The notes below the pieces were generated by a model. The model was not told where the DNA came from and made no database searches. It saw nothing but the letters and a program-made list of their open reading frames with translations. Position numbers and translations under genes: made by a program. Below are positions 1 to 64,000 of a stretch of 64,000 nt of DNA, piece after piece (the stretch's first letter is position 1; every line of letters starts with the position of its first letter). Origin of the DNA: Octopus sinensis (taxonomy: Eukaryota); NCBI RefSeq assembly GCF_006345805.1, contig NC_043010.1, positions 51,274,001 through 51,338,000 on the forward strand, read 5' to 3'.

Positions 1-394
1 TCCCGAGTGAGACATTAAACTGTATTTTGTGTTAAGGCTCCAACTAGGGAGTTCAGAAGATTATGAGAATATAAAGTTACCGCTTAGTTCCCAGTACTCC
101 CAGGTCTGCAAGGCCCGGGATGTTAGTGCCTGTCAAGGGCTCCAGTTATGGGTCAAATAACAGACGATGGTTCTGTGGTTAAGGCATAAAAGTATCAGAG
201 CGGGGTTGGTCCTTAAACATGTACTACACAGGTTACACTAGTGTGAGGATATGCCCTGCTTTTGTGTGAAACAATCACCCTGCCTAAGAGTTAAATAGAG
301 TATCTGAAGGGTAAGCTTAGAAGAGCAAGACACTAACAGAGTTAAAGGTGGACTGATCAATGTTGAGTAGACATCTCTTACATTGAATACTAAT

Positions 395-550
395 GGAAGA
401 AGGAGGAGGAGTGGCTGGGGTAGGGGAGAAGGATGAGGAGGTTGGAGAGGAGAGAGGAGGAAGAAGAAGAAGGGAAGGAGGAGGAGAAAGAAGAAGAGGA
501 GGAGGAGGAGGAGGAAGAAGGATAAGAAAGAAGAAGAAGAAGAAGAAGAA
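395..550. repeat. Polypurine (GGA/GAA)n low-complexity tract
   Basis: Direct reading. Confidence 0.9.
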
Positions 551-877
551 GGTCGACTTTGCCATTCATCCTTTTGGGGTCGATTAAATAAGTACCAGTT
601 ACGCACTGGGGTCTATATAATCGACTTAATCCGTTTGTCTGTCCTTGTTTGTCCTCTCTGTGCTTAGCCCCTTGTGTGTAGTAAAGAAATAGGTATTTCG
701 TCTGCCGCTACGTTCTGAGTTCGAATTCCGCCGAGGTCGACTTTGGTTTTCATCCTTTCGGAGAGCGATTAAATAAGTACCAGTTACGCACTGGAGTCGA
801 TATACTCATCTTAATCCGTTTGTCTGTCCTTGTTTGTCCCCTCTGTTTGTAGCCCCTTGTGGGCAGTAAAGAAATAA
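551..877 (+). mobile_element. tRNA-derived SINE family B (OR2-like), two head-to-tail 3' units
   Basis: Matches other copies in the window (GTCGACTTTGCCTTTCATCC...AAGTACCAGTTACGCACTGGGG...GTAAAGAAATA). Confidence 0.85.
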
Positions 878-2552
878 GATAGGAAAGGTGGGTGTATAAG
901 CCTTGCAATCCTGCTCAGAAACTTCCATTTTTCTAGTAAATATTACCTAGGTTTCCTACATCTGTCAGTTTGAGCCGAGACAATGTGCAAAAGGTCATCC
1001 AGATCATACTTAGAGTTTCCACTAGGGTTAATGTGAATTGTCCACAATTTTTGGTAATTGGCTATAGAGACTACAAATATATGATATTCATACATCAACA
1101 TAGACAAATTCGTAAACAGGGTGTACTGGAAACCGAATGCATCTTCCTGAAATGGGAAGATATCAGGGAACAGCCAAGCGAATTCGTGAAGCGAGAACAG
1201 ATGGGTGCGATTATTAATAAGTGATGTGTCTCACTAAGAAAGAAAATTAGAACAGAATCTGACAGTTTTAGCAAATATTTGAAACAGAGAAAGGCGCTAG
1301 TCAACTTATAAGATGTAGCAAACAGAAAAGTCATCGCTTACGATGTGCTTGCGGTTAGAGTGTCTCTTGACCACGTCCTCTAAATAAAACACGGAGAATG
1401 CATTGTTCGTGTTAGGACACATATTCTGAAGTATAAAGGATCAAAAGCTTTCGATAGACGCAAGAAGAGGGAAGAGGGCAGTGTGCCAACAAAGCGATAT
1501 TTCAATTTTTTGTGGATTTGCAGTGGGCATGTGATATTTAATTTCTCGGCGGGACCTTGCCGAAATGGTCTCGAGGAGTAACTCACTTCGGATAGTAGAC
1601 TTCGATGGCTACCTCCATAGTCAGCGGTGAATCCCATGCAAAGATGCGGGATGCTGTGAAAATCCCGATTTAATGAAGAAGCGAACTGATAGAGAGGTCT
1701 GTCCTCCAAAGTTTCTAGTTACGTATTGCATTTGTTTGCTAATGTCTTAATAGCTGTCTATAGTAACTGACAGCAGGCTGGGAGCATTCCAAACCAGGGA
1801 GTAGGGGTGTGTTGAGGAAGGATCTGAACAAAGAGGAAAAAATACACAACTTCAACAACTTTTTCAAGAACCACTTGAAGAGAAAAAAAGGTTACCATAT
1901 TCTACCATCAACCTAAGGCTTCAGTAGAAGACACTTGTTCAGTGAGCTGCGAATGGAATTTGACCCGAAACCACATGGATGAGATGAGAACATCTTAAAT
2001 ACTCACTCATACTTACACCTTGAGAGCAAGTTTCCTGGAAAATGGAAACAGATGCCGTGTTCGAACGTCACTGTGTAGGTATCGATTTATCTCGACTGCT
2101 ATTCTATTTAATAAAAAAAAAAAATCCGGATTTAGAGTTATCTCCCTTGCGCCCTCATAGATACTCTAGATTTACCTCCCTTGCTAGAACACCGTTATTC
2201 GTCTGAAATCTCTACCAAAGGAACTAAACACAGCACTGCAGGCAAACAAAGATTTCGTCGATTGCAGTGAATTATGCAATAGGTTGGCCCGTTGATATTG
2301 AAGTACGTTGATGTCGTATAAGACACAGTAAAAAGGAATAGCTTCAATTTGTTGGTACTTCAGTTGATTCGTGGGTGTCCTATCAACTATTCTAATGCAA
2401 TTAAACGTAGTCTCGTGCTGGTAAAGAGGATATGTAACTGGTCAAAATGCTTGGCATCATTTAATTATGTCCCTTTACATTCTGAGTTCAAATCCCGTCG
2501 TGACCTTTTGCCTGTCTCTAAAGTGTTCATAAAATAAATATTAGTCAGGTAC

Positions 2553-3028
2553 TCGTCATCATTTAACGCCCGTTATCCCTGCTGGTATGGGTTGGCGGTT
2601 TGACCAAGGATGGCAAGCTGGAAGGTTGCACCAGACTCCAGTCTGATTTGGCATGGTTTCTATGGCTGGATGCTCTTTCTAACGCCAACCACTCCAAGAG
2701 TGTAATGGATTCTTTTAGGTGCCACCAGCACAGGTGCCATTTGCATGACACCAGTATCTGATACGACTACGATCTTATTTGGCATGATGGGTCTTCTTCA
2801 CAAGTATGGCATAATGCTGAAGGTCTCGGCCATTTGCCATTGCTTCCATGAGGCCCAACACTTAAAGGGTGCTTTTCACATGCCACTGGCATTGGCCACC
2901 TTGCCTCCATGAGGCCCAAGGCTTGAAAGGTGCTTTTTATGTGTCACTGGCACAGGTGCCAGTTACGTGACACCAGCATCAAACATGACTACGATTTCAC
3001 TTGGCTTGAATGGTCTTCTCAAGCACAG
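2553..3028 (-). mobile_element. RTE LINE 3' end / RTE-tailed SINE with (GAT)n tail
   Basis: Reverse complement of the 3' UTR seen at 5400-5888; (CAT)n at its left end. Confidence 0.75.
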
Positions 3029-3517
3029 AATGATCGGGATGAGAGAACGGTTGGTGAGAGCTATACAAGACATGTACAGGGATGCTATCAGTAAGGTGAG
3101 GATTGGCAACAAGAACAGGGAAGAATTCAGCATACAAATGGGGTTCAACAAAGATCAATCCTCAGCCTCCTTTTCTTCATAGTCCTCCAGGCACTAACAG
3201 AGGAATTTAAGACAGGTTGTTCTTGGGAGCTCCTCTATGCTGATGACCTTGCCCTTATAGTTGAATCATTACCAGAATTACAGAAGGAGTTCCAGGTATG
3301 GAAGAAAGGTCTTGAATCAAAGGGCTTTAGAGTTAACCTAGCAAAAACCAAAGTCTTAGCAAGTAGGATGGCAGACAAATCACAAATCCCTTCAGGCAGA
3401 TAGCCCTGCTCAGTCTGTAGAAAAGGTATAGGTAGAAATGCCATAAGACGCTCCCTGTGTAAGCTTTGAACACATCAAAGGTGCAGCAATATCAGAGGAA
3501 GGTTAACAGGGAAAATA

Positions 3518-4794
3518 TCAGGTTATCTCATAAGTTCTGTCCAATTTTGCCTTTTTTTAAATTGAATGAAATTTTATAGTATTTTAGAATGTCTAATGGA
3601 ATTAAAAATTAGTTTTATGTATTTGTGTACATTTAAACTAATTAAATATTGTTTTACAGAATAATAGAATTAAAATTTCTTTGATTAAAACCCTTTCTAA
3701 CATGGAAGTATCCAAAGAGCATTTTGAGGCTTTATGGGTACAAAAAAGGAAACACTGCAGCCAAAGTGACTCGAAACATACTCTCAGTTTATGGGAAAGA
3801 ATGCTTGAATGGAAAAACTTGCAGATGGTTTGCAAAATTCAAAAGTGGATATTTCAGCCTTGAAGATGAAGATTGAACAGGACGTCCAGTTGAGTTTGAT
3901 GATAAGCTTCTTGAGGCATCACTTGAAGAAAATCCTGCATTATCAGTTGAAGAATTGGCAATAAAGCTTAGTTCAAACCATACAACTGTTCATCGTCATC
4001 TTCAACAACTTGGAAAGGTTCCTAAACTTGGAAAATGGGTGCCTCATGAATTGTCTGAAAGCAACTGCAAATCCTGGGTTGACATCTGCTCTTCTCTCCA
4101 TTCTTGCGAACTCGTTTCACCCTTTTTGGATAGACTTATGACTGGTGATGAAAAATGGATCTTCTATCGAAATATTAAACATTGTAAACAGTGGCTTGGT
4201 AAAAGGAAAAAAGCTCAACCACAACTGAGAAGGGAACTTCATGGAAAAAAAGGTTCTTCTCTCTATCTGGTGGGATTGTAAAGGAGTAATTCACTTTGAA
4301 TTGTTACTACCTAATGCAACAATCAATGCTCAAGTCAACTGTCAGCAATTAGAGCACTTGAACCAAGCTTTGAAGAAAAAGATGCCCGCTTTAGTGAATC
4401 GAAAAGGAGTGATGTTTCATGAGGACAATGTGCAACCCCACACTGCTAAGATCACATCACAGAAGATCAAAGAGCTTGCTTGGAAAAAAATTCCTCATCC
4501 ACCTTATTCTCCCGACCTTGCTCTTTCAGACTACCATTTGTTTCGTAGTTTACAGAATCATTTGGGGGACATAACTTTCGCAAGCCAGGAGGAGGTCGAA
4601 ACTGACATTTCAGAGTTCTTTGCTTTGAAACCAAAAGAGTTTTACATTGATGAGATTAAAAAGCTCGTAATTAGATGGAAGGAAGTCATAGATAATCAGA
4701 GAAAGTACATTCAAGATTAAATTTCAATTAGATATAACATTTGATCACTTGTTTTCTTTATTCAAAATTCGGACAGAATTTATGGATGACCTGA
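3518..4794 (+). mobile_element. Full-length decayed mariner DNA transposon (~1277 bp)
   Basis: TIRs TCAGGTTATCTCATAAGTTCTGTCC / GGACAGAATTTATGGATGACCTGA; TA TSD at 3516-17 and 4795-96. Confidence 0.95.
3702..4720 (+). pseudogene. Frameshifted mariner DD34D transposase
   Basis: WVPHEL, TGDEKW, HEDNVQPH and YSPDLALSDYHLF motifs across several frames. Confidence 0.95.
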
Positions 4795-5900
4795 TAGCTT
4801 TTGCATGTGGTAGATGCACAGGTACAATAAACACTGAAAATGTACAGAAAATAGCCTCCATCAACTGCTAGTGGAGTAAGCTAGAAGTAGTAGGTAGCTT
4901 CCATTATCTAGATGACCAAATTAGTAGTGGAGGCAGATGCTCCAAGAGTGTAGCTGTGAGAATAAAAATAGGCTGGGCAAAGTGTAGAGAGCTCCTAACT
5001 CTGCTGGCAACAAAGGGCCTCTCCCTCAGAGTGAAAGGCAGATTGTATGGTGCCTGTGTGTGAACAACTATACTACATGGCAGTGAAACATGGACTGTGA
5101 TATCCAATGACATGTGTAGGCTTGAAAGAAAAGAAGCCAGAATGTTTCACTGGATGTGCAATGTCAGCGTGCATGTTTCAACAGAGTGTAAGCATCCTGA
5201 GAGAAAAATTAGGCATAAGCGGCATCAAATGTGGTGTGCAAGAGAGACAACTGCACTGGTGTGGTCATGTGATGCCTATGAACAATGACAACTATGTAAA
5301 GAAGTGCCAATCTCTTACTGTGGAGGGAACATGTAGTAGAGGTAGGCTCAAGAAGACATGGGACAAGGTGGTGAAGCATGATCTTCAAACTTTGGGCCTC
5401 ACAGTGGCAATGAGTAGTGACCAAGACCGTTGGTGATATGCTGTGCTTGAGAAGATGTCAAGCCAAGTGAAATTGTAGTTGTGGCTGATGCTGGTGTCAC
5501 ATAACTGGCACCTGTACTAGTGGCACATAAAAAGCACCTTTTCAAGCATTGGGCCTCACGGTGGCAAAGTAGCTGAGCTCCTTTCATATGGTGGGCCCCA
5601 TAGAGGCAATGATCAAGACCTTTGGCCTTATGTTATGCTTGAGAAGATCCATCAAGCCAAGCAAAATCACAATTGTGGCAGATATCTTTCCCACACAAAT
5701 AGCACTTGTGCCAGTGGCACATGAAAGAACCCATTACACTCTCAGAGTAGTTTGGCATTAGGAAGGGCATCCAGCTATGGAAACCATGCCAAATCAGACT
5801 GGAGTGGGATAAGCTAGCCTCAGTCAAATCATCCAACACATGCCAGCATTGACAATGGACATTAAATGATGATGACAATGATGATGATAATATGTGTGTG

Positions 5901-5934
<34 letters not shown>

Positions 5935-5938
<4 letters not shown>

Positions 5939-6079
5939 CGCATATTTGCCATTTGAATATGGCTAACCCCTAAGGGTGGATGCTACTGTAGTTTGTAGCC
6001 CCAGGAAGATACAAACTACAAACTACAGTAGCATCCACCCTTAGGGGTTAGCCATATTCAAATGGCAAATATGCGTCAC
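5935..6079. repeat. Perfect 64-bp inverted repeat with 17-nt spacer
   Basis: Arms 5935-5998 and 6016-6079 are exact reverse complements. Confidence 0.95.
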
Positions 6080-6118
6080 GATGTGTTACCGCTACTGTTT
6101 ATAACTCGCTCTGAGATT

Positions 6119-6746
<628 letters not shown>

Positions 6747-6989
6747 AACATATGTGTGTGTGTATATATAGATATAAATATAGATATATCTTCAGGTCAT
6801 TTTCAAAGAAATTATCGGCTACATTAATATCTCTTGCAGTTGTTCACTCAAGCGTGTAGACATTTGACCTTTGTTACAGGAATTATAATCGATTTCATGC
6901 TAGAATGAACAGAATTACATTTCCTTTAGATATTCCCTTTGAAATATTTATAATATTAAAGATGTTCATTCCATTCTCAGTTGTGATTT

Positions 6990-7760
6990 TGAGAATTGTT
7001 GCCCAGGTCTTTGCGAGCCTTTCAATGGCAGTAACTAAGGTAACAGGTATTTTTTCCCATGTGTTGACACTTCAGTAACCATGAGTAGGGTATACAGTCA
7101 AATGCTTTCCCCTAATGAAGTCCTACTGTCACAAAGCTTCAACAGAGTTTTCTTACTTCAAACAGTGGAACTTTGTTCATCAAAAGTTACACAGTTGTCC
7201 CGCGCTGGCTGCTGCCGTCACCGGCGGTGCGCGCAGTGCTCTTTCGGTCGTCGTTGAATTCTTCAGCGGCGGTCGTTGGGCACTCGCATTGCGCCGTCGG
7301 CCGGCCTGTTTGACATCGGGGTGTCGCAATTGTTTGCGACGATGAAAAACCGCCGCTAAAAAAAAAAAGTTACACAGCACATCCCTAAACTCATTTCTTT
7401 CCATCTGCCTGTTGATCAGTCACTACATTGTTGGACTCACAATGATCCTGGAGGACTTAGTCGAAGCAGCTTGTATACAGTTTGTACATGTTTAATCAGG
7501 CAATGGGCTTATAGTTTTCTACCAACTTAATGATTTTGATCATGACCATAAGATTCATCTGTGTTATAGCAAGCCATTTGAGCATATCAATCTGACCTTC
7601 TATAGTCTTTTTGAATATGCATAGCTAGTTTGCTGCAAAAATCAGCCTTATGTATCAATATCCAACAATTAAGTTTCTTTCAAGTGCTTTCCTGTTATGC
7701 AGTTTGTCTTTAGACGTAGTGTAAGTTTTTAGGTCATCCTCTAGAGTAACTAAGAAGTAA
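6990..7760 (-). mobile_element. Decayed R4/Dong-like (REL-endonuclease clade) non-LTR RT fragment
   Basis: Minus-strand NYKPIA..YKLYTSC..LQDHCESNNVVTDQQA.GKK..GCA..LLMNK and GKAFDCIPYSWLLKC, with stops and frameshifts. Confidence 0.75.
7195..7364 (+). other. Retroposed GC-rich structured RNA fragment (163 nt + A-tail) with 13-bp TSD
   Basis: AAAAGTTACACAG at 7182-7194 and 7365-7377; 103/163 GC; A-run 7358-7368. Confidence 0.85.
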
Positions 7761-8599
7761 GTTATCTTTTTATATATGTACTATTTTGTCTTTTTAGTGG
7801 TGGTTGAGGTGGGAGTCAAAATAGTGCAATATGACCCAAATTCTAGCTATGCCATTGCATATACTTGGTTGTTTGTGTGTGTGTGTGTGTAGTATTATAT
7901 TTATGCTAGAGTTCAGTGAGTAATTAGGTTTGTTGATTGAATAACAGAGCACTGCTCCTTCATAATCGTCAGGAGACTCCATCAAGTAGGATATAAACAA
8001 AACAGCACAATATATTTACTAAAACTTACTATTTGGTAACCAGATATATTTGCTCATTTTCTTCTTTTTTCCCCCGTTTATTATAATCCTTACTTTTCAT
8101 CAACAATTTCAACAAATCAGTCAATAGTTTATTCTCCTTCTTTGTTCACAACTTCTAGCAGATGTTCAACATGACCATCTGCTGATCCAGTTCCTTAATG
8201 GATTGACACAAATCCTCAAGGACAGGCTGGTTAAACCAATCCTCATCAAACTAAACAGGTTAGCCAGAATGCAGGGAAACTGTGATGTCAAATTCCCCTT
8301 CTTGAAATGAGAAAACCTTTTCTATGCAGTACTTTTCACAACCATCCCTTCTCTGCACACAGATCACATTTCCCAAATGGTTTTGGCAGTTTTGGAATCT
8401 TTGTAAAAAGCAAAGAAAAGCCAGCATTTTATTCTCCTTTTTTTAACTTGGCACTCAATTGTCATATGTCTGAAAAAGTGGTAAAATTTATTCAAAGTTC
8501 AAAAATAATAGACAGAAGTTGTAGAGGCAAAATAGAGCTACAAAGCACCATTTAACACTAGGATAAAAGTATTTTTTGTACTAATTCTTTTATTCTTTT

Positions 8600-8811
8600 A
8601 TTTGTTTCCGTCATCTGACTGCAGACTTGCTGGAACAAGTCTTGAAGAATTTTAGTCAAACAAATTGAATGCAGGACTTATTTTTTAAGCCTAGTACTTA
8701 TTCCATCTGTCTCTTTTTACTGAACAACTAAGTTACAGGGATGTAAACCCACCAAAACTGGTTGTCAAGTGGTGATGGGGGACAAATACAGACACACAGA
8801 CACACACAGAC

Positions 8812-8904
<93 letters not shown>

Positions 8905-9057
8905 CAATGGGCCTCTTTTCAGTTTTCATCCACCAAATACACTTACAAGACTTTGGTTGGCCTAAGGCTATGGTAGAAGACACTTGCCCAAAGTGCCATG
9001 CAGTGGAACCATGTGGTTGGGAAGCAAGCTTCTTACCACACAGCCATGCTTGTGCCT
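8600..9057 (-). mobile_element. SINE family A (OR1-like) with internal (TA)n
   Basis: Matches the family consensus seen repeatedly in the window. Confidence 0.85.
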
Positions 9058-9670
9058 ATTCAAATAACATTGGGAAGAAATTACCAAATTTATCTGACAA
9101 TCCAACATATGTATTAGCAAAATATAAACAATTGGTGATTGTTTATCATGTGGAACAGAGAATAATTTCTGGGTAAGAATGGTTGCAGATAGCTTGCTCT
9201 GATAATGCATATGATAGTTTGATGGTTGTTTAGGATGTAAATGGCATTTAACTGTATTGCTGCAGTGTCTCCTCAAATGTTATCTGTTCAAGGGCTTTAT
9301 TTGTCACTATGCTGCCAATAAAAATATCTGTTAATCATGCATGTATAGTCTTTTAATAATAGGGAAAGTCTCATTATAATAGGGAAAATCACTGGGCACT
9401 CATTGTTAACCCTCCATGAGCATCCAGCCTCTGTGTGTGGTTTAAGGGTACTCACTAGTATTTTTTAGCATTGGGCACTCAACTGAAAGTTACCTTTAAG
9501 TTGTGTCTATTAAACAAACACCCATATCTATGTGACTGTGTGAAGTGTTTGTCCACTAATTTAAGGAATACTCTTCTCGTATAAGTCTTGACTTTGAATG
9601 AGAAGGGTGGGGTAAACCAAATAACCTTTGTGGATGTTCAGACCTGGCATATTGGAGATGTGGTCCTTAA

Positions 9671-9891
9671 CCCTTTAGTGTTCGCATTATTCTGCCAAAA
9701 TTAATGCTTTTTTATCCACATTGTTTTGAACTAATCATGCATCATCTTGTAGCTATGAGATTTTGGTGAGGTAGCTGTTAATTTTGAAAACAATATTGTA
9801 GGGTTGGTGTGAGAGACCAGATCTGGCCAGTTTGAACATAAAACAGGCAGAATACTTTTGGCTGGATATGGCCGGTTTAAATGCTAAAAGG
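9671..9891. mobile_element. piggyBac-type MITE
   Basis: TTAA|CCCTTTAG ... CTAAAAGG|TTAA termini. Confidence 0.8.
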
Positions 9892-10124
9892 TTAAACCCA
9901 CTGGGCTTTGTTGTAATAGAGGGTTGCAGTGTTGAAAATTTCTTTACTGGAGGACAAGTTTGAAATCCTCTTACTACACCCTTCACTAGGTTCTTAAACA
10001 TGATAGATGGGTAGCAGAAGGTCGTGTTTATGTGTGTACAACTGCCACTCATTTGGTTTACAGCAAGGCCTATATGAACTGGTACCCAGATCCAACATAA
10101 TGTCTAAAAGGTTAACAATATATA

Positions 10125-10530
10125 GGCGCAGGCATAGCTGTGTGGTAAGAAGCTTGCTTCCCAACCTGGTTCTGGGTTCTGGGTTCTGGGTTCAATCCCA
10201 CTATACAGCACTTTGGGCAAGTGTCTTCTACCATAGCCTCAGGTCAACCAAAGCCGTTTTTGAGTGGATTTGCAAGACAGAAACTGAAAGAAACCTGCTG
10301 TGTGTGTGTGTGTACCTGTGTTTGTCCTCCCATCATCGTTTGACAACCGATGCTGGTGTGTTTACATCCCCGTAACTTAGCAGTTCGGCAAAAGGGACCG
10401 ATAGAATAAGTACTAGGCTTACAAAGAATAAGTCCTGGGGTCAATTTCTTCAACTAAAAAATCCTTTAAGGCAGTGCTCCACCATGGCTGCAGTCAAATG
10501 ACTGAAACAAGTAAAAATATAAAAGAATAA
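10125..10530 (+). mobile_element. SINE family A (OR1-like)
   Basis: tRNA-like head GGCGCAGG..GCTGTGTGGTAAG..GGTTCAATCCC and family tail TGACTGAAACAAGTAAAA. Confidence 0.85.
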
Positions 10531-11756
10531 AAAAAATGGTAAGGTTGGTCTCAGTTGCAATCTTCAGTCCAAGAAAGCAAAGGGTAAAAATTAGATCTCT
10601 CCTAAGCCTGTCTAGGATATGTCTGCTAACATGCCTGAAGATGACTAAAGCATCCTGCTTGCATTCACAATAACTTAAAATTCACATGATACTTAGTCAC
10701 ATCCTTTTTCAGTTCAAATACCAAGATCAACTTTGTCTATCATCATCTATTTAATAGTTAGCTTTTATTTTATATAATTTACTTGTTTCATTCATTTGAT
10801 TGTGGCCATGCTTGGGCACCGCCTTGAAGTGTTTTAGTCAAACAAATTGACCCCAGGACTTATTTTTTTGAAGCCTAGTAATTATCTTTTGCTTAACCAC
10901 TAAGTTGCTAAGATCCTTTTCGGTCCTGACTGACCATGGATTGCATCTAGGAAGTTACAGTCCCAAGCACAAGTCCGGGCAAGGTTGTTTATGGAAGACC
11001 AGCAGTTGCCTATGCATACCGGCCTCCCCTCTTCACGCCACCAATGTTATCCAAGGGAAAGGCAAAGGGGCCGATATAGCTTGGCACCAGTGACATCGCA
11101 ACTCATTTCTACAGCTGAGTGAACTGGAGCAACGTGAGGGAGATAAACAGTAAAGAATAAGTCCTGGGATCAATTTGCTTGACTAAAGGCGGTGCTCCAG
11201 CATGGCTGCAGTCAAATGACTGTATATGATGGGATTCCTTCAGTTTCCATCAACCAAATCCACTCACAAGGCTTTTGTAGAAGACACTTGCCCAAGGTGC
11301 CGTGTCATGGGACTGAACCTAGAACCAGATTTTTACTACACAGCCATATACCAACCTAGTACTGAATTCAGCTTTTATCGACTACAAACCACCCACATTC
11401 TGCCTTATGATTTAAATCTTAATTTAGAATAATTTTCTACACCTTTCAATTTTAATGAATGTTTATCATCTTTAAGACCTTGAGCATATCTAAGATATCA
11501 GAAAACAAAAACTATGACAATAAAATAATGATGAATTATAAAACTGGGTTTCAGCAAGCTTATGACTGGCCCTAACTTTGTGTCTTTCTCCTTTTTATTA
11601 TCGTATAACACCTGCCAGTACATGTAAACTTTTAGTTGTTAATGTTTGTTTGCTGATAACGAATGATCTTGTTATCAAAATATTCTGTCCAACTTCTACT
11701 ATTTTCCCACATCCATTATGATCTTCATTACTGGTGGTGATGCTCTACAACAAATC

Positions 11757-12185
11757 TACCACCACCACCACCACCACCATTATCACCACCGCCATAATAC
11801 CACAGCCATCACCACCACTGCCACCACTACACCACTATCCCCATCACAACCATTACCACCAATACCACCACCACTACAACCATCATCACCAATGCCACTA
11901 CCATCATCACCATCGCTGTGAACAATAAAGAGTGAGTCCACAATTGGCAGGTTCAAATTGCACCGGATAATCCATTGGTGCGACCCTGACAGCAGCTACT
12001 ACACTGATCTGGGACAATAGTGACTATTAACCTGGGGACAAATGTGGAGGTTCATGGCTTAGTGGTTAGACTGTGGTTCATAGCAACTATCTTCACTATC
12101 ACCACTACTACCACCACCACCGCCGCCGCTGCTGCCACTGCTACTACTAGTGCCATGACGACAACCACCACCACCATTGCCACCT
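11757..12185. repeat. (CAC/CAT)n low-complexity tracts (11757-11915, 12090-12185)
   Basis: Direct reading. Confidence 0.85.
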
Positions 12186-12674
12186 TATTTCATTCAAGAT
12201 AAGACAAACATCTTGGTCTTTTTTTTAACTATCTTTACACACACACACATGCATAAACAACCACACACACACACACACACACCTAAACACAAAAATCATA
12301 CATGCACATACACACAGAGCAACATGCATGCATTTTAATTTCACGATGCAGTTGTTTGTTTGTTTGTTTCTTTCTTTCTTTCTTGCTTTTATGCGAATGG
12401 TGTCAGAACATTTGACACAGTTCTTCTTACTAACTCTTTAATTAAATTGTTGACTTTACACAAACCATTATTCTCAAAAATTTACTGCAATACAGCAGAT
12501 CTGTGAATGGGATTGGCTGTGTGGTAAGTAGCTTGCTTACCAACCACATGGTTCCATGTTCAGTCCCACTGTGTGACACCTTGGGCAGGTGTCTTCTACT
12601 ATAGTCTCGGGACGACCAAAGACTTGGGCATCCCAAAAAACTGAGGTCATCGTCTCCCCTGCAGATGAAACAAC

Positions 12675-13077
12675 ATCAGTCATTTCACTGCGGCCACACT
12701 GGAGCACTGCCTTTAGTCAAACAAATTGACCGTAAGACTTATTCTTTGCAAGCCTAGTACTTATTATATCGATATCTTTTGCTGAACCACTAAGTTACGG
12801 GAATGTAAACACACCAACATCAGTTGTCAAGAGATGGTGGGGGAACAAACACACATACACACACACACACATAAACACACACACACACCACACACACACA
12901 CACACACACCACACAAACACACACAACAGGCTTCTTTCAGTTTCTGTCAACAAAATCCACTCACAAGGCTTTGGTTGGCCCGAGGCTATAGTAGAAGACA
13001 CTTGCCCAAGGTGCCACACAGTGGGACTGAACCTGGAACCATGTGGTTGATAAGCGAGCTACTTACCACACAGCCAC
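12675..13077 (-). mobile_element. SINE family A
   Basis: Family consensus match. Confidence 0.85.
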
Positions 13078-13810
13078 AAATCTTTAATAAAACATTTACA
13101 TATACACATTTTCATATGTAAGTATGTATGTATCTATATATCTGTCTATATACATAAATTTACAAACACACACACATTGCTATTTAACTATCTTGGGTCA
13201 TTGACCAAAGGAAGTCATACTATGTTTAGTTTGGTTGAGTGAAAGCAAATCCTGTATTCAACAATAGCCTATTTATATATGTATGTATGTAGGAGTATGT
13301 GAGTGTGTGTGCTTGTGTGTGTGTGTTGTGTATGTATAAATCTGTGTAGATGTGTTGTGTTGTGTGTGTGTGTATGTAGATGTGTGTAGGTGTGTTTTAT
13401 TTTGTGTGTGATTAGTGCTGACTATTGCAAGAAAGTCATCCAGAGTATTTCATTAAACTGCATCTGGTAGCGGGGCCTTGGTGTGGGAGTTCTGGGGTTT
13501 TGAGGAGTGTGGAAGCCCCCATTAGCCCCTATTATTCCCAGGTCTTCTCTGCACCAGTGTAGTAGGATCTTTTAGGGTCCCAGCTATTGGTTAACTAACA
13601 TGTGAACCACTGGGAGTGAAGAACTCCAAGTTCTTGTCAGAACTTGGAGAAAGTAAAACATGGTTGTGTGGTAAGAAGCTTGCTCCCCAACTACATGGTT
13701 CAGGGTTCAGTCCCTTGTGTAGCACTTTAGGCAAGTGTCTTCGACTATAGCCTTGGGCCAACCAAAGCCTTGTGAGTGGATATGGTAGATGGAAACTGAA
13801 AGAAGCCTGT

Positions 13811-13847
<37 letters not shown>

Positions 13848-13849
<2 letters not shown>

Positions 13850-14003
13850 AGAAAATAGAAAATGGAGAAGTACTGATGAACAACAATTGGTTTACATCAA
13901 TTATTATTCATTAATTCATTGAATTAATAGATAATAAATAAAAATAATAATTGATGTAAGTCAATTGTTGTTCATCAGTACTTCTCCATTTTCTGTTTTC
14001 TTT
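13848..14003. repeat. 61-bp inverted repeat (3 mismatches), 34-nt spacer
   Basis: Arms 13848-13908 and 13943-14003. Confidence 0.92.
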
Positions 14004-14164
14004 AAATTTTGATTCTTGATAAATCCATATTTTTTCCTTGTCTTTACCTATAATTTATGAGCATAATATGTTTGCATATGTATGCACATGGTTAAACATA
14101 GGTAATATACCAATAGTATAATGGATACTTGTGGAGTATGAATGTATGTAGGTATGTATGTATG

Positions 14165-14775
14165 CTTTTTTATATATATCTGTTCAGTTTTATTTCAAGA
14201 TAGAGAGATAGCCAGTTTCTAACCTAGATTCAAGGCTCCTTCATTGGAATTTCAACATCAACAGTAGGGTATTTTTGTATGTATGTATGTATGTATGCAT
14301 GTATATGTGCAGATTTGTATGTTTTGCTTTATGTATGTATTCTCATGCATAAGTAGCATATCTAGTCATGCTCATATACATTTAAATGATGAACTTCTGG
14401 AAAGTTTTACAGATCTTCACAGAAGCCTAATTCCTCATGATTGGTTTTTAGGCAGTGTGTTACGTATCCCAGGGTTCCAATAATTACAGGTATAAGCCTG
14501 AACCTGTAATCTAGATAGATAAATGCAGATTTCTCAATAGTTCATTATAAGTGTTCTCTTTTTCACTGATCTTCAGCTTTATGTTAACATCCACTGGGCA
14601 GCTGATTTCTTCAACTGTACACAGTTTCTCTTCTCTATTCCAAATCATTATATGTGATCTGTTGTGCTTACATTTTATTGAGGTCTTCACTAGTACATTC
14701 CACTAGTACTCCTACCATATGGTGGGTTCTTATTTCTTTGTCCTTGGTCCTATCCTTACGACAGATTTCATTATA
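14165..14775 (-). mobile_element. R4/Dong-like non-LTR 3' end with REL endonuclease relic and 3' UTR
   Basis: WNVLVKTSIKCKHNRSHIMIWNREEKLCTVEEISCPVDVNIKLKISEKENTYNELLRNL ... VKICKTFQKFII* (stop near 14382). Confidence 0.75.
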
Positions 14776-14964
14776 GAGTGTCCTATCTACATGTATATGT
14801 ACATGTGTATATATGTATGTATGTAACCAAAAATAAGCAACAAGAATGGATCTGGTAATTTAGTACAATTGTTTCATACTATAACAATTTATTAAAGCTG
14901 CAAATATTACAACAGATATAAAATGTCAAGTAATCTTCAGCTAATTTCATATAGGTTTTCCGAT

Positions 14965-15228
14965 AATGTATGTATGTATGTATGTATCTGTGTATGTATG
15001 TATGTGTATGTATGTGTATGTATGTATATGTATGTGTATGTATGTATATGTATGTGTATGTGTGTATGTATGTATCTGTGTATATATGTGTATGTATGTA
15101 TATGTATGTATGTGTACGTATGTATATGTATGTGTGTGTATGTGTGTATGTATGTGTGTATGTATGCATGTATGTGTGTGTACTTATTTGCGTGTGTGTG
15201 TGTGCGCGTGCGTGTATGTGTGTGTGCA
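14965..15228. repeat. (TATG/TG)n microsatellite
   Basis: Direct reading. Confidence 0.9.
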
Positions 15229-15838
15229 GTGGTAAAACATACAGTGTCACTCCTTCTATAAGAAACGAAATTAGCAGAGTCATTGATATGTTGGAATTAA
15301 AAGGATGGCAAATGGTAAAAAAAATGGCAATTACAGCAGATGACGTTTCAAGTTGCAAATTCCCGATTGAGATGATGACGTGTTGGACTAGTGTTTTCCT
15401 ACCGGAACCCATGTGAGCTCAGGAGTTCATATGAGGTCTTGTTGTTAAAATTTATGAACAATAAAAAGGTTATACTTTTACAAAACACAAAATACTTCTT
15501 AACAAGTTTTTACTACAATTACTAATAATATTTTATAATAAAAAATATAATAGTGTGTGTTTTTATTTAACATGGGGAAGGTGTTGAGGTTCAGCAGAGC
15601 TAAAGATGTCAAAGAAGTCCATAGGCAAAACGAAATTGAGTATCACTATGTTAGACAGAAACCCATGTGTGGTAAGTAGCTTGCTTACCAACCACATGGC
15701 TCTACGTTCAGTCCCACTGCGTGGCACCTTGGGTAATTTTTTTTTCTTCTACAGCCTCGGGCCGACCAAAGCCTTGTGAGTGGATTTGGTAGACGGAAAC
15801 TGAAAGAAGCCCGTCGTATATATATATATATATATATA

Positions 15839-16250
15839 GGAGTGGGGGTGTGGTAAGTAGCTTGTTTATGAACTACATGGTTCCGGGTTCAGTCCCACTG
15901 CGTGGCACCTTGGGCTAGTGTCTCAGCCGACCAAAGCCTTGGGCCGACCAAAGCCTTGTGAGTAGATTTGGTAGATGGAAACTGAAAGAAGCCCGTCGTA
16001 TATGTGTGTGTGTGTGTGTGCATGTTTGTGTATGTGTGTGTGTGTATGTTTTTGTGTCTGTGTTTGTCCCCCCAACATCGCTTGACAACCGATGCTGGTC
16101 TGTTTACGTCCCCGTAACTTAGCGGTTCGGCAAAAAGTGACCGATAGAATAAGTACTAGGCTTACAAAAAATAGGTCCTGGGAGTCGATTTGCTCGACTA
16201 AAAGGCGGTGCTCCAGCATGGCCACAGTCAAACGACTGAAACATGTAAGA
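15839..16250 (+). mobile_element. SINE family A, near full length (preceded by a 5' half copy at ~15660-15815)
   Basis: Family consensus match. Confidence 0.88.
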
Positions 16251-16330
16251 GAGAGAGAGAGAGTGGCCTGTTAAAGAGCCATGTATACTGAAAAATAGAT
16301 AATACATAGGACTGAGGTGTAATCAATATC

Positions 16331-16340
16331 AGCCAATCAG
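16331..16340 (+). promoter_or_regulatory. CCAAT (NF-Y type) box AGCCAATCAG
   Basis: Exact match to the RRCCAATCA consensus just upstream of the candidate first exon. Confidence 0.5.
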
Positions 16341-16379
16341 AAACGTGTATTTAAAAACCAACCCACCAACGAGTACTAG

Positions 16380-16637
16380 CCGCCTTGTGCAAAACAAAAC
16401 GTAAGGTGTCTGAGACACGTACATGCACGCCTCTACTTAATTCATTTCCCCCCCGAATTAGTCTGATTCTTTTCTTTTCATTTATTTTTAATCAGTTGTT
16501 TACCATTCGTCCAGATCTGAAACATCGCCCTTCTCCTCCTTTATTTACATTCTTTCTATTCATCCTGTTTCAATTAGAGGCAAGTTTGGTTTCACTGATC
16601 AGTGATAACAGGATTAACTGGAATCTAAAACTGAAAG
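16380..16637 (+). other. Candidate non-coding first exon of sideroflexin (start approximate)
   Basis: Ends AAG|GTAAGA at 16637/16638, downstream of the CCAAT box. Confidence 0.45.
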
Positions 16638-17359
16638 GTAAGAAGTGTCTTGTGTCCCTTGTAAGTTTTTAACATTTGTTTGCTAAATAGAAATCCGTTC
16701 CCTACGACTCCCCCCTACCGCCTCCCCGCATTCGATTTCATTAACGAAAATGTCATTGCATCATTCTATGTCTTGTCAGCAAATTTTAAGTAAATTTTTC
16801 GTAAACACATTGTTTTTATATAATATTTGCTCGCTGACATGGAACTTTTCGCTTCAGGGACTCTTTTTTTGATATTATTAAATAAAACAATCTCAGTAAA
16901 GTCTGGAACAACGAAATATCTCATCTCTCCTTGCCCTCAGAAATCATTTCTGATGCTTATATAAGCAAACAACACATTTTCTACGTCGAAACCTATACGA
17001 GGTCTCACAGCCTGTTAGAAATAACAGTCAAATCTTGCCTCATTTATCCACCGATTTATAACCTCCCGTTTAATTAATAGGGCACTATGTCAAATTATCT
17101 AGTCCCAATTATTCTGCGTGATTGAAAGCGGTATTATTACGGCTGTAATATGTTTTATCTTAGAGGTCAAATCCCACCGTAGGCTGAACTGCAGCTGAAA
17201 CAAAAACAACAATTTATATTTATTTCTTAGTTCAGTTTTGCTTCTCAGCCAAAAATTCGCTTTCGATTAGGTCATTAACAAACCTTCATTCTCCGAAAAA
17301 TGCACCAATTGTTACACACGTTTCCTTCGAACAAAATAGATTTCTCATTTAACTTCCAG

Positions 17360-17406
17360 TGCTTATATATCAGACTATGTATGAAATTAGAGTCGTTCTT
17401 TCTCTG
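17360..17406 (+). other. Candidate 47-nt 5' exon with an in-frame upstream ATG (17377)
   Basis: tttctcatttaacttccag| acceptor and CTG|GTAAGT donor; ATG TAT GAA ATT AGA GTC GTT CTT TCT CTG is in frame with ATG 29226. Confidence 0.45.
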
Positions 17407-18329
17407 GTAAGTATGTGTGAATGGGATTTAAATTACTTCGCCATGTAAGCATATTACATATGCTACCACAACAACGTGTTCGTCTTTGCTGTTTCTTCCT
17501 GGTTTACATACACACTCATACACAAAATCAAACGGACCGTTTCAAGCGACATAATTGCGTTGGCATAACTACAGATGTGTGCCACCTTCGATTTTGTTGT
17601 TGCTTCGTAACTTCCAGAAGACAGCAAAGTCGTGGGAGTGGGGGTACACCTCTGTAGTTATGTCGCCTTCGAAATGGATGGCATCTTTTTATGAAAATAA
17701 AGTTTTGAAAATTTCACCACCCCTCCTCACCATCCTACTCCGGACCGATTTTGGCTTTTTTTTTTTGCACTTAAAAATCATGGGAGGAGTCTTTTCGGTA
17801 AAAAAAAAAAGGAAGAAAGAAAAGAAAAAATGTAAATATTTTCAGAGGGAAAGGTTTGCGATGTAAGGTAGATTTGGCTGTTGTTTCTAGCACATCCCAA
17901 GACCACCATATTCGTTTTCACCCTCATTGATGTTTTTTCAATATTTTCTTCCATCAAACACATTTTATGAAATGATGATGCCGAAGTAACACACGCGTGG
18001 TCCATTGATGATGAAGGGTGGATAAACAAGAGTTACATGTACTTTTAAAGAAGATCGAAAAAACAACATTGATATTTCGTATACTTCATTGTGATTATCG
18101 ATTACATCACCAAACGGCAGTTAAAAATCAAGCCCTAATTTTCTATGTCAGCTTCCCGCCCCTTTTGTTCTCTGATGACCCTTTGATCATTGACCGTAAC
18201 AATTTTCTATCTCCGAGAGGTGAAGAATTAATTTTGTCCTCGGACTAGAATCCGAAGAGTTGTCTGAAGCTACGGCCTTCGTGGATGCGAAACCATTGGT
18301 CCCGACCACCCTTCGACTTTTTTACTGAG

Positions 18330-18561
18330 GGCGGTGAGCTGGCAGAATCGTTAGCACGCTGGGTGAAGTGCTTAGCGATATTTCATCTGCCGTTACGTTC
18401 TGAGTCCAAATTCCGTCGTGGTCGACTTTGCCTTTCATCCTTTCGGTGTCTGTTAAATAAGTACTAGTTACGCACTGGTGTCGATGTAATCGACTTAATC
18501 CCTTTGTCTGTCCTTGTGTGCCCCCTCTATGTTTAAGCCCCTTGCGGGCGATAAAGAAATA
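18330..18561 (+). mobile_element. SINE family B (OR2-like)
   Basis: GGCGGTGAGCTGGCAGAATCGTTAGCAC head and AAAGAAATA tail. Confidence 0.88.
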
Positions 18562-18639
18562 TATATATATATATATATATAATATACAGCTTTATTTTGA
18601 GATCGCTAGTGTTAATACTCGCAAAAAATACAGACTGGA

Positions 18640-18960
18640 GTTGTAGTGCTCCAAGTGAGCTATATTTCACTTCTTAATTTGAACGGAGTTGGTAGTTCGA
18701 TGGACTTCAAGCAAAGGTACCGGTGCCATCTGAGTTCTTTTAACAATCCTAACTATAGGACATCTACGGCATTGGCATCATATGTAAATGACCTTAAAGA
18801 AAGGAATGTTGCATTCAGATTATCGTGGTCTATCTATCCTTGCACACGCTTCCCCATATGGAATTGGATCCAAAGAAGCATACTTTATATTGAAAAATTA
18901 TGATCATGCAATGTTATAAATTCACTGATTCAATACCAGCATTTACACATAGGATCCACT
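18640..18960 (+). mobile_element. Penelope-like element, GIY-YIG endonuclease C-terminal relic
   Basis: DFKQRYRCHLSSFNNPNYRTSTALASYVNDLKERNVAFRLSWSI matches the PLE pattern F..RY..H..SF......T.LS.Y...LK.......WSI. Confidence 0.75.
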
Positions 18961-19035
18961 CTACGTTCTTGAAGAAATTTAAAAATAAAAATAAAAATTA
19001 GAAATATAATAATAATAATTAAAATGATAATTAAA

Positions 19036-19074
<39 letters not shown>

Positions 19075-19163
19075 ATTAATAGTAATGGTATGACAACAAA
19101 AGAATGAATGAGACCTCGATATTATGGAAATAGAGGAATTTATCTATAATATAATATGTGACA

Positions 19164-19213
19164 ATTATTCGGTTGCCATAATACTCAGAGTTTTATTATG
19201 GCAACCGAATAAT
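19164..19213. repeat. Perfect 20-bp inverted repeat, 10-nt loop
   Basis: ATTATTCGGTTGCCATAATA / TATTATGGCAACCGAATAAT. Confidence 0.92.
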
Positions 19214-19234
19214 CATCACACACACACACACATA

Positions 19235-19474
19235 TAAGATCTGAGCTACATATGTTTCATAGTGAGCAAAACCTTGGAAGTGGTAAATATCTAAGCGAGG
19301 TTTGTACCATAGGGTACTTGTCAGGCCAAGGGCTTTCTGATTGATTCTTCCATGTGTTAACAAGTACCTCCTTGCAACAATGTAAACTTTCATTCAATCA
19401 AGATACCCTTGGCCTGACAAGTAGCCTGCAGTATACACCTCGCTTCTTATGAAACATATCTAGCCCGGATCTTA
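19235..19474. mobile_element. Diverged fold-back (MITE-like) element
   Basis: Arms 19235-19261/19448-19474 and 19293-19344/19394-19445 are ~80-90% reverse-complementary. Confidence 0.6.
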
Positions 19475-19758
19475 TCTATTCCATTCCTTAACTCTTGTTA
19501 TTCTCATACCCGGCAAGCCTGGTCATGTACCGTTAAATATAAAAAGAACTTTTTTCAGTTTATCCTACTTTGATACAAAAAAATCCACAGGCATAGGAGT
19601 GGCTGTGTGGTAAAGTAGCTTGCTTACAAACCACATGGTTCCGGGTTCAGTCCCACAGCATGACACCTTGGGCAAGTGTCTACTACTATAGCTTCGGGCC
19701 GACCAAAGCCTTGTGAGTGGATTGGGAGAAGGAAACTGGAAGAAGCCCATCGTATATA

Positions 19759-19800
<42 letters not shown>

Positions 19801-19836
19801 TATATATATATGTGTGTGTATATGTATATGTATATA

Positions 19837-20588
19837 CTTTGATACTTTGATACTTTGATAGGTTTCGGCCATTATTGCCCAGGCCATGTCTAACTTAATA
19901 GCACCACCTGGTGAAGTCTTTCAAGTCAGAATTTGGGCACTATGGCCCACTCAAGTAGAGAGTTATTGTTTACAGAGACATATCCGGGTGTAGGGGGTTT
20001 ATCCGGGATTTCTTGAAGGAATCTGTCAAAGACTTCTTGAACCCTATAGGGTCAGTTTCTGTTTTAATGTGTTTTGGTGTAATGTTAAAGAGAGCGGGGC
20101 CAATTGAGGTGAAATAATTGTGCCGTATTGTTGTTATGAGATGAGAGTGCGATTTTTGTTTTGGGCGGATGGCACGGGGCCAAGCCTTGGATGTACCTTA
20201 AAGGTGATGCCAACATCATTGGGCAATGCTGATGGAATATTTTCCACATCATGCAGATGATGTAGCGCTCACGACGACGTTGGAGAGAATAGAGTTTTAG
20301 CTTTTCTAGCCGACCCCAATAGTCGAGGCCTGTCATGCCATCTATCTTTTTTGTGATTGCCCTTTGAGTGCTTCAACTTTTATGATACCTTGTATTGTGT
20401 GGGGAGACCACAGTGGACAACAGTATTCAAGGTGGGGTCGGGCAAAAGTGGAGAAGAGAAGGATAATGGTGTGGATATCTCTCGACTGGAAAGTTCTGAG
20501 AATCCAGGAACACATTCTGCGGGCCATGTCAACTTTGGTGTTTATATGAGTGGCCCAGCTTACGTTGTTGTCACAATTACTCCCAATT
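19837..20588 (-). mobile_element. CR1-clade LINE 3' fragment with (TATCAAAG)3 tail
   Basis: RPHLEYCCPLWSP and YWGRLEKLKLYSLQRRRERY motifs; 8-bp tail repeat at 19837-19860. Confidence 0.9.
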
Positions 20589-20589
20589 G

Positions 20590-20671
20590 TATATATGTAT
20601 ATATATAGATATATATAGATATGTATGTATATATATATATGTATATATATATGTATTATATATATATATTG

Positions 20672-20722
<51 letters not shown>

Positions 20723-20907
20723 GTATATATTATATATGTATATATATATATGTATATATTAATATATATATATTGTATATATATATATGTATATATATAG
20801 TATGTATATATATATATGTTATATATATGGTATATAATATATATATATGTTATATATATGTATTATATATATATATATATGTATATGTATATATATATAT
20901 GTATATA

Positions 20908-20949
<42 letters not shown>

Positions 20950-20954
20950 ATATG

Positions 20955-20988
<34 letters not shown>

Positions 20989-21175
20989 ATATATGTATAT
21001 ATATATATATATAGTATATATTATATATATATATGTATATATATATATAATTATTATGTATATATATATATATGTATATATATATATAGGTATATGTATA
21101 TATATATGTATATATATATTATATGTATATGTTATATATATATGTATAGTATATAGATATATATGTATATATATA
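20590..21175. repeat. Long interrupted (TA)n microsatellite
   Basis: Direct reading. Confidence 0.9.
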
Positions 21176-21894
21176 TCCCTCTCTCTTGGAGAGGCATAAG
21201 CACCTACACACACGGCAGTAACTTCCGCCTACCAAATCCACTCACAAAGCTTCGGTCGCCCAGGGGCTATAGCTAAACGACACTTGCCCAAAGTGCCATG
21301 CGGTGGGACTGAGCCCGAAACCATGTAGCTAGGAAGCGAGCTCCCTATATATATATATATGTATGTATGTGTGTGTGTCTGTGTTTGTCCCCCCCCCAAC
21401 ATCACTTTACAACTGATGCTGGTGTGTTTACGTCCCCGTAACTCAGCGGTTCAGCAAAAGAGACCGATAGAATAAGTACTAGGCTTACAAAGAATAAGTC
21501 CTGGGGTCGATTTGCTCGACTAAAGGTGGTGCTCCAGCATGGCCACAGTCAAATGACTGAAACAAGTAAAAGAGAAAGAGAGAGAGAAACCTTCCATCTC
21601 ACTAAACCACAATTGTCCCTGAAAGTTTTTTTTTTTTTTAATATTTACTATGGATTGCTTGAAGCTAACTTTCTTCCTACACCTTGATCCTTGGATCTTA
21701 TATATGAATGGTGTATGTACTTGTAGAGAGATATCTACAAAACATTATTATAAATCCGGCATCTGTCTTCAGGGTGGAGAGATTGGCATCTACTGGTTCA
21801 GATCATAATGGAAAGAATTCAAGGGTAGAATGGGTGAAGAAGAAGGAAAAGGCAAGTAGAAGTAGGTGGAAGGATAAATATATACTCTTTACTC

Positions 21895-22288
21895 TCTTTT
21901 ACTTGTTTCAGTTATTTGACTGTGGCCATGCTGGAGCACCGCCTATAGTTGAGCAAATCAACCCCAGAACTTATTCTTTGTAAGCCTGGTACTTATTCTA
22001 TCGGTCTCTTTTTGCCGAACTGCTAAGTTACGGGGATGTAAACACACCAGCATCGGTTGTCAAGCGATGTTGGGTGGACAAACACAGACACACAAACACA
22101 CACACATATATATACATATATATATATACGATGGGCTTCTTTCAGTTTCCATCTACCAAATCCACTCACAAGACTTTGGTCGGCCTGAAGCTATAGTAGA
22201 AGATACTTGCCCAAGTTGCCATGCAGTGGGACTGAACCTGGAACCATGTGGTTGGTAAGCAAGCTACTTACCACACAGCCACTCCTGC
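21895..22288 (-). mobile_element. SINE family A
   Basis: Family consensus match. Confidence 0.88.
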
Positions 22289-22710
22289 AAAAACGTTTTT
22301 GGAATGGTAAATCTTCCAGTATGTAACGCTGTAAATAATGGTGTAGCATGTTGTAAATATTGGGTTAAAAAAAAACCTTGGATTGAGAAGGTTGGCGGCT
22401 TTGCATAGGACTTAAACCCACAGTGATACACACATACACACACACATATAGGTGCAGGTGTGGCTGCGTGGTTAGATGTTTGCTTCCTAACCACATAGTT
22501 TCGGGTTCAATCCCACTGCATGGCACCTTGGGCAAGTGTTTTCTACTATAGCCTTTCTACTAATGCCTTGTGAGTGAATTTGGTAGAAGGAATCTGAGAA
22601 AAGCCCATCATACATGTGTGTGCGTGTTTGCCCCCCACCACTGCTTGGCAAGCAGTGTTAGCATGTTTACGTCCCTGTAACATTAATGGTTTGGTAAAAG
22701 AGACCGATGT

Positions 22711-23020
22711 GGAGGTGCAATGGCCCAGTAGTTAGGGCAGTGGACTCGCGGTTGGAGGATCGCGGTTTTGATTCCCAGACCGGGTGTTGTGTGTGTTTAT
22801 TGAGCGACAACACCTAAAAGCACCACGAGGCTCTGGCAGGGGCTGGTGGTGACCCCTGTTGTACTCTTTCGCCCCAACTTTCTCTCACTCTTTCTTCCTG
22901 TTTCTTGAGTAACGCTGCAATGGACTGGTGTCCCGTCCAGCTAGGGGGAATTCATACCCCACAGAAACAGGGAAACCGGGCCCATGAGCCTGGCTAGGCT
23001 TGGAAGGGGCACAGAAAAAA
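22711..23020 (+). mobile_element. tRNA-derived SINE family D
   Basis: GGAGGTGCAATGGCCCAGTAGTTAGGGCAG head; near-identical copy at 48818-49130. Confidence 0.8.
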
Positions 23021-23463
23021 AGAGACTGATAGAATAAGTATCAGACTAAAATTCTTCGTGGCAGTGCCCCAGCATGGCCAAAGTCTAATGACTGAAACAA
23101 GTAAAGGATAAAAGATACATACAGAGAGGTAGAGAGGCAAACAGACAGACAGACAGACATGCACACATTTACGTATGTGCATGCAGTTATATATAATCTT
23201 CCATGAGGCTGCTTCCTGTTAAAATATTGGAAGAAAGGACAGAAAGGTTACATTCACTGAACACTTGTTGTTGGTAAAGAGTAAAGTCAAAACATCTCAG
23301 GCAGATAGGAAAGAGCTGTTGCCAGATTCTAGTTTTCTGGTCTGAGGTAGCATGATGTGATGTTGGAAAGTGCAACTTTGCAAAGTATTAATAAGTTCTC
23401 TTTCTTTCTGTCTGTCTGTCTTTCGCTGTCTCTATCCCCCTCTCTCTTTATATATATATGTGT

Positions 23464-23517
<54 letters not shown>

Positions 23518-23634
23518 ATATATATGTATGTATGTATGTATGTATATATATGTATGTATGTATGTATGTATATATATATATATATATGTATGTATATATA
23601 TATATATATATATATATTTATTTATATATATATA

Positions 23635-23770
23635 ACAGATTCCATCACATGCAACTGTACCAAGGACTGCCACTCTAGAATTGGACTGTTCAGTCACAGC
23701 AGACGCTGCACATCATCAAAGTAGGCCCCACCCTTGGCGCAACCCATTGTCTATCAAGACAGACGGGGAT
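23635..23770 (+). mobile_element. RTE (BovB-like) extreme 3' tip
   Basis: [18 protein letters not shown] zinc-finger C-terminus. Confidence 0.75.
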
Positions 23771-24089
23771 AAAGAATGTATGTATGTATGTATATATGTA
23801 TATATATATATATGTATGTATGTATATATGTATATATATATATGTATGTATGTATATATGTATATATATATATGTATGTATGTATATATGTATATATATA
23901 TATGTTTGTATGTATGTATATATGTATATATATATATGTATGTATGTATGTATATATGTATATATATATATGTATGTATGTATGTATATATGTATATATA
24001 TATATTATATATGTATGTATGTAGTATGTATATATATTATATATATATATATTTATTTATATATATATAACAGATTCCATCACATGCCA

Positions 24090-24790
24090 GGAGGAAAAAC
24101 TAGAAGTAGTTGATAGCTTCTGTTACCTAGTTGACTAAGTCAGTAGCAGGGGGTGGATGCCCTGAGAGCATAGCTGCTAGAATAAGAATAACCTGGCAAA
24201 GTTCAGAGACCTACCTCTGCTGATAACAGCAGACTGTATGATGCATGTGTGCAAACAGCCATGCTACTCGGCAGTGAAACATGGGCTGTGACAGCTGAGG
24301 ACATGCATAGGCTTGAAAGAAATGAAGCTAGAATGCTCCACTGGATGTGTAATGTTTGTGTGCATATACAACAGAGTGTAAGTGCCCTGAGAGAAAAGTT
24401 GGACATAAGAAGCATCAAATGTGGCATGCAAGAGAGATGACTGCACTGGTATGGTCATGTGTTGGCTATAGATGAGGACAGCTATGTGAAGAAGTGTCAC
24501 ACTCTAACAGTGGAGGGAACTCGTGGATGAGGTAGATCCAGGAAGATACGGTACGAGGTGGTGAAGCACGATCTTCGAACTTTGGGCCTCACAGAGGCAA
24601 TGACAAGTGACTGAGACCCTTGCAGATATGCTGCGCTTGAGAAGACCCGGCAAGCCAAATGAGATCGTAGCCGTGGCCAATGCCAGTTTTGCATAACTAG
24701 CTTGTTTAAAAGTACCCTTCAACTGTCGGGCAATATGCTGTGCTTGAGATGACCTGTTGAGTCAAGTGAAATCATAGTCATGGCTGAATT
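24090..24790 (+). mobile_element. Decayed RTE LINE 3' fragment (same family as 3029-5888)
   Basis: [20 protein letters not shown] and LERNEARMLHWMC motifs. Confidence 0.88.
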
Positions 24791-25133
24791 TGGTAAACAG
24801 AAACTGAAAGAAGCCTATATATATATATATATATTAATAATATCAGGGTAATAAAGATTTTAGAAATTTTTACTACCAGTGGCCTAGCGTATAGAAAAAT
24901 TAGTCAATAGACTATATATTATTCATATAAAATACAGTGTACATTAAAATACATTAAGATGTTTCCATCATAGGAATCCTTCACACTAGAAAGAACAGCT
25001 AAAGTCCAAAGCACTAATTAAGGATAAATTCTCTAAGGGAATGAAAAATATAAACATTTACCATCTCTTTCCTGGACCATGGTTTCTGACTTATTCTAGT
25101 AAATAAAATAGTAAATTATATGTACACTGTATT

Positions 25134-25164
<31 letters not shown>

Positions 25165-25165
<1 letters not shown>

Positions 25166-25570
25166 CATCATCATCGTTTAACGTCCACTTTCTATGCTAG
25201 CATGGGTTGGACGGTTCAACTGGGGTCTGGGAAGCCAGAAGGCTGCACCAGGCCCAGTCTGATCTGGCAGTGTTTCTACAGCTGGATGCCCTTCCTAATG
25301 CCAACCACTCCTAGAGTGTAGTGGGTGCTTTTTACGTGCCACCGGCACTGGTATCACAACTACAATTTCCATTGATATATATATATATATATACACACAT
25401 ACACACAAAGACATACATATATATATACACACTCATACATACGGGGGCCAGTCAGGTGGTACTGGTAACAACCTTGCTCGAATCTTTTTACACATGTCAC
25501 CAGCACAAGTGCCAGTAAGGCGACGTTGGTACTTATCTCCTTGCCTTGACATGGTGTCCTTTGTTTCCAT
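25165..25570 (-). mobile_element. RTE-tailed SINE family C (OK-like), (CAT)n at left
   Basis: CATCATCGTTTAACGTCCACTTTCTATGCTAGCATGGGTTGGACG; similar copies at 28368, 36110, 51945. Confidence 0.8.
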
Positions 25571-26811
25571 TCTTCTGAGACATGTCTGGCCATGGGGAAA
25601 TATTACCTTTCTTGGAAATGTGAAGGTTGGCAACAAGAAGGGCATCCAGCTGTAGAAAATCTGCCTCAACTGATTCTGTCTGATCCATGCAAACCTGGAA
25701 AAGTGGATGTTAACGAATGATGATTATGTTGATGATAATGATGATGATGATGATGATGACGATAGCAATGCTTTGGAGGGAAATTGTGGCAGCATTTTTA
25801 TGGACAGATGCAGTTTATTTTTATTTTTCTCTTGCTAACTCTTACTTATTAGTAAGGATTTTTTTTTTTTGCCAGAGGAATTAGAAAGTGGAGAGCTACT
25901 GGACAGACAATTTGTTGATAAGAAATGTCAGAAAATCCAACTAGCTGAGCCCAACCAAAACTAGTGACATCACTGATTGTAGCTGAGCTGCAAATAGTAA
26001 CATCGCAGTTCATAGCTCAGCGTACTTTGATAAACATTCAAACACACATATATGCACACACATACACATGTACACATACACACACCTACACACAGACATG
26101 CACATTCACACAAAAACACATACATTCATGCACATCTGCCCAAATACATGCATACAGACACACACATGCATGCACATACATATACACACATGCAGATATA
26201 TGCACAAACACATGCATGCACACATACACATACACACTTGCATATATTCTCATGTGCGCAGTCACACACACACACACACACACACTCTGTTCTTCTTTCA
26301 GTTTCCATCTACCAAATTTTTTTCCCAAATCTATAGTACAAAAACACGTTGTCCAAGGTGCTTGTGCTGCACAGTGAGACTGAACCCAAAACCATATGGT
26401 TTAGAAGTGAACTTCTTAACCACTTAGTCATACCTGCACCTCCTAGTTTTATATCAAATTTTGCAAAACAAGACTTGATAAGACCATAACCCATACAACA
26501 CGGATTAGTTTCTTATCATAATAAAGGAAATTTAATTCAGTCAGATGTTCATGTCCTGATAAGAACCTGACCTTTTTAGCAATTATCATATTCTTTGGGG
26601 ATTTGAAGACTGAAGACGTTTTTAAAGATCTTACAGTCTTAAAATTCATTGTTTCTAGTTTCCAGAAGCTTCTCTATTACCAAGACTTTATGTATGATCC
26701 TTTGGCACTGGTATGGCTGTGGTTTAGAAGCTTACTTTGCAACCATGTGGTTTCAGGGTCAGTTCTACTGTGCAGCACTTTGGGCAAGGGTTTTGTGTTA
26801 AAGCTTTGTTA

Positions 26812-27300
26812 TTTCTTTATTGCCCACAAGGGGCTAAACATAGAGGGGACAAACAAGGACAAGCAAAAGGATTAAGTTGATTACATTGACCCCAGTATGT
26901 AACTGGTACTTAATTTATCGACCCCGAAAGGATGAAAGACAAAGTCGACTTCGATGGAATTTGAACTCAGAATGTAACGGCAGACGAAATACCGCTAAGC
27001 ATTTCGCCTGGTGTGCTAACGTTTCTGCCAGCTCACTGCCTTTAAAGCTTTGTGTTAAAGCTTTGTGCTGACCAATACCTATTTCTTTACTACCCACAAG
27101 GGGCTAAAAAACAGAGAGGACAGACAAGGAGATTAAGTCGATTACCTCGACCCCAGTATGTAACTGGTACTTAATTTATCGACCCCGAAAGGATGAAAGG
27201 CAAAGTCGACCTTGGCAGAATTTGAATTCAGAACGTAACAGCAGACGAAATACCACTAAGCATTTTGCCCGGCGTGCTAACGTTTCTGCCAGCTCGCGCC
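26812..27300 (-). mobile_element. Two adjacent SINE family B copies (26812-27040, 27080-27300)
   Basis: Family consensus; separated by duplicated host sequence TTAAAGCTTTGT. Confidence 0.85.
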
Positions 27301-27669
27301 TTTAAAGCTTTGTACTGACCAATACCCTCTGTGTGAGCCCATCATGTGTGTATAAATATGTGTGTGTGTATGTGTATATGTGTACACACATATATATGTC
27401 CGTGTTTATATCTTTCTGTCTGTCATGCTGCCTCTGCTTAACAGACCACATTGGTTTGTTTATGTGTCTATCCTTATAACTTAGCAGTTTGGCAAAAGAA
27501 AGTGACAGAATGAGTACCAAACTCTAAAAGAAAACAAAAACAAAACAGCATAAGGGGTCAATTTGTTCCACTAAAATCCCTTAAGGAGGTACCCTAACAT
27601 GATACCCATCCGATTACTGAAACAAGTAAAAGAGAAATGTGCAGCTACCCACTTTAGATACTCTCTTTA

Positions 27670-28050
27670 CTCTTTTACTTGTTTCAGTCATTTGACTGTG
27701 GCCATGCTGGAGCACACCTTTAGTCGAGCAAATCGACCCCAGGACTTATTCTTTGTAAGCTTAATACTTATTCTATCGGTCTCTTTTGCCAAACCGCTAA
27801 GTTACGGGGAACATAAACACACCAGCATCGGTTGTCAAGCGATGTTGGGGGGACAAACAGACACACAAACACACACAAACATATATACGACGGGCTTCTT
27901 TCAGTTTCCGTCTACCAAATCCACTCACAAGGCTTTGGTCGGCCCGGGGCTATAGTAGAAGACACTTGCCCAAGGTGCCTCGCAGTGGGACCGAACCCAG
28001 AACCATGTGGTTGGTAAGCAAGCTACTTACCACACAGCCACTCCTACGCC
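27670..28050 (-). mobile_element. SINE family A, near full length
   Basis: Family consensus match. Confidence 0.88.
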
Positions 28051-28629
28051 TATAGATGAGAAGAAATCTCTTCTTTGTTTTGCATCATTGGTATCCAAAA
28101 GGTCTTTCATTCTTGGTGTTGCAGTAAGCATTGCAGCTAAACCACTGTCATGTCTGGATCATTAAGTAATAGTTTAATAATAATAACAAGAGCATTTGCA
28201 TAACTGATACTTATTTTATCAACCCCGAAAGAATGAAAGGCAAAGTCAATCTCGGAAGAATTTGAACTGAGAATGTAAAGACAGATAAAATGCTGCTAAG
28301 CGTTTTGTCTGATCCATTAATAATTCTGCCACCTTGCCACAAGAAATAATAATGATAATAATCATCATCATCATCGTTTAACATCTGTTTTCCATGCTAG
28401 CATGGGTTGGACGGTTCAACTGGGGTCTGGAAAGCCCGAAGGCTGCACCAGGTTAGTCAGATCTGGCAGTGTTTCTACAGCTGGATGCCCTTCCTAACAC
28501 CAACCATTCCATGAGTGTAGTGGGTGCTTTTTACGTGCCACCAGCACGGAGGCCAAGCGAGGCTGGCAACAGCCACGATCGGATGGTGTTTGTTACGTGC
28601 CACCGGCACGGATGGTTTCAAATTTTGCC

Positions 28630-28825
28630 ACAAGGTCAGCAATTTGGGGGGAGAGATTGAGTCGATTATTTCGACCCCAGTATTCAACTGGTATTTATTT
28701 TATCGACCCCAAAAGGATGAAAGGTAAAGTTGACCTCAGTGGAATTTGAACTCAGAACGTAGCAATGGGTGAAATACTGCTAAGCATTTCATTCAGCGTG
28801 CTAAGGATTCTGCCGGCTCACCGCC
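28630..28825 (-). mobile_element. SINE family B (older copy)
   Basis: Family consensus match. Confidence 0.8.
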
Positions 28826-28871
28826 CTAATAATAATAATAGTAGTACAGGACTATACTGTGTGGAGTAAAA

Positions 28872-29102
28872 GGCGGCAAGCTGGCAGAAATGTTAGCGCG
28901 CCGGGCGAAATGCTTAGCGGTATTTCGTCTGTCATTACGTTCTGAGTTCAAATTCCGCCGAGGTTGACTTTGCCTTTCATCCTTTCGGGGTCGATAAATA
29001 AAGTACCAGTTTCGCACTGGGGTCGATGTAATTGACTTAACCCCTTTGTCTGTCCTTGTTTGTCCCCTCTATGTTTAGCCCCTTGTGGGCAGTAAAGAAA
29101 TA
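28872..29102 (+). mobile_element. SINE family B, full length, with imperfect ~18-bp TSD
   Basis: TATACTGTGTGG(A/G)GT(A/T)AA at 28853 and 29103. Confidence 0.9.
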
Positions 29103-29225
29103 TATACTGTGTGGGGTTAATAATAAATAAGTGAATTAAAAATATGATTAAATAAATAAATAAAGTAGTTAATATTTTTATGTTTTGAAGAAAAATTTAA
29201 TTCTAACCAAAATCTTACATTTCAG

Positions 29226-29398
29226 ATGGCTGATCAATCTCTGGTCGGCTCCTCTCGTATTGACCTTGATGAACCAAGATATGACCAGAACACATTCAAA
29301 GGTCGTGCTAAGCATTTTTTTATCACAACAAATCCTTTAAATTTGTTTACATCATCATCACAACTTGCCTCTGCTAAAAGTATTGTTGAAGGTTACAG
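29226..29398 (+). CDS. SFXN1: Sideroflexin coding exon 1 (MADQS...IVEGYR)
   Basis: ttcag|ATG acceptor directly before the start codon; ends TACAG|gtgag; EPRYDQNTFKGRAKHFF matches the SFXN N-terminus. Confidence 0.95.
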
Positions 29399-29422
29399 GT
29401 GAGAGGTTCTAATTTTTTACCT

Positions 29423-29693
29423 GTTTCTTTATTACCCAGAATGTAAAGACAGACAAAATACCTATTTCTTTATTACCCACAAGGGGCTAAACATAGAGGG
29501 GACAAACAAGGACAGACAAATGGATTAAGTCGATTACATCGACCCCAGTGCATAACTGGTACTTAATTTATCGACCTCGAATGGATAAAAGGCAAAGTTG
29601 ACCTCGGCGGAATTTGAACTCAGAACGTAACGACAGACAAAATATGGCTACGCATTTCGCCCGGCGTGCTAACGGTTCTGCCAGCTCCCCGCC
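29423..29693 (-). mobile_element. SINE family B, full length plus partial extra unit
   Basis: Family consensus; ~90% identical to 28872-29102 in the opposite orientation. Confidence 0.9.
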
Positions 29694-30040
29694 ATAAAAA
29701 TTTTTTACCTGCACCCATCTTAAGTATATTCCCAGTGAATAATGCTCCTAATAATTAGCCTCCTAAACTGAGGATTGTGGGTTCAAATGTAGTCGCCCCA
29801 GCATGACCACCACCAAATCACTGAAATTAGGTAAAAGAGTAAATGACCACTAAATTCATTTTGAGCGATCATCATATCCATTTCTGCATTTTCAGAATTG
29901 TATAACATTTGAAAAACTGTACTCTGAGCATCTAGACCAAAATCCATATATTGAACTGCTTTGTCTACTCTGTGTTAATGCATGAAAGTGTGGCATGGTC
30001 TGGTCTATAACATCGGAAATGAGAAGGTGTTTGAGAAGCT

Positions 30041-30446
30041 TTTACTTGTTTCAGTCATTTGACTGTGGCCATGCTGGAGCACCGCCTTTAGTCGAGCAAA
30101 TCGACCCCAGGACTTATTCTTTGTAAGCCTAGTACTTATTCTCTCGGTCTCTTTTGCCAAACCGCTAAGTTACAGGGATGTAAACACACCAGCATTGGTT
30201 GTCAAGCGATGTTGGGGGGACAAACACAGACACACAAACATATAAACACACACATATATACATATCTATATATACATTTATACGACGGGCTTCTTTCAGT
30301 TTCCATCTACCAAATCCACTCACAAGGCTTTGGTCGGCCCGAGGCTATAGTAGAAGACACTTGCCCAAGGTGCCACGCAGTGGGACTGAACCCGGAACCA
30401 TGTGGTTGGTAAGCAAGCTACTTACCACACGGCCACCCCTATGCCT
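30041..30446 (-). mobile_element. SINE family A
   Basis: Family consensus match. Confidence 0.88.
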
Positions 30447-30563
30447 ATCCAATTTTTATTTGTTTTTCTTCTTTCTTTTTACCCATTTTTCCTTCCTTTT
30501 TTTTCTTCACTACCCCCCTCTCTTAACACTTTCTCTTTCTCTAATTCTTCTCTCATTCATTAG

Positions 30564-30734
30564 AAATGGTCAAATCTTCCCTGGAAAAACTGATGATGAT
30601 ATCTGGAGAGCAAAGCACCTCTATGACTCAGCATTCCACCCAGACACAAAGGAAAAAATGTTTATTCTTGGTCGAATGTCAGCTCAGGTGCCGATGAACA
30701 TGACAATTACAGGTTGCATGATGACATTCTACAA
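30564..30734 (+). CDS. SFXN1: Sideroflexin coding exon 2 (NGQIFPG...HPDT...MMTFYK)
   Basis: cattag|A ... TACAA|gtaag; contains the HPDT and [11 protein letters not shown] motifs. Confidence 0.97.
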
Positions 30735-30899
30735 GTAAGACAATTAATTGATCTTTTTTTTTTTTATTTTCTTTTGTTCATGCAATCGTTGTTGTTGTTG
30801 TTGTTGTTATTGTTGCTGCTATTGTACCTGTCACTTTTTGTAGCTCTTGCAGTTATTGTTATTGATGTTGTAATTATTGTTGCAGCACTTGTTTGCTGT

Positions 30900-30905
30900 T
30901 CTAGC

Positions 30906-30938
<33 letters not shown>

Positions 30939-31225
30939 GGTAGTGGTGGTAGTAGTAGTAGTGGTAGTGGTTGTGGTAGTAGTAGTAGTAGTAGTGGTGG
31001 TGGTGGTGGTGGTAGTAGTGGTGGTGGTGGTAGTGGTGGTGGTGGTGGTGGTAGTAGTGGTGTGGTGGTGGTAGTGGTGGTGGTGGTAGTAGTGGTGTGG
31101 TGGTGATAGTAGTAGTAGTGGTAGTGGTGGTAGTGGTAGTGGTGGTGGTTGTAGTAGTAGTATTGGTGGTGGTAGTATTAATGGTGGTAGTAGTGGTGGT
31201 GGTGGTGGTAGTAGTTGTAGTTAGC
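30900..31225. repeat. (GGT/AGT)n trinucleotide tract
   Basis: Direct reading. Confidence 0.9.
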
Positions 31226-31517
31226 TGGTTTAGATCAGCAATTTTCAACCTTTTTTCCTGTTCCATGTCGAAGTAATTATAACAGACACAATGACACCCC
31301 ACAGCTGTTACGGTACACCTCATTAAGTTTTTTTTTTTAAAGTTTGAGTACAGCTAAAAATAAATAATATGCATTGAAATTATCTTACAACAGAGGTGGG
31401 TGCATACAGTGCATTTTGGTGGCTGTGTGGTTAACAAGCTTGCTTTGCAACCTTGCAGTTTCAAGTTCAGTCCCACTGTGCAGAACCTTGGGCAAGTGTC
31501 TTCCACTTTTGTGTATG

Positions 31518-31558
<41 letters not shown>

Positions 31559-31689
31559 TCACTACACTCACGGAGTGGTTGGCATTAGGAAGGGCATCCA
31601 GCTGTAGAAACACTGCCAGATCAGACTGGAGCCTGGTGCAGCCTCCTGGCTTCCCAGACCCCGGTCAAACATCTAACCTGACGTTACCT

Positions 31690-32175
31690 GACGTTTGTAC
31701 AGAGTCCATGTCTGGTTGCATTGGACTGGACACCTTATTAGAATGAAGGATAGAAGGATTCCTGAGCAGATGCTCTATGGAGAACTTGTGAATGGAAGGA
31801 GACTCCGGCAGAAACCAAGGCTGCGATTTAAGGACTGTGTCAAATCCTCATTAAAGGCCTGTGATATGCAGGACACTGACTGGGAGAACAATGCCTGTCA
31901 TCGCCACAGATGGAGGAAGCAGGTTAAGGAGGGGATCGACACTTTTGAGAGAGCACGTATCCAGCATAGAGAACTTAGGCGAGCTGCGCGAAAGCGCACG
32001 GCTCGTATAGTGAATGGGGAAAGCTTGGTCTGCAACGTTTGCAGTCGTGTATGCTTGTCAAGAGCAGGGCTCATTAGCCACCAACGGAGCCGCAAATGCA
32101 AAATATAAGTTAGTCCTAGAGCGTACAATGTTCCTGAAGGTCAGCAATGGTCTTCCTCGGTCACGAGTGGACGGC
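31690..32175 (+). mobile_element. RTE (BovB-like) LINE 3' fragment
   Basis: LHWTGHLIRMKDRRIPEQMLYGEL..G.R....PRLRFKDCVK and C..C...C.SRAGLISHQR. Confidence 0.92.
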
Positions 32176-32595
32176 CATCATATATATATATATATATATA
32201 TAAGAAATGGAAGCCAAAAGAATTAATTGAAGAATTATAAATTCAATTCAATTTAATTATTTTATACAAACAACACATCTCGTAAATTACAGCTGTTTCC
32301 ACTTCATTAATAAAACCAAGTTTTTCAAGAATAATAAAATCCCATGTAAATATATAATGAGGCTTTATTAGATCGACATATCTTCAATATTTTATGAAAA
32401 ATAGCAATTGAAAATTTTATAACTGCTAATGCTTTTCAAAAAAATTACTTTTTGAGAGTGAGCTTAATCATAATTAAGTAATCTAACTGAAATTATGTAA
32501 ATTCTTAAATTTAAATCTATTAGTATCCAGTTCTTTAACTGATTTTGTTGCATAATACACACATTCATATATACATATTTATATGTATCTATATA

Positions 32596-33490
32596 TACAC
32601 ACGTTTCTTCTAGGAACATTATCAACCTCTTTCTGATGATTTGCTCCATGACTTTATTGATATGCAAAGTCAGAGAGATTGTCCTGTAGTTTTGGGCTTC
32701 TGCTCTGCTTTCACCTTCTTGGATAGGGCATATAATGCTTTCTTTCAGCTTTTTAGAAAGTATACCACTTGCAAGGAAACTTTGGAAAAGTATCTGAAGT
32801 GGTGTCACTGAAGTCTGCTTACATGACTTTAGGAGAATAACTGAGAAATCACCAAGACGAGAGGGAGAGTATGAGCTCATTTCATCTATGGCCACTGTTA
32901 CATATATATAATTGATGGCTGGCACCTCCTTTTTTAGAGTTGCAATATCAAGGAATTCAGCCAGATTTTTTATGTGCATGTGTCCAGTGAGGTGGGGAGT
33001 GAAGACACTTTTAAATCGTTCACTGAGTATCTCACTTTTCGTTCCTGGGTCCGCCATCAGTGAGTCATTCCCTTGGAACAATGGTCCTATCTTATCTTGT
33101 ATTGTGGCTGTTTCCTTTGCGAATTTATAGAAAGCTTTGGGATTTGTTTTTATGCTTTCCACAGCCATTTTCTCTCTCTCTCTGCTTTTTGTCCTTTCAT
33201 GAGAGAGTTTGATCTTGCTTTCAATTTCTAGAAGCGTCCGTGTTAAGATAGACTTCTCTCTATCCTTCAGTTGCCTATTCATCCACTTTGAGATCTTTGA
33301 CCTGCACCTCATGAGGATTTTTCTGTCCCTGGGAATCTTGTTTGACAGTGTACTGGCCTTTCTTTCTGGGATATATTTAGTGCATATAACTTGAACTGTT
33401 GACATAAACTGACTGAGTTTCAAATCAATGTCTTGCATACACAGAATGTTGGCCCAGTTCTCCATACTACATACCTCTCAACAAACTGTG
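32596..33490 (-). mobile_element. CR1-clade LINE ORF2 internal fragment
   Basis: NPKAFYKFAK, KESIICPI and NYRTISLTLHINKVMEQIIR in the 333-aa ORF. Confidence 0.88.
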
Positions 33491-33704
33491 TTCTAAACAC
33501 ATCATTATATACCAATTTCGATATACATCACTATGGTGATGATGATGATGATGGCAGTGACAACTATGTTAAGCTGGCAATAATACCAACTTAAAATATT
33601 TTTTCTTTCATTCTTACTCCCTCCATCTCTCAATCACTCCACTCTCTTTCACACTCTCTCTTTCTCTTTCTCTCTCTGTACATACTCTTTCTGTCTCTTT
33701 CCAG

Positions 33705-33803
33705 AACACCAATGGCTGTGATATTTTGGCAGTGGTTTAACCAGTCTTTCAATGCTATCGTCAATTATACCAACCGAAGTGGCGACACACCAATTCCTGT
33801 TTC
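33705..33803 (+). CDS. SFXN1: Sideroflexin coding exon 3 ([32 protein letters not shown])
   Basis: Polypyrimidine tract + ccag| ... TC|gtatgt; conserved [17 protein letters not shown]. Confidence 0.97.
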
Positions 33804-34289
33804 GTATGTTAATTAAATTTTAATCCCTTTCTTCATTTCATTTCTTTTCCAGACAAATTCTAAAAATTCTTTCCCTCTCTCTCCTTCTCTCTCTCTCTCT
33901 CTCTTTTCCATGCACACAGTCACACATATACACACATTCACAACACACTCTGTTACACATATACACACATTCACAACACACTCTGTTACACATATACACA
34001 CAAATATCCCCCTGCTCACAAATGTACCTTCACACTTTCTCACAGACATTACACTGAACACATACATTTATACACACAATCACACACTGACATATACCTC
34101 CACCCTCACACACACACACGTACACAGTTTCTTGTTCGGTATTTTTCTGATGTGCAGAACATCATAAACTCTTTCACGTTTATGTCATTAGTGACATCAG
34201 ATCCTCCATGTTGTTTCTGTTGGATGTATCGGTGAAGGTCAGATACCTCATGTTACTTTTGTCCGGTCCCCAATCTTAGCCATGTCAGA

Positions 34290-35780
34290 TCCCACTAACC
34301 ACTGCAACCATCACCATACCACCAACCCCTAACACTCACCATTCCACTAACCCCCACCATTACCGTACCACCAATCCCTAACACTCACCTTTCCACTAAC
34401 CCCACCATTACCATACCACCAACCCCTACAACTATCACTATACAACCAACCCCAACAATCATCACCATGCATCCACAACCATCACCATACACCAACACCC
34501 ATCATCATCACCAATCCCCATTATCACCATACCACTAACCCCACCATTACCATACCACCAACCCCAACAATCATCACCATGCATCCACAACCATCACCAT
34601 ACACCCAACTTCAATGCTGTCATCATACCACCAACCCCAACAATCATCACCATGCATCCACAACCATCACCATACCACTAACCCCACCATTACCATACCA
34701 CCAAACACCACAACCATCACCCCCAATATTGTCACCACACCACTAACTTCACCATACCATACCAGCATCCCCACAACCCCCAATGCAGTGACCATACAAC
34801 CGTCCCCATATTACTAATCCTTTCATCACCATACCACCAACACCCATCATCATCACCAATCCCCATTATCACCATACCACCAACACCCACAACCATCACC
34901 ATACTACCAATCCCCACAACCATCACCCCCCAATATTGTCACCACACCACTAACTTCACCATACCATACCACCAAACACCACAACCATCACCATACCACT
35001 AACCCCACCATTATCATACCACCAATCCCACAACCATCACCATACTACCAATCCCCACAACCATCACTATACCACTAACCCCACCATTACCATACCACCA
35101 ACACCCATCATCATCACCATATCCCCATTATCACCATACCACTAACCCCACCATTACCATACCACCAAACACCACAACCATCACCCCCCAATATTGTCAC
35201 CACACCACTAACTTCACCATACCATACCAGCAACCCCACAACTCCCACCATATAACCAACCCCCAATGCAGTGACCATACAACCGTCCCCATATCACTAA
35301 TCCCTTCATCACCATACCACCAACACCCATCATCATCACCATATCCCCATTATCACCATACCACTAACCCCACCATACCATACCAGCAACCCCACAACTC
35401 CCACCATATAACCAACCCCCATGCAGTGACCATACAACCATCCCCATATCACTAATCCCTTCATCACCATACCACCAACACCCATCATCATCACCATATC
35501 CCCATTATCACCATACCACTAACCCCACCATTACCATACCACCAACACCCACAACCATCACCATACACCCAACTTCAATGCTGTCATCATACCACCAACC
35601 CCAACAATCATCACCATGCATCCACAACCATCACCATACACCCAACTTCAATGCTGTCATCATACCACCAACCCCAACAATCATCACCATGCATCCACAA
35701 CCATCACCATACCACCAACACCCATCATCATCACCATACAACTAAGCCCCCCGCACACGCACCACCACTACCACCACCAC
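34290..35780. repeat. ~1.5-kb C/A-rich minisatellite with higher-order blocks
   Basis: Recurrent units such as CACCATACCACCAACCCC, CCCCAATATTGTCACCACACC and CAACTTCAATGCTGTCATC. Confidence 0.9.
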
Positions 35781-35840
35781 ATGTCTAGTAAACCATTTTT
35801 CTCTTATGTTTTTATATCAGTCAGCTCTGCTCTGTTTCAG

Positions 35841-35916
35841 GCAGCTTGGCTTATCTTATGTACTGGCCACTGGTGGTGCCATGGCAACAGCCTTGGGTTT
35901 CAACAAAGTAGTGAAG
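35841..35916 (+). CDS. SFXN1: Sideroflexin coding exon 4 (QLGLSYVLATGGAMATALGFNKVVK)
   Basis: tgtttcag|G ... AAG|gtatgt; phase matches both neighbours. Confidence 0.95.
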
Positions 35917-36924
35917 GTATGTTAACAGTTTGGCATACACATGAATACACAAGTACTTGCATATGCTTAAATGTCCATGCACATACATACACACAAGTAT
36001 ATATATATATAAATAAGGAAATGGAGAAACAATTTCATTGGTTTATCAGCTTTAGGATATTAGAATGTTGACTTATTTATTTAACAAAATGAGAACCATA
36101 ATAACATACATCATCATCATCATCGTTTAACGTCCGTTTTCCGTGCTAGCATGGGTTGGACGGTTCGACCGGGGTCTGGGAAGCCAGGAGGCTGCACCAG
36201 GCTCCAGTCTGATCTGCCAGTGTTTCTACAGCTGGATGCCCTTCCTAACGCCAACCACTCCGCGAGTGTAGTGGGTGCTTTTAACATGCCACCAACACGG
36301 AAGCCAGTCAAGGCAGCGCTGGCATCAGCCACGTTTGAATGGTGCTTTTTACGTGCCACCGGCACAAGTGCAGAAATGGCATATTCCGAATGAATAAGGT
36401 AATGTAATCCGATGGTAGAAAGAATCCTGTGAATTAGGTTCTCCAAAGCCAGTCGGAAGGATGGGGATCCATATGGGTGTGTGGTAAATAGTTAATGCAA
36501 AAAAAACGAAGAAAAATCATAAGAAAAATATACAATGCAAGGACGTGGTACATGCAAAGTATTAAAAGACGCTCTGGAAAGGAAAGAAAGGGTGTTTTAC
36601 ATTTTGAGTAAAGCTCTTCAGAAACAGGAGACAGAGGAAAGTCCAAGAGAAAAGGAAGACGGAGCTAAAAATTGCCAATGATCCACATAGTTACATATAT
36701 ATATAAATGTATACATGAGATCCTGAGATTCTTGGTATAGAAAACACTTAGTAGCACTAACATGATTCAAACTTAGATTCCGATGTCTTTACAATGGACC
36801 AATTCTATGGGGTAAAGAGTGGCTATAAAGAGGAATCCGGGTGAACAGATATAGAGGTAATTATGCGGATAAACAAATTAAATATACTAGTTTGGGTTTG
36901 ATATGCAAAATATTTATACATATA

Positions 36925-37370
36925 GGTGTAGGAGTGGCTGTGTGGTAAGTAGCTTGCTTACCAACCACATGAATCCGGGTTCTGGACAAGTGTCTTCTAC
37001 TATAGCCTTGGGCCGACCAAAGCCTTGTGAATGGATTTGGTTGACGGAAACTGAAAGAAGCCCGTCGTATATATGTATATATATATATGTATGTATGTGT
37101 GTATATGTTTGTGTGTCTGTGTTTGTCCCCCAACATCACTTGACAACCGATGCTGGTGTGTTCACGTCCCCGTAACTTAGCAGTTCAGCAAAAGAGACTG
37201 ATAGAATAAGTACTTGCCTTTAGTCGAGCAAATCAACCTCAGGACTTATTCTTTGTAAGCCTAGTACGTATTCTATCGGTCTTTTTTGCCGAACTGCTAA
37301 GTTACGAGGACTAAACACACCACCATCAGCTGTCAAGCAATGTTGGGGGGACAAACACAGACACACAAAC

Positions 37371-37413
<43 letters not shown>

Positions 37414-37618
37414 ATATATATATATATATACATATATACAACAGGCTTCTTTCATTTTCCATCTACCAAATCCACTCACAAGGCTTTGGTCGGCCCAAGG
37501 CTTTGGTCGGCCCAAGGCTATAGTAGAAGACACTTGCCCAAGGTGCCACATAGTGGGACTGAACCTGGAACCATGTGGTTGGTAAGCAAGCTACTTACCA
37601 CACAGCCACTCCTACGCG
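36925..37618. mobile_element. Tail-to-tail SINE family A pair (36925-37214 plus, 37215-37618 minus)
   Basis: Both 3'-truncated at the junction AATAAGTACT|TGCCTTTAGTCG. Confidence 0.88.
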
Positions 37619-39336
37619 TATGTGTACGCATATTTTAAATACCAAACCCAAGCTGTTATATTTAATTTGTTTATCCACATAAATGCACACACACACACAC
37701 ACTCACACACACACACATATATATATATATATTGTGTGTGTGTGTGTGTGTGTATGTATGATAATTTTATCAAATTCTGGAGAGGTGAGAGATAAAGTAT
37801 TCATTCCATATGTTTACAGCTGTTTCATAATCTGTTTTCAGTTACATCACTGAAACTAAAGTGTCTTACACATGTAAGTATACATATAGAATTCTAACAG
37901 ATGCTAAATGATGATATATATATATAGGTGCAGGCATGGCTGTGTGGCAAGAAGTTTGCTTCCTAATCTCATGGTCTTCTGTAATCTCGGGCCAACCAAA
38001 GCTTTGTGAGTGGATTTAGTTGATGGAAACTAAAAGAAGCCTATATATATATATATACACACACATATGTGTGTGTGTGCTTTGTCTTTGTCCCTTCACC
38101 ACCACTTGCCAACTGGTGTTGGTGTGTTTTGTTCCCATAACTAAGCAGTTTGGCAAAAAAGAATGGTGTAATAATTACTGGGGTTGATTTGTTTGACTAA
38201 AGTTCTTCAAGGTGGTGCCTCAGCATAGCTGCAGTCTAATGGCTGAAACAAGTAAAAGATAAGATATCATGTGATCACTCAAACTGACTAGACTATCAGA
38301 TGTTGTTACACATCACTGGTCACAGTGCGCTTTTACCTTGTTTTAGCCTTCAAATCACACAACCTCACTGGCTAGGCAAGTGGGCCAACATTTCCCCCTG
38401 GTGGAAAGGGGGTCTAGAGCGATGTGAAATGACATGTTTTGCTCAAGAACACAACGCGCCGCCCAATCAAGGAATCGAACCCACAATCTAGTGATTGTAA
38501 GTGCAACAGCTTAACCATTAGGCCATGTGCCTTCACATAAATTTTCAGGATTAAATAAAAAGACAACAAATAGAGAATATAATCTACCTATATATATAAT
38601 TAAAAACATGTAGTAAATAAACAAACGAACATATACTAAATACACAGACAGACAGAAAACACAGAAAGTCACCAATTCTTCATCAGTTATTGGCCAGAGG
38701 GTCAAATGCAATTTTAGCCATTTTTGATAATATTGCTTCCACTCTGGAGGTACCGAAATATATATATATACGAGCAAAACACCCCCCTGTCCAATGGACA
38801 GTGCTGAGTTGTCAAACATTTAAACCAAATTTTCTCAAAACAACTTGTCTGACCGTCCCATTTTGTGGCATTATTTCAAGCCAGCTGGCTTTTTTTGTGC
38901 AAACTGCACATGCATTTTTCTTGCGTACCCGTAGTATCGATCGCAACAGCTGATGTACTTGCACGTACAAATGCACATTCCAACGGCTTTATCGATCACA
39001 TTCTCACCTGGAATCGATTTTTGTAATTTTTTCAAAACTTATGCACGCCCTAATACCATCGGTTTGTGGGGGACAAACACTTACGCACACATAAATATAT
39101 ACATCCATATATACAATCCACTCGTAAGGCTTTGGTTGGCTCAAGGCTACACTAGAAGGCACTTGCCCAAGTTGCCACATAGTGGGACTGAACCCAGAAC
39201 AATGTGGTTGAGAAGCAAGCTTCTTACCACACAATCACACTTGCACGTGCCCAAGGTGCCACACAGTAGGACTGAACCTGAAACCACATGTGGTTGCAAA
39301 GCAAACTTTTTTTAAACACTCACCCATGCCTCTGTT

Positions 39337-39372
<36 letters not shown>

Positions 39373-39551
39373 TGAGTGTGTCTGTGCATGCGCATCACTG
39401 TGTGTAGGTCACAAATGTGAATAATGAAAGACTGAAGTCAAACTTGCAATTTTAATTGAGACTCAGCAGGAGCTTAGAGCTACTCTGAGAGTTGTTTCTA
39501 CTCCCTTCCATTTTATTTACCAGTGTCTCTTTTCTTAATTCCATTTTCCAG

Positions 39552-39637
39552 TCTATGTCGCCGCTTATAGGAAGATTTGTCCCCTTCACTGCTGTTGCTG
39601 CTGCTAACTGTATCAACATACCTTGTATGAGAAGCAG
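39552..39637 (+). CDS. SFXN1: Sideroflexin coding exon 5 ([29 protein letters not shown])
   Basis: ttttccag| ... AG|gtggg; conserved [19 protein letters not shown]. Confidence 0.97.
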
Positions 39638-39989
39638 GTGGGTTATCATCATCATCATCATCCTCCACTTCCATCTCGTCATCGTCATTGTCATCATCAT
39701 CATCATCATCATCAACATCGGTGATGGTTTAACGTCCAGTCTTCTATGCATGCATGGATCAGAAGGAATTTTGTTTGGGAAGATTTTCTACAGCTGGATG
39801 TCCTTTCTGTTGCCAACCCTCACCTGTTTCCAAGCGAGCTAATATTTTCCAGTGGTCACACGTATGTTGCACAGAAGACTTGAAATGGACAACTCACTTG
39901 TATGATGATGATGATGATGTTCATGTACAACAATCATGCAATGTTTAGAGAAAGCACACACAAACACATATGCACATACACACATACAC

Positions 39990-40482
39990 ACACAGTATGT
40001 TTCTTTCAGTTTCTGTCTACCAAATCCACTCACAAGGCTTTGGTCGGCCCGAGGCTATAATAGAGGACATTTGCCCAAGGTGCCATGCAGTGGGACTGAA
40101 CCTGGAACCATGTGGTTCGTAAGCAAGCTACTTACCACACAGCCACTCCTGCAATATGACACACAAACATATACACACACATATATATACATATATACGA
40201 CAGGCTTCTTTCAGTTTCCGTCTACCAAATTCACTCACAAGGCTTTGGTCGGCCCGAGGCTATAGTAGAAGACACTTGGCCAAGGTGCCACGCAGTGGGA
40301 CTGAACCTGGAGCCATGTGGTTGGTAAGCAAGCTACTTACCACACAGCCACTCCTGCAATATGACACACAAACATATACACACACATATGTCACACACTT
40401 GGTCAAGGTGCCACGCAGTGGGACTGAACCTGGAACCATGTGGTTCGTAAGCAAGCTACTTATCACACAGCCACTCCTACGC
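39990..40482 (-). repeat. Local tandem duplication/triplication of a SINE A 5' half plus flank (~205-bp unit)
   Basis: CACAGCCACTCCTGCAATATGACACACAAACATATACACACAC recurs; three head copies. Confidence 0.8.
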
Positions 40483-40758
40483 CTACTGTTATTTATTTCC
40501 AGTCATCCATGAAAACATGTTTGACCAAGGAGAAATATTACCTTATTTGGAAACAGGTGAAACAGGCTGGCAACAGGAACAGCACCTGGTGATGGAAAGC
40601 TTGCATTAATCAACTCTGTTTCTCCTGTGCAACCATGGGAAAATGGACATTTAAACGATAGTGATGATATTAAAATAAAATATTCCACATATACTGTATT
40701 CTCTTGTTTTAATGTTATTTGACTGAACCTTTTTTTCATTTTTGTGTTTGCTATCCAG

Positions 40759-40886
40759 GGAAATAATGAAAGGCATTCCGATCTTTGATGAAAGAGGCCA
40801 ACGTCTTGGAGAATCAACAGCAGCAGCAAAGAGTGCAATTACTCAAGTGGTCTTCTCCCGTATTCTAATGGCATGTCCTGGCATGA
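40759..40886 (+). CDS. SFXN1: Sideroflexin coding exon 6 ([19 protein letters not shown]...RILMACPGM)
   Basis: tatccag|G ... A|gtaagt. Confidence 0.97.
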
Positions 40887-41190
40887 GTAAGTAATCAATG
40901 GCTACCACTGCCATCACCACCACCACCACCACCACTCACTATTACTATTCTTATACCGAGGAGCCAACAAACCTCTGTGTGTGTGTGTATAATATATATA
41001 TATGTATATATAGATCGTTAGCCACTACACACATTTTTTTCTCTCCTTGTTTTTTCTGTGTTCCTTTCTGTAGAAGAACGTAGGCCTGAAACGTAAAAGA
41101 CTTTTTCTATTCCTGAGCATTATACTAATACATCTGTTTGTTTTGTTCACCACCTGTCTTCATCTTTTGTTTTTTTCGTAAACTCTCCTA

Positions 41191-41235
<45 letters not shown>

Positions 41236-41984
41236 TAATAATTATAATATTAGGGAATAAATTATTATTCCAACCTTACAGGTAAATTCAGTATAATAAT
41301 ATTAGATCGAATTTTGTAATATATAATATATGTATATAACTAATTTAGAGATGAACCACCATTCTACAACTCAGTCAATGAAGAACCCATCCAAAACCAT
41401 CCTGTGAGACATATACCATACAAAATACTAATCTAAAATATTAATGATATATAATATTGAACAGTAAGGTTATTACAATCATATAATATATAAGAGCAAA
41501 TACTTTTAAACACAGTGAATATCATACAAAGAAACATTCATCAAGAAAATACTAATCTAAAATCGAATAAGGTATAAATTGAACAATAGAAGTGAAATAG
41601 AACCAATGCTTGTGTTTATTATTCATGTCATCAGCTTGCAAAATTACAAGCCCCAAGTAGGGAGGAGGAACTTTATGCTTGGAGAATAAGGTACAGAGAG
41701 AAGTAAAGGGCCAGAGTAGAACAGGTTTCTTGCTGAAGAGGGGCTATGAGACTGCTCACATTTTAGAAGAGAGGGTGATAGGCGATGGAGTTCGAAAGTG
41801 ATGTAAATGGTAATGAGGTGTCAGGGTGGATGTTCAAGATGTGAGGCGGGTAGGTATGGGTGCCAGGTGTGAGTGGGTGGAGTTTGGATGTATGGGGTGT
41901 CTGATAGTACAGCACAGTAGAATATGAATGATAATAGAGTAAGCAAGGGGATGGGAGATGACAAGCCGTTGGGTACATTTTTAA

Positions 41985-42300
41985 TAAGTTAAAGTTAAGT
42001 TAAGTTAATTTTTTGGCTCAAAAAGCAAAAAGCAAGGCCATATAGGGGGACATGGAGTTATGTACAGGGAGGGTGTTCATGCAAAGAGTTCAGGCCATTT
42101 CTGGTCAAGAGAGACTTTGAACCGAGCGGTCGTTGGCATCTTCACTATCTCGTCCGGCAGCTTATTCCACGGATCCGCAACTCGGATGGAGAAAGCCCCT
42201 CTCCTTCGATTGAGATGAAATCATCGCAGATAGAGCTTTTCAGATTGACCCCGCAGCCGATGCTCTGTAGCAGGAATGAAGAACAGCTCTTTCGAGCGGT
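41985..42300 (-). mobile_element. CR1-clade LINE 3' end with (TTAAC)n tail
   Basis: RRGAFSIRVADPWNKLPDEIV...FKVSLD on the minus strand. Confidence 0.85.
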
Positions 42301-42797
42301 TACACTTTCCGCTTATTTTAATTAATAACATAATTAAAAGCACACACACTCTCTCTCTCTTTTATCTTTTACTTGTCTGTTTTTGGATTGCAGCCATGCT
42401 GGGGCACAGCCTTGAATGGTTGAATAAATCTACCCCAGAGCTTATGTTTTTTCTTAAGTCTGGCATTTATTCTATCAATCTCTTTTGCCAAACTGCTACG
42501 GTATGGGGCTGCAAACAAACCACCGCCAGTTATTAAGCAGTGGGTGGGGATAGATATAAACACAAAGTCACACACACACACACAGATACATGCGATAGGT
42601 GTCTTTTAGTTTCCATCTACCAAATTCATTCAAAAGCATTGGTTAGTCATGGTTATAGTAGAAGACACTTGCCCAAGATTCCACACAACAGAACTGAACT
42701 TGACCTCCATTTCTATACTACAGTCATCAGTCTATGCTATCCCATATCATCATCATCACCTCCCTGTCTATATTTACTACTGTTTTTCTCTTTACAG

Positions 42798-42847
42798 TAA
42801 TTCCACCATTTATTATGAATGTTCTGGAGGCACGTCCATTCTTGAAG
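42798..42847 (+). CDS. SFXN1: Sideroflexin coding exon 7 (IIPPFIMNVLEARPFLK)
   Basis: tttacag|TA ... AAG|gtaagt. Confidence 0.95.
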
Positions 42848-44043
42848 GTAAGTTCAATAAATTATGTTAATTATGTTTCTCTCTCATCTTTCCTTTTGTC
42901 CTCTTATTTGATTTATGTCTTCGAGGAATTTTTCCTCGGTCACATTCTTTATGCTATTCTTCCCCTCTCTATGTCTTGCATTAGACACACATACAGAATG
43001 TATGTGTGAAGTTTTTTTCATTCTCACATTGTTTATTTTCTCTTATTTCTTTCTGTTGAAGAGCTCAGGCTCAAAATGTAAAAAACTTTTACATTTTCCC
43101 AAGTGTCAAACTAAAACACTTCCTTGTTGTTCATACACCTGTCTTCGTCTTTTGTTTTTCTATAAATTTCAACTATATATATATATAATTCTGTACTTGG
43201 AATGACCAAGTTTAAATACCAATAAGGTATTGGAATCTTACATTGTGTATAAACTCTATATTTGGAATGACCCATTTTAAATTCTGTTGGATTTTACTCA
43301 TAAGGTATTGGAATCTTACATATATACCATTCTGCCTAAAAAATGGATCTACAACTTCAATATCCCTACATATCTCACATCTATTTTCTTTCCTCCACCT
43401 CACTCTCTATTTTGTATCCTATCTAAATTAACTATTACTTAACCATCGTGTGTGTAGGTGTAGTAAAATTGATTTGCTGTGGGGAGTAAAAAAATCCAAG
43501 GTTTCAAGCAGGGTTCTTCTTCAGAGGAAAATTGATGAGGGAGAAATTTATGAACAGCCAGTTTTTGTTTTTGTTTTCTGTTGTTCATAAGACTCTGCTG
43601 CATCTCATTAATTTCTCTCCTGTCAACGTTTCTCTAAAGAAGGGCTCTGTCCAAAGTGGTGGATTTTCCACTATTTATGGTTTGTTCACTAGGCCCCCTT
43701 TTTTTTTAATCAATTTTACTAAATAATACAAGTCTTGCTGACACTGACTATCACCAGTGTCATTGAAGTCTGATCATAAATCATCTTCATTTAATGTCCA
43801 TTTTCCATGCTGGTATGGGTTGGACTGTTCTACTGGAACAGGCAAGCCAGAAGACTACACCAAGCTTTGCTGTCTGTTTTAGCATATTTTTTATGGCAAA
43901 GCAGATAATATATATATATATATACACACATACATACATACATACATACACACATACATATATTACTTACTGTCACACGCATGCTCAGATACAAAATCAA
44001 TCAAACCTCAAATGTCTAATTATTGTATATTTTTCTAACGCAG

Positions 44044-44093
44044 AAATACCCATACATGAATGCACCAATACAAGTCGGACTTGTTGGCATGTT
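44044..44093 (+). CDS. SFXN1: Sideroflexin coding exon 8 (KYPYMNAPIQVGLVGML)
   Basis: ctaacgcag|AAA ... TT|gtaagt; APIQVGLVG motif. Confidence 0.95.
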
Positions 44094-44269
44094 GTAAGTT
44101 TTAACGCTTCTTGTTTTTTAATTTATTCTTATATTCTGTCACAAACACACACACACACACTTGTTTGTGTGGTCGGTCAGTATTTAAATGTCTTTTGTAG
44201 CTACCAGTGTCTGAAAGAAATTATGCAGTTATCATCTGCCTGTGAATAAATATTCAGCTCACAATTGTA

Positions 44270-44548
44270 AGGTCGTGAGTTCAATTCCCAGCAACATATT
44301 GTGTCCTTGAGCAAGATACTTTATTTCACGTTGCTCCAGTCCACTCAGCTGGCAAAAGTGAGTTGTATCTCTATTTCAAAAGGGCCAGCCTTGTCACACT
44401 CTGTGTCATGCTGAATCTCCTCGAGAACTACATTAAGGGCACATGTGTCTGTGGATTGCTCAGTCACCTGCACGTTAATTTCACAGGCAAGCTGTTCCGT
44501 TGATCGTATCAGCTGAGACCCTCGTCGTCGTAACCGACAGAGTGCTCC
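44270..44548 (+). mobile_element. CORE-like SINE (related copies ~38258-38540 and ~61480-61820, minus)
   Basis: TGTGTCCTTGAGCAAGATACTTTATTTCACGTTGCTCCAGTCCACTCAGCTG central domain. Confidence 0.7.
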
Positions 44549-44583
44549 TAATATCTATAAGCAAAGTACAATCAGTTCTTTAA

Positions 44584-44804
44584 TCCTTTTGTTACTGTAT
44601 TTATTTTGAGATGTTCTGTGTTTCTTCCAATTATTTTAAATATAACAAAGAATTTAGTAAAATAACATCGTTATCATTGAGCTAGTGTGAGGAACATAAA
44701 TTGTGACTAAGATTTGGTGGAAGATTTTAATTCAAAACTTATGAAAACAAGACATTTATACTAAAGAGCCAGAGCCGGTTTCAGCTGGGTTGGTAACGAA
44801 AGGG
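44584..44804. mobile_element. piggyBac-type MITE (second family)
   Basis: TTAA|TCCTTTTGTTAC ... GGTAACGAAAGGG|TTAA. Confidence 0.75.
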
Positions 44805-45417
44805 TTAAACTAGATCATATTCCTTGCTGTGTTCATTTGAGTTGTTATAAATTCTTACACAGGAAATACTTTTGGTTATCCTGAGAAATTTAATTTCAGC
44901 ATTATTTATGTCCATCACAAAGTCCAGTCCTTGTTGCTGTGTGGTGGCTTGTGCACCCCAATGGCCTTTCACAGTTATATGAGCAAAGTACAAGCCTTGT
45001 ATTGGAGCTCTCATGCTGGAAGGATGAAATATGTCTGCAGTTCTACTCATATGTGTGTCTCTGTGTGTATGTATGTATCCATGCAACTTGTCTGAATAAC
45101 CTGTGCACATACAGCTGAAACTCAAGAGTAGTAAGAAACTGATAGGTCAAAGGGTAGAGGCTTGACTAATATGAACCACTTCTTCTCAAAGGTAAAAATG
45201 GGTTTGCGTATGGCTAATGCTCCTGCTTAGAAGAAAAGCAAAGGTACAGAAGCATTGAGGATAATTCAAAACCAACAAAACCTCGGAAGAAGGCTTTATG
45301 GCAGCAATATCTGAAAGGAAGATGAAAGGTCAACTCTTCTTCTGAAGACAGTTTAAAGTTGAGAATAGTGGACAAAAGTTGTTGATGGCCTTTGTATCAC
45401 ATGCACTGCATATTTAA

Positions 45418-46018
45418 CCTTTTTCCATTCAGATTACTCTATCAAATGTAATGCTCATTTATTCAAATTGTTTTTTAATTAATCAAGTATTAAGGCGCAG
45501 GAGTGGCTGTGTGGTAAGTAGCTTGCTTACCAACCACATGGTTCTGGGTTCAGTCCCACTGCGTGGCACCTTGGACGAGTGTCTTCTACTATAGCCTCGC
45601 GCTGACCAAAGCCTTGTGAGTGGATTTGGTTGACGGAAACTGAAAGAAGCCCATCGTATATATATATATATATGTATATATATATGTGTTTGTGTGTCTG
45701 TTTGTCCCCCCCAACATCGCTTGACAACTTAGCGGTTCGGCAAAAGAGACCGATAGAATAAGTACTAGGCTTCCAAAGAATAAATCCTGGGGTCGATTTG
45801 CTCGACTAAAGGCGGTGCTCCAGCATGGCTGCGGTCAAATGACTGAAACAAGTAAAAAAGTAAAGAGCATTATCTTGTACTTCAAAGATTGCTGTGATGT
45901 GCCTGTTTATTTTTAGAATGACATTGTAAGATAAGTGAGGGAGACCAGATTTGGTCAGTTTAAACATAAAACAGGTCAAATATTTGGGCCAAATATGGCC
46001 AATTTAAATGTAAAAGGG
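45418..46018. mobile_element. piggyBac-type MITE (9671 family) with SINE A inserted at 45494-45860
   Basis: TTAA|CCTTTT ... AAAAGGG|TTAA; halves match 9671-9891. Confidence 0.8.
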
Positions 46019-47026
46019 TTAAATAGTTAAATATATTTTGTACTCTCTTTTTTCAAGTACCATTCCTACAGGCATCAACACTCATGGACCTCCATATCAA
46101 AATCTAAAGATCCATGATTTTTGCTTGGGAAAGATACAAAAGTAGTTTCTTGTTTCTTTCTGCTGGTTTATTTATTTTAGTCTGCTATCTCCTGCTCCTT
46201 TAAGCTTAAGCTTGGGCACAGGGTCTATTTAATCTTTAGGGAGGCTGACTGGTTGGCATAACATCAGGGCATGTCCACAATATGGTGGGGCCTGTGGGAC
46301 ATGTCCAGGGACCGTCTTTTCTTCAAGTCCTGTGTGTCTTAACTGCAGAACCATTTTCTGCTGTTTAATCCATAACTGGGGTCCCATTCTGGGCCAGTAC
46401 TGAATAAGTAACTCCATTCTCCCCAAAATTCCTAGACTCTGAAGCTGAGGCAGCTCTACTGAATGCAGTTTTATGCCTTGCCCATGACTACCACAAACTA
46501 TTGATTTCAGATTTTGGCACAAGGCCAGCAAGTTTGGGGGAGGGGGTAAGTAGATTACATTGACCCCAATACTCAACTGACACTTATTTTAGCAACCCCA
46601 AAAGGATGACAGGCAAAGTCGACTTTGGCAGAATTTGAACCCAGAACGTAAGGACAGACAGAATACTGCTAACCTTACAACCACTAACTATTATAACCTT
46701 AAATATCAAAAGGAACTATGTTACCCTGATGTGCTTATCCATGTTAAATTCATCCTGTCATGTTTAATCTTTCATATAACTCACTTCATGTGTCAGTTAA
46801 TCCATTCTTTGCCTGCATATGACATAAGCAATGGAGTTGTGCCACACTTTAAAACATGAAAAGAAGTTAAGCCTTTATTCACATTTTCATACGTTTGTTC
46901 TAAACGCCCGTGACAATTGTTTCTGATAGGATCCTATGGAGGAGGTGCCTAAGGATTCTACCCCCACCCACCTCAACCTTCCTAGGAATAGTGTCTATCA
47001 TTTTTCTTTTTTTTCTTCCATTTTAG

Positions 47027-47074
47027 ATTGGTTTTTGCCACACCTCTATGCTGTGCCCTCTTCCCACAGAAAAG
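47027..47074 (+). CDS. SFXN1: Sideroflexin coding exon 9 ([16 protein letters not shown])
   Basis: ttttag|A ... AG|gtaaaa; [13 protein letters not shown] motif. Confidence 0.96.
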
Positions 47075-47421
47075 GTAAAATATCTACTTTTCTTTATTTT
47101 ACACTCTGTGTAAATGTTATTTGCCAACTCTTTTTTTTCCACCTTTACTGAGCGTCAAGCTAATCCATTCCATGTGTATGTCCTTTTGACTTTTGTTTTG
47201 TTATTTGTTTTTTTTTCTTTTCAATTTACTTATTCATATATATATATATATATATATCTTCCTAGCTACATGGTTTTGGGTTCAATCCCACTGCATGGCA
47301 CTTTGAGCAGGTGTCTTCCGCTATAGCCCCGAGCCGACCGAAGCTTTGTAGGCGGAAGTTACTGCTGTGTGTGTATATGTGCGTGTAGGTGCTTGTACCT
47401 CTCCGAAAGAGAGAGAGAAGG

Positions 47422-47444
<23 letters not shown>

Positions 47445-47454
<10 letters not shown>

Positions 47455-47625
47455 TATTAGAGACAAAACCACTATTTTGCAAAACAAACAAGGAAAGACT
47501 TAATCAATACATAAAATTTTAATAATAGTCAAATATTTGACTATTTATTAAAATTTTATGTATTGATTAAGTCTTTCCTTGTTTGTTTTGCAAAATAGTG
47601 GTTTTGTCTCTAATAATATTTTATA
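47445..47625. repeat. 181-bp spacer-less palindrome
   Basis: Arms 47445-47534 and 47535-47625 are reverse complements except one extra base. Confidence 0.95.
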
Positions 47626-47711
47626 ATATTTTACTATAAAATTGGATTTAATCCTAAATCTGATTTTTTTTCCCTGTAAATTTGGATTTATTCCCTAATA
47701 TTTATTATTAT

Positions 47712-47743
<32 letters not shown>

Positions 47744-48306
47744 TAGATTGATAGAGACAGACAGACAGAGATTCATAGATTCATAGATAGATATAGATTG
47801 ATAGATACCATTTTAATAATGACATGTACAATATTTAGAATAGTAAAAAGCGAAGACAACATTCTTGTTTCATAATTTCATTCTAGGTTTTACAGCTGTT
47901 TCAGCATTTAAAATACAAATGTCATTGCCCACCTACTGATGTAATTGATATATAGAAATAGATAACTAATGAAACAGTTTATTCATCTCATTTAAATTAT
48001 GTATTTTTATGTATCAAACATTTGATTATCTAGATGATGATGATGATGCATTTTAATTGCTGAAGCAGCTGCATTACTTAGAATGAAATTATGGAACATC
48101 AGTGAAATCTGCTTTTTATTATTTCACTGTTTTGCTTAGAACATTTTTTAAACCAATTTAACTCTATGCAGATTTATTCTGTTTATGGTTATAGCATTGA
48201 AGTTATAATATATAGGAGTTTAATTTACATGTTATTAATTGAATTCTTAAATTCAATAGATAAATTTTTATAGCATTTAAGCACTAATATAGTATATTAA
48301 ATAATA

Positions 48307-48711
48307 GGCATAGGAGTGGCTGTGTGGTAAGTAGCTTGCTTACCAACCACATGGTTCCAAGTTCAGTCCCACTGTGTGGCACCTTGGGCAAGTGTCTTCT
48401 ACTATACCCTCGGGCCAACCAAAGCCTTGTGAGTGGATTTGGTAGACGGAAACTGAAAGACGCCCATCGTATATGTGTATATATATGTATATGTATGTGT
48501 GTGTATATGTTTGTGTGTCTGTGTTTGTCCTCCCAACATCGCTTGACAACCAATGCTGGTGTGTTTACGTCCCCATAACTTAATGGTTCAGCAAAAGAGA
48601 CCGATAGAATAAGTACTAGGCTTACAAAGAATAAGTCCTGGGGTCGATTTGCTCAACTATAGGCGGTGCTCCAACATGGCCACAATCAAATGACTGAAAC
48701 AAGTAAAAGAG
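48307..48711 (+). mobile_element. SINE family A, full length
   Basis: Family consensus match. Confidence 0.9.
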
Positions 48712-48817
48712 TAATATGTATAATATATATGGTGGTGTTCCAGCATGACTGCAGCTGCAGAGCTGAAATGAATAAAAGAATATATTTATATTACACATCC
48801 ATATATATAACATATGT

Positions 48818-49130
48818 GGAGGCGCAACGGCCCAGTGGTTAGGGCAGCGGACTCGCAGTTGGAGGATCACGGTTTCGATTCCCAGACTGGGTGTTGTGTG
48901 TGTCTATTGAGCGAAATCACCTAAAAAGGCCCACGAGGCTCCGGCAGGGGGTGGTGGCGACCCCTGGTGTACTCTTTTGCCCCAACTTTCTCTCACTCTT
49001 TCTTCCTGTTTCTTGAGTGACGCTGCAATGGACTGGCATCCCATCCAGCTGGGGGGGAACACATACGCCATAGACACAGGGAAACTGGGCCCATGAGCTT
49101 GGCTAGGCTTGAAAAGGGCGCATAAAAAAA
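48818..49130 (+). mobile_element. SINE family D
   Basis: Matches 22711-23020. Confidence 0.8.
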
Positions 49131-49470
49131 ATATATTACATATATATGGAAAGATGGATGTATAATATTTATATACGTTTGTGTGTGTGTGAAAAGAGCA
49201 CATGGCCTATGGTTAAGGTGTTGTACCATTTCACATTGCTCTGTAATCACTTCAATACCTGACATATGGTACACTGTACACCAGTATGGACAACATTGAT
49301 TTGTTGGAGAGAGCACATACATTTGATTGCTATAAATAAATCATTTGTGTAGGTTGTTAAGCAAGAAATTTCAGAACTGTCTTTCTTGATTTATAAGAGA
49401 CTACCATCTGTCTCTGTCTCCATGTGAGTATGCATGTGTACGTATAATATATATTATAAAATATATATTA

Positions 49471-49764
49471 CTAGCAGTATCGCCCGGCGTTGCTCTGGTT
49501 TGTAAGGGAAATAACTATATAAGCATTTTTAGAGAGTTACTTCCCTTATATAAACCGAGCAAAAAATGCAGAAAAATAATGGTAAATTTTTTTTTAAATC
49601 ATAGACTCATCGTAGACGTGCGCTAATACCCAGAAGGGCTCGATATGAATCACGACTATAAGATACCCGCTTTTGGTTAAACTGCCCTGCAAAATGTGGG
49701 AGTAGTTAGGAATCTAAATCGGAGTAGACAGACTCTCACACAACTTCACTTTTATATATAAAGA
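49471..49764 (-). mobile_element. Non-autonomous Helitron
   Basis: Minus strand 5'-TC ... GCAACGCCGGGCGATACTG-CTAG-3', inserted between A and T, no TSD. Confidence 0.75.
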
Positions 49765-49833
49765 TTTCATGTATTGAAGTAGTACTTAAGTAGTAAAAAA
49801 ATACATGTGTTTTGTTTTCTTTTCTTTTCTTAG

Positions 49834-49933
49834 TTCCATGTCTGTGACATCTTTGGAGCAGGAAGCACAAGATAAAATCAAAAAACTCACCGACAAACCA
49901 ATTGAACGTGTCTACTTCAACAAAGGCCTCTGA
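49834..49933 (+). CDS. SFXN1: Sideroflexin terminal coding exon ([12 protein letters not shown]...RVYFNKGL*)
   Basis: ttttcttag|T; ends in the family-diagnostic VYFNKGL, stop TGA 49931-49933. Confidence 0.97.
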
Positions 49934-50066
49934 TAAAATAATCAACGATAGTTTTGTTTTTGTATTTGTTTTTTTTAAGTATTTTTCTGTATTTGTTATT
50001 GTTTTTGAAAGGTAATAGGGTGGATGGTGGTCTTGAAGACATTCAATTCTATTCACAAATGATCGC

Positions 50067-50072
50067 AATAAA
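50067..50072 (+). promoter_or_regulatory. Candidate polyadenylation signal AATAAA for sideroflexin
   Basis: First AATAAA I found after the stop codon, followed by a T-rich/GT element; 3' end not verified. Confidence 0.3.
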
Positions 50073-50263
50073 GATTTCCAAATTTTTTTTGGTGCCTTCT
50101 CCCCCTTTTCTCTTCATGTTTCCCTTCAAACACCCTCACCCTCCCTCATACTCCCATACACCTGTTCATGGTTTGTTTTTTATACAATATTTCTCTGCAG
50201 CTTTCTTGTTTGCACATACACTGTCTCTCTTTATCATATTTGATGTTATATAAAATGCCTTAA

Positions 50264-50678
50264 GGCAGCGATCTGGCAGAAACGTTAGCACGCTGGGTGA
50301 AATGCTTAGCGGTATTTCGTCTGCCGCTACGTTCTGAGTTTAAATTCCGCCAAGGTCGACTTTGCCTTTCATCCTTTCGGGGTCGATTAAATAAGTACCA
50401 GTTACGCACTGGGGTCGATCTAATCGACTTAATCCGTTTGTCTGTCCTTGTTTGTCCCTTCTGTGTTTAGCCCCTTGTGTGTAGTAAAGAAATAGGTATT
50501 TCTTCTGCCGCTACGTTCTGAGTTCAAATTCAGCCAAGGTTGACTTTGCCTTTCATCCTTTCGGGGTCGATTAAATAAGTACCAGTTACACATTGGGGTC
50601 GATGTAATCAACTTAATCCGTTTGTCTGGCCTTGTTTGTCCCTTCTGTATTTAGCCCCTTGTGGGTAGTAAAGAAATA
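50264..50678 (+). mobile_element. SINE family B dimer (full unit + headless unit) in the 3' UTR/flank
   Basis: Single 17-bp TSD GTTATATAAAATGCCTT at 50245-50261 and 50679-50695. Confidence 0.9.
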
Positions 50679-51541
50679 GTTATATAAAATGCCTTTTTCC
50701 CCCCAAAAAAGTATTTCTTAGAAATTACTCCAGGTCCTATTATACGAAGTTGAGACTCCCATAAACTTTAACAGTATTTAAACAGACCATATCCAGCTCA
50801 AATATTCTACCTGTTTTCTGTTAAAACTAGTCAGATCTGTCCTCTTGCACCTAATCTACACTGTCATTCAAAAAATAAACAATCACACCATTGAAATCTT
50901 GAAGCTATGAGATAATGCATGATTAATTTTAAAGCAATACAGATAAATAAGCATTACATTTGACAGAGTAATCTGAAAGCTAAAACATTAATGCAGCTAA
51001 AAATATGCACTTATATGGTGTGCACTTAATATGCCCATGCATCTTTTATGCCATCAGATACAGCATCTATTTCCTCTACTTCTTTCACTCAATTTATTTT
51101 CTCTTTCTCTCTCTCCCACCTCTTTTAGCCTCACTCTCAACACATTGAATCAATAGTCCTCTACTTTCACTTTTCCTTTCACTATCACTCTCTACATAAC
51201 ACCTTTCTTTCTGTCAATAACTTCTCTCTCTCCTTATGTGTGTGTATATATATGCATACACATACATAGTACTCATATCAAAATGTGTCCTCACACACAC
51301 ACAAATATATATAATAATAGTTTTACATTTTTTCTGTGCTGCCCTGTGTTTTACAGTTCTGTTCCAAAACAGTCTCATAACTTGTTAGGAACTTACCTTT
51401 TCTCACACACATAACAATATATTTTATATGTAAGTAAATATGAGAGTGATATTACTATCAAAATATCATTAGTGGCAGCGAGTACCAGCCGTACAGGCGA
51501 AATTAATAAAATATATATAAGATATATACATATACATATAT

Positions 51542-51589
<48 letters not shown>

Positions 51590-51591
<2 letters not shown>

Positions 51592-53243
51592 AGGGTACTA
51601 TGTGAGCACCTGCATCACTAAAAATAGAAGTCAAAAATACTTCTGTGCCACGGAATAGTCACAAAATTAATACAAGCATGATAGGAAAAAATTCCAGTGA
51701 CCAATAACATCGTGTTACCTCTGCTAGGTCAGCAAAATTAATACTAGTTAGTTTGATATGATTTTCATCAGTCAAACTTGCCAACCAACAGCTACTAAAA
51801 TTTGCCCCCACCATGCCTGCAAATTCATTTGAAGTGGCCAAACACCGCTCAAACAAAATACGTGAAATTATTCACAAGTAAATATGAGTGTGTTAGTACT
51901 ATCAAAATACCAGCCATACAGGCAAAAATTAATAAAATATCATCATCATCATCATCATCATCGCTTAACGTCCGCTTTCCATGCTAGCAAGGGTTGGAAA
52001 ATTTGACTGAAGTCTGGCGAACCAGATGGCTGCACCAGGCTCCAATCTGATCTGGCAGAGTCTCTACAGCTGGATGCCCTTCCTAATGCCAACCACTCCG
52101 AGAGTGTAGTGGGTGCTTTTACGTGCCACTGGCACGAGGGCCGGTCAGTCGGTACTGGCAATGGCCACACTCAAATGGTGTTTTTTACACGCCACCTCTG
52201 CACAGGAGCCAGTCCAGCTGCACTGGAAATGACCTCACTCAAATGTTTTTTTCAATTGCCAGTAAGGTGACACTAGTAATGATCACGCCCGAATGGTGCT
52301 CTTTACGTGCCACTGGCATGGAAACCAGTTTGCTGCTCTGGCAACAATCACGCTTGGATGGTGCTTTTAGCACGGATGCCAGTCATCGAATTTGATTTCA
52401 ATTTATATATATATATATATATAGAAGGGTACTACATGAGCACCTGCATTGCTAAAAATAGAAGTCAAAAATACTTCAGTGTCACGGAATAGTCATAAAA
52501 TTAATACAAGCACAATAGGTAAAGATTTCAGTGAACAATAAAGTTGTCTTACCTCTGCTACGTCAAAAAATTAATGCTGGTTAGTTTGATATGATTTTGA
52601 ATTTAGTGCCAAATGGTGTCTGATTCTCCTGAGCCAAAAACTGCTAAAATTTGTCCCTATGCCTGCAAATTCGTTTGAGGTGGCCAAACACCACTCAAAC
52701 AAACGAAGTACGTGAAATTATTTATTACTAAATATGAGAGTTGGCCGCTTCAAACGAATTTTCAGGCATGGTGGGGGCAAATTTTAGTCGTTGGCTCATG
52801 AGAATCAGGCAACGTTTGGCGCTAAATTCGAAATCCTGATATCAAACTAATCAGCATTACTTTTGCTGACCTAGCAGAGGTAAGACAATTTTATTGGTCA
52901 CTGGAATTTTTTTTTATAATGCTTGTATTAATTTTATGACTATTCTGTGGCACAGAAGGCAGCGAGCTGGCAGAAAAGCTAGCATGCCGGGCAAAATGCT
53001 TAGCGGCATTTAGTTTATTTATATGTTCTGAGTTCAAATTCCGCCAAGGTCAACTTTGCCTTTCATCCTTTCAGGGCCGATTAAATAAGTACCAGTTACG
53101 CACTGGGGTTGATGTAATCAACTTAATCCCTTTGTCTGTCCTTGTTTGTCCCCTCTATATTTAGCCTCTTGTGGGCAATAAAGAAATTAGAAGTATTTTT
53201 GACTTCTATTTTTAGCAATGCAGGTGCTCACATAGTACCCTTG
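51590..53243. mobile_element. Unclassified long-TIR fold-back element: extra left arm 51590-51945 plus palindromic copy 52425-53243
   Basis: Termini (C)AAGGGTACTA / TAGTACCCTTG embedded in (TA)n; ~320-bp arms; SINE B (52959-53188, AGAAG TSD) in the right arm. Confidence 0.75.
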
Positions 53244-53849
53244 TATATATATATATATATCTTATATAACAAAAGATACAAATATATATCTTTTGTTATA
53301 TATATCTTTTATTTATATATATACACACATCATTTATATATATGTATTTTATGTATATATATGTATTTTTTATATATATATATATACATGTATATATACA
53401 CACACACACAAAGAGGGAGTTCAAGCATAGCCATGCGGTTAAGCAGTTTGATCCCTAACCATATGGCTTCAGGTTCAGTCCCACTGTGTCATACCTTGGG
53501 CAAGTGTCTTCTAATATAGCCCTGGGTTTTCTAGATGGATTTGGTAGACAGAAGTTAAAAGAAGCCTACTGTAGACCTACATGCATACACACATGTCTAT
53601 GTGCTTGTTTGTCTACTTATCTTGGTAGTTGTAAATGATTGACATTGTCATAGTGTTATTCATTTCCAATATTCTCCGAGAACATGTTTGACCATGTGAA
53701 AACATTACCTTACTTGCAAGCAGGTGAGAGCTGGTGACTAGATGGGCATCTAGCCATAGAAAATCTGCCTAAATAAAACTCTATCTAACTCATTCAGGCA
53801 GGCAAAAGCGGATGTTAAAATAATAATGAAGATGACGATTATATATATA

Positions 53850-54303
53850 CCGTAAATCCTCGAGTATAATCCAAATTTTTTTCCCAAAATTTAAAGATCA
53901 AAATCCCTAGTGTGTATTATACACGAGGTTAAAAATGAAAATTATTTTCTAGGCAATGTCCGAGTCTCTATTTGCTGTCCGGCAATGTTTATTCAGACGC
54001 ATTTTGTGATGTCAGGTGCGAAAATACCTTAAATCATCCATAACTTGCTGTAAGCAACATTTATTAAATATTTCTTTATTTTCTGCAAACAAAATGCACA
54101 AAAAAGCTACATGTTTGCATTATGTTACATATAGAATAATAAAGGACGTTACCGTATACAGTTTTACAAACCAAGGAGGTTATATAGACCTCCTTGACTC
54201 AAGTTAGAGAAGGGTTGCGTGTTATACAAAAGGTTTAGGTTTTTCAGAGGTACAGCCCCCTACGTATTATACTCAAGGGCAAACTATACTTGAAGATTTG
54301 CGG
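53850..54303. mobile_element. pogo/Tc2-type MITE
   Basis: TA|CCGTAAATCCTCGAGTATA ... TATACTTGAAGATTTGCGG|TA. Confidence 0.75.
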
Positions 54304-54559
54304 TATATATATATATATATATATATATGGGGTGTAATAGGTAAAGAGGGACCACTTAAATATCTTTATTATAAATGGTATGACTCAGGGAAAATCAAAC
54401 ACTGCAAATTTTATGTTTATGCCAATTTGTTGTGGAGTGTTTTAGCAGTTATTTCAGTTCAATTTGACCACCATTTGCTTTCTTTACCAGTTGAATCCAT
54501 TTACGAAATGATGCCAATACCTTAACTATTTCTTCCTTTTTCGTTTTACTGAATGGCTT

Positions 54560-55480
54560 GCTTGATCGAAGCCTTCAGTGAAGACACATGATTGTGAGTA
54601 GTTGTATTAGATATTGTTTCAACTGCGTCCCCCCCCCCCATAGGCAAAAACCACAGAGATTCAAATCTGGCAAGCTGGAGGGCCAGATATCTTTTGGGAC
54701 AAGCATGAGCAATTCCTCCTCCAAAATTTCTTGCACTCTTTTCAAAGAATGGGTGGGTGTGGAGTCCTGTACAAACATGACTCGATTTGCATCATAATGC
54801 TTCCTAATCCAAGACAATGAAATTAAGATTTTGAAATACTCTGCTGTGTTGATTTTAAGACCCACTTCAATAAAATGAGGAGGCATCAATTTCCCTTCAC
54901 TTGCAACAGCTCCAAAGACCATAATGAAAGCCGGATTCTTGCTATGCAGAGCTGAAGAAATTCAATAGGAGTCATATGCTATCACATGAGTTTTAATACT
55001 TTGTAAATTTTCTTACACCACGAAGATGCGGGCGTCTCAGCCATATTTCAGATGACTAGGAAGTTTGGGATTCCTTTCAACTTGAATGGTTTTGGAATGG
55101 GTAGTTAGGATGTTATGGTGTTTCCTCGTGTACAATTTCATATGGAGGTCTTGTCTTACAGTCCTAGAAATGGTCATTTTACTGATTCCTCAATTGTGAG
55201 CTAACTTTGCCATCAGTTTTGATGGGTTCGACTCAACTGATCTTTGAAGTCCTGCTAAGAAGTGAGGTGTGCATTTTTGGTCACTACAAGAAATATGAAG
55301 CTTTCTCCAAACTTCCTGATTTTTTTTTTCAAATTGGCTACAACTCTAAAAACGGTAGATCTGGCATACTTTGTAGCTCTAACAGTCTCCCCAGCACTTC
55401 TACTGGCGTGGAATAATTTGGCAATTACACTTCTACAGTTTAATTCTTTATTGGCATTCATAATTTGGTCAATCAGAAAT
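54560..55480 (-). pseudogene. Decayed Tc1/mariner-superfamily transposase (maT/DD37D-like)
   Basis: MVFGAVASEGKLMPP..., FVQDSTPTH..., WPSSLPDLNLCGFCLWG, with an HTH-like TKYARSTVFRVV upstream. Confidence 0.8.
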
Positions 55481-55516
55481 AAAAGATAGTGCAAGAGATT
55501 ATTCAAGCTTGTAATA

Positions 55517-55646
55517 TAAGGTTGTCCCAAAAGTTCGTAAACATAAATGTCTTTATTTTGAGGAATAATTTTTGTTGTTTTTGTTAATACTTGGCGAGTA
55601 AAAATTCAATTTTCGCAAGTGTTTACAAACTTTTGGGACAACCTAA
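55517..55646. mobile_element. 130-bp mariner-type MITE
   Basis: ~27-bp TIRs T(A/T)AGGTTGTCCCAAAAGTT(C/T)GTAAACA with TA flanks. Confidence 0.85.
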
Positions 55647-56946
55647 TATTTAAAATTTAGACTCCAGCAAAATCTATACAATCAGAAATATAGGACCATC
55701 ATCATCATTTAACTTCTGTTATCCATGCTGGCATGGGTTAGATGGCTTGACTGGAGCTGGTAAGCTGCACAAGGCTCTTGTCTGTTTTGGCTTGGTTTCT
55801 ATGGTTGTATGCCCTTCCTAATGGCAACTGCTTTACAGAATGAACTAGGTGATTTTTATGTGTTTCCAGCAAGGGTGCCTTCTATGTGTCACTGGTACGA
55901 GTGCCTTTCATGCATCACCACACTCTTTATAACACTGTATAACATGGCATCTACTTGGAGATTACATTAAGCAATACAAAAGAGAAGCTGGTGTTTACGG
56001 AATACTTACATTATAACAACAAATAGGCAGCACCAATCATTGCACAACTGAAACACTTACCCAGCATCGTCGTAAAATCCAAGGTGTAATTATGAAATCC
56101 TGTGCAAACCAGTTGTGCAGATTGACTTCTAGAGTGCACATAAATCTATAAATATTAAGATAAATTTGTCTTCTATTTCTTGGAGGATGTGGCCATAATG
56201 CATATATCTACATATTTTTATCTGATCTTTAAGATGCCATGTGTTTAATATAACATTAAATTTGGCCATTTGTTACAATAATTCTCAGAAACCTTTAAGT
56301 CTATTTTGAATAAAACATTTAAATGCTTTGTGTGTAGTTTAATTTCTTATGTGCACTAGATGTTGTTGTCGTTGTCAACCCCCAGGTCCCTCTTGATGTA
56401 TTAGATCTGGGGTCAAAGCTATTTAAGCTGTGACTTACCAATCATGTTTTCAGACATACCTAGGTTCAATGTAACTTACTTAAGGTAGTAGATTGTGATT
56501 TTTTTTTTGAGGAGGAGGAGGGGAGTGTCTTTCTATTTTTTAAAATAATTTTACAAGTGGAACAATTGCATTAACATGTTAGCTCAGACAATCCTCCAGA
56601 GATAGTGGTATGTTTGCAAAATCCATATGATCCTCCAGTGATTGTCTGAACAAGATTATATTTAGAGTTATGTCCCTTGGCTCCAAAGCTTCTTTCACTA
56701 GGATTTTACCACTGATTTAGCTTATATGATATATATATATCATCATAATTATTTAGTGTCCATTTTCCATGTTGGCATGGTTAGACAGTATGACTGAAAT
56801 TGGTAAACAGGATAGCTGTGCCAGACTCCAGTCTGTTTTGGTTTGGTTTCTATGGCTGGATGCCCTTCCTAATACCAACCACTTCAAAGAGTGAACCAGG
56901 TGCCTTTAACATGTCTCCAGTACTTGTGCCATATATATATATAATA

Positions 56947-57656
56947 CTAGCAGCTAAGCCCGGTTTCATCCGGTCTGTTTGGATGATGTGGCTGTGATCG
57001 TTTTTGGTTAGGCATAATCTATAACGGCATTTCTCAACCATATCATTTCGGGTCCCCTGTTTTGATTGGAGCCTCCCCGTTTGTCATAAAACAGCTTCAG
57101 GAGTTGTGAAGAACGAATTTGTACGCAGTCTGTTTCTGAGAGCTATTCTATTGGACCTCTGTCTAATCATTAAAACATTGATTTAATTATGAACATAGAA
57201 AGAAATTATACATTAATCCCTATTTTTGTAAGCAGTTGTATCCGTAAAAAATTTTATTTGCAGAGAGCAGAAATTGAAAGAAGATATATGAAAAGGACGT
57301 GTGTGTGTGTGCTTGCGCGTGTGTATGTGAGAGAAAAGAAGAGAGAAAGCCTAGTAAAAGTTTTGGTTGACTGTCATCCTGTACTCCCCTTGTTGCTAGT
57401 GAAATGGTATATGCCAGCTGTGTGAGCAACTGGTTGTTTTAATGGTGGAAAAAACAGGGGAATTCCATTAGAAAAAGTTTTAATCGATTTTCTCGGTAAG
57501 TATGGGGGCTAGGAAAAAAATACAAACCGCATTCCAATGTATGCACCCGTCTGCACATGTGTGCCATTTTTCACGCGAATCCACTCAGCCATTTGGCTGT
57601 GAACCTCTAGACAAGAAAGAATACAACAATCGCCCATGTCCAATTTATATTACAGA
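56947..57656 (-). mobile_element. Non-autonomous Helitron (second family)
   Basis: Minus strand 5'-TC ... CCGGATGAAACCGG hairpin ... CTAG-3' in an A|T target. Confidence 0.7.
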
Positions 57657-59411
57657 TTATATAGTAATATGTATTACATATTAAACACGATATATAATGC
57701 GTATTATATAATTCATGCAATCAAATATTACAATGGCAAAAATAAAAAGTAATTAAAAAAAAAGATTTTTAAAAATTATTTTCATCAGAAAAGTTTTATT
57801 ATCATTATGCAAATATACATGGTTCTCTTTTTTTTTTTTTTAATTTATTTTTAATTTAATTGTTTTAACATCAGAAAGAAACAAACTGTTTTATTTCAGG
57901 AAAAAAGAAAACTGTTTTCTCACAGTTGAAAATTATTGGAAATCATCACCATCATAATTGTTATTATTATTATTATTATTTTTAAGGTAGTGAGCTGGCA
58001 GAATTGTTAGCACATCTGAAAAAAAATGCTTTGCAGTATTTCATCTGACTCTTAATGTTCTGAGTTCAAATTCCACTGAGGTTGTTTTTTTTTTTATATC
58101 ATTTCAGAATCAATAGAATGGGTACCAGTTGAGCACTGGGGATTAATGTAATTGACTAGCTCCTGCCCAAGCCCATCCCAAATTCCAGACCTTGTGCCAT
58201 TAGTAGAAAGAATTACCATTATTTTAAGGCTTTGAGCTGGTAGAATTATGAGAGCATCCAAAAAAAAGGGGTCTGTGATATTTCTTCCAACTCATTCTGC
58301 TTCACGATCAAATTCCACCGAGGTCAGTTTTGTCTTACCTTATTAAGGGGTCAATGAAATAAGTCCCAGTTGAACACTTGAGTCAATATAATCAACCGAC
58401 ATCCTCTCACCAAAATTGGTTGGCGTTGGGCTTAATAGAAGACACTTGACCAAGGTGCCGTGCAGTGGGGACCAAACCCAAGACCACATGGTTGCAAAAT
58501 GAGCTTCTTAACGATACATCAATTGCTTGTGTCTTTTAGAACAAAAAAAAAAAAAGGAAAAAAACATTTTCACATCTTAGAGGTTCATCTTTGATGCAGT
58601 TTCACTTTCCTGTTCTTAGCATTTTAAATAATCACAGTTCATGGGAAAGATATACACAGTAGTGGTAAAATGTTTGCTTCCTAATGACATGGTTCCCGGT
58701 TCAGTCTCACTGCATAGTAGTTTGGGCAAGAGTCTTTTACGATGGAAACTGAAAGAAGCCTGTTGTACATACATCTGTGTCTTTGTTCCCTACCTCTTGT
58801 CTACTAGTGTTAGTTTATGTCCCCATAATTTATCAATGCTTAAAAAAAATAAAAAAGTACTGGGGTTAATTTGTTTGACTAAACCCCTTCAAGGTGGTGT
58901 GCTACACAGGGCCATATCTAATGACTGAAACCAGTAAAAAAGAAAACAGTAAAACATCACTTTACCTCCCACCCCTAAAATACCATAAAATTTCACATTC
59001 GTATCCCACAAAAGTAATTTTCACTTCTCTTCTAACAAGTGTTTAGGTGAGCATTCCCATTATAGTCACAATTAGGTATTGATTGTACTAGACTAAACCC
59101 CACCACCCACCTTTATTCTCCAACATAAACTGGAAAATCTCTACATTTGGTTACATTTCAAATCATGCCAGGGTCATTAAATTATTAAATAGTAGTGATA
59201 AATTGGTGTTGATTCAAGTGAGTATTTTATATATATAAACATTCCCTTACATATGCAGCTGAATCAACATGTACATATGTATATAAACATACACTAATAT
59301 ATATTCAAATCACAGTATATATACACACAAACACACTCAAATAAAATACAATTTTCATGAAAAAAAAAAATGTCCCATAGTATAAGTATTCCCACCCAAA
59401 AATTCTTCAAG

Positions 59412-59585
59412 TTTTCCAGTAATCAACTATTATACCTAAACTTGCCCCTTTTATAAGCATGGACTTATGTTTCCCAGTAATCAAATATTATACCTAAATT
59501 TGTCCCTTTTATAAACCTGGACTTATGTTTCCCAGTAATCAACTATTATATCTAAACTTGTCCCTTTTATAAGCCTGGACTTATG
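59412..59585. repeat. 58-bp minisatellite x3
   Basis: Unit TTTCCCAGTAATCAACTATTATACCTAAACTTGTCCCTTTTATAAGCCTGGACTTATG at 59412, 59470, 59528. Confidence 0.92.
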
Positions 59586-59789
59586 TCAATTTAAAACAAA
59601 ACAATTCACTGTCATTGCAAACCTGCAGAAAAAATTATAGATAAACAATATTTAGCTACATCTCTTTTTATCAGTGATGGCCAACTTGTAACAACCAAAG
59701 GACTTGAAGAAAAAAAAAAACACAACAAAATCCCCCAGTAATATAATGTTATAAAAATCTATAAGTATTTACGTCAAACTAAAATCTGA

Positions 59790-60110
59790 AGTAATGTTAC
59801 TTGAGAGAGTGCACAGCTTTGAGGTCAGGGGGTCTCTCCAGGATGAGCTGCTATTTCTCCACATTGAGAGATCACAGCTTCAGTGCAACGGCGGACATTT
59901 GATTAGAATTGCTACAGAGATCCTTCAAGCCAAGCCAACAGGCAAGGCATCTAAGGGTGGATAAAGAAAGAGATGGTTTGATAATATCAGTTGGTCAAGC
60001 TTATGAATCAAGCTAGAAAGTGTAATGATGGTTGCTTCTGATAGGACCCTATGGAGGAAGTGCTTCAGGACTCTACCCTGACAATCTTTCCAGGAATAGT
60101 AGGCAGAGAA
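59790..60110 (+). mobile_element. Decayed RTE-type LINE 3' end (shorter copy at ~46920-46990)
   Basis: LHIERSQL...GHLIR...ILQAKPTGK...RWFDNI...VASDRTLWR. Confidence 0.7.
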
Positions 60111-60355
60111 AATGGGTGAATAAAATACATGTGTACATGTAAGAGCAGCTTCAAAGATAGGATTATTTAACCCTTTTGATACCAACCCACCCTGATTCTA
60201 TGTGGCAAACTTAATGTAAATAAAACTATCCGTCAAAATTTCAAGTTAATTTATGATTCAGTGTGTACATTTAGTGTATACATGTGTGCATATCAAGTGT
60301 ACTAATGTGTGTATGTATAGTGTGTGTGTAGTATGTATACATGTATAGTGTAGAG

Positions 60356-60667
60356 CAGTGTTTCTCAACTGGGGTTCAAACGATAAAATAGTAAACTGGG
60401 GATCCACAATTGAATTTTAAGGGCCTCTGAAAATATTTTGCTTTAGATGTATGTATTGGTATGTATTGCAAGAAACAGATAGGTTTCTTTCTCTAATATT
60501 TTACATAGTTCAACCTATACAAGTTAACGTGTGAAAAGCAAAATAAGAATTTTGAAAGAAGTAACTATAAAACTAGTTTTTAAACATCAAATGGCTATCG
60601 GGTCCACCAGAATAAAATAGTAATCAAAGGAGTTCATAGATAAAAAAAAAATGGTTGAGAACCCCTG
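60356..60667. mobile_element. hAT (Charlie-like) MITE
   Basis: TIRs CAGTGTTTCTCAAC / GTTGAGAACCCCTG; 8-bp TSD GTGTAGAG / ATCTAGAG. Confidence 0.8.
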
Positions 60668-62129
60668 ATCTAGAGTGTTATTGTGTGTGCATATGGGAAG
60701 CTGACCTGCAACTACAAGATGTCCTCCAGATATTTAGAAAAGCATTATGATCCTACAGATGTAAATTGAGAGAAAGTGAGTTGGGTTTGAGATTAACAAA
60801 TCTGTTAGAACAAAAAGATGAAGGAAATCTCTCCGAAATAGAAAATGTCCGATAAGTGAATTGATATCGAAATGAGAGTGAGAGATGGTTGTTAGTTGCT
60901 GAAGATACTCGTTTGTTTAAATTTGAGAATACAGAAGCAAGACTAATTTGTGCAATCTAAAAACATTAGATTCAATAGTAAAATAACAAATGATGATAAC
61001 GGTGAGCTTCTAACAATACAGAAAGGACAAGTTAAGTAACCTTTATATTGCTGACATTATAAGAATCTCAAACTTTCAAGAGAAATAATTCTTTTTTGGC
61101 AATAGTAGATTTTGAAGGACACAGAGCTACAACAGCACATACACACTGGATAGAAGGGCCAGCCTTTGACTCTTTCTATCCCAAAGAGCTTTACAACCCA
61201 ATATCTACATGCTGTTATGTATTACCTCTACATATTTCTGGCCACCACCAAAAGTGAATGGCTTAAAGAAAATTAAGTTTAGATCTTGCCATGTTGACTG
61301 CTGTACAGGTCTCTGGGTCTGAAACATGTAAAGGTCACTTAACTTTCCCATTTTGCATTGTTAGAAGCTTTCCGTCTTCATTATTTGTTATTCTACATCT
61401 GTATCACAATGCTTCAAGCAAATTACAATGCTCTTCTTTATTAGATTTAAAAGATTTTCTAGTTTTTACCATCGTAGTTATCGAGACCCCCTTTGGTCAT
61501 GAAGGACCATGGGATTGCATCTAGGAAGTTACCCTCTGAGGCACAAGTCCGGGCAAAGTTGTTTATGGAAGGCCAACAGTCGCCCATGCATATCAGCCTC
61601 CTACTCTCCACACCACTGATGTTATCCAAGAGAAAGGCAACGGCCAATACAGCTTGGCACCTGGCACGTTGCAACTCATTTCTACAGCTGAGTGAACTGG
61701 AGCAACATGAAATAAAGTGTATTGCTCAAGAACACAACACGCAGCCCAGTCCGGGAATCGAGCTCACAACATCACGATCGTAAGCTCGACGCTCTAACCA
61801 CTGAGCCATGCGCCTTCACCATCATAGTTATAAAAAGTTGGTTTCTCAACAATCACCATACATTCTATACCAAATATCAGCATTTTAACATCTACTTTTC
61901 TATACTTGCATGGATCAGATAGAATTATTTGAGTCAGATTTCTATGATAAGTCTTCCTTCCTATCACCAACTTTCACAGGTTTCTAAGAGAGGAATATTT
62001 TACCATGGCTAGACATGATTTCACAGATTGGAAATGAAAGACACTGCTTCTATGACAGCGACGGTCACTTACAACTATCACATGATGTCAAGACAGAGAC
62101 ACACACACGTGTGTGTGTACATACATGCA

Positions 62130-62179
<50 letters not shown>

Positions 62180-64000
62180 GGGATTCTTTTAGTTTCTGTC
62201 TACCAAATCCACTCAGAAGGCTTTGGTCAGCCAGAAGCTATTGTAAAAGACACGTTTGTCCAATGAGGCACAGTGGAACTGAACCCAGAACTGCATGGTT
62301 GGGAAGCAAACTTCTTAACTTCACAGCCATCAGTTTTATAAACTTATACTTAAATTATCTTAATGAAAATTAAATGCAGAAAGGAATTTTAACGAGCACT
62401 ACAATTTGTGCCATTCAATATTAATAATGATTTCTAACATAGGCAGAACATAACTATTTCATTGACTCTCAGAGGGATGAAAGACAAAGTCACCTTTAGG
62501 AGGATGTAAACTCAAAATGTAAAAACCCATAACTAAATGCCACAAGGCATTTTCCCCAATGTTAACAATTTGGCAACCCACAATCCTTTGCTAATTTTCA
62601 GCGTAAGGGCCAGAAATTTGTAGGGAAGAAAATATAATTAGCAGAACTGAGCCCAATATATTACTGGTACTTATTTTATATTAATCCCCCAAGGGATGAA
62701 AGATGAAGTCAATCCCAGTTGGAAATGAACTTAGAATGAAAAAATTTGTAAATAGATACCACAAAGTACTTCTTTCATCTGTCTTCTGTTTGTTCTATAT
62801 CAACTTGTCTGGTATGTATCTTATCAAACTAGGAAGATGACAGGCAGTTTGGTATTGTTAATAATAATAATAATAATAATCCTTTCTAATTTTTGGTACA
62901 AGGACAGCAATTTTTAAGGGACAGAGAAGTCAATTACATTGAACCTGGTGTTGAACTGGTAAGATATCTTATTGTCCCCAAAAGGATGAAAGGTAAAATC
63001 AACCTTGGTGGCACTGAAACTCAGAATGTAAAGAACCGGAAGGAATACCACTAAGCATTTTGTTTGATGTGCTAACAATTGTCATTGATAATTAGTCAGA
63101 TAATTAAATTATAAATTTTTCACATAAGATCCTAAAAACTGAAGACCTTAGTCACTCTATTGTGAAGTAAGTGGTCATACAGGAATAGTCATTTACAATA
63201 CAATGTCCAAAAATTTAATTACAATGTATTATAACAATCATATAGTAGCGCCGAGTTTGTCCGTCCATGGGATGCTTCTAGTTTCTGTAGTGCTAAGCAA
63301 ATGAGATAAATCTCTACTGTTAATTGTAATGAACTGGCAAGATTGTATCTATGGCAAGACGTATCAGAAAATGCTTCTTCACAAACCTGTTGTTGTTGTT
63401 ATTAAACCAATATCTACTTTAGTCAGGAATTCAAGAACAAAATGGTTACTGCAACCAGTGAGAGAATTTCTACAGGGTCTCTAAACCATTGAAACTAGTA
63501 CCATTGTCCAGCAATCTCCATAAAGTCTTTGAGAATGGAAGCTACATGATTTTAAGATGTAAACCTTAAAAAGTGGTATTTCAAAGACTTTAACCTTTAT
63601 TCAATATAAGACCAAATGATCCCAGCTATGATGCTAATGAAAGGGCTGTTGAATTCCCCCAATCATAATGGTCTCACCAACCCACCTGTCCTTTGTTTAG
63701 ATTTCCTAATGGATTCATACTGTCACAGGCTATCATTCTTCATTAGTATCATGGATCTACACAAGCAGTGCTGACTGCTGCCACAATAACAAGTCAATCC
63801 TGTAATCACTTTTCATCCATACAAGATGGAATACTCGGCACCATCAGCCATATTAAAATTGCGCCAATGCCAAACAAGAAGCTGCCACGTTATAGACAAA
63901 CTCACATGTATTGAAGGAATTTTGATGGGAAGTGAGTACAGTAGCTAACAGGATTGGTGGAGTATCCAGCAAACAGTTTAATTCTTTCACATTCGAATTA

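What the first reader, a model, noticed from the sequence alone, without database searches (positions are those of the whole stretch)
7182..7377. Retrocopy of an unidentified GC-rich structured RNA (A-tail + 13-bp TSD) inserted in an R4 RT relic
Seen: 163 nt at 63% GC in an AT-rich context, an A-tail, and flanking AAAAGTTACACAG duplications. Deleting the insert plus one TSD restores the host RT motif G-C-A-x-x-L-L-M-N-K, so it is a true in-vivo insertion, not contamination. The sense strand folds with deviations mostly G-U compatible: 7246-7258/7262-7274 (13 bp, four G-U), 7204-7211/7298-7305, 7221-7241/7278-7300, plus hairpins GACATC/GTGTC and GTCGCAA/TTGCGAC. The 3' terminus ACCGCCGCT (7349-7357) is perfectly complementary to 7265-7273, allowing an alternative fold. 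It matches no SINE here and no snRNA, 7SL or tRNA I recognise. Known: TPRT of oligoadenylated RNAs at T-rich nicks gives this signature. Inference: the source is a pre-rRNA spacer or cephalopod rRNA expansion segment, or an undescribed ncRNA or new SINE.
Basis: partly seen in the sequence, partly recalled or inferred. Interest (0 to 1): 0.7.

Follow-up and report, generated by a model that had tools for sequence, protein, structure and literature searches.

The report
Young A-tailed retrocopy of unidentified RNA
A 163-base GC-rich piece of DNA with an A-tail and duplicated flanks is a real, recent retrocopy of a strongly folded RNA, pasted into an old dead transposon; I could not identify the source RNA with the databases available, so it remains an ordinary kind of event with an unknown template.

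Summary
There is an exact 13-bp duplication, AAAAGTTACACAG, at 7182-7194 and 7365-7377. It flanks a 163-nt insert (7195-7357) with 63% GC and 24 CpG, followed by A11. A diverged copy of the host repeat from an unrelated public contig (L006) aligns on both sides. L006 carries one copy of the target site and no insert, so this is a true insertion.

The sense strand folds into a 34-bp hairpin (7221-7300, -50.8 kcal/mol, z = -7.2). It has 7 G.U pairs and no A.C mismatches. The antisense strand folds much worse.

The mechanism, target-primed reverse transcription by an A-tail-dependent LINE nicking at TTTT/G, is well supported.

The template stays unidentified:
- no Rfam family and no tRNA;
- no second copy in the window by blastn or by a covariance model;
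- no hit in protein, viral, metagenome, prokaryote, plasmid or phage collections.

The window's own genome and its rDNA were not searchable. My rough ranking of the template:
- pre-rRNA variable region, about 35%;
- rare SINE or 5'-truncated LINE tail, about 45% together;
- undescribed ncRNA, about 15%.

The "R4 RT" label for the host is unsupported, because Pfam and PDB searches see no RT. This is a known kind of event and of modest interest.

The parts
7182..7194 (+). Left copy of the 13-bp target-site duplication AAAAGTTACACAG
   Evidence: Exact direct repeat D1. A single homologous copy of this site is present in the uninterrupted relative L006.
7195..7220 (+). 5' segment of the retrocopy, essentially unstructured (26 nt). 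It abuts the duplication with no filler bases.
   Evidence: Folds at -4.9 kcal/mol, z = +0.4. Sequence read.
7221..7300 (+). Long hairpin of the retrocopied RNA: 34 bp with a 3-nt loop, 7 G.U pairs, no A.C mismatches, and one UUU/UU internal loop
   Evidence: -50.8 kcal/mol, z = -7.2, 0 of 200 shuffles as good. The antisense strand gives only -27.6 kcal/mol, z = -2.7. Pair list.
7301..7357 (+). 3' domain of the retrocopy. It contains a 7-bp stem-loop GTCGCAA-TTGT-TTGCGAC (7323-7340), then GATGAAAAACCGCCGCT. There is no AATAAA or ATTAAA signal.
   Evidence: -21.0 kcal/mol, z = -2.1. Sequence read. The 3' end 7349-7357 is complementary to 7265-7273 (I2).
7358..7368 (+). A-tail (A11). The last four A are shared with the right duplication, so 7 to 11 A came from the template.
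   Evidence: Sequence; A-run scan.
7365..7377 (+). Right copy of the target-site duplication. The inferred first-strand nick is on the minus strand, 5'-CTGTGTAACTTTT/GATG-3', between 7182 and 7181 of the empty site.
   Evidence: The nick position is inferred from the geometry of target-primed reverse transcription.
6785..7194 (-). Host: downstream part of an old, decayed interspersed repeat with RT-like motifs (GKAFDCIPYSW..., ISKGISKGNVILFILA)
   Evidence: 65% identical to L006 539-949. The 58-aa piece 6898-7071 matches P0123 at 49% identity, E = 1.8e-5. Pfam sees no RT.
7378..7709 (-). Host: upstream part of the same decayed repeat (ENYKPIA.LNMYKLYTS ... QQADGKK)
   Evidence: 68% identical to L006 213-523. 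The frame is continuous with the other side once 7195-7377 is removed.

Best explanation
This is a single, young, dead-on-arrival retrocopy made by target-primed reverse transcription.

Proposed steps:
1. An A-tail-dependent LINE endonuclease/reverse transcriptase nicked the minus strand at 5'-TTTT/G-3' inside an old decayed repeat.
2. The T-run primed on the short A-tail of an RNA.
3. The enzyme copied 163 nt of that RNA.
4. A second nick 13 bp away produced the duplication.

The template was a non-coding, GC- and CpG-rich, A-poor RNA. Its own strand folds into a very stable G.U-containing 34-bp hairpin plus a small 3' stem-loop. The copy has no promoter of its own that I can see and most likely does nothing at this site.

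Shown: the insertion, the duplication, the tail, the empty site, the strand-specific structure, the youth of the insert, and the absence from known RNA families.

Inferred: the enzyme class and the nick site.

Not resolved: the template. My ranking, given that it is a retrocopy, is a rough prior-times-likelihood estimate and not a measurement:
- oligoadenylated pre-rRNA variable region (ETS, ITS or expansion segment), about 35%;
- rare non-tRNA or 5'-truncated SINE, about 22%;
- 5'-truncated tail of a low-copy A-tailed LINE, about 22%;
- undescribed cellular ncRNA, about 15%;
- mRNA end or other, about 5%.

The confidence given here is for the retrocopy mechanism, not for any one template.
For: Insertion signature:
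- Exact 13-bp duplication flanking the insert plus A11, in a region with no tandem repeats.
- It is the only such signature in the window.

Empty site:
- L006 is a roughly 66% identical copy of the host repeat from an unrelated Logan contig. It aligns to both flanks and has one copy of the target site and no insert.
- The host reading frame is continuous once 7195-7377 is removed.

Youth:
- The duplication is perfect and the A-run is pure.
- CpG observed/expected is 1.48 inside, against 0.35 and 0.12 in the flanks.

Strand-specific RNA structure in the A-tail orientation:
- z = -3.0 in sense against -0.5 in antisense for the whole insert; z = -7.2 against -2.7 for the hairpin.
- 7 G.U pairs and 0 A.C mismatches.
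- Only 1 of the 7 G.U uridines sits in a TpG context, so the G.U pairs are not CpG decay after insertion.

Not a known or coding RNA:
- No Rfam family at E up to 10, and no tRNA.
- No hit in a six-frame protein search.

Target site:
- The top-strand target TC|AAAA is one base off the L1-type TT|AAAA site.
- A-tail plus L1-type duplication plus L1-type cleavage site is the accepted signature of LINE-mediated trans-mobilisation (PMC3747384).
Against: - No parent locus or second copy was found, so the RNA origin is inferred from the signature alone.
- Every other retroelement end that I examined in the window (the abundant SINE family, and the LINE end at about 32.2 kb) ends in a microsatellite or has no A-tail. 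I did not see an A-tail-dependent LINE here.
- An A-tail of 7 to 11 is short for a very young LINE-type insertion.
- Read support for the assembly at this site could not be checked.
Confidence: 0.85

Rival explanations
1. The template is the retroelement's own kind of RNA. The insert would be an ordinary copy of a low-copy repeat family: either a 5'-truncated A-tailed LINE (3' UTR only) or a SINE lacking a tRNA-type head. Its 3' stem-loop would be the tail recognised by the reverse transcriptase.
For: - Base rate: LINE proteins act preferentially in cis, and their SINEs far outnumber trans-mobilised cellular RNAs (PMC3747384).
- The same review describes a stem-loop shortly before the 3' repeat, and A-tailed LINEs or SINEs with structured, required 3' tails (SART1, plant and Chlamydomonas L1/SINE pairs). 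The insert has a 7-bp stem-loop 17 nt before the tail.
- Young Alu-like SINEs are likewise GC- and CpG-rich islands with A-tails in AT-rich DNA (my own knowledge).
Against: - No second copy, even a diverged one, in 64 kb that hold more than 50 other repeat copies.
- No A/B boxes, tRNA, 5S, 7SL or snRNA head.
- No polyadenylation signal, which a Pol II-transcribed A-tailed LINE would normally have.
- No LINE-like ORF end in any frame.
- The composition is far from the other retroelements in the window.
Confidence: 0.4
2. The template is a Pol I transcript: a fragment of a pre-rRNA spacer (5' ETS, ITS1 or ITS2) or of an rRNA expansion segment. It would have been oligoadenylated by the nuclear surveillance machinery and then captured in trans.
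For: - The composition (63% GC, CpG observed/expected 1.48, 11% A) and a long irregular G.U-rich helix are what rDNA variable regions look like in AT-rich, CpG-depleted animal genomes (the comparison is my own knowledge).
- No polyadenylation signal and a short A-tail fit oligoadenylated decay intermediates better than mRNA or LINE tails.
- rRNA is the most abundant RNA in the cell.
Against: - No similarity to any conserved rRNA core. The Rfam SSU, LSU, 5.8S and 5S models are silent at E up to 10, so it would have to lie wholly inside a variable region.
- Direct-repeat 'cryptic simplicity', expected from slippage-driven expansion segments, is not above dinucleotide shuffles.
- rRNA retropseudogenes are rare relative to transposon copies.
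- The species' rDNA could not be searched.
Confidence: 0.3
3. The template is an undescribed cellular structured non-coding RNA of about 160 nt or longer. It would be abundant enough in the germ line to be captured. This single retrocopy would be its only trace in the window.
For: - The hairpin is extremely stable and sense-strand-specific, with a 7:0 excess of G.U over A.C. That points to selection on the RNA.
- It is absent from all 4227 Rfam families.
- There is no coding signal.
Against: - No homologue is available, so there is no covariation.
- No recognisable box, Sm site in single-stranded context, H/ACA or C/D architecture, or Pol III terminator before the tail (inspection).
- Spacers and transposon tails show the same structural features.
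Confidence: 0.13
4. It is the 3' end of a processed mRNA pseudogene, or of a viral mRNA: a heavily 5'-truncated copy of a polyadenylated Pol II transcript.
For: - A-tail and duplication.
- The + frame starting at 7196 is open for 49 codons and stops 12 nt before the tail.
Against: - None of the common polyadenylation hexamers occurs in the last 40 nt.
- An open frame of 49 codons is expected about 30% of the time at this composition (my own arithmetic), and two antisense frames are fully open too.
- No protein hit in any frame. No viral contig contains the two 25-mers searched.
- 63% GC with CpG observed/expected 1.5 is atypical for UTRs in a 38% GC genome.
Confidence: 0.05
5. It is not a biological retrocopy. 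It would be an assembly chimera, contamination, or a DNA-mediated insertion such as a transposon or repair filler.
For: - The composition is foreign to its surroundings.
- No second copy or parent was found anywhere searched.
Against: - Chimeras and contaminants do not create an exact 13-bp duplication of the host site next to an A-tail.
- The relative L006 shows that exactly one copy of that site is ancestral.
- There are no terminal inverted repeats, and 13 bp is not a DNA-transposon duplication size.
- The 20-mer hits in prokaryotic and metagenome contigs do not extend beyond the 20 bases.
Confidence: 0.03

Closest known systems
L1-type retropseudogenes of non-messenger RNAs (rRNA fragments, Y RNA, 7SL, snRNA and snoRNA-derived retroposons of mammals)
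   Same: It has the same signature: an intron-less copy of a structured RNA, a 3' A-tail, a 7-20 bp target-site duplication, and an A-rich target resembling TT|AAAA. It is inert on arrival (signature as summarised in PMC3747384).
   Different: The parent RNA is not any described family. The host genome's visible retroelements are not A-tailed, so the mobilising LINE is unknown. The tail is only 7 to 11 A.
Alu/B1-like A-tailed SINEs
   Same: It is short, GC- and CpG-rich, derived from a folded RNA, A-tailed and flanked by duplications, and it stands out as a CpG island in AT-rich DNA.
   Different: There is no internal Pol III promoter or 7SL, tRNA or 5S head. There is no second copy in 64 kb, whereas the window's real SINE has 25 or more copies.
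5'-truncated copies of A-tailed LINEs with a structured 3' tail (e.g. SART1 of the R1 clade; plant and algal L1 lineages with stringent tails)
   Same: It has an A-tail, a duplication, an arbitrary 5' end, and a stem-loop shortly upstream of the tail (PMC3747384).
   Different: There is no recognisable ORF2 end, no polyadenylation signal, no relative in the window, and the composition is very GC-rich.
rRNA expansion segments and ITS helices
   Same: It has long, GC-rich, G.U-containing irregular helices, high CpG and low A.
   Different: No flanking conserved rRNA core is included. There is no excess of cryptic direct repeats. No rDNA sequence was available for a match.

Membership tests
LINE-mediated (target-primed) retrocopy | 3' A-tail directly followed by the target-site duplication | tested here: met
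   A11 at 7358-7368, overlapping the right duplication at 7365-7377.
LINE-mediated (target-primed) retrocopy | Direct duplication of 7-20 bp of host sequence at both ends, more than chance would give | tested here: met
   13/13 identical. Expected about 5e-4 per window from base frequencies. No tandem repeat nearby.
LINE-mediated (target-primed) retrocopy | An uninterrupted (empty) version of the site exists | tested here: met
   L006, a homologous copy of the host repeat, aligns to both flanks with one copy of the site and no insert. This is a paralogue or homologue, not the orthologous allele.
LINE-mediated (target-primed) retrocopy | T-rich nick site of an APE-type endonuclease | tested here: met
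   The inferred minus-strand nick is 5'-TTTT/G; on the top strand this is TC|AAAA against the consensus TT|AAAA. The consensus is from my own knowledge and PMC3747384.
LINE-mediated (target-primed) retrocopy | Identified parent gene or RNA | not testable with these tools
   The window's genome is absent from the collections. No eukaryotic DNA database was available.
SINE | Many dispersed copies | tested here: inconclusive
   Zero further copies in 64 kb by blastn word 7, self-blast and the covariance model R1 with filters off. This excludes only a high-copy family.
SINE | Head derived from tRNA, 5S, 7SL or snRNA, with an internal Pol III promoter | tested here: not met
   ARAGORN finds none. 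Rfam finds none at E up to 10. The best A-box-like string matches 8 of 11 positions and there is no B box (inspection).
rRNA retropseudogene | Sequence match to SSU, LSU, 5.8S or 5S rRNA | tested here: not met
   No Rfam rRNA model matches 7100-7450 at E up to 10, and none matches the whole window at the gathering threshold.
rRNA retropseudogene | Sequence match to a spacer or expansion segment of the same species' rDNA | not testable with these tools
   No rDNA of the source species was reachable.
Processed mRNA pseudogene | Polyadenylation signal 10-30 nt upstream of the tail, and coding or UTR homology to a gene | tested here: not met
   No AATAAA, ATTAAA or common variant in 7318-7357. The six-frame protein search is empty.
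Any described RNA family (Rfam 15) | Covariance-model match | tested here: not met
   The only match is CRISPR-DR20 at 13.2 bits, E = 8.8, against a gathering score of 42. That is chance.
R4/Dong-clade LINE (identity of the host relic) | Recognisable reverse-transcriptase domain | tested here: not met
   Pfam finds no RVT_1 in single or stitched frames, even at E up to 10. The PDB search finds nothing. Only motif-level resemblance remains.
R4/Dong-clade LINE (identity of the host relic) | Restriction-like endonuclease C-terminal to the RT, no APE domain, and clade placement by phylogeny | not tested
   The only relative recovered (P0123/L006) is itself a 121-aa decayed fragment.

The most novel reading that the evidence does not exclude
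The insert is the fossil of an undescribed, abundant, lineage-specific structured non-coding RNA. Its hallmark is an 80-nt, 34-bp G.U-rich hairpin followed by a small stem-loop. It would have been captured once by a LINE, and the parent gene is still to be found.
Probability: 0.13. Interest if true: 0.55.

Novelty: new member of a known kind. Interest (0 to 1): 0.27.

Why it matters
As it stands, this is one more retropseudogene. Its value is as a pointer in three ways.

First, it shows that an A-tail-dependent LINE machinery was active recently in a genome whose visible retroelements end in microsatellites.

Second, it preserves 163 nt of a strongly folded RNA that no RNA-family library recognises. 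If the parent is a new ncRNA or a new SINE founder, this copy is the lead to it. If the parent is an rDNA spacer, it documents germ-line capture of oligoadenylated pre-rRNA debris outside mammals.

Third, the insertion is young enough to be a possible presence/absence marker between individuals or sister species.

Tried and rejected
- **Known RNA families.** Rfam on 7100-7450 at E up to 10, Rfam on the whole window at gathering thresholds, and ARAGORN all gave nothing.
- **Second copies.** Blastn word 7, self-blast, and a covariance model built from the insert with its minimum-energy structure were run over the window and L005-L007 with filters off. Only generic palindromes scored 25 bits or less, on both strands.
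- **Coding or viral origin.**
  - A concatenated six-frame translation searched against 5.8 billion proteins gave no hit. Caveat: candidates were capped at 8000.
  - Two 25-mers against viral contigs gave nothing.
- **Prokaryotic or metagenomic origin.** The 20-mer GTCGCAATTGTTTGCGACGA hit four contigs, but none extends beyond the 20 bases. Blastn against plasmids and phages gave nothing.
- **Same-genome or orthologous locus.**
  - Exact look-ups of window ORFs failed.
  - The best sideroflexin-exon relative is 92% identical at the amino-acid level and 83% at the nucleotide level, with no alignable non-coding DNA.
  - So no allele or orthologue comparison was possible.
- **ADAR hyper-editing as the origin of the G.U pairs.** Rejected. 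5 of the 7 guanines have a 5' G, the disfavoured ADAR context (the preference is from my own knowledge).
- **CpG decay after insertion as the origin of the G.U pairs.** Rejected. Only 1 of the 7 uridines is in a TpG context.
- **Cryptic simplicity as an rRNA expansion-segment hallmark.** Not present.
- **Specific RNA architectures, all by inspection.**
  - Hammerhead: CGAUGA followed by GAAA lacks helix II.
  - Also not met: SECIS, H/ACA, C/D, or an Sm site.
  - ENE-type triple-helix clamp: the U-rich internal loop is only 3 x 2 nt.
  - Helitron: that element makes no duplication, and this insert has one.
- **RT identity of the host.** Pfam and PDB searches were negative. The exhaustive search with a 58-aa stop-free piece returned one real relative (P0123) and three repeat-protein artefacts.
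- **Literature.** Strings from the insert and from the SINE, and the two sample accessions, gave no paper.
Full report
**What is there**

- AAAAGTTACACAG occurs at 7182-7194 and again at 7365-7377.
- Between the two copies lie 163 nt (7195-7357) followed by eleven A (7358-7368). The last four A are shared with the right repeat.
- The insert is 63.2% GC with only 11% A. It has 24 CpG, observed/expected 1.48.
- The 482 nt to the left have 4 CpG and the 523 nt to the right have 2. The window as a whole is 37.8% GC with CpG observed/expected 0.42.
- No tandem repeat lies near the site.
- From the window's base frequencies this 13-mer has probability of about 3e-8. That gives about 5e-4 expected flanking coincidences over the 37 A-runs of 8 or more in the window (my own arithmetic).
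- It is the only A-run in the window with such a flanking repeat.

**Is it a true insertion?**

Removing 7195-7377 joins the flanks into one continuous minus-strand reading frame..ENYKPIA*LNMYKLYTS..QQADGKK*V*GCAV*LLMNK..GKAFDCIPYSW...

More importantly, an exhaustive protein search with a stop-free 58-aa piece of this relic (6898-7071, minus strand) recovered P0123 at 49% identity, E = 1.8e-5. P0123 is encoded on a 992-nt Logan contig, L006.
- L006 aligns to the window's minus strand on both sides of the insert: 7709-7395 at 68% identity and 7188-6785 at 65%.
- In a three-way alignment L006 carries one copy of the sequence homologous to the duplicated site (TGGAACAACTTTT against CTGTGTAACTTTT) and nothing where the window has the 183 extra bases.

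So the ancestral state of this repeat family is the empty site. The 163 nt, the tail and one duplication copy were added later. Assembly chimeras or contamination would not produce this.

**Age**

The host repeat is old. It has many stops and is about 66% identical to its relative. The insert is young: the duplication is perfect, the A-run is pure, and its CpG content is undecayed inside DNA that has lost nearly all of its own CpG.

**The RNA**

The A-tail defines the sense strand as +.
- That strand folds at -77.8 kcal/mol (z = -3.0; 1 of 200 dinucleotide shuffles as good). The antisense strand is unremarkable (z = -0.5).
- The signal comes from 7221-7300, a 34-bp hairpin with a 3-nt loop, one bulged C, one AUU bulge and a UUU/UU internal loop.
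- This hairpin folds at -50.8 kcal/mol, z = -7.2, against -27.6 kcal/mol, z = -2.7 for its complement.
- It has 7 G.U pairs and no A.C mismatch. Neutral decay of a DNA palindrome would give both kinds equally, so 7:0 has one-sided p of about 0.008.
- Only one of the seven G.U uridines is in a TpG context, so these pairs are not CpG decay after insertion.
- Five of the seven guanines follow a G, which is the context ADAR disfavours, so hyper-editing of a perfect duplex is unlikely.

The G.U pairs therefore look like native features of a structured RNA.

The first 26 nt are unstructured. The last 57 nt form a smaller domain with a 7-bp stem-loop (7323-7340) 17 nt before the tail.

- 7204-7211/7298-7305 is possible but competes with the main hairpin.
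- GACATC/GGTGTC would have a 2-nt loop and is not feasible.
- The complementarity of the 3' end with 7265-7273 is real.

**What it is not**
- It is not in any of 4227 Rfam families, even at E up to 10. The single listed match, a CRISPR repeat model at 13 bits, is noise. There are no rRNA cores, snRNAs, 7SL, 7SK, RNase P/MRP, ribozymes or tRNAs.
- None of the common polyadenylation signals precedes the tail, and there is no T-run terminator.
- Nothing in any of six frames matches any of 5.8 billion proteins.
- No viral contig contains either of the two 25-mers searched.
- The four prokaryotic or metagenomic 20-mer matches do not extend.
- Plasmids and phages give nothing.
- It is not repeated in the window. 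Blastn at word size 7, a self-comparison in which the insert has zero coverage, and a covariance model of the insert run without filters all find only the insert itself.

By contrast, a roughly 400-bp tRNA-derived SINE occurs at least 25 times in the same 64 kb.

**Mechanism**

The geometry is the textbook one for target-primed reverse transcription by an A-tail-dependent LINE (PMC3747384).
1. The minus strand of the empty site reads 5'-CTGTGTAACTTTT/GATG-3'.
2. A nick after the T-run leaves a T4 3' end that pairs with the A-tail.
3. cDNA synthesis copies the RNA.
4. A top-strand nick 13 bp away gives the duplication.

On the top strand the target is TC|AAAA, one base from the L1-type TT|AAAA. 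These steps are inferred from the product, not observed.

One oddity: the other retroelement ends that I inspected in the window are not A-tailed. The SINE has no A-tail, and the LINE end at about 32.2 kb finishes in (AT)n. A paper on octopus LINEs reports RTE and Dong elements as the intact families there (PMC9115989). The element that supplied the enzyme is therefore not visible here.

**Which RNA?**

I could not settle this. The window's own genome is not in the searchable protein or contig collections:
- exact look-ups fail;
- the best sideroflexin-exon relative is 92% identical in amino acids and 83% in nucleotides, with no alignable non-coding DNA.

No eukaryotic DNA, rDNA or repeat library was available. 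The ranking below is reasoning, not measurement.
- **For an rDNA variable region:** the composition, the CpG content, the low A, a long G.U-rich helix, a short oligo-A tail and the lack of a polyadenylation signal.
- **Against an rDNA variable region:** no conserved core is included, there is no excess of cryptic direct repeats, and such retrocopies are rare.
- **For a transposon RNA (rare SINE or 5'-truncated A-tailed LINE):** the base rate of cis and SINE copies over trans-mobilised cellular RNAs, and a stem-loop close to the tail, as in LINE/SINE tails that the enzyme recognises.
- **Against a transposon RNA:** no second copy, no Pol III head, no polyadenylation signal and no ORF end.
- **An undescribed ncRNA** fits the structure and the Rfam silence, but there is no positive evidence for it.

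I put these at roughly 35% (rDNA), 45% (SINE and LINE tail together), 15% (new ncRNA) and 5% (mRNA end or other), given that it is a retrocopy.

**The host**

The 'R4 RT relic' label is not supported by any test I could run.
- Pfam finds no RVT_1 in single or stitched frames, even at E up to 10.
- A PDB search finds nothing.
- The only relative recovered is itself a decayed fragment.

The motif resemblance (NY[KR]PI..L...YKL; KAFD.IP.SW) makes a LINE RT plausible. The clade is open.

I could not verify the cephalopod attribution. The context is an animal locus at least 23 kb upstream of a conserved sideroflexin exon, on the same strand.

**Verdict**

The template is unresolved. This is a new member of a known kind, of modest interest unless the parent turns out to be a new ncRNA. 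One BLASTN against the source genome and its rDNA would decide.

Noticed in passing
window, e.g. 12676-13078, 21885-22289, 27661-28054, 30039-30448, 48300-48714: At least 25 copies of a roughly 400-bp tRNA-derived SINE, with a B-box-like GGTTCAGTCCC. It has an internal (CA/TA)n microsatellite and no A-tail, and it dominates the window.
   Followed up: partly
window 4241-4720 (+): An intact 159-aa ORF matching the C-terminal half of a mariner-type transposase (Pfam Transposase_1, E = 3.9e-18).
   Followed up: partly
window 30562-30735, 33721-33804, 35821-35916, 39534-39632, 40766-40891 (+): Exons of a sideroflexin gene with long introns full of repeats. The retrocopy lies at least 23 kb upstream in the same orientation.
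   Followed up: partly
window 31695-32203 (+) and 32464-33465 (-): Two LINE fragments back to back. One has a C-terminal ORF with a C2H2 finger and ends in (AT)n rather than an A-tail. The other is a 333-aa ORF ending in an NYRTISLT-type RT start.
   Followed up: partly
window 5932-5998 / 6016-6082: A near-perfect 67-nt inverted repeat (99% complementary, 17-nt spacer) flanked by TA/TG microsatellites. The covariance model picked it up on both strands as a generic hairpin.
   Followed up: partly
window 6100-6790: About 650 bp of TA/TATG microsatellite with GC below 10%, directly adjoining the decayed host repeat.
   Followed up: no
L006 (Logan SRR11869391, 992 nt): A decayed copy of the same host repeat family in an unrelated public sequencing run. 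It is reported on contigs of 5 samples, and I could not identify the organism.
   Followed up: partly
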